A DNA stretch of 64,000 bases from Parachlamydiales bacterium (GTDB lineage: Bacteria > Chlamydiota > Chlamydiia > Chlamydiales > JAJFMK01): positions 5,463 through 69,462 of the forward strand of contig CAVXVG010000036.1 of assembly GCA_963765145.1 (NCBI GenBank). Direction: 5' to 3'. The translations under genes were made by a program, and so were the position numbers. The notes below the pieces were generated by a model, which saw only the letters and a program-made list of their open reading frames with translations, was not told the origin of the DNA and did not search any database. Positions 1-64,000 of the stretch are shown piece by piece; the stretch's first letter is position 1, and each line of letters starts with the position of its first letter.

Positions 1-29
1 TTTACCAGCACAAACTATCTGGGCAATGA
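1..29 (+). CDS. 3' end of upstream gene (probably peptide chain release factor 1), partial
   Basis: Open frame YQHKLSGQ* ends in a TGA that overlaps the prmC ATG (ATGA). prfA-prmC is the usual order, so the identity is inferred from synteny only. Confidence 0.35.
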
Positions 30-850
30 AGCAACTCGGCCCTTTTTTTCAAGCAACTGCGGCCGTTCTAAACTCTATAGGCATCTCAAGACAAGACATT
101 GCAGATCTATTTCTCCATACTTATGGAGTCGATCGGCTCACTGTTTTAACCGAACCCACTAGAGAAATTGATGAAAATCTCGTCTTAGATAGCATCCATC
201 GGTTAAAAACAGGTGAACCGCTCTCTTACATCATCGGTTCACTCCCCTTTTTTGGCTGCAATATCAAGGTCAACCGATCTGTTCTCATCCCACGTCAAGA
301 AACAGAACTTTTAGTCGCTTTTGTCCTTGAAGAAACCAAGAAAACGTCAGGTCTTGTAGTTGACCTATGCACAGGGTCTGGATGCATAGGCATCGCCATC
401 AAAAAAGCTCGCCCCGATTTTACGGTAGTCTTGGTCGACAACTCTGAAAAAGCACTTGCAGTGGCAGAAGAAAACGCCACCCTCAACGAGGTCGAAGTCA
501 CCTGCTTAAAAGGCGACTTTTTAGAGCCGCTCCGTGGGCAAAAGATTGATTTACTGATCTGCAATCCCCCTTATGTTTCGAATGAAGAGTACGAACATTT
601 GGACAAAAGTGTTAAAGATTACGAGCCAAAAGAGGCTCTTGTCGCAGAGAATAATGGCCTTTTTTTCTATGAAAAGCTCGCCGAAGAGCTCCCAACTTTA
701 ATGAATTCAGGGGCAGAGGTTTTTTTAGAGATTGGATCAACACAAGGGATTAGCGTGCCTCTTTTGTTCGGGGAACCTGAGTGGAAGGATACCAGGTGCC
801 ACCTAGACTTGGCCTCCCACCCCCGTTTTGTTTCGGCAAAAAGAATCTAG
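26..850 (+). CDS. prmC: Release factor glutamine methyltransferase
   Basis: GEPLSYIIG, VLIPRQETE, DLCTGSGCI and NPPY motifs. Confidence 0.95.
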   Translation: MKQLGPFFQATAAVLNSIGISRQDIADLFLHTYGVDRLTVLTEPTREIDENLVLDSIHRLKTGEPLSYIIGSLPFFGCNIKVNRSVLIPRQETELLVAFVLEETKKTSGLVVDLCTGSGCIGIAIKKARPDFTVVLVDNSEKALAVAEENATLNEVEVTCLKGDFLEPLRGQKIDLLICNPPYVSNEEYEHLDKSVKDYEPKEALVAENNGLFFYEKLAEELPTLMNSGAEVFLEIGSTQGISVPLLFGEPEWKDTRCHLDLASHPRFVSAKRI

Positions 851-861
851 CACAAAAATTC

Positions 862-924
862 TACCCGTGCCCTATTTTTTTATATTTTGGGCAAGGGCAA
901 GGGCAGGGGCACGGGCAAGGGCAT
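862..924. repeat. (GGGCAN)n hexamer palindromic element
   Basis: Six GGGCAN units at 889-924, a short complementary arm at 862-873, and flanking direct repeat ATCTAGCA at 845-852 and 923-930. Confidence 0.8.
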
Positions 925-930
925 CTAGCA

Positions 931-959
931 TTGAAAACATAATCATACTGTAGTAGAAT
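931..959 (+). promoter_or_regulatory. Sigma66/70-type promoter of the ffh operon
   Basis: TTGAAA-N17-TAGAAT, 25 bp upstream of the ffh ATG. Confidence 0.6.
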
Positions 960-984
960 CTACTCGCTACAAATAGAAGGGCGA

Positions 985-2316
985 ATGCAAAACTTTCTTT
1001 CCCAAAAATTCCAAGGGATCTTTTCTAGGTTAACGGGCAAGCACCAGCTCACCGAAAAAAACATCTCTCAGGCCGTTCAAGAGGTCAGAGAAGCTTTTTT
1101 AGAAGCAGATGTTTCTTATCCGGTAGTTAAGGTTTTAATTGATAGCATCAAAGAGAAGGCTCTTGGTAAGAAAGTTTTAGGGGCGATCAAGCCGGGCCAA
1201 CAGTTCATTAAAGCAGTACACGATGAATTGGTCTCTTTCATGGGAAGCGATCCGGCTCCTCTCAACCTGTCTGCCGATCTCCCTGTTTTCCTAGTGTGTG
1301 GTTTGCAAGGGTCTGGAAAGACAACTTTTGTTGCCAAGTTGGCGCGCTTTTTGAAAAAATCGGGCGAAGTCAAAAAACCGCTCCTTTTGGCTTGCGACTT
1401 GCAAAGGCCGGCTGCTGTTGAGCAATTGAAAGTGTTGGGCGAACAAATCGGTGTAACCGTCTTTTCAATTGATGGAGAAAAAGACCCTCGTGTTGTAGCT
1501 AAAAAGGGTTTAGAGTTTGCAAAGAATGGAAACCATGACCTTGTGATTGCAGATACCGCCGGTCGTCTGCACATTGACGAGGCCTTGATGACCGAATTAA
1601 AAGAGATGAAAGGGCTTTTAAAGCCTGATGAGATCCTTTTTGTAGCCAATGCCACTTTTGGTCAGGACGCGGTTAGAACAGCTGAAGCTTTCCAGAAAGA
1701 GCTTGGCATTACAGGGTCTGTCCTGACCATGTTAGACGGAAACACAAGAGGGGGCGCTGCCCTTTCGATCCGACACATGACAGGAAAGCCGCTAAAATTT
1801 GAAGGGGTGGGCGAGCGGGTCGAAGATTTGCAACCTTTCAATCCAAAATCGATGGCCGATCGTATTTTAGGAATGGGCGATACGATCAACCTGGTACGGA
1901 AAGCCGAAGAACATTTTGATAAAGCCTCCATGGAAGACATGGAGAAGAAAATATTGGATGCAAGCTTTACCTATGCAGACCTATCCAATCAGTTCAAAAT
2001 GATGAAAAAAATGGGGTCGCTAAAGGGATTGCTCGGGATGTTGCCCGGAATGGGAAATCTTGACCTTGGCGAACTTGACGAAAGAAAGTTTTTACATCTA
2101 GAAGCAATGATTTTGTCGATGACTAACGACGAACGAAATGGAAGGGTCGAACTGACCATGTCTCGTCGGAAAAGAATCGCAAAAGGAAGTGGCACTCACC
2201 TAGATGACATGAATCGCTTGGTCAAAATGTATGGCCAAGCCAAAGAGTTTTTTAAAAAAGGTCCTAATATGAAAAATTTACAGAAGCTGATGGGAGGAAC
2301 CAAAGCGTGGCTTTAA
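985..2316 (+). CDS. ffh: Signal recognition particle protein
   Basis: GLQGSGKTT, DTAGR, RGGAALS and C-terminal M domain. Confidence 0.97.
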   Translation: MQNFLSQKFQGIFSRLTGKHQLTEKNISQAVQEVREAFLEADVSYPVVKVLIDSIKEKALGKKVLGAIKPGQQFIKAVHDELVSFMGSDPAPLNLSADLPVFLVCGLQGSGKTTFVAKLARFLKKSGEVKKPLLLACDLQRPAAVEQLKVLGEQIGVTVFSIDGEKDPRVVAKKGLEFAKNGNHDLVIADTAGRLHIDEALMTELKEMKGLLKPDEILFVANATFGQDAVRTAEAFQKELGITGSVLTMLDGNTRGGAALSIRHMTGKPLKFEGVGERVEDLQPFNPKSMADRILGMGDTINLVRKAEEHFDKASMEDMEKKILDASFTYADLSNQFKMMKKMGSLKGLLGMLPGMGNLDLGELDERKFLHLEAMILSMTNDERNGRVELTMSRRKRIAKGSGTHLDDMNRLVKMYGQAKEFFKKGPNMKNLQKLMGGTKAWL

Positions 2317-2645
2317 CAATTAGATTAAGACAGCAAGGTAAAACAAATCGGTTAAGCTACCGTCTTGTGTTGATAGAAGAAAAAGCAGCTCGTGAAGGGC
2401 GCTACGTTGAGAATTTAGGATGGTACGATCCTCATGCTCCAAACGAAGAAAGCCTGCTGAAATTTGATGCCGAGCGTATTGCCCACTGGCTAGCTCTTGG
2501 TGCTTCTATTTCAGAACATGCAACTTCATTAGTTAAGAAAGTTGCACCTGCTGTGATCAAAGAGCATAACGCAAGAGAAGTTGCACGCCGTGCTAAAGCC
2601 CTTGCAAAAAGAAAAGAGAGAAAAGCGCGTCAAGCCGCTGCGTAA
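2307..2645 (+). CDS. rpsP: 30S ribosomal protein S16
   Basis: IRLRQQG...YRLV...GRYVENLGWYDP; synteny. Confidence 0.97.
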   Translation: MALTIRLRQQGKTNRLSYRLVLIEEKAAREGRYVENLGWYDPHAPNEESLLKFDAERIAHWLALGASISEHATSLVKKVAPAVIKEHNAREVARRAKALAKRKERKARQAAA

Positions 2646-3316
2646 TGGAAATAGAGCTCCTATCTTTATTCCCCGGCTATTTTGAGTCTCCTTTTAAGGA
2701 GTCCATCCTTGGCCGAGCCATTAAGAAAGGACTTTTAAACGTAAACCTGGTGGATATCCGCGATTATACCGAGGATAAACACCGGCGAGTAGACGACCGC
2801 CCTTATGGGGGTGGACCTGGAATGGTAATGATGCCTGGCCCCGTTGCAAACGCTATCAGGGCCCGAAAAAAAGAAAACTCTACAGTGGTCTATTTGTCCC
2901 CTGAGGGAGAGCCTTTTTCGGCCAACCACGCAAAGGAATTTGCGACATTGGAGCACCTCATTATCCTTTCGGGACATTACGAAGGAATCGACCAAAGGGT
3001 CATTGACTCGGAAGTTGACAGGACCGTCTCTGTTGGAGACTTTGTTTTGACTAGTGGGTGTGCAGCCGCCTTGTTGGTATTGGATGCTTTGGTAAGGTTT
3101 ATCCCCCATGCCTTAGGAGACGAAGCATCCAGTTCAGAAGATTCATTTGAGGGAGAGGGATGGCTTGATTGCCCTCACTATACAAGACCTGATATGTTTG
3201 AAGGACAGCAGGTCCCTGAAGTTTTAAAAAGTGGAGATCATGCCAAGATTTTGGCATGGCGTCGGGAGCAGGCCCGGCAGAAAACTCTCCGTCACCGCCC
3301 CGATTTGGTGCGATGA
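2645..3316 (+). CDS. trmD: tRNA (guanine37-N1)-methyltransferase
   Basis: VDDRPYGGGPGM, GHYEGIDQRV, SVGDFVL and PHYTRP. Confidence 0.97.
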   Translation: MEIELLSLFPGYFESPFKESILGRAIKKGLLNVNLVDIRDYTEDKHRRVDDRPYGGGPGMVMMPGPVANAIRARKKENSTVVYLSPEGEPFSANHAKEFATLEHLIILSGHYEGIDQRVIDSEVDRTVSVGDFVLTSGCAAALLVLDALVRFIPHALGDEASSSEDSFEGEGWLDCPHYTRPDMFEGQQVPEVLKSGDHAKILAWRREQARQKTLRHRPDLVR

Positions 3317-3342
3317 AAAAAAGTTGTTGGAGTTAGTTAGTT

Positions 3343-3759
3343 ATGACGTATTCAAAGTTAATTGAATCGATTGAGAAAGTTCAGCTGAAAAGTGAAATTC
3401 CTGATTTTCGTGTCGGAGACCTTATCAGAGTACATCTTCGGATTGCTGAGGGTGATAAAGAGAGGATTCAGGTCTTTGCAGGCACTGTAATCGCGAAAAA
3501 AGGGTCAGGATTATCTGAAACTTTCTCTTTGCACCGTGTAGCGTATGGCGAAGGGATGGAACGGGTTTTCATGCTTCACAGCCCTAAAATTGCAAAGATC
3601 GAACATGTCCGTTCAGGTAAAGTTCGTCGTGCAAAGCTTTATTACATCCGTGGTAAGCAAGGTAAAGCTGCGAAGATCCAAGCTCGTCATGGCGCTCGGA
3701 AAGTCAAAGGTCCAGTCGTCCAGAGTGAAGAGAATGGCACTCCATCGACCAACGGTTGA
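3343..3759 (+). CDS. rplS: 50S ribosomal protein L19
   Basis: [15 protein letters not shown] and [10 protein letters not shown]. Confidence 0.97.
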
Positions 3760-4411
3760 AGTTGTTCCTGAAAAGGAGTGGCGCCGCCTGAAAAAGTTAA
3801 CGAAGTTTGAAGAAAAAGGTTACCGAGCCGGCTATAAAATGATAGCCGGTATCGATGAAGCTGGTCGTGGTCCACTTGCTGGACCTGTTTTTGCTGCTGC
3901 CTGCATTTTGCCTCGTAAACTGCTCATTCCTGGTGTTGATGATTGTAAAAAATTGCTGCCTGCAAAACGGGAAGCAGTTTTTAAATCGCTCGTGAACCAC
4001 CCTGAAATCATTTACGGCATCGGAATGGTCGAACATGATGTGATCGACACGATCAACATCTTCCAAGCGACTATCCAAGCTATGTTGCTGGCTGTTGCTC
4101 AGCTAAGAATTAAGCCCGATTTTTTATTAGTCGATGGCTTAAGCCTCCCCCATACAGATATTCCATGCGAAAAAATAGTCAAAGGCGATGAACTTTGCCT
4201 ATCGATTGCTGCAGCTTCTGTCATTGCTAAGGTAAGCCGCGACAACTACATGTTGGCAATGCATGAAAAATATCCTCAGTACGGGTTTGACAAGCACAAA
4301 GGGTATGGCACCGAAAAACATCTGGCAGCGTTAAAACTGCATGGTCCATCCCCCATTCATAGGCTCTCTTTCAAAAGTGTAGTTCCTGTAGAGGAGGAGG
4401 CCCTTGTATGA
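3734..4411 (+). CDS. rnhB: Ribonuclease HII
   Basis: [27 protein letters not shown] and HKGYGT. Start reassigned to the in-frame ATG at 3734. Confidence 0.95.
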
Positions 4412-4435
4412 GACCTTGTATAAGACAATGGACCT

Positions 4436-4503
4436 CCCAGGGTTGCATCACCCTTTCAGGGTTTCTTTACCCTGGGCTACAATCCTTCACCCCCTGCTGG
4501 GGT
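4436..4503. repeat. Degenerate single arm of the multi-hairpin repeat (family A)
   Basis: CCCAGGGTTGC...TTACCCTGGGCTACAATCC matches the arms at 23627-23683 and 26034-26093. Confidence 0.7.
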
Positions 4504-4535
4504 GTGTTGCTCGTTTTTTGTAGGAAATTCGTGAT

Positions 4536-4982
4536 ATGAGACATTGGACTGCTACTCTTATTTTGTTTGATGACAATAGAACTCTTCTGACTTACCACCA
4601 AAAATTACATAAATGGGTTCCTCCAGGCGGCCATGTAGAAGAGAATGAACTTTTGCATGAAGCTGCTTTAAGAGAAACGCTGGAAGAGACAGGACTAGAA
4701 GCTGAAATTGTCGAAGACAACCATTGCACATTTGCTTATGAGCTTGCCGTTTCTTTGCCTCGCCCTTTTCTAATCCAGTTAGAAAATATCCCAGCGCATA
4801 AGGATCAACCTGCACATCAACACATCGATGCCATTTTTGTAGGACACGTGATAGGAGATCCAACACCTAGAGGATGTGAAGAGGCTTGCTGGTATATCCT
4901 TGAGCAACTAGATGCTCTCGAAATGTTCAGCGAAACACGAGAAGCAATTCGCAAAGCGGCGGAGGTATTTGCCTATGTCTAG
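4536..4982 (+). CDS. NUDIX hydrolase
   Basis: Nudix box GGHVEENELLHEAALRETLEETGL. Confidence 0.9.
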   Translation: MRHWTATLILFDDNRTLLTYHQKLHKWVPPGGHVEENELLHEAALRETLEETGLEAEIVEDNHCTFAYELAVSLPRPFLIQLENIPAHKDQPAHQHIDAIFVGHVIGDPTPRGCEEACWYILEQLDALEMFSETREAIRKAAEVFAYV

Positions 4983-6066
4983 TCAACAAACAGTGGTTGT
5001 GGCCATGTCCGGAGGAGTTGATTCCTCAGTAGCTGCTAAAATGATGGTCGACCAGGGGTACCGGGCTGTTGGGATGACCATGCGACTTTATAAAGGAGCA
5101 GAAGCAGAGAGCGCTTCCTGCTCTACCCAAAGTTGCTGCGGTGAAGAGTCAGTCGATGATGCAAGACTTGTGGCCAACACATTAGGCATCCCCTACTACG
5201 CCATCAACTTCAAGCAAGAATTCTGGGATGAGGTGATCACCGTTTTTGCAAACGAGTATTTTGCCGGACGGACACCTAGCCCCTGCATCCTTTGCAACCA
5301 AAAATTAAAGTTCGAATCGCTCTACGACAAAGCAATGGAAATTGGCGCTGCCTATGTGGTGACAGGCCATTATGCAAGGATTGGATTTGATGAAACAGCA
5401 GGCCGCTGGAACCTAATCCGAGGAAAAGATCGGAACAAAGACCAATCTTACTTCCTTTTTGGCATGACCCAAGAGCAGCTTTCTAAAACGTTGTTCCCTT
5501 GCGGAGAATTTAGCAAACCTGAAATTCGCCTCTTTGCAGAAGAAGGCGATTTAGTGACTGCCAAAAAAAGAGAAAGCCAAGATATCTGCTTCATTCCCAA
5601 TGGGGATTATGCAGGCTTTTTGGAAAGAAATTTTCCGGAAAGGGCTGCTGCCGCAAAAGGCAACATCAAAAAGGCCGATGGAACCCTACTTGGGGCACAC
5701 AATGGAATCCACAGTTTAACCATTGGGCAAAGAAAGCTAGGAATGGCTTTTGGCCAACCGCTCTATGTAAGTGGTATTGATGCTGTCACCAAAGATGTCA
5801 CAGTGGGCGAGCGTCACCAAGTGGAAAAAAGAGAGATGACTGTCTCTAGAATGAATTGGATTGCGAAAGAGCCGCGCGTTGGCGAGACTTTTACACTGTC
5901 TGTCCGGATCCGTTCACGTGGACCTGAATCCACTGCAACAGTGACAGCCTTAGAAGACAATCGGGCAGAAGTTGTCTTTGTCGAACCACAACTTGCCATC
6001 ACACCAGGCCAAGCAGCCGTTTTTTACGACGAAGACAAGGTTTTCGGCGGTGGTTGGATTGATTAG
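4975..6066 (+). CDS. mnmA: tRNA 2-thiouridine(34) synthase, CxxC type
   Basis: SGGVDS PP-loop, GRTPSPCILCN, TGHYAR, KDQSYFL, ESQDICF and PGQAAV. Start at ATG 4975 follows GGAGG. Confidence 0.95.
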   Translation: MSSQQTVVVAMSGGVDSSVAAKMMVDQGYRAVGMTMRLYKGAEAESASCSTQSCCGEESVDDARLVANTLGIPYYAINFKQEFWDEVITVFANEYFAGRTPSPCILCNQKLKFESLYDKAMEIGAAYVVTGHYARIGFDETAGRWNLIRGKDRNKDQSYFLFGMTQEQLSKTLFPCGEFSKPEIRLFAEEGDLVTAKKRESQDICFIPNGDYAGFLERNFPERAAAAKGNIKKADGTLLGAHNGIHSLTIGQRKLGMAFGQPLYVSGIDAVTKDVTVGERHQVEKREMTVSRMNWIAKEPRVGETFTLSVRIRSRGPESTATVTALEDNRAEVVFVEPQLAITPGQAAVFYDEDKVFGGGWID

Positions 6067-6084
6067 GCTACTTTGGCAACAAAA

Positions 6085-6194
6085 ATAAAAAACAGGATGA
6101 ACAAGATGAACAAGATAAAACTTCGCCCTGTTTTAAACTCTATAGTAAAAAAGGCGAAGCTTTATCCTGTTCATCTTGTTCATCCTGTTTTTAT
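6085..6194. repeat. (AACAGGATG)n nonamer palindromic element
   Basis: AACAGGATGAACAAGATGAACAAGATAA...TTATCCTGTTCATCTTGTTCATCCTGTT inverted arms; related copies at 15162 and 39382. Confidence 0.85.
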
Positions 6195-6218
6195 CTTTTC
6201 AGTTGGTGACAAAAAATA

Positions 6219-7208
6219 ATGCGCATTCTGATCGTAAAGACATCGAGTTTAGGCGACATCCTCCAGACATTTCCTGTTGTAGCTACACTTAAAAAAGCTT
6301 TTCCTGATTGCACCATCGATTGGGTCGTTGAAAAAGGGGGAGCACCTCTTATCATGGCCCATCCACAAATCGATCAAGCCTTGATTGTCGACAGCAAAAC
6401 TTGGGGCAAACTTCCCTCTCTTTTCCAACAAATCAAAAGCGTTAGAGGGAAAAAATATGATGTTCTTTTGGATATGCAGAGCAATTCGAAGTCGGCCCTT
6501 ATCACCCTTCTTGCAAAAGCCAAACGGAAGATCGGGTTTGGAGTTAAAACACGTCGCGAATGGCCAAATCTTTTGGTCACAAACGAAAAATACGATTGTC
6601 CCATCGGCAGAAATCGGAGGCTTGACTATCTCTATTTAGTGGAAGCCGCCTTTAACATTGCCCCTGTTCTTGAAGAAAAGGTCGAATTGAAGATCAGTGA
6701 TGAGGAGAAGGAGTTTTTAAAAACCTTTCCCCCCTCCCCTACTCTTGTCGCTCCAGGTTCGATGTGGAAAAACAAGACGGTAAAAAACGAGCCATTGGCC
6801 CAATTTCTGAAACAACTTGAAGGACCGTTCCTTTTTTCTTGGGGCAGCGCGGCAGAAAAAGAGACCGTGACAGCGTTAGCTGAACAGGTTGGAGGAACGG
6901 TGCTTCCTAAATTGTCTCTTCCCCTACTCCAGAGAGTCATGGGGCAATGTAAATTGGTCGTTTCGGCCGATTCTCTTCCCCTCCATTTAGCAGGAACAGC
7001 AGGCATACCCACCTACTCCTACTTTGGCCCTTCCAGTAGCCAAGTGTTTCGCCCCTTAGGCTCACTCCATCATTCGATCCAAGGAACTTGCCCCTACGGA
7101 GAAACCTTTGATCAACGGTGCCGCCTTCTTCGCAGCTGCAAGGACGCCCCTTGTATCAACCAACTTAATATGTTAAAATTTTTTGAACAAAATAAGGAGC
7201 AACGATAA
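6219..7208 (+). CDS. Glycosyltransferase family 9 (LPS heptosyltransferase-like)
   Basis: RILIVKTSSLGD N-terminus, DSLPLHLA and FGPS motifs. Confidence 0.85.
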   Translation: MRILIVKTSSLGDILQTFPVVATLKKAFPDCTIDWVVEKGGAPLIMAHPQIDQALIVDSKTWGKLPSLFQQIKSVRGKKYDVLLDMQSNSKSALITLLAKAKRKIGFGVKTRREWPNLLVTNEKYDCPIGRNRRLDYLYLVEAAFNIAPVLEEKVELKISDEEKEFLKTFPPSPTLVAPGSMWKNKTVKNEPLAQFLKQLEGPFLFSWGSAAEKETVTALAEQVGGTVLPKLSLPLLQRVMGQCKLVVSADSLPLHLAGTAGIPTYSYFGPSSSQVFRPLGSLHHSIQGTCPYGETFDQRCRLLRSCKDAPCINQLNMLKFFEQNKEQR

Positions 7209-7510
7209 TTTCTGCATTCAATTTAGCCTGTGGTTTAGGCCACAATCTTTTCTTAGTGGGTAAACCACTTTTCGATAAAAAACAATCAGCGGTTGATAAG
7301 ATACAACTTCTCTTTAGCTCTTTCGCCTCAGCTTATGGTTTTGCACTAGCAGAAAAAATGTTTCCTGCTCTAGCCAATAGTGCTGGATTACCTAGCGTTG
7401 GTCGCGCTGGAGGATTGGCTAAATTTATTGTAAGTTTGACCACATCAACTGTTGTGGCGCTCATATTTGGTGTACACATAGATGCAATTAGAGAACGATG
7501 GCTTAAGTAA
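7205..7510 (+). CDS. Small membrane protein, paralog 1 (ATA start or decayed start)
   Basis: Aligns with 7624-7956 from the ATA at 7205 (IISAFNLAC vs MITPINLAC; FALAEKMFPAL vs FTLADKLYPAL; VHIDAI vs VHLDAL). AAGGAG lies upstream. Confidence 0.6.
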   Translation: MISAFNLACGLGHNLFLVGKPLFDKKQSAVDKIQLLFSSFASAYGFALAEKMFPALANSAGLPSVGRAGGLAKFIVSLTTSTVVALIFGVHIDAIRERWLK

Positions 7511-7556
7511 CCGTTCAAGAAGCACCGCCCGAAGCTCCGGCACCCACATTCGTGGG

Positions 7557-7623
7557 TGCAAGGATGCCCCTTGTATCAATCAGTTAGATTTACTAACATC
7601 CTTCCCACATATTAAGGAAAACC
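7557..7623 (+). repeat. Diverged copy of the 3' end of the GT9 gene
   Basis: TGCAAGGATGCCCCTTGTATCAATCAG vs TGCAAGGACGCCCCTTGTATCAACCAA at 7137; both read CKDAPCINQL. Confidence 0.85.
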
Positions 7624-7956
7624 ATGATCACACCTATAAATTTAGCCTGCGCAGCAGCGCAGATGTTCTTCATAAATGGCCTCACACGAAAGGAAGGTAA
7701 AATTATATTCAATCCAAATTGGACGAAAATTGAGATCCTTAAGGCTGGTGCGTGTTCTTTCGCTGCTGCTTGCGGCTTTACACTGGCGGATAAACTCTAC
7801 CCTGCCCTAGTAAGCAGGATCAATTTACCTGGCGATGGGCTTTATGGAACGATGGCGAAAATAGGCTTAAAACTTTCAGCCGGATATCTATTCTCTTCCG
7901 CTGCATGTGTTCATCTTGATGCGCTCCAGAAATGGATTAACTACCCAAGGCAATGA
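7624..7956 (+). CDS. Small membrane protein, paralog 2
   Basis: 110 aa with hydrophobic helices, AAGGA RBS; paralog of 7205-7510. Confidence 0.7.
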   Translation: MITPINLACAAAQMFFINGLTRKEGKIIFNPNWTKIEILKAGACSFAAACGFTLADKLYPALVSRINLPGDGLYGTMAKIGLKLSAGYLFSSAACVHLDALQKWINYPRQ

Positions 7957-8018
7957 TGAATCCGGTATAAACCGAAGAAAGAATAGCACGCGAAGCATTC
8001 AATACGTGTCGCCCGAAG

Positions 8019-8337
8019 ATCCTGCACCCACATTCGTGGGTGCATCATTTTATTTCGTTAGATCGGACCATCCAAAACGCCCTTCGGGCGTTTCTCTCGC
8101 TAAAATGCGAAATTTGTAGCTTAAGCTTTAGCCTGAGCTCGTTTTGCAAGACTTTAGTCCTGCTATATGATTACGGGTTAAAACCCGTAAAAACAAACTC
8201 AGGCTAAAGCCTAAGCTACAAATATTTGGTAACGCCTGAAAGGCGTTTTGGATTGTAGCCCAGGGTAAGCGCGGAGCGCGCAACCCTGGGTAATGGTGCA
8301 TAAAAAGATTGTGCACCCACGAATGTGGGTGCGGGAT
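8019..8337. repeat. Composite palindrome: family A arms around a GTAG-type REP doublet
   Basis: GCACCCACATTCGTGGGTGC hairpins at 8024 and 8313. Inner TGTAGCTTAAGCTTTAGCCTGAG...CTCAGGCTAAAGCCTAAGCTACA at 8116-8220. Confidence 0.85.
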
Positions 8338-8340
8338 ATT

Positions 8341-9150
8341 TCAACTTTTGGATGTGAAGTGGAGCTGTTTTTGGGTGAAGGGGTGGGGGAAACTGAGCGA
8401 TTCGGCATGAAGTTGCAGGCGGCCCTTGGGATGCGGATGGTAAAGGGTGTCCCCAACAATGGGATGGCCAAGATGGGCCATGTGTACCCTGAGTTGATGG
8501 GTTCGACCTGTGATGGGATACAGAGCGACACGCGTATGACTCCCCTCTTTTCCAATCACTTCCCAATCGGTTTCGGCAATAAGGTCTGATTCTTTCTGCG
8601 TAACCTGAAACCTTGGTCGACCCCCCAAAGATTTTCCCTCTCCGATGTGAGTTTTTAAATGGCCAGATCCCTTCAATTCCCCTTCAACCACGGCGATGTA
8701 TCTTTTTTCTACTTTCTTGGTTTCGAAAAGGGTTTGAAAGGCCTTTCTCATCTCTTCGTTCTTTGCGATCAATAACAATCCTGTTGTTTCTCGGTCTAAA
8801 CGGTGGATCAATGACCAACCTTTGGGAGCAATTGCCTGTAATAATTCTTGGTCGACAGTTACTCCAAAAGGCTTGTCATAGACCAAAAAATCCTCTTCTT
8901 CGTAGACAATCTTCGATGGATCAAAAGCAATACCCTGTTCTTCAGGTACTATTACAGAGATCGTCTCACCACCAAACAAAGGCCTTTTGGCCATCCTTTC
9001 AACTTTACCATCAATTTGGCAGGCCGATTGGTCCAGCAGTTTTTTAACTGCTTTTTTAGAAAGGGCAAGTTGTTCAGAAAGATAGTCGTCTAAGGCAGTT
9101 CCTCTCTTATCGAGAGAAACTTTAAAACTGTTTGAGGAACCGTTCGTCAT
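8341..9150 (-). CDS. RluA/RluD-family pseudouridine synthase
   Basis: S4-like N-terminus, IHRLDRETTG, GRTHQLRVH, HPIVGDTLY and LHA. Confidence 0.93.
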   Translation of the reverse strand: MTNGSSNSFKVSLDKRGTALDDYLSEQLALSKKAVKKLLDQSACQIDGKVERMAKRPLFGGETISVIVPEEQGIAFDPSKIVYEEEDFLVYDKPFGVTVDQELLQAIAPKGWSLIHRLDRETTGLLLIAKNEEMRKAFQTLFETKKVEKRYIAVVEGELKGSGHLKTHIGEGKSLGGRPRFQVTQKESDLIAETDWEVIGKEGSHTRVALYPITGRTHQLRVHMAHLGHPIVGDTLYHPHPKGRLQLHAESLSFPHPFTQKQLHFTSKS

Positions 9151-10153
9151 TTTCCATAAAGAGGCGGATGTCAGGTATACCCTTTTCGATCATGAGAAGA
9201 CGCCCTACTCCCATGCCCCAGGCATAGCCTGAATAGACTTCCGGGTCGATGCCACAGTTTTTCAAAACTTCAGGATGAATCATCCCAGCACCAGCAATTT
9301 CAAGCCAACCGCTATGCTTGCAAATACGGCATCCTTTTCCAGAGCACAAAATGCATTCTACATCAATTTCAAGGCCAGGCTCTACGAAGGGAAAATAACT
9401 CGTACGGTAACGAGTTTTTACCCCAGGGCGTAACAATCTTGATAAGAATGTATCAAAGGTCGACATCAAATCGGCATAGGTGACCCCTTTGTCGATATAA
9501 AAGCCTTCAACCTGATGAAATTGGACATGCGAACGGGAAGTAACCACTTCATTTCTGTAAGCTTTTCCTGGGACAACCACACGTATCGGTGGATTGCCCT
9601 GTTCCATCACCCTACCTTGAACGTTTGAGGTGTGCGTTCTTAACAGATACCCATCTTCTAAATAGAAAGTATCTTGCATGTCTCTTGCCGGATGGTCAGG
9701 AGCAAAGTTGAGCACTTCAAAATTGTAATAATCGGTGTCAATATCCGGCCCTACCTGTACGGAAAAACCCATACTGATAAATATGTCTAAGATACGATCG
9801 AGTGTCGCCAAAATTGGATGTTCGTTACCCAAAGGCCTTTTTCTTGCAGGTAAAGTCACATCGATCTTTTCGCTTGATAGACGCTTGGCCTCTTCTTGCA
9901 ATAAAAACGATTCTTTAACTTCGGCTAATTTTTGGGTGATGGATTCTTTGAGATCGTTGATCTCTTTTCCCACTTTTGGTCGATCTTCCGCAGAGACGTT
10001 TTTTAAAAGGGGCATCAAAGCCTGAATCGGACCTTTGCGTCCAAGCAGGTGGACTTCTAGGTCCTCAATATCTTTGACTGTCTTGGCAGCTTTTAACTGC
10101 TGATCAAAACGGTCAGATAAACCCTTGATCTCTAGATCTATTTCTGGATTCAT
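9122..10153 (-). CDS. pheS: Phenylalanine--tRNA ligase alpha subunit
   Basis: HPARDMQDTF, LRTHTS, FHQVEG and YFPFVEP. Confidence 0.97.
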   Translation of the reverse strand: MNPEIDLEIKGLSDRFDQQLKAAKTVKDIEDLEVHLLGRKGPIQALMPLLKNVSAEDRPKVGKEINDLKESITQKLAEVKESFLLQEEAKRLSSEKIDVTLPARKRPLGNEHPILATLDRILDIFISMGFSVQVGPDIDTDYYNFEVLNFAPDHPARDMQDTFYLEDGYLLRTHTSNVQGRVMEQGNPPIRVVVPGKAYRNEVVTSRSHVQFHQVEGFYIDKGVTYADLMSTFDTFLSRLLRPGVKTRYRTSYFPFVEPGLEIDVECILCSGKGCRICKHSGWLEIAGAGMIHPEVLKNCGIDPEVYSGYAWGMGVGRLLMIEKGIPDIRLFMENDERFLKQF

Positions 10154-10219
10154 ATGATCAACCTAATTGTTCTCAAACAGAAAACCTGCAGCCTTACAGA
10201 CTGCCAATTTATACCGTAT

Positions 10220-10439
10220 CTAACCCAGGGCGTTGCCCTGGGCTGTTGCAACTATCCGGCTTTCAGCCGGAAATTGCAATACAAGCTTTACCGGCCTGAA
10301 AGGCCAAAATTGCAACAGCCCGGGGCAGCGCCCCGGGCTGTTACAACTGTCCGGCTTTCAGCCGGAAAATCGCAATACAAGCTTCTTTACTGGCCTGAAA
10401 GGCCAACATTGCAACAGCCTAGGGCAACGCCCTAGGTTA
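10220..10439. repeat. Multi-hairpin repeat (family A variant) with internal tandem duplication
   Basis: CCCAGGGCGTTGCCCTGGGCTGTTGCAA...CCGGCTTTCAGCCGG...GGCCTGAAAGGCC occurs twice. The right end includes the rplT stop. Confidence 0.85.
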
Positions 10440-10799
10440 TTTTGTTGCTAAAGCGTGCTTTGCTGATTGAACAACGTGATGAAAGTCTTGTGGGTTGGAA
10501 ATGGCCATTTCTGACAACATTTTCCTGTTCAAAAGGCATCCAGCTAAGGCAAGACCATGGATGAGCTTGCTATAGGAGATCCCTTCAATTTTTGCTGCAC
10601 AGCTTAAACGTTGGATCCACAAACCTCTAAAATTGCGCTTCTTCTCTTTGCGGTGCATGTAGCTGTAGGCAAGCGCCTTCATCACAGCATCGCTAGTTTG
10701 GCGAAGGTGGTTTCTTCTGTCGCCAAAATAACCTTTAGCAAACTTTTTGATCCGGTCTTTGCGCCGCTTCGAGGCGACGGCATTTGTTACTCTAACCAT
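10437..10799 (-). CDS. rplT: 50S ribosomal protein L20
   Basis: MVRVT...AKGYFG...FRGLWIQR...LNRKMLSEMA. Confidence 0.97.
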   Translation of the reverse strand: MVRVTNAVASKRRKDRIKKFAKGYFGDRRNHLRQTSDAVMKALAYSYMHRKEKKRNFRGLWIQRLSCAAKIEGISYSKLIHGLALAGCLLNRKMLSEMAISNPQDFHHVVQSAKHALATK

Positions 10800-10822
10800 T
10801 TTCTAATCCTAAAATTATAGCC

Positions 10823-11020
10823 TTAAAGCACACCCATAAGCATTTTGTAGGTTTTCAAGATCGTCTTGTCAACCAAACCGGAACGTCTCAATTGACGTTT
10901 CCGTTTTCCCGTTTTATGGGTCAAAAGGTGGCGCTTTCCAGCATGTTGCCGTTTCAATTTTCCAGTCCCAGTCAGTTTAAACTTTGCAGCTACTGACTTG
11001 CGTGTTTTCATTTTGGGCAC
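10823..11020 (-). CDS. rpmI: 50S ribosomal protein L35
   Basis: [21 protein letters not shown]. Confidence 0.97.
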
Positions 11021-11037
11021 GGCTAATTTCTCCTAAT

Positions 11038-11652
11038 CTACTCTTCTTCACTTGGTCTGACAATCTCTTCTAGCTTACTCTTCAGAGTCATGTCAGGTTT
11101 TTTTGCCTCTTCAGCCGTTCCTTCCTTTGAAGGACGGGCGGGAGGACGGATTTTCTTGGGGTTGGGTGATAAAACAGCGTTCATCATTTTTCCCAACATT
11201 TTTGGTGTGGCTTCGATCAAGGCAATATCTGCCAAATCATCACACATTTTCTTGACCCAGCGTTCGCCCACTTCAGGGTGAGCCATCTCTCGGCCTCGGA
11301 AAGTGCAGGTTATTTTAACCTTATTTCCCTTTTCGATAAAGCCCCTTGCTTGACGACTCTTTGTTTCAAAGTCATGAACGTCAATATTTGGCTTTACTTT
11401 GACCTCTTTCAGCTTGATCTGATGCTGCGCTTTCTTGTTTTCACGTTCTTTTTTGGTCTGATCGTATTTGAACTTTCCATGGTCCATGATCTTGCAAACT
11501 GGAGGGACAGAGGTTGCAACAACCTCGACCAAATCCAAATTAACCTCTTCAGCCATTTGAAGCGCCTCGTGAAAAGAGACTACCCCTATTTGCTTTCCTT
11601 CATGATCAATCAACCGTACCCGCTGGGCCCGGATTTGCTTATTAACTTTCAA
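11038..11652 (-). CDS. infC: Translation initiation factor IF-3
   Basis: NKQIRA..VRLID, LDLVEV, PPVCKIMD and FRGREMAH; non-ATG start. Confidence 0.97.
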   Translation of the reverse strand: MKVNKQIRAQRVRLIDHEGKQIGVVSFHEALQMAEEVNLDLVEVVATSVPPVCKIMDHGKFKYDQTKKERENKKAQHQIKLKEVKVKPNIDVHDFETKSRQARGFIEKGNKVKITCTFRGREMAHPEVGERWVKKMCDDLADIALIEATPKMLGKMMNAVLSPNPKKIRPPARPSKEGTAEEAKKPDMTLKSKLEEIVRPSEEE

Positions 11653-11671
11653 AGCTAAAAAAAACCTCGCA

Positions 11672-12667
11672 CTAAAACAACAGCCAACTTTTCAGCTGGC
11701 CAACTAAACTCACATGTATAGGGTGGCAGACAACCTCTTTTTTAGGCGATGAAAACTTGGCTTTTGGCCCAATTTCGATAAAAGGACCAGGAAATCTGGA
11801 CCCAATCGGGTCAATAAACGACCATTGGACCCCCCATCTTGTCTCAATCATCTCAAAAAGGGGCGATCCCGCCTCTTTTAACCACCCATCTATCTCTTTT
11901 TTCCAAAAGGTCAACTCTTTTTCGCTGCCAAATACGAACCCTACGTCGTGATCCGGTAAAAAAAAAGAGACTATTTCCTCTTTCAAAGGCTTCTTGTTCC
12001 AGCTCTTCAGCGTCTGGTTGAAAAAAAGGGATCAATTCTTTAAATCCGAGGTTTTCCCACTTCTTTCGGGCAAGTGCAAATAGCCGGTCCCTTTTTCTTG
12101 CGCCCACTTAGAGTCGATCCAGTCTCCCAAACCCTCTTTTTGATCACGGAATAGCTTTGCAAAGTTTTTGGCCTCTTTTTCTTCTTCGAAAGCAGTGCCA
12201 ACCACTTCATATACGCCATCATCCGTTTCTTTTAGGGACAAAAGCTGCACAACCCCTAGATCGAAGGTGGTTTCTAACGTATTTGGGTTAAAAACCTCTT
12301 CAATATCATCATTTAACCTGATAAAAGGAGCCACCTCATCTTCAGCTTCTTCTATTGCTTCTCCCTTTTCTTGCAACCCATGGTGTTTTAAAAAGAGGGC
12401 TGCGTTAGAACGCATCATTTCCATTTTTTTAAGCGGAAGCGAGGCTTTTTTAAGCCGCCGCATCTCTTCAATCAGAAGTGTTAGAAAAAGGGGGGGAAGG
12501 GGGCCATCAAAAAGAAAGTGTGCTTTGAAACAAAAACCGTCGACCTCAGCCGGCAAAGAAACCGCATTCGGTAAAATATTTTTTAAAGCCGCAGAAAAGA
12601 CCATTTTTGCAACATCCAGCCTTGGCCAAACTGTTTCACGATCTAAAGCAACGGGATTAAAAGTCAC
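11672..12667 (-). pseudogene. Degenerate threonyl-tRNA synthetase homolog (truncated, interrupted)
   Basis: ORFs 12032-12667, 11853-12107 and 11672-11986 follow, by eye, the ThrRS N2 editing domain (VVGTAF), the motif-1 region (KKWENLGFKELIP) and the catalytic core (FIDPIGSRF; HPIHVSLVGQL). It occupies the thrS position upstream of infC. Confidence 0.7.
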
Positions 12668-12691
12668 AAGGTTCTATATAGGGGAACTGTT

Positions 12692-12765
<74 letters not shown>

Positions 12766-12778
12766 AAAGATGGGCTAG

Positions 12779-12808
12779 ATTGTCGCATAGACTTCAACTT
12801 TGTGGCAA
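12779..12808 (-). promoter_or_regulatory. Putative promoter of tRNA-Val
   Basis: TTGCCA-N18-GACAAT with a TG extension on the minus strand. Confidence 0.4.
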
Positions 12809-12818
12809 GACTAATTCC

Positions 12819-13090
12819 TTGCCCATGCCCCTGCCCTTGCCCTTGCCCAATTTTCAACTTTCTCAAGCAAAAGCCTTCTAGTCGCGCAACGCGTTTGTAG
12901 TGCTCTACGCCCGTTTAGCCTTTCACTCTTCAGTGATAAGTGAAAGCTAAACGGGCGTAGAGCACTACAAACGCGTTGCGAACTAAAAAATCGTTTCCAC
13001 AGCGATTAATTATGCAACAAGGCCGTAGAGCACTCCAAACGCTAGCGCGAGCTAGAAGGCGGTTTTTAGTTTAAAACGGGTAAGGGCACG
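12819..13090. repeat. Hexamer element enclosing a GTAG-type REP doublet plus an extra arm
   Basis: (NTGCCC)5 at 12819-12848, a perfect 35-bp inverted repeat 12885-12919/12946-12980, an extra arm near 13024-13060, and CGGGTAAGGGCACG at 13077. Confidence 0.85.
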
Positions 13091-13185
13091 TTTAGAATTT
13101 GTGTTTCTGGTTCTTCTTCACGCCCTTGACTTATTCGCCCTCTCCAGCTAACTTGAACGCCCTACATTTACTTCAGGATGATTTT

Positions 13186-15138
13186 ATGTTTGCAGTTTCA
13201 CCTGCCACACTCGGTGCATTCGCTTATCGGACTGCCCTCCGCCTACCTGTTCTTTGCGTATTTACCTCTATCTGTTCGCTTGTAGCAAAAGCGGCACTAG
13301 CTCGATATTACCCAACACCCGAAGTTGGGCAAGTTTATAAACACCCTGCTCACAAATACTTGATAGAGACATCTTATACAGAATTGGCCTGCCCACTGGT
13401 ATGGGGCTTTGGCCATTTTGCCCTTCGTCAGGTAAAAGCCCACCAAGAAGCCAAAGGAAAGCAGCATTTCGAGAAATTTCGAAAAGATCCATCCCAAACA
13501 TCTCCTCTTAAAGCTGCAACCTCATACAGAAACTCTGATGCACTCTACGCCACGGGCATCAAATCGCGAGACTCTAATCAAATCGAAAAAGCTGTGAGTC
13601 ACTTCAAAGAAGGGTTAGAAAAAGGGCATACAGGATGCGCCGTTGCCTTAGGCCAACTTTGCTTAGCCGGAATCTATGGCGAAAAAGATACTGCTTTTGC
13701 GCGTGCTAAAACCTATTTCCAACAAAACAAATCACCATTTTCTGTCTATCTCCTAAACCTGACAGAACTGATGCAAAGCTGCCCTGTTAATGCAAGAGAT
13801 ACTCTTTTTGCAATGTATCAAGGTGACTCCAGTAAATTCGGCACCACTTTTTCCACTGCCGAAGAAATCGATTTCCCGATTCTCGTTGCAAATAGACTCT
13901 CGTTGCCTCAATCAACGAAAACAGACTTTTACAATTGCGCCCTTCAACACCTCAAGTCACCTTTCCAACAAGGACAAGCTCATTATCAGCTCTATCAATT
14001 GACTGGAGAGAGAACTCATTTAGAGCAAGCAGTCTCCTTTGAACATAACCGGGCACGGTTAGATCTTGCGCTCATTTTAAGGGACGAGGTGGAGCTTGAT
14101 AATGATAAAAGAGCGTTAGAACTTCTTCTTTCTATTCCAAAAGATAAAAGGACGACAGAAATCTCAACACTCATTGCCCATTTTTATCTGACAGGTTTTG
14201 GTACCAATATTTGCAGTCCAACGGCTGCCACAGAACACTATGGCAATGCTCAACCATCCACAGGCCCAATAGACAGCACCCTTTATTTCGATGCTTTAGC
14301 CAAACTTTTGCTAGGTTGCAGCGCAGAAGAAAGAAAAGAATTTTGCCTTGTTGCCAATGAAATAGAGCAAACAATTCGCTGGCAAACGGAAATTCCTCCA
14401 TTAGAAGCTCTACCAGGTACTTTAGATCTATCTTTAGCTATTGCTAAAGGTTTGCGATCCAAATTGATCGACAGTTCAAATAACACACTTCGTCGAACAA
14501 CTGAGCACGAACAAAAAGTCACTTTGGTTCAAAAACTTCTACTGTTTTCTGCCCAACAAAATGCTTTGCCTGCACTTACAAGAACATCAGCATATAAGGA
14601 ATTAGGCAACTTGCAAACTCTTTTAGGAAAAAGAGATGATGCTATTACTTCCTATAAAGATAGCTTAGCGGTAGATGATACTGATCCAGAGCCATTGATG
14701 GGATTATATGCCCTCTATAACGCAAAAAAACAAACTGACAAAGCCATTGCTGAACTCAAAAAAGCTGCGGAGAAGAAACATCCGCCTGCCATGCATTTAT
14801 ATGGATTGCATCTTCGTATGAAATGCCCCCCAGATATAATTAAAGTTAAAACTGGGCTTTTCACTTCTGTAGACGAAGAAAAAGAAAATAAAAAATCTCA
14901 ACCAAGTAAAGATTTAATTTTGGCAGCCGCAGGAGCACCAGAACCTTATAAAATGGCTGTAACCTATTGCCAACAAAAAGGCTGGCATACTGGAAGTAGT
15001 GTCTCTGCTATAAGAACCCGTTCTGCAAGCGTGATAAGCACAGCATCTACTACTTCTCAAGCACCTTTAAGAGTGATTACTACTTTCTCTAACGGCACTC
15101 CACCGCCATCTTATCATGAAAACCAAGAAAGTTCCTAA
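13186..15138 (+). CDS. Sel1/TPR-repeat protein, putative secreted effector
   Basis: Sel1-like segments (AVALGQLCLAG; AAEKKHPPAMHLYG) and TPR (AYKELGNLQTLLGKRDDAITSY). Start at ATG 13186 follows AGGA. Confidence 0.7.
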   Translation: MFAVSPATLGAFAYRTALRLPVLCVFTSICSLVAKAALARYYPTPEVGQVYKHPAHKYLIETSYTELACPLVWGFGHFALRQVKAHQEAKGKQHFEKFRKDPSQTSPLKAATSYRNSDALYATGIKSRDSNQIEKAVSHFKEGLEKGHTGCAVALGQLCLAGIYGEKDTAFARAKTYFQQNKSPFSVYLLNLTELMQSCPVNARDTLFAMYQGDSSKFGTTFSTAEEIDFPILVANRLSLPQSTKTDFYNCALQHLKSPFQQGQAHYQLYQLTGERTHLEQAVSFEHNRARLDLALILRDEVELDNDKRALELLLSIPKDKRTTEISTLIAHFYLTGFGTNICSPTAATEHYGNAQPSTGPIDSTLYFDALAKLLLGCSAEERKEFCLVANEIEQTIRWQTEIPPLEALPGTLDLSLAIAKGLRSKLIDSSNNTLRRTTEHEQKVTLVQKLLLFSAQQNALPALTRTSAYKELGNLQTLLGKRDDAITSYKDSLAVDDTDPEPLMGLYALYNAKKQTDKAIAELKKAAEKKHPPAMHLYGLHLRMKCPPDIIKVKTGLFTSVDEEKENKKSQPSKDLILAAAGAPEPYKMAVTYCQQKGWHTGSSVSAIRTRSASVISTASTTSQAPLRVITTFSNGTPPPSYHENQESS

Positions 15139-15161
15139 AACAGGGTTATCTGACAAGAAAG

Positions 15162-15353
15162 ATTTAACAGGGTGAACAGGATGAACAGGATAAGCTCCGC
15201 CCACACATGATTTTGTTTCGGTAAAAGTAGATAAAAAAAGGGCTTCACCTATAGAAGCTGACGTCGAGGCGAAGCCCTATCTTTCTTGTTTTTTCCACTT
15301 TAGAATAGCCCTAGGCAGAGCTTATCCTGTTCATCCTGTTCACCCTGTTAAAT
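15162..15353. repeat. (AACAGGATG)n nonamer palindromic element
   Basis: TTTAACAGGGTGAACAGGATGAACAGGATAAGCTC...GAGCTTATCCTGTTCATCCTGTTCACCCTGTTAAA. Confidence 0.9.
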
Positions 15354-15407
15354 TTTATAGAATGCTTTTTCCTGGATTGAGGGACTGTTCTTAAAGCCCT
15401 GAAATTC

Positions 15408-15445
15408 AGCTCTTAGTTGACATATTTAACTAAGAGCTTTAGGGT
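15408..15445 (+). promoter_or_regulatory. Promoter with overlapping operator-like palindrome
   Basis: TTGACA(15417)-N17-TAGGGT, overlapped by AGCTCTTAGTT-N9-AACTAAGAGCT. Confidence 0.5.
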
Positions 15446-15474
15446 ATACGCCTACTTTCTAACAGGATATAAAC

Positions 15475-17310
15475 ATGTCTTCTATTCGATTCGAACCCTC
15501 TGACACAGACTCTGTAAACCCTTTAGATGTTATCTACAAGATAGCACTCCACTTCCCTGTTACCGGCACTTTTCTCTCGATACGCGAGCTTTATAAAAAA
15601 GCTGATGCGGATAAAAAATACCATGGAGAAATTGGAGAGCAATACGCTTCACTTGCTGATCGCTATTTTGCATTAAAAAGTTATCCTGAAATCCGTTGTA
15701 CACTTGTATGGGGTTTTGGGGAAATGGCCTTATTGGGCCTCCATTACTATAAACAATCCAAAGGGGCAGATCTTTACAAACAAGCTTGCAATGAGACTGA
15801 TCCGGCTGTTGCTATTGAGCTGCTGAAAAAGTCGGCTAATCAATACCGATTTAGCGATGCGATTTATCTGTTAGGAACCTACTACAGAGATGGTAATGGT
15901 GTTCCTGCTGACGCCGATCTTGCCCTCGCCTATTTCCATGAAGCTGCAGCGCTTGGAGACCAACGTTCTCAGATTGCCCTTGGCAACCTCTACCTTTCAG
16001 GTTTAGGAGAACACATTCCACAAGATCTTCAAAAAGCACTGCTCTACTTTCACAAAGCAAATGGAGGAAAGAACAACTCTCTCGCCCATTTTGCAAAATA
16101 CAGGGAAGATTTTGTTCACCTTTTGTTTAAATTTGGGACCGGCCGACAAGATGTTTTAGATTTTATTGCTCGTGCAAACGACCGTTTTGACGTCGATTTT
16201 TCTCTTTCAGATGACCTTGTGGTCTCTCTTGCTCTTGCTTTTAGAAACGATAAGCTGCCGATGGGGTTTAAAGATGATGCAGAAAAGTTATTGAGATGCG
16301 CAGCACACCACCTTCCAAACGAACGACAGAAAGCAGATATCTTTTATCTATTGGCTCATAGCACCAATAAATGGTCCGATTATGAAAGTGCGGCTACCTT
16401 TGGTCACCGCCCTGCAGCATTCGAACTTTCTATATTGAAACGGGACCATGCGCTTACTTTGGAACACGGAGACCAAAGACATCAGCTTTTGCAACAAGCT
16501 TTCATGCTACTGGCCAAAATCCCTCCTCAAGAACTAGAGAAAGATTATAAAACTGCCATTTTGCTCGGTCACTATTATCTAGGATTTGGTTCAGAAAAGC
16601 CCCAATTCGACAAGGCCCTTGATTGTTACAAATTGGCACTAAATGGGTGTTTAGAGGCAGAAAAGTTCAAAATCCAGTTTCTGATAGGTTTTGCAGCTAT
16701 TTTGCAAGAGATGGAGCTTAAAAATACCCAAGCCTTCGATACGCTCCATAGAGCCTTAAAAAATGAAGCATCCTTATGGAAGCACCTTCCTTTAGAAGAT
16801 TTAAGCTCTTTGCCTCTTGTAACTGCTATTCATCTTTTAGAAAGCGAGCAAGACACACGTACGGCTCAACAATTGTTTGAGCTGTGTGTCAGGCAGCCTG
16901 AACAAAGCATGAAATTGATCTCTTATTATTCTCTAAGCCGTCTAGATGTTGCAAGACGGCAAGAACATCTAGAGCAATGTTTGAAGCTAGATCCACACCA
17001 TTACCGGGCTAGAATGGACCTTTTCACTCATTTAAAGGACATTAACACGCAATTGGCAGATTTTTATTTGCAACCGGCTCTTGATGCAGTTATTCCTGAG
17101 GCGCTTTATCTCAAAGCCCTTTACATCATCAGCCAAGCCGATAAGCTGATTCAACAAAAAGGGGGCGGCTTTGGCTTTGGTCAAGGACAAACGCAAGACA
17201 GCCAACGCAAAGCTTTGCTCCTTCAAGCGCGCGATTTTATGGTCCCTGCAGCCAGGGCCGGCTTCGAGCCAGCCCGCCAATCCTGCCTCACCCAAGGCTG
17301 GAGTTATTAA
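15475..17310 (+). CDS. Sel1-repeat protein, paralog of 13186-15138
   Basis: AIYLLGTYYRDGNGVPAD...AAALGD..SQIALGNLYLSGLG; shares LVWGFG and the C-terminal C..xGW with the upstream gene. Confidence 0.8.
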   Translation: MSSIRFEPSDTDSVNPLDVIYKIALHFPVTGTFLSIRELYKKADADKKYHGEIGEQYASLADRYFALKSYPEIRCTLVWGFGEMALLGLHYYKQSKGADLYKQACNETDPAVAIELLKKSANQYRFSDAIYLLGTYYRDGNGVPADADLALAYFHEAAALGDQRSQIALGNLYLSGLGEHIPQDLQKALLYFHKANGGKNNSLAHFAKYREDFVHLLFKFGTGRQDVLDFIARANDRFDVDFSLSDDLVVSLALAFRNDKLPMGFKDDAEKLLRCAAHHLPNERQKADIFYLLAHSTNKWSDYESAATFGHRPAAFELSILKRDHALTLEHGDQRHQLLQQAFMLLAKIPPQELEKDYKTAILLGHYYLGFGSEKPQFDKALDCYKLALNGCLEAEKFKIQFLIGFAAILQEMELKNTQAFDTLHRALKNEASLWKHLPLEDLSSLPLVTAIHLLESEQDTRTAQQLFELCVRQPEQSMKLISYYSLSRLDVARRQEHLEQCLKLDPHHYRARMDLFTHLKDINTQLADFYLQPALDAVIPEALYLKALYIISQADKLIQQKGGGFGFGQGQTQDSQRKALLLQARDFMVPAARAGFEPARQSCLTQGWSY

Positions 17311-17317
17311 AATTGCA

Positions 17318-17577
17318 TAATTAACCACAGAGGCAGTGAGATCACAGAGGAAATTTGAGAGCATTGAGACGGGTTGTTTTTTTCAAATTTTCACTCTGCG
17401 CCTCTGCGTTTAAATTTTAGATGTTTTTTTTCCGCGCATTTTTGTGATAAAAAGATCAATTAAATTTAAACGCAGAGGCGCAGAGAAAAAGCGAAATTAC
17501 TGAGTTTTCTCATCAAAAGGATTGGTCTCAATGCTCTCAAATTTCCTCTGTGATCTCAGTGCCTCAGTGGTTAATTA
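17318..17577. repeat. Nested CACAGAG/CGCAGAG palindromic element
   Basis: Outer ~53-bp inverted arms at 17318-17370 and 17525-17577; inner CTCTGCGCCTCTGCGTTTAAATTT / AAATTTAAACGCAGAGGCGCAGAG. Confidence 0.88.
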
Positions 17578-36431: not shown

Positions 36432-36993
36432 CCCCCCTCAAGACCAACTCACGTCGATCGACATCTTCTACGATTTTTCTAGCCATGCTGCGCTAGACGA
36501 AAACTTGTCGCTAGCGGCCGCATTAAAAAAACCGCTTTTGATAGGAACCACAGGGGGAAAGATCGACCCCAAAACATTAGATGCTTTTGCTAAAAGAAAT
36601 GAGATCGCCCTATTCCATGCCTCTAGCTTTTCGATCGGCGCCCATCTTTTTTTGCGGCTTGTTGAAAAAGCTTCAGCTCTTTTGGGCAAAGGGTTTGATC
36701 AATGCCTTGTGGAAGAGCATCAAAAAACCAAAAAAGACGCCCCCTCAGGAATGGGTCTTTTGATTAAGAAGGCAACCGGCAAAGAAGACCTAGATATCCA
36801 TTCGATCCGTTTAGGGGGCTCTCTTCCAAGCCACTCTCTTCTATTTGACAGCCCTTCTGAAAGGATTGTTTTAAGCCACACTGCAAAATCAAGAGACCCT
36901 TTTGCAGAAGGAGCCCTCTTGGCAGGAGAATGGCTCATCGGTAAAGTAGGGTTTTATACGATGGAGGACTTTTTAAATGACTACCTTGCCTAG
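36325..36993 (+). CDS. dapB: 4-hydroxy-tetrahydrodipicolinate reductase
   Basis: KIGLIGFGIMG, DFS, IGTTG, EEHQKTKKDAPSG and FAEGAL. Start at ATG 36325. Confidence 0.9.
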   Translation: MKIGLIGFGIMGQALAKVAPTKGHTLSAIISRSLPSPPQDQLTSIDIFYDFSSHAALDENLSLAAALKKPLLIGTTGGKIDPKTLDAFAKRNEIALFHASSFSIGAHLFLRLVEKASALLGKGFDQCLVEEHQKTKKDAPSGMGLLIKKATGKEDLDIHSIRLGGSLPSHSLLFDSPSERIVLSHTAKSRDPFAEGALLAGEWLIGKVGFYTMEDFLNDYLA

Positions 36994-37870
36994 AGGGCTT
37001 TACACAGCACTAGCAACCCCCTTTGATGCAAAGGGAGAGGTCGACTTTGTCGGTTTAAAACAAAACATCGAAGAGCAAATCAGCGCTCATGTTTCCGGAA
37101 TTGTCTTGATCGGCTCGACCGGAGAGGCCGCTACTTTAACGTCAGAAGAAGAAAAAGAGATGATCGAGCTTGCTGCCCAGACGATCGATCGTCGCTGCAC
37201 GTTGGTTGTTGGCATCGGTAGCTCCTCTACAAAAACTTCTGTCAAAAAATTAAAAACCGCCCAAGAGTGTAGTGCAGATGCTGTTTTGGTTATTTCCCCC
37301 TACAGCAACAAGCCAACGCAAGAGGGGCTCTATTACCATTTTCAGGCCCTTGCTTCAGAAAGCGATATTCCCATCGTCCTTTACAACCATCCGGGAAGAA
37401 CAGGGGTTTCGATTGCTTTAGACACCCTCCGTCGCTTGTTAGCCCACTCTCATATTGCCGGAATTAAAGACTGTTCGGCAGACCTTGGCTACTTCATGGA
37501 ATTGTGCAGGTTGTTTAAAAACGACATCCAGATCATTTCAGGAGACGATGCTTTTGCCTACTCTCATTTAGGCCTCGGAGCTTCTGCCCTCTTTTCAACA
37601 GCTTCCAACCTTTTCCCTCACGTCATGGCCAAGCTGGTCTCATTGGTTTTAGAAAGACGTTTTGATGAGGCGTTATCGCTCCATTACAAACTTCTCCCCC
37701 TTTTCAATGCGCTAAACTCTGAAACAAACCCGATTCCGTTGAAAAAAGGGATGGAATTGATGGGGAAACCGAGCGGCTCTCCTAGGTTGCCACTCACCCC
37801 CCTTTCTGCCGGCAATACCGCCACTTTAGAAAAGATATTATGCAACGTTCGCCCAACATCCAACGTTTAA
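36977..37870 (+). CDS. dapA: 4-hydroxy-tetrahydrodipicolinate synthase
   Basis: GSTGE, LYNHPGRTG, GIKD, SGDD and ETNPIPLK. Confidence 0.95.
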   Translation: MTTLPRGLYTALATPFDAKGEVDFVGLKQNIEEQISAHVSGIVLIGSTGEAATLTSEEEKEMIELAAQTIDRRCTLVVGIGSSSTKTSVKKLKTAQECSADAVLVISPYSNKPTQEGLYYHFQALASESDIPIVLYNHPGRTGVSIALDTLRRLLAHSHIAGIKDCSADLGYFMELCRLFKNDIQIISGDDAFAYSHLGLGASALFSTASNLFPHVMAKLVSLVLERRFDEALSLHYKLLPLFNALNSETNPIPLKKGMELMGKPSGSPRLPLTPLSAGNTATLEKILCNVRPTSNV

Positions 37871-39003
37871 CCCCTAATTACATCTTCGCTGAAATCAAAA
37901 TCAGGGTGGATGCCTATTTGAAAAAGCATCCGGATGGCCGAAAATTGATTTCGCTTGCTTTGGGCGACACGACGCATCCTCTTCCTGAGGTTATTTCGAA
38001 TGGATTGTCAGATGCGGCATTGAAATTGGCCACCGATGCGGGATACAAAGGGTATAATCCCCTCCTTGGCCTAGATGCCTTTAGAGCTTCAATCAGTGAA
38101 AATATCTATCACAGCCACCTTTCTGCTGATGAAATCACCATCTCAGACGGAATCAAACCAGATTTAGCCCGTTTTGCCCTTCTATCGGGTGGCAAGCAAA
38201 AGGTGGCGATCCAAGACCCGTCTTATCCTGTTTATTTAGAGACGTCTTATTTGGTGGGCGACGAAGTTATTTTGCTTCCTGCTACAAAAGAGAATGGCTT
38301 TTTCCCCGATTGGTGCTCTTTGAAAGGGCCTCATCTGCTTTTTCTTTGCTCTCCTAATAATCCAACAGGTGTTGCAGCCACAAAACAGCAGCTCCAAAAA
38401 ATTGTGGACCACGCCCGAAAAGAGGAGATGTTGATTTTATTCGATGCTGCTTATCAAGCGTATGTAACCGATCCTTCTATTCCACGATCCATTTTTGAAA
38501 TCGAAGGGGCTAAAAGTTGTGCCATTGAATGGGGTTCTTTCTCTAAAAGCGCCGGTTTTAGCGGACTTCGTTTGGGTTGGTGTGCCATGTCAAAAGAGCT
38601 ACGCTATTCTTCCGGAGAATCTATTTTAGATGATTGGAAAAGGATATTGCATTCGTCTTTAAATGGAGTGTCTTACCTTTCACAGGTTGGAGGGATCAAG
38701 GCTTTATCGATAGAGGGGCAAAAAGATTTACAACAGATTGTGAAAGGGTATTTAGAAAATGCACGCTTGTTAAAAGAGGCGTTAATCAAAAAAGGGATCC
38801 AAAGTTATGGGGGCATTCACACCCCTTTCATTTGGGCCGATTTCGGGCCTAAAACATCGTGGGAAGCCTTTGATGAGCTGCTAACAAAATACCAGATAGT
38901 GACGACTCCCGGCGTTGGATTTGGATCGGCCGGAGAGGGTTTTCTCCGTTTCAGCGCCCTCGGCAAGCCCCACGACCTCCTCGACGCCCTCCAGAGAATG
39001 TAG
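37840..39003 (+). CDS. dapL: LL-diaminopimelate aminotransferase
   Basis: LALGDTT, CSPNNPTG, FDAAY, SFSKSAGFSGLRLGW and GEGFLRFS; dap operon context. Confidence 0.92.
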   Translation: MQRSPNIQRLTPNYIFAEIKIRVDAYLKKHPDGRKLISLALGDTTHPLPEVISNGLSDAALKLATDAGYKGYNPLLGLDAFRASISENIYHSHLSADEITISDGIKPDLARFALLSGGKQKVAIQDPSYPVYLETSYLVGDEVILLPATKENGFFPDWCSLKGPHLLFLCSPNNPTGVAATKQQLQKIVDHARKEEMLILFDAAYQAYVTDPSIPRSIFEIEGAKSCAIEWGSFSKSAGFSGLRLGWCAMSKELRYSSGESILDDWKRILHSSLNGVSYLSQVGGIKALSIEGQKDLQQIVKGYLENARLLKEALIKKGIQSYGGIHTPFIWADFGPKTSWEAFDELLTKYQIVTTPGVGFGSAGEGFLRFSALGKPHDLLDALQRM

Positions 39004-39600
39004 CTTAGGCTTTAGAAGTACTTGCAAAAATCGGATTGTTGGCTTTTTTTTAGAAACAGGTCCGAAGGACCGAAATATGAAAGCCCAGCGCCGAAGGCCT
39101 GGGTTACAAATGTGAAATAAAATTGGAGTCCTGAAAGGACGGCATAAAATATCTCCTGTAGTGTTTGTGGAACAGGATATGTCGTCCCTTCAGGACTCCA
39201 ATTTCTATTGGCATACTTACCCTGGCCTTCGACCAGGGCTTTCATATTTCGGCCCTTCGGGCCTGTTTCTGAGCTTAATCTGATTTTTGCAAGTGGCTCT
39301 TTAGAGCCACTTGCAAAATTCAGGCTCCAGATCACAATAGACCCGTATGCATTGCATTAACATAAGGAAGAGCTTCCTATAAATTTAACAGGATGAACAG
39401 GATCGCCTACGGCGACAGGATAAGCTCCGCCTAGCTTTATCGTTTTGTAAACAGAAAATTATTTTAGTTGGCGAAGCTTATCCTGTTCACCCTGTTCATC
39501 CTGTTATTTTTATCTTGTAACCAAGAGCTCTTAAGAGATGTTAAGGGCTTTATCAGAGTTCATTCTGATTTTTGCAAGTGCCTCTAAAGTCTAAGCTACA
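38999..39600. repeat. Nested composite of four repeat families
   Basis: Outer TGTAGCTTAGGCTT...AAGTCTAAGCTACA. Two TAGA..ACTTGCAAAA...TTTTGCAAGTG elements (39013-39301, 39302-39586) contain a family A variant doublet and a nonamer doublet respectively. Confidence 0.88.
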
Positions 39601-39621
39601 TTTATCGGGAAGCATTATTTT

Positions 39622-42429
39622 TTAGTGGATGTTTGGCTTGTAGGAGGTTAAGACGTGGCGGGTGCCGTCGCGGAAAGGCTGATCAGGGATGCTGTCGACC
39701 ATGACCTGTAACATCTGGTCGAGCATCAGAGGGTATCTTTCGGTTTTCAGCGCTGATTCATTAGGAGAATCAGCTGTTTCAATGTTCAATTCTTTTTCAA
39801 GCTCACGCTTATCAAAGTAGAGAGGAGGGCTTATTTTAACCTCTTTGATCGCATCTTTGAATGGCTTTCCGTCTTCATCAATGGCCTTTCCATCTAATAC
39901 AACACGGACAACAGAAATGTCGTATCCTTCCTCGACCATCGCTACGTTATTTTTTGCAACCAATGACACATTGATAGCATAAAGCTCATAGTCATCTTGC
40001 CCATTTCTTACGAAGGCAAGATGGGGTGCTTGAGTGTCAATAGTTCCCCCACCTTTGCCAATCCCATACAATAAGAATGCTCGCTTTGAATTAACGGAAG
40101 AAAGCTCTGATCCGGCCAAAACATTGGCCAAGTTCACCATCCTCGTCTCAGACCATCCCAACGGCGCTAACACCTTCTTATGAGCAGCAAAAGACTCGCG
40201 TCCAAGAACAGTTGGCTCTGCGCCCTTACCTAGGTCATAAAGAAAGACCGCCCTGTCAACAGCATTATCGATCTTATCGATAGCACCCTCGCCTGCATAA
40301 AGTTCTCTATCAAAAAGAAGGCCTACGCCCCTCTTTAGATCTGAAACATTGGTCCCTTTTGTCGCTAGCACTTCTTCTTGCTTTGTCTCAAAACCTTTTT
40401 GCAAGCCTGCATAACCCGCATATCTAGCTTGAGCACTATTTTCTAGAACCTGCAGCTGCGCCATTCTTCGCTTCTGACGAGTCTCGATTTGTTCCGATCG
40501 AGTCCCCATGCTTGTGTTGTACGAGTCAACGATCTGACGTAAGCCTGCACCATGGTTAAAATAAATGATGTAGAGCTTATTAGAGTCCCTAATGCTTGGC
40601 CTTTCTACAGCTGCATCAGCCTCTTCCAACCTTTTCTTTTGCAAGTCTTGAACGACTCCAAAAACAGCAGGGACTTTCTCTGCAGCACCATAGAGGGCAA
40701 TCTCTTCAGCCATTTGCAAAGCAATAGTCCTTTCGGCAAGCATTGCCTCTTCAACCTCTTCAAGGTTGCCTTTGGTTTCGAAAAAAAGGCGCACTACCGT
40801 TGCATTAAAATTGGGCGTCCCCTCATCGGTCACCAACCCTTTTTCATGTAGTTCAGAAATGATCTTGTTTCTCTCATCTCTTAGCCCGCCTACAGCAAGA
40901 TATGCAGTTTCTAGGACCCCTGGTAACATTTTCACCGACTGAACCTTTAAGACCGCATCCGCAATTATTTCCACAATACTGTTGGTCTTTAATGCTGGAT
41001 TTTGTTCAATCCACAAGTTCACCATATCTTGAACCATTTCTATGGCGAGCGCGTCGTAATCGGCTGCCTCTTTATTAATAGCCTTTAACCCCTTGTTTAT
41101 CTTCTTTTCCAACTGCCCCATGAGCGCTATTTGTTGATCTATTTGCCCAACATGACGGAGCTGCTTTGTCAAAAAGAGATAACCGCCTTCTTTTTGTCTT
41201 TCTTCTCGCTGACTCAAGATCTCTTGTAATTGGCTCTTAGCAGCTTCAATACGTCTCTGTAAAATGGGGTTTGGATAAGCTTGCTGTATCTTCTCTGCCC
41301 TGTTGATTTCTCGTAAAAGGACAAGCACCTGATCCTGAGAGGTTCCAAAGTCACTTCCATCGCTTTTAATTTGTGCGACTTGCGACTGTAAAACTTTCAA
41401 CTCTTTAACCAAACCACTTGTCATCACCTGCAAAAACCACACTTTGAATCGGTCAACTAAAAATAATGCTGGCTTTGTAGTTTCTATGTCTAAATGGACC
41501 TCATGCAACTGACGGAGCTTCACTATCCAATCGACTTCTTTTTCGGACAGCTTGACGTCCGCTCCTGACAAAACGGCGATCCGCAACTTTTGAAAAACTG
41601 TACTTCCCTCTTTCTCTCTTAATAATGAAAGTGCCTCTAATTGCACTGAAGGCGAGTCGATCAGCTCGTTTAAAGTGCCTAACCAAACCGCTGCGCTATC
41701 AGCATTGAGAACGTGAGGTGTAAAGGTTTCACCCATTTTTTCTTTGATGGCAGCCACCATCTTAGTGATCGTTGTAGGGTCAATTGCTTCTTGCCCCAAA
41801 AGTTCGGTGAAGTCTTTCATCCGATTTTTTTGAAGGGCCATCTGACGTTCAATGACCGACTTGTCAGGCTCTACTAAATCCGTTTTATCCAACTTCTCGT
41901 AAGCGCCCATCCATTTCTGATAGTCTGCAACAAGGAGTTGCAATCTTGCTTTCATCTTTTCTTGATCCGGAGCTGCAGCTTTGACCCCTAGTAAGCCGGC
42001 TTTAAGGAATGTCCCTTCCAATTTTTCGTTTTCTTCAAGCCTTGCAAGCCTGTCTTTAGGTAAAAGCGCGTTGAAACCTTTGAGAGGGTTTAGGCGACGC
42101 TGGCGAATGTTTTTAGCATCTTGCAGCTGAGAAAAAAGGTGATCTGCCCCTAGCCCTTTGACTTTTGTTTGGGTGACTTGACTATAATCGCCTTTTAATA
42201 CTTTCTCGATTCGGGTAAGTGTGTTGTCTCCCCCTCCACGTAGGAACGTTTGGAGGGCAGAAGAATCGGTAAATTTAGCCTCTTTAAATATTTCAAGGGC
42301 TTTAAGCATAAATTCCCGTTGGTTAGGCGTGAGCCTTTTCATACGGGATTGAAAATCAGTTATCTGAATGGTAGAAAGATTGTCAACAAACTGATCGAGC
42401 CGCTGCCCAAAGTTGACATCACCACTCAT
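39622..42429 (-). CDS. Large coiled-coil orphan protein, putative T3SS substrate
   Basis: 935-aa ORF with GGAGG RBS, downstream of a SycD-like chaperone. Confidence 0.75.
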   Translation of the reverse strand: MSGDVNFGQRLDQFVDNLSTIQITDFQSRMKRLTPNQREFMLKALEIFKEAKFTDSSALQTFLRGGGDNTLTRIEKVLKGDYSQVTQTKVKGLGADHLFSQLQDAKNIRQRRLNPLKGFNALLPKDRLARLEENEKLEGTFLKAGLLGVKAAAPDQEKMKARLQLLVADYQKWMGAYEKLDKTDLVEPDKSVIERQMALQKNRMKDFTELLGQEAIDPTTITKMVAAIKEKMGETFTPHVLNADSAAVWLGTLNELIDSPSVQLEALSLLREKEGSTVFQKLRIAVLSGADVKLSEKEVDWIVKLRQLHEVHLDIETTKPALFLVDRFKVWFLQVMTSGLVKELKVLQSQVAQIKSDGSDFGTSQDQVLVLLREINRAEKIQQAYPNPILQRRIEAAKSQLQEILSQREERQKEGGYLFLTKQLRHVGQIDQQIALMGQLEKKINKGLKAINKEAADYDALAIEMVQDMVNLWIEQNPALKTNSIVEIIADAVLKVQSVKMLPGVLETAYLAVGGLRDERNKIISELHEKGLVTDEGTPNFNATVVRLFFETKGNLEEVEEAMLAERTIALQMAEEIALYGAAEKVPAVFGVVQDLQKKRLEEADAAVERPSIRDSNKLYIIYFNHGAGLRQIVDSYNTSMGTRSEQIETRQKRRMAQLQVLENSAQARYAGYAGLQKGFETKQEEVLATKGTNVSDLKRGVGLLFDRELYAGEGAIDKIDNAVDRAVFLYDLGKGAEPTVLGRESFAAHKKVLAPLGWSETRMVNLANVLAGSELSSVNSKRAFLLYGIGKGGGTIDTQAPHLAFVRNGQDDYELYAINVSLVAKNNVAMVEEGYDISVVRVVLDGKAIDEDGKPFKDAIKEVKISPPLYFDKRELEKELNIETADSPNESALKTERYPLMLDQMLQVMVDSIPDQPFRDGTRHVLTSYKPNIH

Positions 42430-42430
42430 A

Positions 42431-42634
42431 CTATTTCCTCCGATTAGCAGCGAGTAGGGCTAACACCGTTGCAGCTGCTGCAGTTTTAGAAGGAGGATTT
42501 GCTCCCTCTTTTGGAACAGAAACCGAATCAGCAAGGAGTGTCTTGTTTTCGACGTTGTGTCCTTCAGAGTCGGTTGGCCCTACCGGGTGGTGATAGGATG
42601 GACTGATGTGTCCTTTTCCAAGTGGATCTAGCAT
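42431..42634 (-). CDS. Small Ser/Pro-rich protein
   Basis: AAGGAG RBS; tightly packed between the chaperone and the large ORF. Confidence 0.6.
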   Translation of the reverse strand: MLDPLGKGHISPSYHHPVGPTDSEGHNVENKTLLADSVSVPKEGANPPSKTAAAATVLALLAANRRK

Positions 42635-42644
42635 ATTTAACTCC

Positions 42645-43415
42645 TTAAGAAAATGTTTTTAGTTTTTTACTGATTTGTTTAACTTTGGGCTTTAAAAAAG
42701 CATATTCTTGGTTCTTCATTTTTTCTTTAGCCAGATGAAGATGCTCTTCTGCCTCGTTGGGTATCTTTAAGTCTAAAAAGCAGTCAGCAAGAAACAGCTC
42801 GACGATTGGGTCGTTGTCTCGGATATGTTTACTTTTTTTATAGGCTGAAACTGCATGTTCAAAATCGCCCCTTTCTTGGTAGGCAATGGCAAGCCCCAAC
42901 CAAAACTCGTACACACCCCCATTCAAGTGGGTCAGGAGAAAGAAAAGAGCGCCTGCTTTTTCATAATTGTCTTCCTGCAAAAAATGTCGTCCGACTTGGT
43001 AAAAATAGGACATCGTTTCGTTAGAGATAAAAAAGGCTTCTTGCAATGTTTTGCCACTTTGCAAAACGGTGTCCAAAAACTCGCCTGAAGGGCTGATCGA
43101 CTCCATGAATTCAAGCCACCGTTCATATTCGCGACGGACGCGCATCGACTCATCATCATCGAGCCCCCCTAACACCTGAGGCAACCCCTCAGCCAGCGCA
43201 TTATATCCGGCCACAACCTCGTCGAAGGTATAGAACGACTCGGCTTTGATCTCTTGTTGGAATTGAGCCAACAATTGATTGGTATCTTTTAACGGTTGAG
43301 GGTGGCGCGCTAGATAGTCGGCCACTTTCATCTCGGCAGCTGCAGAGACCAAACGGGAAAAATAGGCCTCATCCTCTTCTGTGATTTCCCAATCTTCTTG
43401 AATATGTTCGTCCAT
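42645..43415 (-). CDS. TPR protein, SycD/LcrH-like type III secretion chaperone
   Basis: YQVGRHFLQEDNYEKAGALFFLLTHLN...FWLGLAIAYQERGDFEHAVSAY. Confidence 0.75.
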   Translation of the reverse strand: MDEHIQEDWEITEEDEAYFSRLVSAAAEMKVADYLARHPQPLKDTNQLLAQFQQEIKAESFYTFDEVVAGYNALAEGLPQVLGGLDDDESMRVRREYERWLEFMESISPSGEFLDTVLQSGKTLQEAFFISNETMSYFYQVGRHFLQEDNYEKAGALFFLLTHLNGGVYEFWLGLAIAYQERGDFEHAVSAYKKSKHIRDNDPIVELFLADCFLDLKIPNEAEEHLHLAKEKMKNQEYAFLKPKVKQISKKLKTFS

Positions 43416-43549
43416 AAAACCTCACATCGGAATCTATCTAATTCATAAACTTTTTATATTTAGAAAAAGTAAATTATTTTAGATAAAATCAAACTAAGAT
43501 CGCCTAACGCCAAAGCCTTCAATGTAAAAGATATTATTTTTCTCGCTTT

Positions 43550-43633
43550 AGCGTTTGGAGTGCTAAACTCCTGTTTAGCTTTCACTTTCACTGATAAGTC
43601 AAAGCTAAACAGGAGTTTAGCACTCCAAACGCT
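43550..43633. repeat. GGAG-type REP doublet
   Basis: Perfect 33-bp inverted repeat at 43550-43582 and 43601-43633. Confidence 0.92.
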
Positions 43634-43699
43634 TCGCGCTATTTAAATAACATTAAGTGGTGGACGGCTTGAGTATTAAGGGATTAAAATGGGAGCCTC

Positions 43700-45442
43700 A
43701 TGAAACGATTCTGGTTCTTTTTTTTGCTCGTATTTTCTCTGCAGGCAATTGATTATCAGGTGTTTTTTGAGGGGGCAAACGAAAAACAAGCCTCATTGTT
43801 AAGAGAAATTTCGCAAACCAAGCAGCTAGAGAAGACACCTCCTTCCACCCCTATCGCCCTCAGAAAAAGAGCCGAAGCAGACATCCCCCTCCTCCTCTCA
43901 GGGCTGCAGAGCTTAGGGCTGTACGGAGCTTCGGTCACTGTGATGCTAGACACGGAAAGAAGCCCGGCCGTTGTCGTTTTTAAAATTAAACCTGGTATCG
44001 TCTTCACCTTAGGAGAGATAGAAGTTGAGCTAGAGGGCGATACCGAAGAAAACCCGGTTGATGGGGTCACCCCCCGAGACCTTGGGCTATTGATCGGATC
44101 GCCTGCCTTACCGGAAACAATTTTAGAAGCCGAAGACCTCCTGCTGCAGATTTTAAAGAAACGGGGCTACCTCTTTGCTATTATCGAGAAAAAAGTGATC
44201 GCAAAAGAGGCCACTTCAGAACTTTCGATTGTTTTCATTGTTCGCTCGGGCCCGCACGTTCGCTTTGGCCCCACCGCTATTTTTGGCTTAGACAGTGTCA
44301 ATCAAGACTATGTGGAATCAAAAATTGCTTGGAAGGAGGGAGATCCATATGACCCCAATCTCCTGACCCAAACCCAAGCGGCCCTTGAAGGGACCGGCCT
44401 TTTTACCACCATCGCCTTTGAACATGAGAAAGAGCCCTCAGTAGAAGGAGAGCTTCCTTTTGACATCATTTTGCAAGAGGGTTACCACCGAACCATAGGT
44501 ATAGGTGCCGCTTACAATACCTCTTTAGGCCCAGGCGTCAGCTTCAATTGGGACCATAGAAACGCTTTCAGCCGTGGACACAAGGTAGCCGCTTCGGCCG
44601 ATCTGTTTTGGATCAGACAAAATGGGAAGGTGGAATACACAATACCTCAGTTTTTTCAGTCCAACCAACGCTTACGCTTTGTCGGAGAACTTGAAAAAGA
44701 AAAAACAGAGGGTTTTACAGAAACCTTTTATAGCGCCTTCACCTATTTAGACCGTTTTCCCTCCAACTGTTGGCGTTACTCGATAGGATTTGGTTATAAA
44801 CAGCTCTTTAGCTCCAATTCCAATAACAACGAACCGTTCGCACTTCTAAAGCTTCCTTTAACCACAAAGCTTTCTTTCATAGATGATCCGCTTGATCCTA
44901 CTACAGGCAGCCTTCTGTTTATGAAAGCGATACCCACATACCGTTTTAATCGAAACGAGTTCTTCTACACAATTTTGGAAGGGATTGGCTCTAGCTACTA
45001 TCCAATCGACTGGCTCCTTCCGCAGGTTTTAGCCTTCAAGATCCACATCGGTTCGATTGTGGGGCCAGGCACTGTGACTATACCTCCTCCGGAGCGTTTT
45101 TATGCAGGCTCTGACTGCACACTAAGAGGTTATAAATACCTTACCGTCAGTCCACTCAATCACGAAGGCAAACCGATCGGAGGCAGATCATTGGCAATTT
45201 TTTCTGCAGAGCATCGCATCAGGCTGACACCTGAAATTGGGTTTGTTAGCTTTTACGATGTGGGGAATGTCTACGATCAGTCGTTGCCAAGGCTTGACCA
45301 AAAGCAGCTGCAATCCATTGGCGTTGGTTTCCGTTATTATACTCCTGTAGGACCATTGAGAGCCGATATTGCATTCCCGTTAAACAAACGACCTATAGAC
45401 AACAATTTCCAAATCTACTTGAGTATAGGTCAGTCGTTCTAA
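43700..45442 (+). CDS. tamA: TamA-like Omp85 outer membrane protein
   Basis: POTRA-like region, RFYAG..LRGY, GFRYYTPVGPLRADIA and C-terminal SIGQSF; adjacent to tamB. Confidence 0.8.
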   Translation: MKRFWFFFLLVFSLQAIDYQVFFEGANEKQASLLREISQTKQLEKTPPSTPIALRKRAEADIPLLLSGLQSLGLYGASVTVMLDTERSPAVVVFKIKPGIVFTLGEIEVELEGDTEENPVDGVTPRDLGLLIGSPALPETILEAEDLLLQILKKRGYLFAIIEKKVIAKEATSELSIVFIVRSGPHVRFGPTAIFGLDSVNQDYVESKIAWKEGDPYDPNLLTQTQAALEGTGLFTTIAFEHEKEPSVEGELPFDIILQEGYHRTIGIGAAYNTSLGPGVSFNWDHRNAFSRGHKVAASADLFWIRQNGKVEYTIPQFFQSNQRLRFVGELEKEKTEGFTETFYSAFTYLDRFPSNCWRYSIGFGYKQLFSSNSNNNEPFALLKLPLTTKLSFIDDPLDPTTGSLLFMKAIPTYRFNRNEFFYTILEGIGSSYYPIDWLLPQVLAFKIHIGSIVGPGTVTIPPPERFYAGSDCTLRGYKYLTVSPLNHEGKPIGGRSLAIFSAEHRIRLTPEIGFVSFYDVGNVYDQSLPRLDQKQLQSIGVGFRYYTPVGPLRADIAFPLNKRPIDNNFQIYLSIGQSF

Positions 45443-48146
45443 TGAAATATTTATTGACCTTCATCCTTACTTTCTTCCTGACGCTGGCAGCCCTCTTCAC
45501 CGTTCCAAGCATCCAAGCCGGCTTGACAAAACGGTTATTGATGGCCATTGAAGAAAATTTTGGAATCGAAGTACGTGGAGACTCGACCTGGACCTATCTC
45601 CCTTTTCAATTGCATCTGAACCATGTGAAATTTGACGCTTTGCAGGCAGAACAGGTGCATATTGGCTTTGCCTCCGTTTCGATTGAACATCTACAAGTGC
45701 CGGAACTGGGAGAGATAAATGCCAAAGGCTCATGGTGGCTAGACACCGATCTTCGCCCTTTGGGAACTTTAGAGATCAATCACCCCGATTTTGGCGACTT
45801 AGAATTTTCATTTTTCTTTCAAAGTGAAAATAACAAAAGAGAATTGGCTTTAAACATTTCTGCTCAAAGCACTTTTGGGCAGTTTAAAGCAGATGGAGTC
45901 ATGTCTATCCCTAAAATAGGCTTGAAAACTGCTATTTTCGAAGGCAGATCCCTTTTTGCCTGCTTCAAAATGCATTGGGAACACGCAGAATGGGGTTCAG
46001 CATTAGGCTATGCGACCATTGGATGGGAAAATTTGGGCCTCACCCTCCCCTCTTTAGAAATCGCAGGCACATTTTTGGATACCCCTTTTACGTTAGAAGG
46101 GACAGGCGATGTACAACACCCACTTATCGACCTCGCCTTTTGCCCAACTACAGGCCCATTAAGAGATTCAACACTTGCTTTATCGCTCTATCGAGATAAA
46201 AATATGTGGGCAGGCAATGGAACGTTAGAAGGAGTGCTAGATGCCCATCCTTTCCTAGCCCGTTGCAAGCTTTGCTTGAACGAATATACGTCGATAGAAT
46301 TGAAAGAAGGAATATTTGCTTTCGAGGACCTACAAGGCGCATTTGATTCTAAGTGGGCTTTTGAGAAAGAAAGCACCTCCTGGTCTTTTTCAAGCTCTAT
46401 CCCTTCCTACACACTCCTAAAAGAAGACTTAAAAGATTTGTCCATTCATGCAGAAGGGATTTTTGGTGATCTAGCCCCTTTGCATGTCGAAGCGTATCAA
46501 AACGAACTCCCCATTAAGCTAGATGGGCAAGTGGCCTTGTCGTTAGGTGGCCTCCATCTCTTTTTGCACAAACTGCAGGGGTGCTTTCATGATCTTCCCC
46601 TTTCGCTTGAAGAGACCGCCTGTCTCTCCTTTTTCGGAGGTGGATGGAATGTAGATCGGCTCCATCTACAGGCTGGTGATTGCGTGTTAAAAGTGCATGG
46701 ACATGGCACTGAAGGGGTAGCAACTTTAACAGGCTCGATTAAGGGAGTTCAAGGATTCGACCTCCCCCTTTTCCCACTATCTGGCAACTTTAGTGCCCTT
46801 ATAGCCTCTAGAATAGGTTTTTTTGAGGGGGAATTTGAAGGCCGCAATGGAGAAGCTTTGCAGGGCGATCTTTCGGTCGATTTTAACCAGCAATGTGCTT
46901 TGGATGGACATATCCGCTTCAAAGGAGAGCTCTCGCCTTATCTGTCGATCATTTTACCCGACACGACCTCTATTTCAGGCCCCGGATTTGGAGAATTTAC
47001 AGTTAAAGGAACGCTCAACAACCCCTTTTTTGAAGGGAAGCTCTCTTTAAGAAAAGGCATTTACGAAGACCTAGTCACCGGTATGTTGTACCGAGAGATG
47101 GAAACCGATTTTATCCTACAAGGGACACAAGTTAAGCTGTCAAAACTTCGGGCTACAGACCTGGCCGGAGGGATGATTTTGGGGGAAGGGGAAATGACCC
47201 TGACCAAAGACATCCCTTTTGTCCTTTATCTAGAATCTCTCAATGGTCAAGTGATCCAGTTAGAGTATGCCGATGCCACTGCTACAGGCCGCATCCGATT
47301 AACCGGAAATCGAGAAGGCGGCATCTTTGAAGGGGAGCTGAAAATTGATGAGGCGATTGTCAGGATGCCCAAAAAACTCCTCTCTTGTTCCAAAAGATCG
47401 ACATTGTCTACGAAAGGATCGAGCCGCAAGAAGAAAAAACCCCTTGGAAATTGGCGTGGGATTTGAATATCGACTTTCAATCGGGTGTAAAAGTGACAAG
47501 CGGCGTCTTGAAGTCGGAATGGAAAGGAAATGTGGCCTTTCAAGGGACAACCGATGCTCCCCTTCTTTTTGGTAAGGGGGCCTTAGTTAAGGCCGATTTC
47601 AACTTCAATGGGAAAAACTTTGAATCGACAGACGGTGTCATCCTCTTTCAGGGTGAGCCTGGCTCTAAAACCTCGTTTTACATCACTGCTAAGCAAGAGG
47701 TCGAGGATTTAAAGGTTGAAATCATCTTGAAAGGGCCTCTAAAGAGCCCAGAAATTGCTTTTCGCTCTAATCCTCCTAAACCGACAAAGGAAATACTCTC
47801 TTACTTGCTGTTAAATAAAGGCACTGGAAGCGATGAGGTAACTTTATTAGCCGAAAGCTCGATTAAACTTGAAAATACAAACATCGAACAGACCCTTCTG
47901 GACAAGTTCAAATCAAAACTGGGGATTGATCGGATAGAAATTTCTGGCGATGAAGAAGAAACCCTTTCGGTCGAGATTGGCAAATACATCCTTCCTAGCC
48001 TCTACTTTTGCCTAAAGAAAAGTGTAGCCGACGGCCCAAACCAAGCGGCCATTGTTGCCAAATTCCCCCATCACTTCAAAGCGCAAGGCGAAGTGGGCGA
48101 CGACGCCGAAGGCAAATTCATGCTCAAATGGGAACGGGACTATTAG
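45442..48146 (+). CDS. tamB: TamB-like protein split by a frameshift near 47371-47376
   Basis: N-terminal anchor, beta-rich body and DUF490-like C-terminus (SNPP...EILSYLL; GIDRIEI; VEIGKY). Two overlapping ORFs join by adding one A to the A6 run. Confidence 0.75.
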
Positions 48147-48206
48147 CACTGTCTAGTGCACATGACAAAAATCACCAAAAAGTGTAAGGTGTAGTTTACA
48201 CAAAGG

Positions 48207-49415
48207 GTGACTATGCTTGAGGAATTTGTCGAGATCCATCAGGAGGTTATGTCTTCTACCCCCCGCGGTTTTAGGCGGTATCTCTATTCGAACATCAATT
48301 GGAAGTCGCATGGGCTCTGTATTGTTGGAGATCGGGGGGTTGGGAAGACCACACTGATATGCCAAGATTTGCTAGAGCGGTATCAGACACCAGAGCAAGC
48401 CCTCTATCTTTCCGCAGACAACATCAGTGTCATTTCGTATGGACTAGCAAATATTGCTAAAAGTTATTTTACCTACGGCGGTAAGGCCCTTTACATCGAT
48501 GAAGTGCATAAATACCCTGAATGGTCTACAGAAATAAAAAATATTTTAGACACCTACAAAACCAAACAGATTGTTTTTTCTGCTAGCTCTTCCATTGATT
48601 TAAACAGAAGCAAAGGGGACCTCTCAAGACGTGTTGTCTACCACAAATTATTAGGCTTGTCGTTCCGCGAATACCTACAATTGTCTGCAGACATTCAAAT
48701 ACCAACTCTTTCTCTTGAAGAGCTTTTAAACAATCACGTCTCTATTGCATCTGGTTTTAGGCAACTGCCGATCCTAAAGCATTTTCAAGATTATCTAAAA
48801 AATGGCTACTACCCTTTCTTCATTGAAGGGTTAGAAGACTATTTATTGAAAGTGCATAACGTCATTGAAAAAGTGCTCTTTGAAGACCTTGCTGTTGTGT
48901 ATAACCTCAAACAAACAACATTACCTTTTTTAAAGAAGATACTATGGCTTGTAGCCACCTCAGATGGATTCATTCCAAATATTGATAAATTGAGCAAGAA
49001 TCTTGGCATTTCTCGAGAAATGGTTTACAACTGCTTAGAGTATCTCAGCAGTTCAGGACTATTAAACGATGTTTTCCCGATCGGAAAAGGGAATGCGCTG
49101 ATCCGCAAACCAGGCAAAATCTATTTAAATAATTCCAATCTCATCCATGCAATCAACAGCTCTTTGAAAATGGCTAGCCAAATGGGAAATTTGCGAGAAA
49201 CATATTTTGTGAACCAAGTTAGTACTCTTCATAAAGTTTTACTGCATGACAAAGGAGATTTTCTCGTTGATGATCTGTTCACTATTGAGGTTGGCGGAAA
49301 AGGAAAAAACGACAAGCAAATCCGTGGAGTCGATGATGCTTATTTAGCTGTCGACGACATCTCAATTGGTTTTGGAAAGAAAATTCCCCTCTACCTCTTT
49401 GGTTTGCTTTATTAA
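48207..49415 (+). CDS. AAA_14/DUF4143-type ATPase
   Basis: GDRGVGKTT, YIDEVHKY, DLSRR, GYYPF, KPGKIYLNN and C-terminal EVGGK. Confidence 0.85.
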   Translation: MTMLEEFVEIHQEVMSSTPRGFRRYLYSNINWKSHGLCIVGDRGVGKTTLICQDLLERYQTPEQALYLSADNISVISYGLANIAKSYFTYGGKALYIDEVHKYPEWSTEIKNILDTYKTKQIVFSASSSIDLNRSKGDLSRRVVYHKLLGLSFREYLQLSADIQIPTLSLEELLNNHVSIASGFRQLPILKHFQDYLKNGYYPFFIEGLEDYLLKVHNVIEKVLFEDLAVVYNLKQTTLPFLKKILWLVATSDGFIPNIDKLSKNLGISREMVYNCLEYLSSSGLLNDVFPIGKGNALIRKPGKIYLNNSNLIHAINSSLKMASQMGNLRETYFVNQVSTLHKVLLHDKGDFLVDDLFTIEVGGKGKNDKQIRGVDDAYLAVDDISIGFGKKIPLYLFGLLY

Positions 49416-49429
49416 CAATATTTTCCCCT

Positions 49430-49523
49430 CGCGCTAGCGTTTGGAGTGCGCAAGTCCTCTTGCGCTTTCACTTTCATGATAAGTGAAAGCTAAACAGGAG
49501 TTTAGCACTCCAAACGCTTCGCG
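49430..49523. repeat. Chimeric GGAG-type REP doublet overlapping the truA 3' end
   Basis: Left arm GCGCAAG-TCCT-CTTGCGC; right arm of the GCTAAAC type. Confidence 0.88.
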
Positions 49524-50260
49524 TAGAGGACTTTATGAAGGGTGAGGCCGTGGGCGGGGGCGGTCATGGCCGACTGAGTACGATCTTTCTGCTCGAAAAG
49601 GGCAGGCACTGCCTGGAGGGGAAATTTTCCTTCCCCTACTTGCACCAACAAACCGACGATATTGCGAGCCATTTTGTAGAGAAAATGGTCGCCAATCAGA
49701 GAGACTGTCAGCAACGGCCCCTCTTCAATGAACTGCAAGGTTTGCAAGGTTCTGACTGTAGTGGGGTAATTTAAATCCTTCCGAAAGTTGCAAAAGGCTT
49801 TGAAATCGTGTGTGCCAAGCAGAAGCGGGATAGTCTTTTGTACCTCTTCATTGAGGTGAAATTTAGGCACATGCCAAGCCATGTGGGCATATAAAGGATG
49901 AGGAGCCACTCCCAACATCAAGTGGTACTGATATTCTTTGCCCAATGCATCCAATGTTGGATGAAAATTATCCGGGCAAATTGAAACCTGCAATACACGG
50001 ATATCGGTGGGCAAAAGAGCATTGAGCCCTAGAAGAAGCCTTTTAGTCTCGACATCTTGATCTAATTTAAATTGGACGATTTGCCCTAATGCGTGCACTC
50101 CCCTATCAGTGCGACTAGCAGCCTGTAAAAGAGGCTTAACATGGAAAATTTGAAAAAGAGCCTTTTCTAACTCCTCTTCAATCGATGGTCCTTCAAATGT
50201 TTTTTGCCATCCAAAGTAGTTGGTCCCTTGATAGGCTACCTGAAGAGCTATCGAAACCAT
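49502..50260 (-). CDS. truA: tRNA pseudouridine(38-40) synthase
   Basis: YQGTNYFGWQ, ASRTDRGVHA, GTHDF, FLYKMARNIVG and APAHGLTL. Confidence 0.96.
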   Translation of the reverse strand: MVSIALQVAYQGTNYFGWQKTFEGPSIEEELEKALFQIFHVKPLLQAASRTDRGVHALGQIVQFKLDQDVETKRLLLGLNALLPTDIRVLQVSICPDNFHPTLDALGKEYQYHLMLGVAPHPLYAHMAWHVPKFHLNEEVQKTIPLLLGTHDFKAFCNFRKDLNYPTTVRTLQTLQFIEEGPLLTVSLIGDHFLYKMARNIVGLLVQVGEGKFPLQAVPALFEQKDRTQSAMTAPAHGLTLHKVLYAKRLEC

Positions 50261-50865
50261 TACTTTGTTAAATAGGTCGTCTGAAACAGCTCAACCCCCA
50301 ACAATATCTGTTGAATAGCCAACATCACTAAGATCAAAGCTAATAGCCGTTCAAAAGCCAACAATCCATTTTGCCCTAAGAAGCGTACGACGGCTCGATT
50401 GACCAATAATACTAAAGAAGAGAGTGTCCAGGCAGCAAGAATCGCGTAAAGGCGGCAGCTATAATCTTCAGAGATATGGGAATAAAGCATGATGATGGCC
50501 AAGACAGCAGGAGATGCCATCAAAGGAACCGCAAGAGGTACAATGAAGGGGTTTTCTTCAGGCTTTACCCGTTGCCGAATGTTTCTTGGAGAGGCAAACA
50601 ACACCCACAAAGCTGATAACAACAAAATCAACCCTGTCGTCAACCGAACTGTGATTTCTGACACTTCAAGCTGGTTTAAAATGGCACTGCCTAACTGGTT
50701 GATCACCAGCATGAAAGCCAATGCGATCAGAAGTTCTCGGATCAACACTTTCCAATAATTTTTCGGCGGCACCCCTTTTAAGACTTCATGGAAGGAGGCC
50801 GTATTTCCCACCGAATCGATCATCAGAAAAAGGGTTAGGAACATCGTTCCAAAACAAATGTCCAT
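50260..50865 (-). CDS. MarC-family membrane protein
   Basis: Six TM segments; VPLAVPLMASP and ERLLALIL. Confidence 0.9.
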   Translation of the reverse strand: MDICFGTMFLTLFLMIDSVGNTASFHEVLKGVPPKNYWKVLIRELLIALAFMLVINQLGSAILNQLEVSEITVRLTTGLILLLSALWVLFASPRNIRQRVKPEENPFIVPLAVPLMASPAVLAIIMLYSHISEDYSCRLYAILAAWTLSSLVLLVNRAVVRFLGQNGLLAFERLLALILVMLAIQQILLGVELFQTTYLTK

Positions 50866-51027
50866 TAGACCTCTTGCATAACTTGCTTTGCTTGAAAAAA
50901 TTGATGATTTTTGTGCGAATTCATCTTTAAATTTATCGGTAATATTTACATATTGCCGATAAATTTAAAAATGAATTCGCCAAAAAGCGCAGTTTTAGCA
51001 AGCAAATGAAGTTGTGCAAGGGGTCTA
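50866..51027. mobile_element. RPE1-like miniature palindromic element (162 bp)
   Basis: Termini TAGACCTCTTGCATAACTT...AAGTTGTGCAAGGGGTCTA with a long internal hairpin. Confidence 0.75.
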
Positions 51028-51030
51028 TGC

Positions 51031-51621
51031 TTAACTTCCCGTAAAAAAGATTCTGAGCCCCTGAACAAGCAGGCGCATTGACAATAGGGCAAGGATCATC
51101 CCCATGAATTGCTCTAAAGCAAGCAACCCTCGATCACCTAAAAGTTTTTTTAAGTAAGGCGAAAAGAACATGATGGGGATCACGCCACACCAAGCCAGCA
51201 CAAGGGCTGAACTCACTAAAAAGGGGTCATTGGTTTCTTTCGAAAAAATCATGATCGACGACATGACCCCGCCACCAGTGATGATTGGCGTGGCAATGGG
51301 CACTAAAAAGGGCTCTCTTTTTAAGGCTAGCGTCTCTTTTGGCTCTTCTTTAGGGAAAATCATCCCCAGTGCGACTAAAATGAGAAGGAGCCCGCCCGTA
51401 ATGCTGACCGTATCGCTTTCAATTTGAAGGTACTTTAACAGCTCTGAACCGACAAACTGAAAACCGATGGCGATGAGAAAGGAAAATATGGCCTCCCTCA
51501 GGACGATTTTTCTTTGCCGCTGGAAAGGAAAATCCTTCACCAAAGCAACTACAGTAGGGATGTTGCCAATTGGGTTGGCAATGAGGAAAAAGCTAAGCGC
51601 TATCGTAAACAGGTCATTCAT
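51031..51621 (-). CDS. MarC-family membrane protein
   Basis: NPIGNIP, VPIATPIITG and EQFMGMIL. Confidence 0.9.
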   Translation of the reverse strand: MNDLFTIALSFFLIANPIGNIPTVVALVKDFPFQRQRKIVLREAIFSFLIAIGFQFVGSELLKYLQIESDTVSITGGLLLILVALGMIFPKEEPKETLALKREPFLVPIATPIITGGGVMSSIMIFSKETNDPFLVSSALVLAWCGVIPIMFFSPYLKKLLGDRGLLALEQFMGMILALLSMRLLVQGLRIFFTGS

Positions 51622-51728
51622 GAAGCAGCATAGTCTAACACGAAGGGCAATTCGTTGAAAATTCCCTAAACATCCTCTTAATTTGAACTTAATCGTTTGG
51701 CTCGAGACTGATACTAGTGGGAGAGCTT

Positions 51729-53120
51729 ATGGCCGTTAGGGGTCCCGGTTTCGGGGAAAGTCAGAACTATAGCTTGGCTGCAACCCCCAGAGCACTGGAG
51801 AGTTGGTCAAATGCCGGCTTCAAGGTCTCGTCCGTTCCTAAAAATGACTCCGTTCTACAAAAAGTGAGTCTCTTTTTTAAAGGATTAGGTGCTGTTCGAG
51901 TCGAAGCAGATGGGGAATGTTACTTCTTAAAGCCCAATAGCGATCTAGGACGTGAACTTCTAAAGGCCTACCGGAAGGGCGGCAGAGCGGAAATGGAAAA
52001 AGCAGCAGAGGTGTTAACCAATCGAGGAGCTGCTATTGAACTCCTTAAGAATGGAGCTGGAAAAGATTCTGCCCTTAGAAGAGCAGCAGCAGAGATGCTG
52101 ATAAGCAAAGAGGAGCAGTATCAAGGAAGAGGAATTCTCATCATTCGAGGACGACATAAAACGGGCGAGACAAAACTGCAAGTTTTTCACCTCAACTCTA
52201 AGGTGCAAATTGGTGCGGGCGCCAACAATAAAATCTTTAAGGTTCGAGAAGAGGTGTTTGGTAAACACTACAAAGACAAATCTGCTGTTGTCAGAGAGGG
52301 GAACAACTTTTTTAGTAGCGACGTGCCCACTTTTGAATTGGCCAAAGAGCTAAATGATGGGAAGATGCCCGAGGGTTTTCAGAAATTTCCTAAAGTGCCC
52401 GGCGGAAGGCTGCAGGTGATTAAGCTTTATTCCGAAGGCAGCATGACAGATTGGATAACGAAAGGAGGAGTACCGATAAAAGCAGCCTTTGAAGCCATGG
52501 GGGGCGCGATGAATGGCCTTGTCAGTTGTAAAAAACTCGGCATTGCCCATGTGGACCTAAAGCTGCAAAACTTTTTCGTTTCGAAGAAAAAAAATGAGAA
52601 GCCGAGAGCCGTCTTTGCAGATTTTGATTGCGCGCATGTTTTTCCGGATTCTAACAAAGTAGACGCCAAGATGGCAGAGAAAATGCTCAAGGTGATAGGG
52701 CATGGACATATTATGTACTCTTCTGGCGATCCAGCGGAGATTAAGGTTTATAGCAAATTGCTAGGTGAAGTTATGGACGAACTTCAATTGATTGCCGCAG
52801 GAAAACCACGTCCAAAAGGTTTCGAAAGTAATTATCAACAATTGAAGGGGTGTGTCGAAAAAATCCAGGTGATGCAGATGGGCCTTGCAATGGGGCAGGT
52901 GTTACTTGGAAACGAATTTACAGAGTACGCGAAAGCAATACAGGATGGCCAAGAGGTCAATTTGTCAGCGTTAATAGACAAAAAATTTGGCCCTAATCAC
53001 CCAGCAAAGCAAGAGATGATCGCCCTTTTAGAGGGGATGTTAGAGAGCGATCCGACCAAGCGATTCACAGCAGAACAGGCCATGGATGCCTACAATGCCG
53101 CCTTAGCTAAGTGGGGATAG
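51729..53120 (+). CDS. Hanks-type Ser/Thr kinase-like protein, putative effector
   Basis: IGAGANNKIF, HVDLKLQNFF, FADFD and MLESDPTKRFTAEQA. Confidence 0.8.
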   Translation: MAVRGPGFGESQNYSLAATPRALESWSNAGFKVSSVPKNDSVLQKVSLFFKGLGAVRVEADGECYFLKPNSDLGRELLKAYRKGGRAEMEKAAEVLTNRGAAIELLKNGAGKDSALRRAAAEMLISKEEQYQGRGILIIRGRHKTGETKLQVFHLNSKVQIGAGANNKIFKVREEVFGKHYKDKSAVVREGNNFFSSDVPTFELAKELNDGKMPEGFQKFPKVPGGRLQVIKLYSEGSMTDWITKGGVPIKAAFEAMGGAMNGLVSCKKLGIAHVDLKLQNFFVSKKKNEKPRAVFADFDCAHVFPDSNKVDAKMAEKMLKVIGHGHIMYSSGDPAEIKVYSKLLGEVMDELQLIAAGKPRPKGFESNYQQLKGCVEKIQVMQMGLAMGQVLLGNEFTEYAKAIQDGQEVNLSALIDKKFGPNHPAKQEMIALLEGMLESDPTKRFTAEQAMDAYNAALAKWG

Positions 53121-53138
53121 CTTCCGCGAATTAGTTGG

Positions 53139-53852
53139 TCACTCCGCCCAGCGGCCTTCTGAAAAGAGAGTTCTCATTTTTTCGCGAACTTGTGCTGGCA
53201 CAAAATGGACCGGTCGATGATCGATCTCTTGGTAGTGATAACAGGTCACCGGAATGCCGGCTTGTGTAAGTTCCGATTCAACCGAATCGATAAACTTGCG
53301 TGAGTCATCAAAAAAAATCACCTTTTTTGGCTTTACTCCCAGGTGGTTGAAAAAAGAGAGTAAAACTTCCCCTTTCGGAGTGTTATCAGAGAATAATATC
53401 CCCTTTTTGTAACAGTAAAAGTCAGTTGCCGGAGCATTTGAAAAATCTAGGCCAAACCCCAATAAATGGTTCACTCGCCAATCAGACATTTCATATTCCA
53501 TAGCAGTCAAAGCAATCACCGTAGCCCCTTTTTCCTGCAGAGAGGCAACCAACTGTGGCGATGCCTCTTCAATCAACATCCATTTGGCCTCTTCCATGAT
53601 GATTTTTCGGTAATGAGAAATATGCTTCTCTTCAAAGTCCGGAATCGTTTTTTTAGCTATTGCTATAAGGCTTTGATAGGCCGCTCCCCACAAAATGTGC
53701 TCTTTAGGAACAATCAATGTCATGTCGACATCAAAGACAACCCATGTATCACTATCAATATCGTGGGAGTTCACTGCATGTAATGTTCGAGTTGGAATAA
53801 CCTCGCCACTCAAACAAAAAGCAGCACATAGAAATAGGCAAAAAAGTCTCAT
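53139..53852 (-). CDS. DUF2608 / HAD-like exported protein
   Basis: Signal peptide, FDVDMTL, ALTA, KG and IFFDD. Confidence 0.8.
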   Translation of the reverse strand: MRLFCLFLCAAFCLSGEVIPTRTLHAVNSHDIDSDTWVVFDVDMTLIVPKEHILWGAAYQSLIAIAKKTIPDFEEKHISHYRKIIMEEAKWMLIEEASPQLVASLQEKGATVIALTAMEYEMSDWRVNHLLGFGLDFSNAPATDFYCYKKGILFSDNTPKGEVLLSFFNHLGVKPKKVIFFDDSRKFIDSVESELTQAGIPVTCYHYQEIDHRPVHFVPAQVREKMRTLFSEGRWAE

Positions 53853-55141
53853 GTTAACACCTTATTTGTTGATGCACAGGCACTCAAGTTTTGTTTCCAA
53901 AGAGGCTGCATTTCTTGAAGCTCTTCGATTTCATCTTCTTCATCCTCATCATCAAAAATAGGGTGAAACGTGAGCTCAAATAGATCGTCTAAGCCTTCCA
54001 TATCTAGTGTAAACTTAGGGTTAGGGACATATCTCTTGGCATTTCCCGTCAAACCTAAGGCATAAAGAAGGATAAGATTCTTCGTATCGCTTTCTTTCAT
54101 TTGGTTTAACACCTTAATAGCAGAAGCTTCAGGTAGCCCCGTACCCAAATAATAAAAGACCAGCATTGCAAGATACTTTTCCTTCTCAAAATAGCCATCT
54201 GGAATCATCGCAAGGAGCTTCTTTGCTTTTTCTAGGTCATGCACTTGTATGCAAAGGAGCGCCAACATCTTGAAAAGCTCGTAGCGGATTGATTCATCTG
54301 TTTTTAAAATCCAAGGAAGGGCCTTATCCACTTCGCGACGCTTCAAACATTCTAAAGCAATTTCCTGTGGATCAGTTCCTTCTTCGATTTTCTTCTCTAA
54401 TGCTTTCAGGCTTTGATCATTTTCAAAGAAAATATCGGCAACGACCTGCCTAACTTTCTCACTAAAAGCCTGCAAATCTGTTTCTTCCATTAAAAGAACG
54501 CGGTGCATTTTAACTTTTTCAGAAGGCAGTAAAGCAGCAGAAACGATTCTAAGTTGGGGGTTATTGTGGTCAACTCCGGGCAAACCATAAGGAAGGGCAT
54601 CATAGACAAAATCAGCAACAGCTTTCTTGTCTTTTGCCGTTATGACTGTCAACATGCCTTTAAAACAATTTGTTGGTGCATCTTTAATGAGTTGATCGAT
54701 TCTTTTTTCAAAAGCAGGAAAATAGACTTTTTCCTTCATAAAAATGTTGCGGATACAGTCATCAACATCAAGATCGCCCCGTTCCGGATCGACAAAAATG
54801 CCCCAAGCTGATTCATTGGACTCTTTTTGTTCTAAACTTGGACTTGCTGAGATAAGAAACTCAGAAATGGCGCCGTACTTGGTATCAAAATCTTCTATTT
54901 TCTTGAACCGGTTGAAAAGCTCTTTCGTGCTTTTGGGGGCTTTATCTGCCCAAGGATAGCGGAGAACTACTTTATCGGTTAAGTCAAGATCAGGCCTTGT
55001 ACGCAATAAAACTTGTTTGGCCACTTCATGGTAAACAAGAAATTCGACTGGCTGAGCCGTGACACAGCTAAAGCCGTTCCCTTCAGAAAGTTCTCTGAAA
55101 CGATCGATCGCTTCTTCCGGAGAAGAAATAAAAATATCCAT
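53849..55141 (-). CDS. Hypothetical protein with helical-repeat C-terminus
   Basis: 430-aa ORF whose stop overlaps the next start; no family recognised. Confidence 0.7.
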   Translation of the reverse strand: MDIFISSPEEAIDRFRELSEGNGFSCVTAQPVEFLVYHEVAKQVLLRTRPDLDLTDKVVLRYPWADKAPKSTKELFNRFKKIEDFDTKYGAISEFLISASPSLEQKESNESAWGIFVDPERGDLDVDDCIRNIFMKEKVYFPAFEKRIDQLIKDAPTNCFKGMLTVITAKDKKAVADFVYDALPYGLPGVDHNNPQLRIVSAALLPSEKVKMHRVLLMEETDLQAFSEKVRQVVADIFFENDQSLKALEKKIEEGTDPQEIALECLKRREVDKALPWILKTDESIRYELFKMLALLCIQVHDLEKAKKLLAMIPDGYFEKEKYLAMLVFYYLGTGLPEASAIKVLNQMKESDTKNLILLYALGLTGNAKRYVPNPKFTLDMEGLDDLFELTFHPIFDDEDEEDEIEELQEMQPLWKQNLSACASTNKVLT

Positions 55142-55188
55142 AGCAACAACCTGCCCTCATTTAAAGTTTTAAATTTTACCTGAAATGT

Positions 55189-55295
55189 TATTAGTTCGCG
55201 AAGCGTTTGGAGTGCGAAACTCCTGTTTCGCTTTCACTCTTTGAAAGTCAAAGCGAAACAGGAGTTTCGCACTCCAAACGCTTCGCGAACTAATA
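55189..55295. repeat. GGAG-type REP doublet
   Basis: Perfect 46-bp inverted repeat at 55189-55234 and 55250-55295. Confidence 0.92.
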
Positions 55296-55319
55296 GAGTT
55301 TGAGTTATAAAGTTTAGGC

Positions 55320-56624
55320 ATGAAAACGCTCGATCGCCCTTTGTCTGAAGAATTCTACTTGTCTCTCTGCGAGAAAATACCGGGAGGGGTGAACTCGCCC
55401 ATCCGTTCATTCCAGAAAATGGAACAATTGCCCATCGTGGTCGAAAAAGGGGAAGGGGCCGTCATCACCGACATCGATGGACACTCCTATATTGACTATG
55501 TAGGTTCTTGGGGCCCTCTTCTTCACGGTCACGCCCATCCCGTCATCCTCGATCGGGTCAAAAAACGGATGGAAAAAGGAACCTCCTTTGGGATGACTTC
55601 GGTTATAGAAAAAGAAATCGCCGACAAAATCACATCACTTGTCCCCTCCATCGAAAAACTCCGCTTTGTTTCCTCCGGCACTGAAGCCACGATGACTGCA
55701 CTCCGGATGGCCAGAGGCTTCACAGGTAAAGAGGTCATTTTAAAGTTTGCCGGCCACTACCACGGGCATGTCGACGCACTGATGTTACAGGCAGGTTCAG
55801 GCCTTACCGGTTTAACCCCCACAAGCAGCTCTAGCGGTATTCCTCAAGAAGTTTTAGAAAAGACGGTCATTTTACCTTTCAACGATTTCAAAGCGGTCGA
55901 GCTGGCCTTTAATCACCCTCAATTAAAAGGGAAAATTGCTGCCATTATCTTAGAACCCATTGCTGCCAATATGGGGGTTGTTCTTCCCGTTCCAGGCTTT
56001 TTAGCCCACCTGCGCAGGCTTTGTGACGAAGAAAATGCACTGTTGATTTTTGATGAGGTGATCACAGGTTTCCGTATCGGCGGATTGCAGTGCGCTCAAG
56101 GTCTTTTTGGAATCACGCCAGATCTGACCTGTTTTGGAAAAATCATCGGAGGGGGCTTTCCTGCAGCTGCTGTAGGAGGCCGCAAAGAAATTCTCGATAC
56201 TCTCGCACCGATTGGCTCTGTCTACCAAGCCGGCACCCTTTCAGGAAATCCGGTGGCCCTTGAAGCGGGACTTGCTACGTTGGAACTAGCCGAACGGCCA
56301 GGTTTTTACCAAGAACTTGAAGAAAAGACCTTATTTTTAACCCAGCCGATCGAAGAGACCATCCGTCAACGCAATTTAAACGCTTGCCTTGTTCAGATCG
56401 GCTCTCTGTTTACCATTTTCTTTGGCAAAAGAAGGGTATCTAACTTCCAAGATGTGAAAGAGCTTGATCTAGCCATATTCACGAGGTTTTTCCAAACACT
56501 ATTCAACGCAGGGATTTTAGCACCTCCTCTACACTGTGAAGCTTGGTTTGTTTCAAGTGCACATGATGAGAAACAGTTGGCTTATACTCGCGATCAGGTT
56601 ATTGAGTTCTTAAAGAGCCTATGA
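55320..56624 (+). CDS. hemL: Glutamate-1-semialdehyde 2,1-aminomutase
   Basis: PGGVNSPIR, SSGTEAT, FDEVITGFR, GKIIGGG and YQAGTLSGNP. Confidence 0.96.
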   Translation: MKTLDRPLSEEFYLSLCEKIPGGVNSPIRSFQKMEQLPIVVEKGEGAVITDIDGHSYIDYVGSWGPLLHGHAHPVILDRVKKRMEKGTSFGMTSVIEKEIADKITSLVPSIEKLRFVSSGTEATMTALRMARGFTGKEVILKFAGHYHGHVDALMLQAGSGLTGLTPTSSSSGIPQEVLEKTVILPFNDFKAVELAFNHPQLKGKIAAIILEPIAANMGVVLPVPGFLAHLRRLCDEENALLIFDEVITGFRIGGLQCAQGLFGITPDLTCFGKIIGGGFPAAAVGGRKEILDTLAPIGSVYQAGTLSGNPVALEAGLATLELAERPGFYQELEEKTLFLTQPIEETIRQRNLNACLVQIGSLFTIFFGKRRVSNFQDVKELDLAIFTRFFQTLFNAGILAPPLHCEAWFVSSAHDEKQLAYTRDQVIEFLKSL

Positions 56625-58162
56625 TTTCACTTTTACTGTCGATTTTTCTAGCCCTCAACTATGAGGCAGCCCCCCATCTTGAAGAGATGCTTCAAGAACA
56701 TATCCACATCCACCCAGATGGAGAAAATCAGATTGGCTACATGGAGATCGACGGCAAGTCAGACTCTATCAACAACTCCACTTGGCTCTACGTCAACCAA
56801 GCTGTAGAACAATTCAAAAAAACAAAGCCTGCTTTTGTCATTTTTAAAATCAATACGCCTGGCGGAGAAACATTAGCCGCCATGCAAATTTGCGATGCTT
56901 TGAAAGAGCTAGACACCCAATTTGGCATTCCTGTTGTTGCCTACATCGACAATTGGGCTATGTCGGCAGGGGCATTGATTAGCTATGCCTGCAGGTTCAT
57001 CACTGTCGTACAAGATGGGGCGATGGGTGCCGCAGAGCCGGTATTAGCTTCTCAAACAGGAGAAATGACCGCGGCTTCTGAAAAAATCAACTCGGCCTTC
57101 CGGATCACCTTTGCAAACCAAGCTGCCTACTTTGGGCGCAATCCCTACATTGCAGAGGCAATGGTCGATAAAGATATTCTCCTAGTCAAACGGGGAAACG
57201 AATTTCTAAAACTCAATAGCAACGAAGAAATTTTGCCAACCGACATTGTCATTTCGCCAAAAGGGAAATTGCTTACGCTAACTGCCAAAGAGATGATGGA
57301 ATATGGAGTGGCCGACCTTTACTTTACCGCTGCTAAATTGCCCTTGTTGACGCTTGAAGAAAAAAGTACCGGTGTATGGCCTTTGAACAAAACATCGTTT
57401 GCGGCCTATCCCTTTTTTGCAAATATGAAAGAGGCAAAAGTCCATGCCTATCAGATGGACATTCGAACACGATTTTTTGCCCTATTGATGACACCCGTTG
57501 TGGCCTCCATTTTAATGCTTGGCTTTATGTTGGGGCTCTATCTTGAATTTACAACGCCCGGAGCAACACTTCCCGGAGCTATTGCCATCATTTGCCTGTT
57601 TTTGCTTGGCGTTTCTAGTTTTGCTTTCCAAATAGGTTCTTGGCTTGAAATTGTCCTCCTTTTAGGAGGCATTGCCATCTTATTGATCGATCTCTTCTTT
57701 TTTCCGACGTTTGGCATTTTGGGAAGTTTTGGTGTCATTTTGATGGTGGCAGGGCTGCTTGGCCTTGTTGTGCCAGGGCTTGAAAAAGTCACCTTTGACC
57801 CGATCAGCTGGCAAATTGGAGGGGGAGATGTGATCATGCGACTTGCTTGGTTCCTCTGCACCCTGTTAGTTGGCTTGCTTGGTTTGATTGCCTTAGCTTT
57901 TTGGTTCCCCGGCAAATACAATCCACTGCAAAAATTTGTCCTACACGATGCCCAGGAAGGTTATACTGCAGGTGGCACCACATTTGATCATCTGCAAGGA
58001 AAGTCAGGGGTGACACTCACTCCCCTTCGCCCGTCTGGTACAATCGAAATTGATGGAACCCCTTTTGATGCCCAAAGTGCCGGCGATTTTATTGCAGTCG
58101 GAACAAAAGTGGTCGTTGAAAGAATTGAAGGGGCTCGCCTCTTTGTGAGGACTGAGTCATGA
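56621..58162 (+). CDS. NfeD-family protein, long form with ClpP-like domain
   Basis: INTPGG, AMSAGALI, MGAAEP, TM region and C-terminal TPLRPSG OB fold. Confidence 0.9.
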   Translation: MISLLLSIFLALNYEAAPHLEEMLQEHIHIHPDGENQIGYMEIDGKSDSINNSTWLYVNQAVEQFKKTKPAFVIFKINTPGGETLAAMQICDALKELDTQFGIPVVAYIDNWAMSAGALISYACRFITVVQDGAMGAAEPVLASQTGEMTAASEKINSAFRITFANQAAYFGRNPYIAEAMVDKDILLVKRGNEFLKLNSNEEILPTDIVISPKGKLLTLTAKEMMEYGVADLYFTAAKLPLLTLEEKSTGVWPLNKTSFAAYPFFANMKEAKVHAYQMDIRTRFFALLMTPVVASILMLGFMLGLYLEFTTPGATLPGAIAIICLFLLGVSSFAFQIGSWLEIVLLLGGIAILLIDLFFFPTFGILGSFGVILMVAGLLGLVVPGLEKVTFDPISWQIGGGDVIMRLAWFLCTLLVGLLGLIALAFWFPGKYNPLQKFVLHDAQEGYTAGGTTFDHLQGKSGVTLTPLRPSGTIEIDGTPFDAQSAGDFIAVGTKVVVERIEGARLFVRTES

Positions 58163-58641
58163 CTCTTCCTTATCTACTTTTAGGTTTTGCTCTGCTGTTA
58201 CTGTTTTTGGAATTTTTTGTTCCGAGCGGAGCCTTTGCTATTTCCGGAGCTCTTCTCCTGGTCTTTAGCTTCTTTGCTTATGGGGCCGAGGCAACACCGG
58301 TTGAATTGCTCTTTTTCACTCTCGGAGCCATCCTCTGCATTGTTTTTGTTGTTCGATTGGCACTCCGCTTGATACGCAAAACGGGCAAAGAAAACACTTT
58401 GATGTTGGATAAAACCCAAGAAGGGTACTATGCCTCTCAACTGGACCCCACATTGATTGGCAAAACAGGGGTGACCCTGTCTGATTTTCGCCCTACCGGA
58501 AAGGTGAAGGTAGAAAATCAAATCATACAGGCAAGCAGCGATCAAGGCTTTCTTCCAGAAGGAACAGAGGTCACAATCGTTGGGGGCTCCGGAACACATT
58601 ACATTGTAAGGAAAATAGACTTCTTGCGTGATTCGCTTTGA
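58159..58641 (+). CDS. NfeD-family protein, short form
   Basis: LEFFVP, LIGKTGVTLSDFRPTG. Confidence 0.88.
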   Translation: MTLPYLLLGFALLLLFLEFFVPSGAFAISGALLLVFSFFAYGAEATPVELLFFTLGAILCIVFVVRLALRLIRKTGKENTLMLDKTQEGYYASQLDPTLIGKTGVTLSDFRPTGKVKVENQIIQASSDQGFLPEGTEVTIVGGSGTHYIVRKIDFLRDSL

Positions 58642-58779
58642 TCAGAAAAATGAGCTGTTTTTGCGCAGGTTTTGCAATAAATTTTGAGAGCATATGCCTA
58701 CATATGGTCGAAAAATTTATTGCAAAAGATGCCAAAAAGAGCCATTTTAATGGTCAAATGGAATTACGCAGGAAGTCAA
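58616..58779. mobile_element. RPE1-like miniature palindromic element (164 bp)
   Basis: Termini TAGACTTCTTGCGTGATTC...GAATTACGCAGGAAGTCAA with an internal hairpin. Confidence 0.72.
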
Positions 58780-58782
58780 TAC

Positions 58783-59784
58783 ATGGGCGCTGAACTTTAT
58801 CTCTTAATCATCGTAGGGGGCATCATTGCCCTGCTGCTAATTAGCATCATTGGCAAATTCATCAGCCTATGGTTCCAAGCTTTTGTTTCCGGTACGCCGA
58901 TTCCCTTTTTCAACATCATTGGGATGAGCCTACGAAAAATTCCCCCTCGTGTCATTGTCACAGCGCGGATCAATTCGTTTAAAGCGGGCTTAAAACAGAT
59001 CAGCGTCGCAGACCTAGAGACCCACTATTTGGCTGGCGGTAACGTGATTGCCGTGGTAGAGGCGATGATTGCAGCTGACAAAGCGAATATCCCTCTCGAC
59101 TGGAAAAGGGCCACTGCGATTGACTTGGCAGGACGTGATTTGAGAGAAGCGGTGAAAACATCGGTCAACCCAAAAGTGATCGATTGCCCTCCTCAACATG
59201 GTACAGGCAAAGGGTCGTACATGGCAGGTGTTGCCAAAGATGGAATCCAGCTGCTTTGCCGCGCCCGTGTGACCGTCCGCACTAACATTGTTCAATTGGT
59301 CGGTGGTGCGACTGAAGAGACCATCATCGCTCGCGTTGGTGAAGGGATTGTAGGGGCCATTGGGGGTGCCGACACCTATTTAGAGGTGCTTGAATCACCC
59401 CAAAAGATTTCTAAAGAGTGTTTGAAAAAGGGGCTTGATTCCCAAACTGCTTTTGAAATTTTGTCGATCGACATCGTTGAAATCGATGTGGGCGAAAACA
59501 TCGGAGCGACACTTCGAATCAAAAAGGCTCAAGCCGACATGGAAATTGCCCGTGCCGAAGCCGAAAAGCGACGTGCCATGGCTGTTGCTGCAGAACAAGA
59601 GTTCATCGCTTCGGTCAAAGAGATGGAAGCGAAAGTCATGGAAAACCAGGCCCAAGTGCCTCTAGCTATGGCTGAAGCTTTAAAACAGGGTCGCATTGGC
59701 TATTATGACAACCTAAAGTTCCAAAACTTGCAGTCAGACACTGAAATGCGTTCATCTTTAGGAAAAGAAGAGCCAAGGAAATAA
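58783..59784 (+). CDS. floA: Flotillin-like protein FloA (YqfA)
   Basis: [38 protein letters not shown] and [10 protein letters not shown]. Start reassigned to ATG 58783. Confidence 0.92.
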
Positions 59785-59789
59785 ACTCT

Positions 59790-60188
59790 ATGACCTTCAT
59801 CGAATGGATCGGCTTTGTCGCTAGTTTATTTGGGGTTATTTATTTATTTACTAAAGATGCTTGGGCAAAAAAGGAACGGGAAAGAGACCCTGTCAAATAT
59901 GCCGAAAAAGAGCGGCGGATAAGGGAAGTTCTTCGGCAGATGGGGGTTGAACCCGACGAAGAAGAACAGCCTGAAGAACAAGACGAGGATGAAGAGGAGG
60001 AAGAAGAAGTGGTAACCAAACAAAACATATTGCCTCCTCCTCCCCCGGTAAAAATCCATATTACGGCTCCGCCAACCCAAATCCTTTCTCGACCATCTCG
60101 TGTTGCTAACATGATCAAACAGCTGCCCGATGAGCGCGCCATCCTTGTCGCCCACATCCTCTTCGGCCCCCCCAAAAGCCTGGAATAA
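59790..60188 (+). CDS. Membrane-anchored acidic protein, last gene of the nfeD-floA operon
   Basis: N-terminal TM segment, acidic/Pro tract and C-terminal ILFGPPKSL. Confidence 0.75.
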   Translation: MTFIEWIGFVASLFGVIYLFTKDAWAKKERERDPVKYAEKERRIREVLRQMGVEPDEEEQPEEQDEDEEEEEEVVTKQNILPPPPPVKIHITAPPTQILSRPSRVANMIKQLPDERAILVAHILFGPPKSLE

Positions 60189-60288
60189 GAAAAAGAGGCC
60201 AGACCTTTTTATCCTTTAACTTTAATTAATAGTTATATGAATAGTTATATGCTATAATCATTTTCATAATTTATAGGAGAATTATAAA

Positions 60289-61062
60289 ATGTCAGCAATC
60301 AACGGCAATGGGGGAGTATCCCTCAATCACATGACTTCTTTACCCATTAAGGGATTCAATCAACTTACACAACTTAGCAAAAAAATGTGGAATGGAATAG
60401 CCTCAGCCGGAATAACCCCCACACAAGTGGAACTCATTGCGGAACTCATTGCTGGCGCTGCCTTAACATTCATCCTCCTTAAGGCTATTCAAAAACTATC
60501 TCAAGCTAATTTATTTCCCTCTAAAAGCACGACTCCTCTCCAGAAACAAATGATAATGCCAAATCCACTCTGGGAAGCACCTAAAAATAAAGTCACTGAT
60601 TTAAAAGAGTTAATGGCTTGCTTTTCTGCTTACACAAGGGATCTAGGTGGATCGTTTTCTATATTGCGCGGCTCAATATTTAAAGATGACACCGACAACA
60701 AAATAAAAATAAAAATAACCGATTACAATGTACAATTTCAATTTCCAAATGAAGTATTACGCAATCTTTTTTTAGCACGGCTTGATCAATCCCTTGCGAC
60801 TAAAGATTGGAAAAAGACAGCAGGACAAATGAAAACCGATGCAACTGAAAATGTAGAGCAAAAAACGTCTACAAGAACATATACATTGACTCCTCACCAG
60901 GCATATGCAATGGCAAATTTAACGCCTCTGAAAGATGAAATGAAACATTATGAAGGCTGGATAAAAAATTGGTACTTTAGCCGGGCAAACTCAGACATTG
61001 CTATGAGCGGGTCATCAGCCAACTACATCGTTCAAGAAGTTGTGCACGAGTCTAAACGCTAA
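60289..61062 (+). CDS. Variable membrane-anchored protein, paralog 1
   Basis: AGGAG RBS and one TM segment; N-terminus nearly identical to 61462-62097. Confidence 0.8.
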   Translation: MSAINGNGGVSLNHMTSLPIKGFNQLTQLSKKMWNGIASAGITPTQVELIAELIAGAALTFILLKAIQKLSQANLFPSKSTTPLQKQMIMPNPLWEAPKNKVTDLKELMACFSAYTRDLGGSFSILRGSIFKDDTDNKIKIKITDYNVQFQFPNEVLRNLFLARLDQSLATKDWKKTAGQMKTDATENVEQKTSTRTYTLTPHQAYAMANLTPLKDEMKHYEGWIKNWYFSRANSDIAMSGSSANYIVQEVVHESKR

Positions 61063-61085
61063 AACACTATTACTACTAAAACAAG

Positions 61086-61153
61086 AAAAGGGGCCGGGCC
61101 TCGAGATCCTGCGATTACTTTTAATCGCAGGATCTCGAGGCCCGGCCCCTTTT
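61086..61153. terminator. Perfect 32-bp stem-loop, terminator-like
   Basis: AAAAGGGGCCGGGCCTCGAGATCCTGCGATTA-CTTT-exact reverse complement. Confidence 0.75.
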
Positions 61154-61165
61154 TGCCGGTGCTGT

Positions 61166-61373
61166 TATTTTTTATGGGAAATAGGCATCGTTTGGAGGTG
61201 TGAGCGCAAAAGAACGATACCTCGATATAGAAGAGAAAATCCATATTACGGCTCCGCCAACCCAAATCCTTTCTCGACCATCTCGTGTTGCTAACATGAT
61301 CAAACAGCTGCCCGATGAGCGCGCCATCCTTGTCGCCCACATCCTCTTCGGCCCCCCCAAAAGCCTTGAATAA
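61166..61373 (+). repeat. Duplication junction: copy of yggS 5' end fused to copy of the 3' end of 59790-60188
   Basis: 61236-61366 is identical to 60051-60181 (131 bp); 61166-61242 resembles 62146-62222. Confidence 0.93.
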
Positions 61374-61461
61374 TTAAAAAGGCCGCACATTTTTTACCCT
61401 TTAAATTTAATTAATGATTATATGCTAAAATAGTTTTAATAATTTATAGGAGAATTATAAA

Positions 61462-62097
61462 ATGTCAGTAATCAACGGCAATGGGGGAGTATCCCTCAAT
61501 CACATGACTTCTTTACCCATTAAGGGATTCAACCAACTTGCACAACTTAGCAAAAAAATGTGGAATGGAATGGCCTCAGCCGGAATAACCCCCACACAAG
61601 CAAAACTCATAGCCGGCGCTGCCTTAGCACTCATTCTCTTTAAGGCTATTCAAAAGCTATCTCAAGCAAATTTATCCCCCCCTAAACCAAAACCTACAAA
61701 TCCAAGTTCTTGGAAAGTTCCCACTCAAAAAGTTAGGACTGCACAAGAGCTAAAAGATCGCTTTGGCGAGTACACACAAGGTATCGAAGGTGCTACCTTT
61801 AAGATAGTAAAAAGTCCCAAAGGTAACTTGCAGGTAATGTTTTGTTTCGAAACCGAAGAATCTCGTCAGCAATTGATAGACCGAGTAGATACATGGTCTT
61901 CAAACCAAGAAATTATACGGCAGTTTAGTCAATCCAAATATACAATGAACGAGTATGCATGGCAAAAAGGCCTTGCAGAGGGTAAGTTCACCTTTATTCT
62001 AAATGGAGCCGAAACTCAACATATGGCTAACATACCTTTTGAGCAAGACGCTTTGATGAAAGGATTGATGGAAAATTTATTCCATAGTTCAAACTAA
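61462..62097 (+). CDS. Variable membrane-anchored protein, paralog 2
   Basis: Same RBS and N-terminus as paralog 1, with a diverged C-terminal domain. Confidence 0.8.
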   Translation: MSVINGNGGVSLNHMTSLPIKGFNQLAQLSKKMWNGMASAGITPTQAKLIAGAALALILFKAIQKLSQANLSPPKPKPTNPSSWKVPTQKVRTAQELKDRFGEYTQGIEGATFKIVKSPKGNLQVMFCFETEESRQQLIDRVDTWSSNQEIIRQFSQSKYTMNEYAWQKGLAEGKFTFILNGAETQHMANIPFEQDALMKGLMENLFHSSN

Positions 62098-62111
62098 CCA
62101 TTCTTCGTTCG

Positions 62112-62146
62112 AAAAGAAAAAGAGGCCAAGCCTCTTTTTCTTTTTC
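62112..62146 (+). terminator. Intrinsic terminator
   Basis: AAAAGAAAAAGAGGC-CAA-GCCTCTTTTTCTTTTT. Confidence 0.7.
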
Positions 62147-62178
62147 TATTTTTATAGAAAATAGGCATCGTTTGGAGT

Positions 62179-62850
62179 GTGAGCGCAAAAGAACGATACC
62201 TCGATATTGAAGAAAAGATCCTGGAATTCAGGATGAACCATGTCCCCTACCCAATCACAACTGTGGTTGTCTCTAAAGGGGTTTCTGTTGAAAAAATATT
62301 AGAAGTATACAGCACCGGCTGCCGCGACTTTGGCGAAAGTTCCCTTTCAGAATGGGCTGAAAAAAAGGAAATGCTGCCAAAGGATATCCGCTGGCACATG
62401 ATTGGCCCCTTACAAACCAAAAAAGTGCCCAAACTCATCGGCAATTTTACCTTGATCCATTCTGTCGATTCTTTTGAATTGTTAAAAACCATCCATGAAA
62501 AAAGCACTCAGGCAGGTGTGATCACCTCTGTCCTCCTCGAAAGCAACACATCGGGGGAGGAGACAAAAAAAGGGTTAACCCCTTATGAGTGGGAACAAGT
62601 TTGGAACGATTGCGGAACACTCACTTCGGTTGAAATTTTGGGACTGATGACAATGGCCCCTTTAACAGAAGATAGGCCCCTCATTCGAGACTGCTTTAAA
62701 AATTTGCGTTTACTACGCGACCGGTTGTTGCAAAGGGCGTTTACCAACACCCCGCTCTACCACCTTTCGATGGGGATGTCGAACGATTGGCCGATTGCCA
62801 TCGATGAAGGTGCAACCTTGGTTCGCATAGGAACTGCAATTTTTAAATAA
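62179..62850 (+). CDS. yggS: PLP homeostasis protein YggS
   Basis: VVVSK, FGE, WHMIGPLQTKK, IHSVDS, GLMTM, LSMGMSND and VRIGTAIF. Confidence 0.95.
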   Translation: MSAKERYLDIEEKILEFRMNHVPYPITTVVVSKGVSVEKILEVYSTGCRDFGESSLSEWAEKKEMLPKDIRWHMIGPLQTKKVPKLIGNFTLIHSVDSFELLKTIHEKSTQAGVITSVLLESNTSGEETKKGLTPYEWEQVWNDCGTLTSVEILGLMTMAPLTEDRPLIRDCFKNLRLLRDRLLQRAFTNTPLYHLSMGMSNDWPIAIDEGATLVRIGTAIFK

Positions 62851-62886
62851 AAACTTAAACTTGAAATATGTTAAAATGAAGGCATT

Positions 62887-64000
62887 ATGACAACTTCTCA
62901 TCAAGCGTGCTGCGCACCACCTATTAAAAACCGTTCGCTTTGGCTTTTCGTCGCTATTGCTTTGGGTATTTGTGCCGGCTTGTGGGGAGAACCGATTGTC
63001 ATTAGCATTGCTAATTTCATTGCAGAGCTGTTTATCCGGTTTTTGAAACTATTAAGCTTGCCAATCATTTTTTTATCGATTGTCTCAACAGCCTCGGGCA
63101 TGGACAGCCTTGAATCTGCTAAACACATTGGCTCAAGGGTAGTTAGATACACTATTTTAACCACGCTGCTTGCGGCAACTGTGGCAATGGCCCTTTTTCT
63201 TTTGATACAACCTGCCGCTATCCCTGAAACAAGCGATATCGCCCCAACAACTGCCGGCTTGCAATACACCGATTATCTTATCAAAATGGTTCCTAGCAAT
63301 TTGATTGAGCCGTTTCTAGAAAATCAGGTCATTGGCGTCCTTATTTTAGCCGTGTTGTTAAGCCTGGCCCTCCTTTCTATACCGGGCGAACAACGGAAAA
63401 AGCTGCATGATGTTTTCCATGCCTTGTATGCAGCAGTGATGCACCTTTGCACCGCACTGATCCGCCTCATCCCCTTTGCCATTTTTGGTTTTATCACCCT
63501 TTTCGTTGTCGATTTAAAGAAAGGGATGGAAATCGAACGGCTTGGGCTTTACCTGCTCTGCGTCGTATTGGCCAATGTGATCCAAGCTTTTGTGGTGCTG
63601 CCCCTGTTCTTAAAATGGCGTGGAGTCAGCCCGGTCAAATTGTTTAAAGCGATGCTGCCTGCTTTGACCATGGCCTTTTTTACCAAGTCTTCCAGTGCAG
63701 CCCTGCCTGTTGCCTTAAGATGTGCAGAAGGAGAAGCAAAAATTTCGCCTAAAGTGGCCAATTTTTCTTTACCACTTTGCACCACCATCAACATGAATGG
63801 GTGCGCCGCCTTCATTTTTACTACGGTCATTTTTGTTGCCATGAGCCACGGCATGTCTTTCTCTTATGGGGAAATGTTGATCTGGATCGTCTTGGCCACC
63901 ATTGCCGCTATCGGAAACGCCGGCGTCCCGATGGGTTGCTTCTTCTTAACATCGGCCCTTTTGGCTGCCATGAATGTGCCGCTTACTTTGATGGGAGTCA
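62887..64000 (+). CDS. Dicarboxylate/amino acid:cation symporter (DAACS family), 3' partial; absent from the ORF track
   Basis: Translated from ATG 62887: LFIRFLKLLSLPIIFLSI, AFFTKSSSAALP, PLCTTINMNG and AIGNAGVP; runs off the window end. Confidence 0.92.
   Translation, partial: MTTSHQACCAPPIKNRSLWLFVAIALGICAGLWGEPIVISIANFIAELFIRFLKLLSLPIIFLSIVSTASGMDSLESAKHIGSRVVRYTILTTLLAATVAMALFLLIQPAAIPETSDIAPTTAGLQYTDYLIKMVPSNLIEPFLENQVIGVLILAVLLSLALLSIPGEQRKKLHDVFHALYAAVMHLCTALIRLIPFAIFGFITLFVVDLKKGMEIERLGLYLLCVVLANVIQAFVVLPLFLKWRGVSPVKLFKAMLPALTMAFFTKSSSAALPVALRCAEGEAKISPKVANFSLPLCTTINMNGCAAFIFTTVIFVAMSHGMSFSYGEMLIWIVLATIAAIGNAGVPMGCFFLTSALLAAMNVPLTLMGV

Follow-up and report, generated by a model that had tools for sequence, protein, structure and literature searches.

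A head-to-tail stack of two diverged V genes beside yggS in an uncultured Parachlamydiales bacterium, probably made by ordinary recombination

In the 64,000-nt stretch of DNA that we analysed (the window), which belongs to an uncultured, chlamydia-like Parachlamydiales bacterium, a unit of about 1.2 kb occurs twice, head to tail, between a small gene that we call gene A and yggS. Each unit consists of the 3' end of gene A, an intergenic region, a variable gene (V1 or V2), a hairpin and the start of yggS. We give a probability of about one half to the explanation that the stack arose by recombination of two diverged versions of this locus, through homologous exchange on one side and an illegitimate join on the other, and ordinary recombination, rather than a new dedicated system, probably made it. 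The genome is a MAG in 37 contigs, with 15% unassembled, and it was compared with three genomes (G001, G002 and G003), five MAG loci, 60 relatives' genomes and four peat runs; the peat coverage figures refer to these 4 of the 17 runs holding related sequence.

The anatomy of the stack, its join and the mosaic of identities between its two units are direct observations (Table 1). The first left-flank repeat is identical over 131 nt to 61236-61366, and the match is still 98% when extended to 144 nt. Further along, 60237-60440 matches 61410-61613 (204 nt, 93%) and 60443-60525 matches 61604-61686 (83 nt, 87%), and at the right flank 61169-61197 resembles 62149-62177 and 61198-61242 resembles 62177-62221, at 93% each. 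The AAAATCC join connects yggS codon 14 with gene A codon 88, so that the unit's right edge meets its left edge, and the predicted chimeric ORF that results follows the ribosome-binding site of the orphan yggS. The coding part of the orphan yggS differs at three positions, all of them synonymous (ATA/ATT, GAG/GAA, AAA/AAG), and shortly before it there are two substitutions and an indel of 1 nt. The initial annotation had described the unit with both flanking gene ends, the junction at 61236, the 131-bp identity, the near-identical paralogue leaders with remote C-domains and the exclusively synonymous yggS differences, and each of these was recovered at its place.

Table 1. Features of the stack and its neighbours (positions in the window)
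Feature	Position	Strand	Description
gene A	59790..60188	+	132-aa ORF, downstream of nfeD-floA
left-flank repeat copy 1	60051..60181	+	within intact gene A; 131-nt exact run = 61236-61366
intergenic region 1	60182..60288	+	A stop codon, weak hairpin, GGAG ahead of ATG
V1	60289..61062	+	257 aa; V-type leader; most divergent C-domain of the family
hairpin H1	61086..61153	+	perfect 32-nt arms, 4-nt loop, T run after
orphan yggS upstream region and first 14 codons	61169..61242	+	93% identical to 62149-62221
predicted chimeric ORF	61200..61373	+	57 aa, in frame, yggS residues 1-14 + A residues 89-132
join	61236..61242	+	AAAATCC microhomology common to yggS-type and A-type sequence
orphan 3' end of gene A	61236..61373	+	44 codons + stop
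intergenic region 2	61374..61461	+	compared with region 1
V2	61462..62097	+	211 aa; type present in other strains
hairpin H2	62112..62144	+	terminator-like, 15 nt per arm, T run after
yggS, working copy	62149..62850	+	PLP-binding YggS type, including upstream 30 nt; Pfam Ala_racemase_N 58.3 bits

The two intergenic regions show 14 differences in their first 46 nt and 6 in their last 49 nt, and the first one carries a 12-nt tandem duplication at 60228-60251. The promoter and ribosome-binding-site motifs of these regions were recognised by eye and are putative, among them the promoter motif TGCTATAAT at 60250-60258; a consensus promoter scan found nothing usable on the + strand ahead of the V genes, its matches on that strand ending on the start codons. 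Both V genes are presumably expressed. Hairpin H1 has a folding energy of -70 kcal/mol (z = -12.7) and H2 one of -21.6 kcal/mol (z = -4.8), and an Rfam search of 59500-62500 returned nothing beyond sub-threshold hairpin look-alikes. Single H1 arms were also found elsewhere in the genome, on contigs C8 (twice) and C21, and an H1 arm occurs in the peat contigs in different contexts.

Both neighbours of the stack have orthologues in relatives. Gene A encodes a protein in which an acidic/proline linker separates a hydrophobic N-terminal helix from a conserved end, LFGPPKSLE; it matched no Pfam family above cut-off, and its orthologues in G001-G003 and the five MAG loci follow floA in every case. 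Orthologues of yggS were found as well.

V1 and V2 are clearly related (BLASTP E = 8e-48) through a constant leader of about 75 residues (about 79 aa in V1), in which 64/72 residues (89%) are identical, whereas only 33/124 residues (27%) agree in the C-domains, which cannot be aligned as DNA; the break in similarity coincides with the boundary between leader and C-domain. V2 has relatives in P0001 (94% identical) and P0002 (87%), P0001 being the same as V2 over its first 119 residues and differing at 12/92 thereafter, and a paralogue on a different contig shares 54% of its residues with V2. For V1, a search among 5.8 billion proteins found no relative besides V1 itself. All other sequences recovered are of the V2 type, namely P0001, P0002, the frameshifted P0006 and the contigs of the four peat runs, which does not bear out the 'hypervariable slot' that the initial annotation had seen here. 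No match to V2 beyond its own genome was obtained in the 60 relatives' genomes, and a scan of metagenome contigs with leader patterns gave 209 pattern matches, none of them confirmed.

Neither V1 nor V2 matched a Pfam family above cut-off. AlphaFold2, run on V2 with a 6-row alignment, predicted a confident alpha/beta C-domain (pLDDT 80-91) and a poor leader, and the model had no Foldseek match in the PDB at E <= 0.001, a best VIA-align Z of 5.1 over 48,161 chains, which is under the meaningful level, and a best ESM Atlas score of 0.76 that offered no lead. V is a tiny orphan family with no Pfam or fold match, and the suggestion that these proteins are host-facing found no support in family, fold or localisation. 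In chlamydial Inc proteins, about 40 residues or more form a bilobed hydrophobic domain; the longest uncharged run in both V1 and V2 is 12 residues, and we rejected this reading for them (the distant relative P0008 has a run of 27 residues).

If the two units were descended from one ancestral sequence, divergence should be even along their length, and this is not what we found. The A end shows 0/131 differences against 42/394 (10.7%) in the remaining alignable parts (Fisher p = 6.5e-6); among the latter, the difference is 30% in the proximal intergenic stretch, 12% in the next, 2.9% in leader codons 1-46 and 14.9% in the following 29 codons, and the C-domains have no DNA similarity at all. The abrupt drop in identity at 60182 fits a crossover point, and the identical block with its sharp end at 60181/60182 is compatible with an anchor and crossover as well as with a conversion tract. 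Given the lack of DNA similarity and the low residue identity of the C-domains, and given that V2 is closer to its paralogue elsewhere, the sequences indicate that the C-domains of V1 and V2 did not diverge in place.

Patchiness of this kind also bears on an older, in-place tandem duplication of one A-V-yggS unit by microhomology-mediated illegitimate recombination, which we regard as possible, though unlikely. One C-domain would later have been replaced or diverged, patchy conversion would have kept the flanks and leader alike, and V2-only strains would have lost V1 via recombination between the repeats. Head-to-tail units joined at a short microhomology are what such an event leaves in the textbook case (PMC13167724; bioRxiv 10.64898/2026.02.28.708716, in the parts consulted), and AAAATCC provides such a join here. 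The block differences of 0%, 30%, 12%, 2.9% and 15% would suit several short conversion tracts, and gene conversion between tandem paralogues does appear to operate in this genome, judging from another tandem pair in which a 358-nt tract is 99.7% identical within genes that are 59-63% identical as proteins. The older-looking second stack of the window (7129-8043), with evenly diverged flanks (71%) and proteins (33%), agrees with this scenario too. However, a tandem duplication starts with identical copies, whereas here the central 0.5 kb is unrelated as DNA, and C-domains of this kind beside flanks and leader that are 0-15% different require a second event importing a foreign C-domain. In addition, the V1 leader is equidistant (64/72) from V2, P0001 and P0002, so that homogenisation would predate the strain split, whereas the 131/131 identity of the A end would call for a very recent event. 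Over all this time, two orphan fragments under no selection would also have to persist beside perfect 131-nt repeats that favour deletion, and two genomes of the same genus have an empty site.

The state of the locus in other strains and genomes was variable. Contigs of three of the four peat runs contain only A-V2-yggS, with one copy of the repeat; they splice 60223 to 61410, skipping 1186 nt, and are unit-1-like up to that point, in the proximal intergenic stretch, and unit-2-like from 61410 on. This one-unit form looks exactly like a deletion from a stacked ancestor, which speaks for the in-place duplication and against an import. The peat contigs differ from the 5' half of V2 at 2/441 and 6/497 positions and elsewhere at 68/751 (floA-A) and 46/707 (yggS), a disparity which, like the shift in P0001 after residue 119, shows exchange between strains at the A-V-yggS locus to be recent. 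In G002 and G003, gene A abuts or overlaps yggS, and the A-yggS interval of G001 holds dispersed repeats only, its 533-nt spacer being unlike the units and free of any V remnant; at this site the V gene is absent from two same-genus genomes. Four states of the site were thus seen (empty, dispersed repeats, one unit, stacked), the one-unit form in relatives and the empty site in the genus being observed directly. Of the different numbers and types of C-domains that the initial annotation expected behind the same leader in the floA-yggS interval, other strains show a one-unit form, and only the V2 type was recovered elsewhere.

The orphan yggS start shares two states with the working yggS of the peat strains, an extra G behind 62176 and an A at 62217. 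Together with its exclusively synonymous differences, these states suggest that it evolved inside a working gene of another background.

Is the stack real? The genome being a 37-contig MAG, two strain versions might have been chained or a loop traversed the wrong number of times, and a perfect 131-nt repeat does form a loop in the assembly graph, so that short reads do not fix how often the loop is repeated. V1 and the join (the latter over 61155-61388) also had zero coverage in the four peat runs, with no independent read or contig across the join, and among the runs listed none contained more than 0.24 of the sampled words. But those four runs simply hold other strains, with flanking genes 6-9% different from the source genome, so that the lack of coverage is evidence neither of absence nor of an artefact, and the join sequence, in which the orphan yggS variant runs into the A end, must exist in the reads. 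The orphan yggS start is not identical to the working copy and hence no collapsed duplicate, and a de Bruijn strain chimera is ruled out for the join, because 7 nt lies far under any assembler word length. An assembly artefact is therefore a most improbable explanation.

Recombination of two diverged versions, which we prefer, would have proceeded as follows. Two diverged A-V-yggS versions probably met, either as two strains in one host cell or through DNA uptake. On one side, homologous exchange would have taken place in or beside the 3' end of gene A, and on the other an illegitimate join would have formed at AAAATCC. Homology-facilitated illegitimate recombination would give such an outcome, and unequal exchange between chromosomes that are not identical is an equivalent way to describe it; V1, its own intergenic region and its hairpin would be placed ahead of the resident V2, and the orphan yggS start and orphan A end would be leftovers at the join. 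We infer the order of events and the donor; the proposed donor is hypothetical, since we found neither a single-unit A-V1-yggS version among the sequences searched nor a second V1-type protein. In favour of this reading count the one-unit peat form, with V1 uncovered in all four runs, the recent exchange between strains, the A-yggS interval as it stands in G001, G002 and G003, and similar products at other loci of this genome. The annotators' idea of two alleles joined by recombination gains from the join, from C-domains that did not diverge in place and from the one-unit form in other strains, while in-place duplication with conversion keeps some weight against it. The patchy divergence is predicted by repeated gene conversion and not by a uniformly diverged single donor, and the join has no independent read support; both observations count against an import. 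The genome encodes a ComEC-type Competence domain (136 bits), a family also present in 10/14 control genomes, and this domain does not show DNA uptake.

Two published mechanisms come close to this structure. The first, in the consulted part of PMC2884548, which summarises de Vries & Wackernagel 2002, Prudhomme et al. 2002 and Meier & Wackernagel 2003, is homology-facilitated illegitimate recombination, which uses one homologous anchor, closes the other end at a microhomology of a few bases and traps extra DNA beside a conserved gene. A join of 3-10 nt is expected and 7 nt are present here; the trapped DNA, however, is the other version of the same locus, which yields a tandem stack with the orphan ends of both neighbours, and in that part of the source the process is demonstrated solely for laboratory species capable of natural transformation, chlamydiae not being among them.

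The second reportedly goes under Nobusato et al. 2000 and is called insertion with long target duplication. Its published cases, as far as covered by the consulted part of Furuta, Abe & Kobayashi 2010 (PMC2853133), are restriction-modification systems without a mobility gene, bracketed by direct repeats of >30 bp that are single-copy at the empty site and whose length varies by locus, as it does in this genome. Here the repeat measures 131-144 nt and the peat contigs have one copy, but the insert also includes a piece of the right-hand neighbour yggS, and V1 and V2 match no restriction-modification family in Pfam, unlike those cases; a restriction-modification insert was rejected on this ground. 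Because these two mechanisms account for the structure, at least as described in the consulted parts of PMC2884548 and PMC2853133, the undescribed system proposed at first is not supported.

At loci of the Rhs, CDI and polymorphic-toxin kinds, interchangeable C-terminal parts follow a constant N-terminal one, and displaced orphan modules lie beside the active gene. In our stack neither V gene is truncated, and each has a start and an upstream region to itself; there is no immunity gene, toxin family or long conserved core, the constant part being limited to the short leader. A toxin reading was rejected in the absence of any Pfam toxin family in V1 and V2, as was an adjacent immunity gene, since no small same-strand gene follows either of them save one out-of-frame ORF through H1.

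A genome-wide screen, as the initial annotation had proposed, revealed 25 repeat pairs, further or related ones, spread over about 19 loci in which inserted genes lie between the copies of a gene end; the lengths and positions of the repeats differ at each locus. One of these loci is polarised by G001, in which the flanks lie 32 nt apart against 948 nt here. The inserts are mostly orphan genes together with a kinase-like gene, an AvrB_AvrC-like gene and nuclease-like genes, and none of the 20 inner genes scanned matched a mobility family. These loci are instances of the known insertion with long target duplication.

They might also be read as traces of a dedicated stacking or cassette system, in which promoter-gene-hairpin units carrying the ends of both neighbours as portable homology arms loop out as 1.2-kb circles, go back into the corresponding site of any strain and build arrays of alternative C-domains behind the constant leader. 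One unit is exactly a circle-permuted series of A end, V, hairpin and yggS start, the window holds a second stack, a V paralogue on contig C2 lies between unique 41-nt perfect direct repeats, and the similarity breaks exactly where the leader ends. Yet no recombinase, integrase or shared recombination site was found at the stack, the unit having no integrase or transposase gene among its + strand ORFs (V1, the 57-aa ORF and the out-of-frame ORF at 61040-61294, of 84 aa, which runs through H1). H1 is unrelated to H2 and the join sits within yggS coding sequence, not at a hairpin, two C-domain types are known at the site, one of them a singleton, and the varying repeats at the other loci, with their inserts free of mobility families, suit accidents of general recombination. 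We consider such a system very improbable, and nothing in our analysis supports the general allele-stacking route put forward earlier. Integron-type gene cassettes were rejected as well: H1 (32-nt arms) and H2 (15-nt arms) are not related to each other, as attC hairpins would be, and the join, in yggS coding sequence, is 83 nt past H1. It is likewise improbable that environmental chlamydiae at large shuttle accessory genes as homology-armed units that circle out and re-enter by a single crossover; if they did, this route would pile up C-domains behind a constant leader, and the approximately 19 loci would be its footprints.

Through the stack, the strain likely gained a second member, very different from the first, of a protein family restricted to its lineage; recombination between the repeats can undo the arrangement. 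Recombination is thought to be the main route of gene exchange in chlamydiae and, to our knowledge, the entry of new genes without mobile elements is poorly documented beyond the pathogenic chlamydial species. The A-yggS locus is a clean natural example of it, with four states and a join sequence that is still legible, and long target duplication, in the published cases consulted a feature of restriction-modification genes in other phyla, has about 19 such loci here. If the pattern holds in long-read genomes, it would show general recombination alone to build a large part of these bacteria's accessory genome.

A unit of about 1.2 kb is present twice, head to tail, between yggS and A, a small gene downstream of nfeD-floA. 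Each unit consists of the 3′ end of A, an intergenic region, a variable gene (V1 or V2), a hairpin and the start of yggS, and in unit 2 the orphan A end is followed by the second intergenic region, V2, its hairpin and the working yggS (see the table). The orphan yggS start and the orphan A end are joined in frame, giving a 57-aa ORF of yggS residues 1-14 fused to A residues 89-132, preceded by a duplicate of the yggS ribosome-binding site. The stacked structure is real, and the anatomy of the units drawn in the initial annotation is correct. An assembly chimera is unlikely, as a false path cannot arise from 7 shared bases.

Coordinates of the stacked A-yggS locus (bare positions, in the window) and of related features on other contigs of the same genome (C-numbers)
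Feature	Position	Description
A	59790-60188	132 aa
A end, unit 1	60051-60181	last 131 nt, within intact gene A
Tandem duplication, unit 1	60228-60251	intergenic
V1	60289-61062	257 aa
Tandem duplication, unit 1	60427-60450	in V1
V1 hairpin	61086-61153	perfect, 32-nt arms
Orphan yggS upstream region and first 14 codons	61169-61242	
Fusion ORF	61200-61373	
Join AAAATCC	61236-61242	orphan yggS start to orphan A end
Orphan copy of A end	61236-61373	
V2	61462-62097	211 aa
V2 hairpin	62112-62144	shorter, terminator-like
Working yggS	62179-62850	
Single V1 hairpin arms	C8:439-470, C8:5528-5558, C21:12007-12035	
V paralogue	C29:73443-74162	
V paralogue	C2:30373-31008	region C2:29002-31145
Direct repeat around C2 paralogue	C2:30234-30274, 31105-31145	41 nt, perfect
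Full gene and orphan fragment	C26:144619-146722	repeats 145010-145375/146358-146723
Full gene and orphan fragment	C29:283991-288191	repeats 286254-286624/287866-288236
Full gene and orphan fragment	C2:162735-167152	repeats 162965-163325/166760-167113
Full gene and orphan fragment	C4:5710-10195	repeats 5808-6199/9685-10078
Repeat pair	C5:4489-4559/5398-5467	
Repeat pair	C28:95868-95932/96722-96786	

Two 12-nt tandem duplications of unit 1 are absent from unit 2, one with AATAGTTATATG present twice and the other in the hydrophobic helix of V1 (VELIAELIA). The arm of the V1 hairpin (31 nt, AAAGGGGCC.GGCCTCGAGATCCTGCGATTA) recurs as single arms elsewhere in the genome, and in different contexts in metagenome contigs from peat; its role may go beyond that of a terminator, as a dispersed element or recombination site. 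The stretch just past the A stop in unit 1 (60187-60217) and the V2 terminator (62114-62144) agree at 26/31 positions (84%), a likeness that could be a target duplication from the first V2 insertion or could be due to chance, both being A/T-rich hairpins.

The similarity between the two units is strongly block-wise. The A end shows no difference (0/131), followed by 14/46 differences in the stop codon and proximal intergenic stretch, 6/49 in the distal intergenic stretch, 4/138 in V codons 1-46 and 13/87 in the following 29 codons; the C-terminal domains (C-domains) have no DNA similarity, and the right flank has 5/74 differences and a 1-nt indel. Compared with all other alignable parts (42/394 differences), the A end stands apart (Fisher p = 6.5e-6). 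At the protein level, V1 and V2 are identical at 64/72 positions of the leader and at 33/124 of the C-domain. The differing leader codons comprise 7 synonymous and 9 non-synonymous ones, and there is a tenfold gap in synonymous divergence between the leader halves. The initial annotation had reported the 131 identical bases and an orphan yggS start with synonymous differences only; our repeat comparison bore out its observation in every statement, with three differences in the orphan yggS start, all synonymous.

The host genome (2.68 Mb, 37 contigs, 84.8% complete) has Parachlamydiales and Chlamydiae MAGs as its nearest named relatives. The nfeD-floA-A-yggS block is kept in all five related loci that were fetched, and none of the five holds a V gene at the site, indicating that the V genes came in after the split from the related genomes. 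A overlaps the yggS start by 4 nt in one relative (G002) and by 10 nt in another (G003), and the two genes abut in a further locus (L019) too. The complete genome G001, of the same genus, carries between A and yggS a 533-nt non-coding spacer (L009 968-1500) made of dispersed repeats that are also present on many contigs of our genome, so that the A-yggS boundary is open to more than one kind of insertion.

Seventeen public runs, labelled as peat metagenome except two from soil, contained part of the window, up to 0.24 of the sampled words, and contigs were compared for four of them. In three of these four, one contig each links 60223 to 61410, skipping 1186 nt, which corresponds to a one-unit A-V2-yggS arrangement, while cover of the V1 body (60336-61037) and of the join region (61155-61388) was zero in all four. 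The peat contigs differ from our genome at 68/751 positions in floA-A and 46/707 in yggS and, judged by their sequence, derive from other strains. They show just 2/441 and 6/497 differences from the V2 5′ half, which is 98.8-99.5% identical to them, the flanking housekeeping genes being 91-94% identical. P0001, a related database protein, matches V2 exactly over the first 119 residues and then differs at 12/92. V2 is a mosaic between strains, and its near-identical 5′ half, the diverged flanks and the P0001 pattern show that strains have recently undergone homologous exchange at the A-yggS locus. At 8 positions within residues 156-205, V2 of our genome differs from P0001 and a second relative, P0002, which agree. 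With an additional G behind 62176 and A at 62217, the peat contigs agree with the orphan yggS start rather than with the working gene of our genome, and they follow unit 1 in the proximal intergenic stretch and unit 2 from 61410 onward.

Any account of the stack has to explain jointly the illegitimate join, the separately derived C-domains behind a common leader and the difference-free A end. We prefer, with a probability of about 0.5, one recombination event involving two diverged versions of the A-V-yggS locus, in which the homologous side would have been resolved at about 60181/60182 and the other side closed at AAAATCC. Both A ends would descend from the recipient, which would account for their identity, and the orphan yggS start from the donor, which would explain why its differences are synonymous and common to other strains; V2-only strains would represent the unaltered state. 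Homology-facilitated illegitimate recombination, a process documented for transformable bacteria (PMC2884548), would be expected to yield such a stack. However, the donor version, or a second V1, is absent from all databases searched, and one import does not predict the tenfold gap between the leader halves. The main rival, an older duplication in place followed by patchy gene conversion and, in other strains, by the loss of V1, would account for the block pattern and for the hybrid appearance of the peat contigs. Gene conversion is visibly active elsewhere: at C29:23282-27586, tandem paralogues (609 and 725 aa) whose proteins are 59-63% identical share a 358-nt tract at 99.7%, a clear conversion tract. 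Such a history is less probable than the single recombination and still requires a separate import of the foreign C-domain and the survival of two unselected orphan fragments beside perfect repeats.

The proteins themselves belong to a very small family. A V2 search found the V family absent from the genomes of 60 relatives, and among 5.8 billion proteins the only V2 relatives besides V1 were P0001 (94%) and P0002 (87%), both V2-type, while the V1 C-domain matched itself alone. When 1.84 billion representatives were searched exhaustively with a profile, seven proteins came back at E <= 0.001, V1 not among them: P0001, representing the V2 type; both V paralogues of our genome; P0006, a frameshifted V2-type allele from another strain; P0007, a 193-aa relative; P0008, a distant relative of 328 aa with two tandem C-domain copies; and P0009 (786 aa), a weak match. 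The C-domain pair of P0008 is preceded by a 27-residue hydrophobic stretch. The V1 C-domain is the family outlier, with 26-29% identity to every other member, and V2 shares 54% identity with the C29 paralogue. A hypervariable slot, as initially proposed, is not supported, since apart from V1 the versions recovered are V2-type (P0001, P0002, P0006 and the peat contigs). AlphaFold2 modelled an alpha/beta C-domain with confidence (pLDDT 80-91) and the helical leader without; no match stood out in fold searches with the predicted structure, neither V1 nor V2 had a Pfam family above cut-off, and membrane anchoring is uncertain because the hydrophobic stretch in both leaders has only 12 uncharged residues. 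Calling these proteins host-facing is a guess and is not supported. The direct repeat bracketing the C2 paralogue occurs as a whole only at those two places, its right part overlapping a dispersed repeat. This paralogue adjoins two ORFs (184 and 206 aa) that, judged by eye, resemble inclusion-membrane proteins in their long double hydrophobic stretches.

A genome-wide screen for local direct repeats (spacing 300-4000 nt, length 40-600 nt, at least 85% identity) yielded 71 pairs, 25 of which also matched at most three genome places per repeat and overlapped the end of an ORF 120 aa or more in length. These 25 pairs, 19 of them with exactly two genome places, correspond to about 19 loci, the A-yggS stack included. 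They bracket 1-3 inserted genes, often with an orphan piece of a neighbour, and at several loci the inserts sit between a full gene and an orphan fragment of it. At C28:95868-96786 the flanks are 948 nt apart here and 32 nt apart in G001, which shows the insertion of a kinase-like gene with a 65-nt duplication. The inner two-gene block at C26 is present in G001 at 82% identity; a match for its flanks was not found there. Five of the 20 inner genes scanned were above the Pfam cut-off (Pkinase, AvrB_AvrC, YhcG nuclease, AAA-ATPase with PDDEXK_9, and DUF6036), and none of the 20 had an integrase, transposase or other mobility family. These loci represent the same phenomenon as the "insertion with long target duplication" published for restriction-modification genes (PMC2853133); keyword searches, not a review, found no description of the pattern in chlamydiae. 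As repeat length and position differ at each locus and no common site or enzyme is visible, we read the pattern as a footprint of general recombination, a dedicated stacking machine being improbable. The initial idea of recombination was partly right, but the undescribed system it invoked lacks support.

A companion stack at 7129-8043 has the same layout, with the end of a glycosyltransferase-like gene (its last 70 nt), a small gene (84 and 110 aa) and a hairpin each present twice. It is evenly diverged, the flank copies being 71% and the proteins 33% identical, and flanks only this similar suggest a comparable but older event. Its small genes occurred only in our genome among the four genomes searched. 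The second unit begins at the GCACCCACATTCGTGGGTGC hairpin, a dispersed repeat. As for the A-yggS stack, recombination processes already known explain it best, and it gives a single strain one additional gene of an orphan family.
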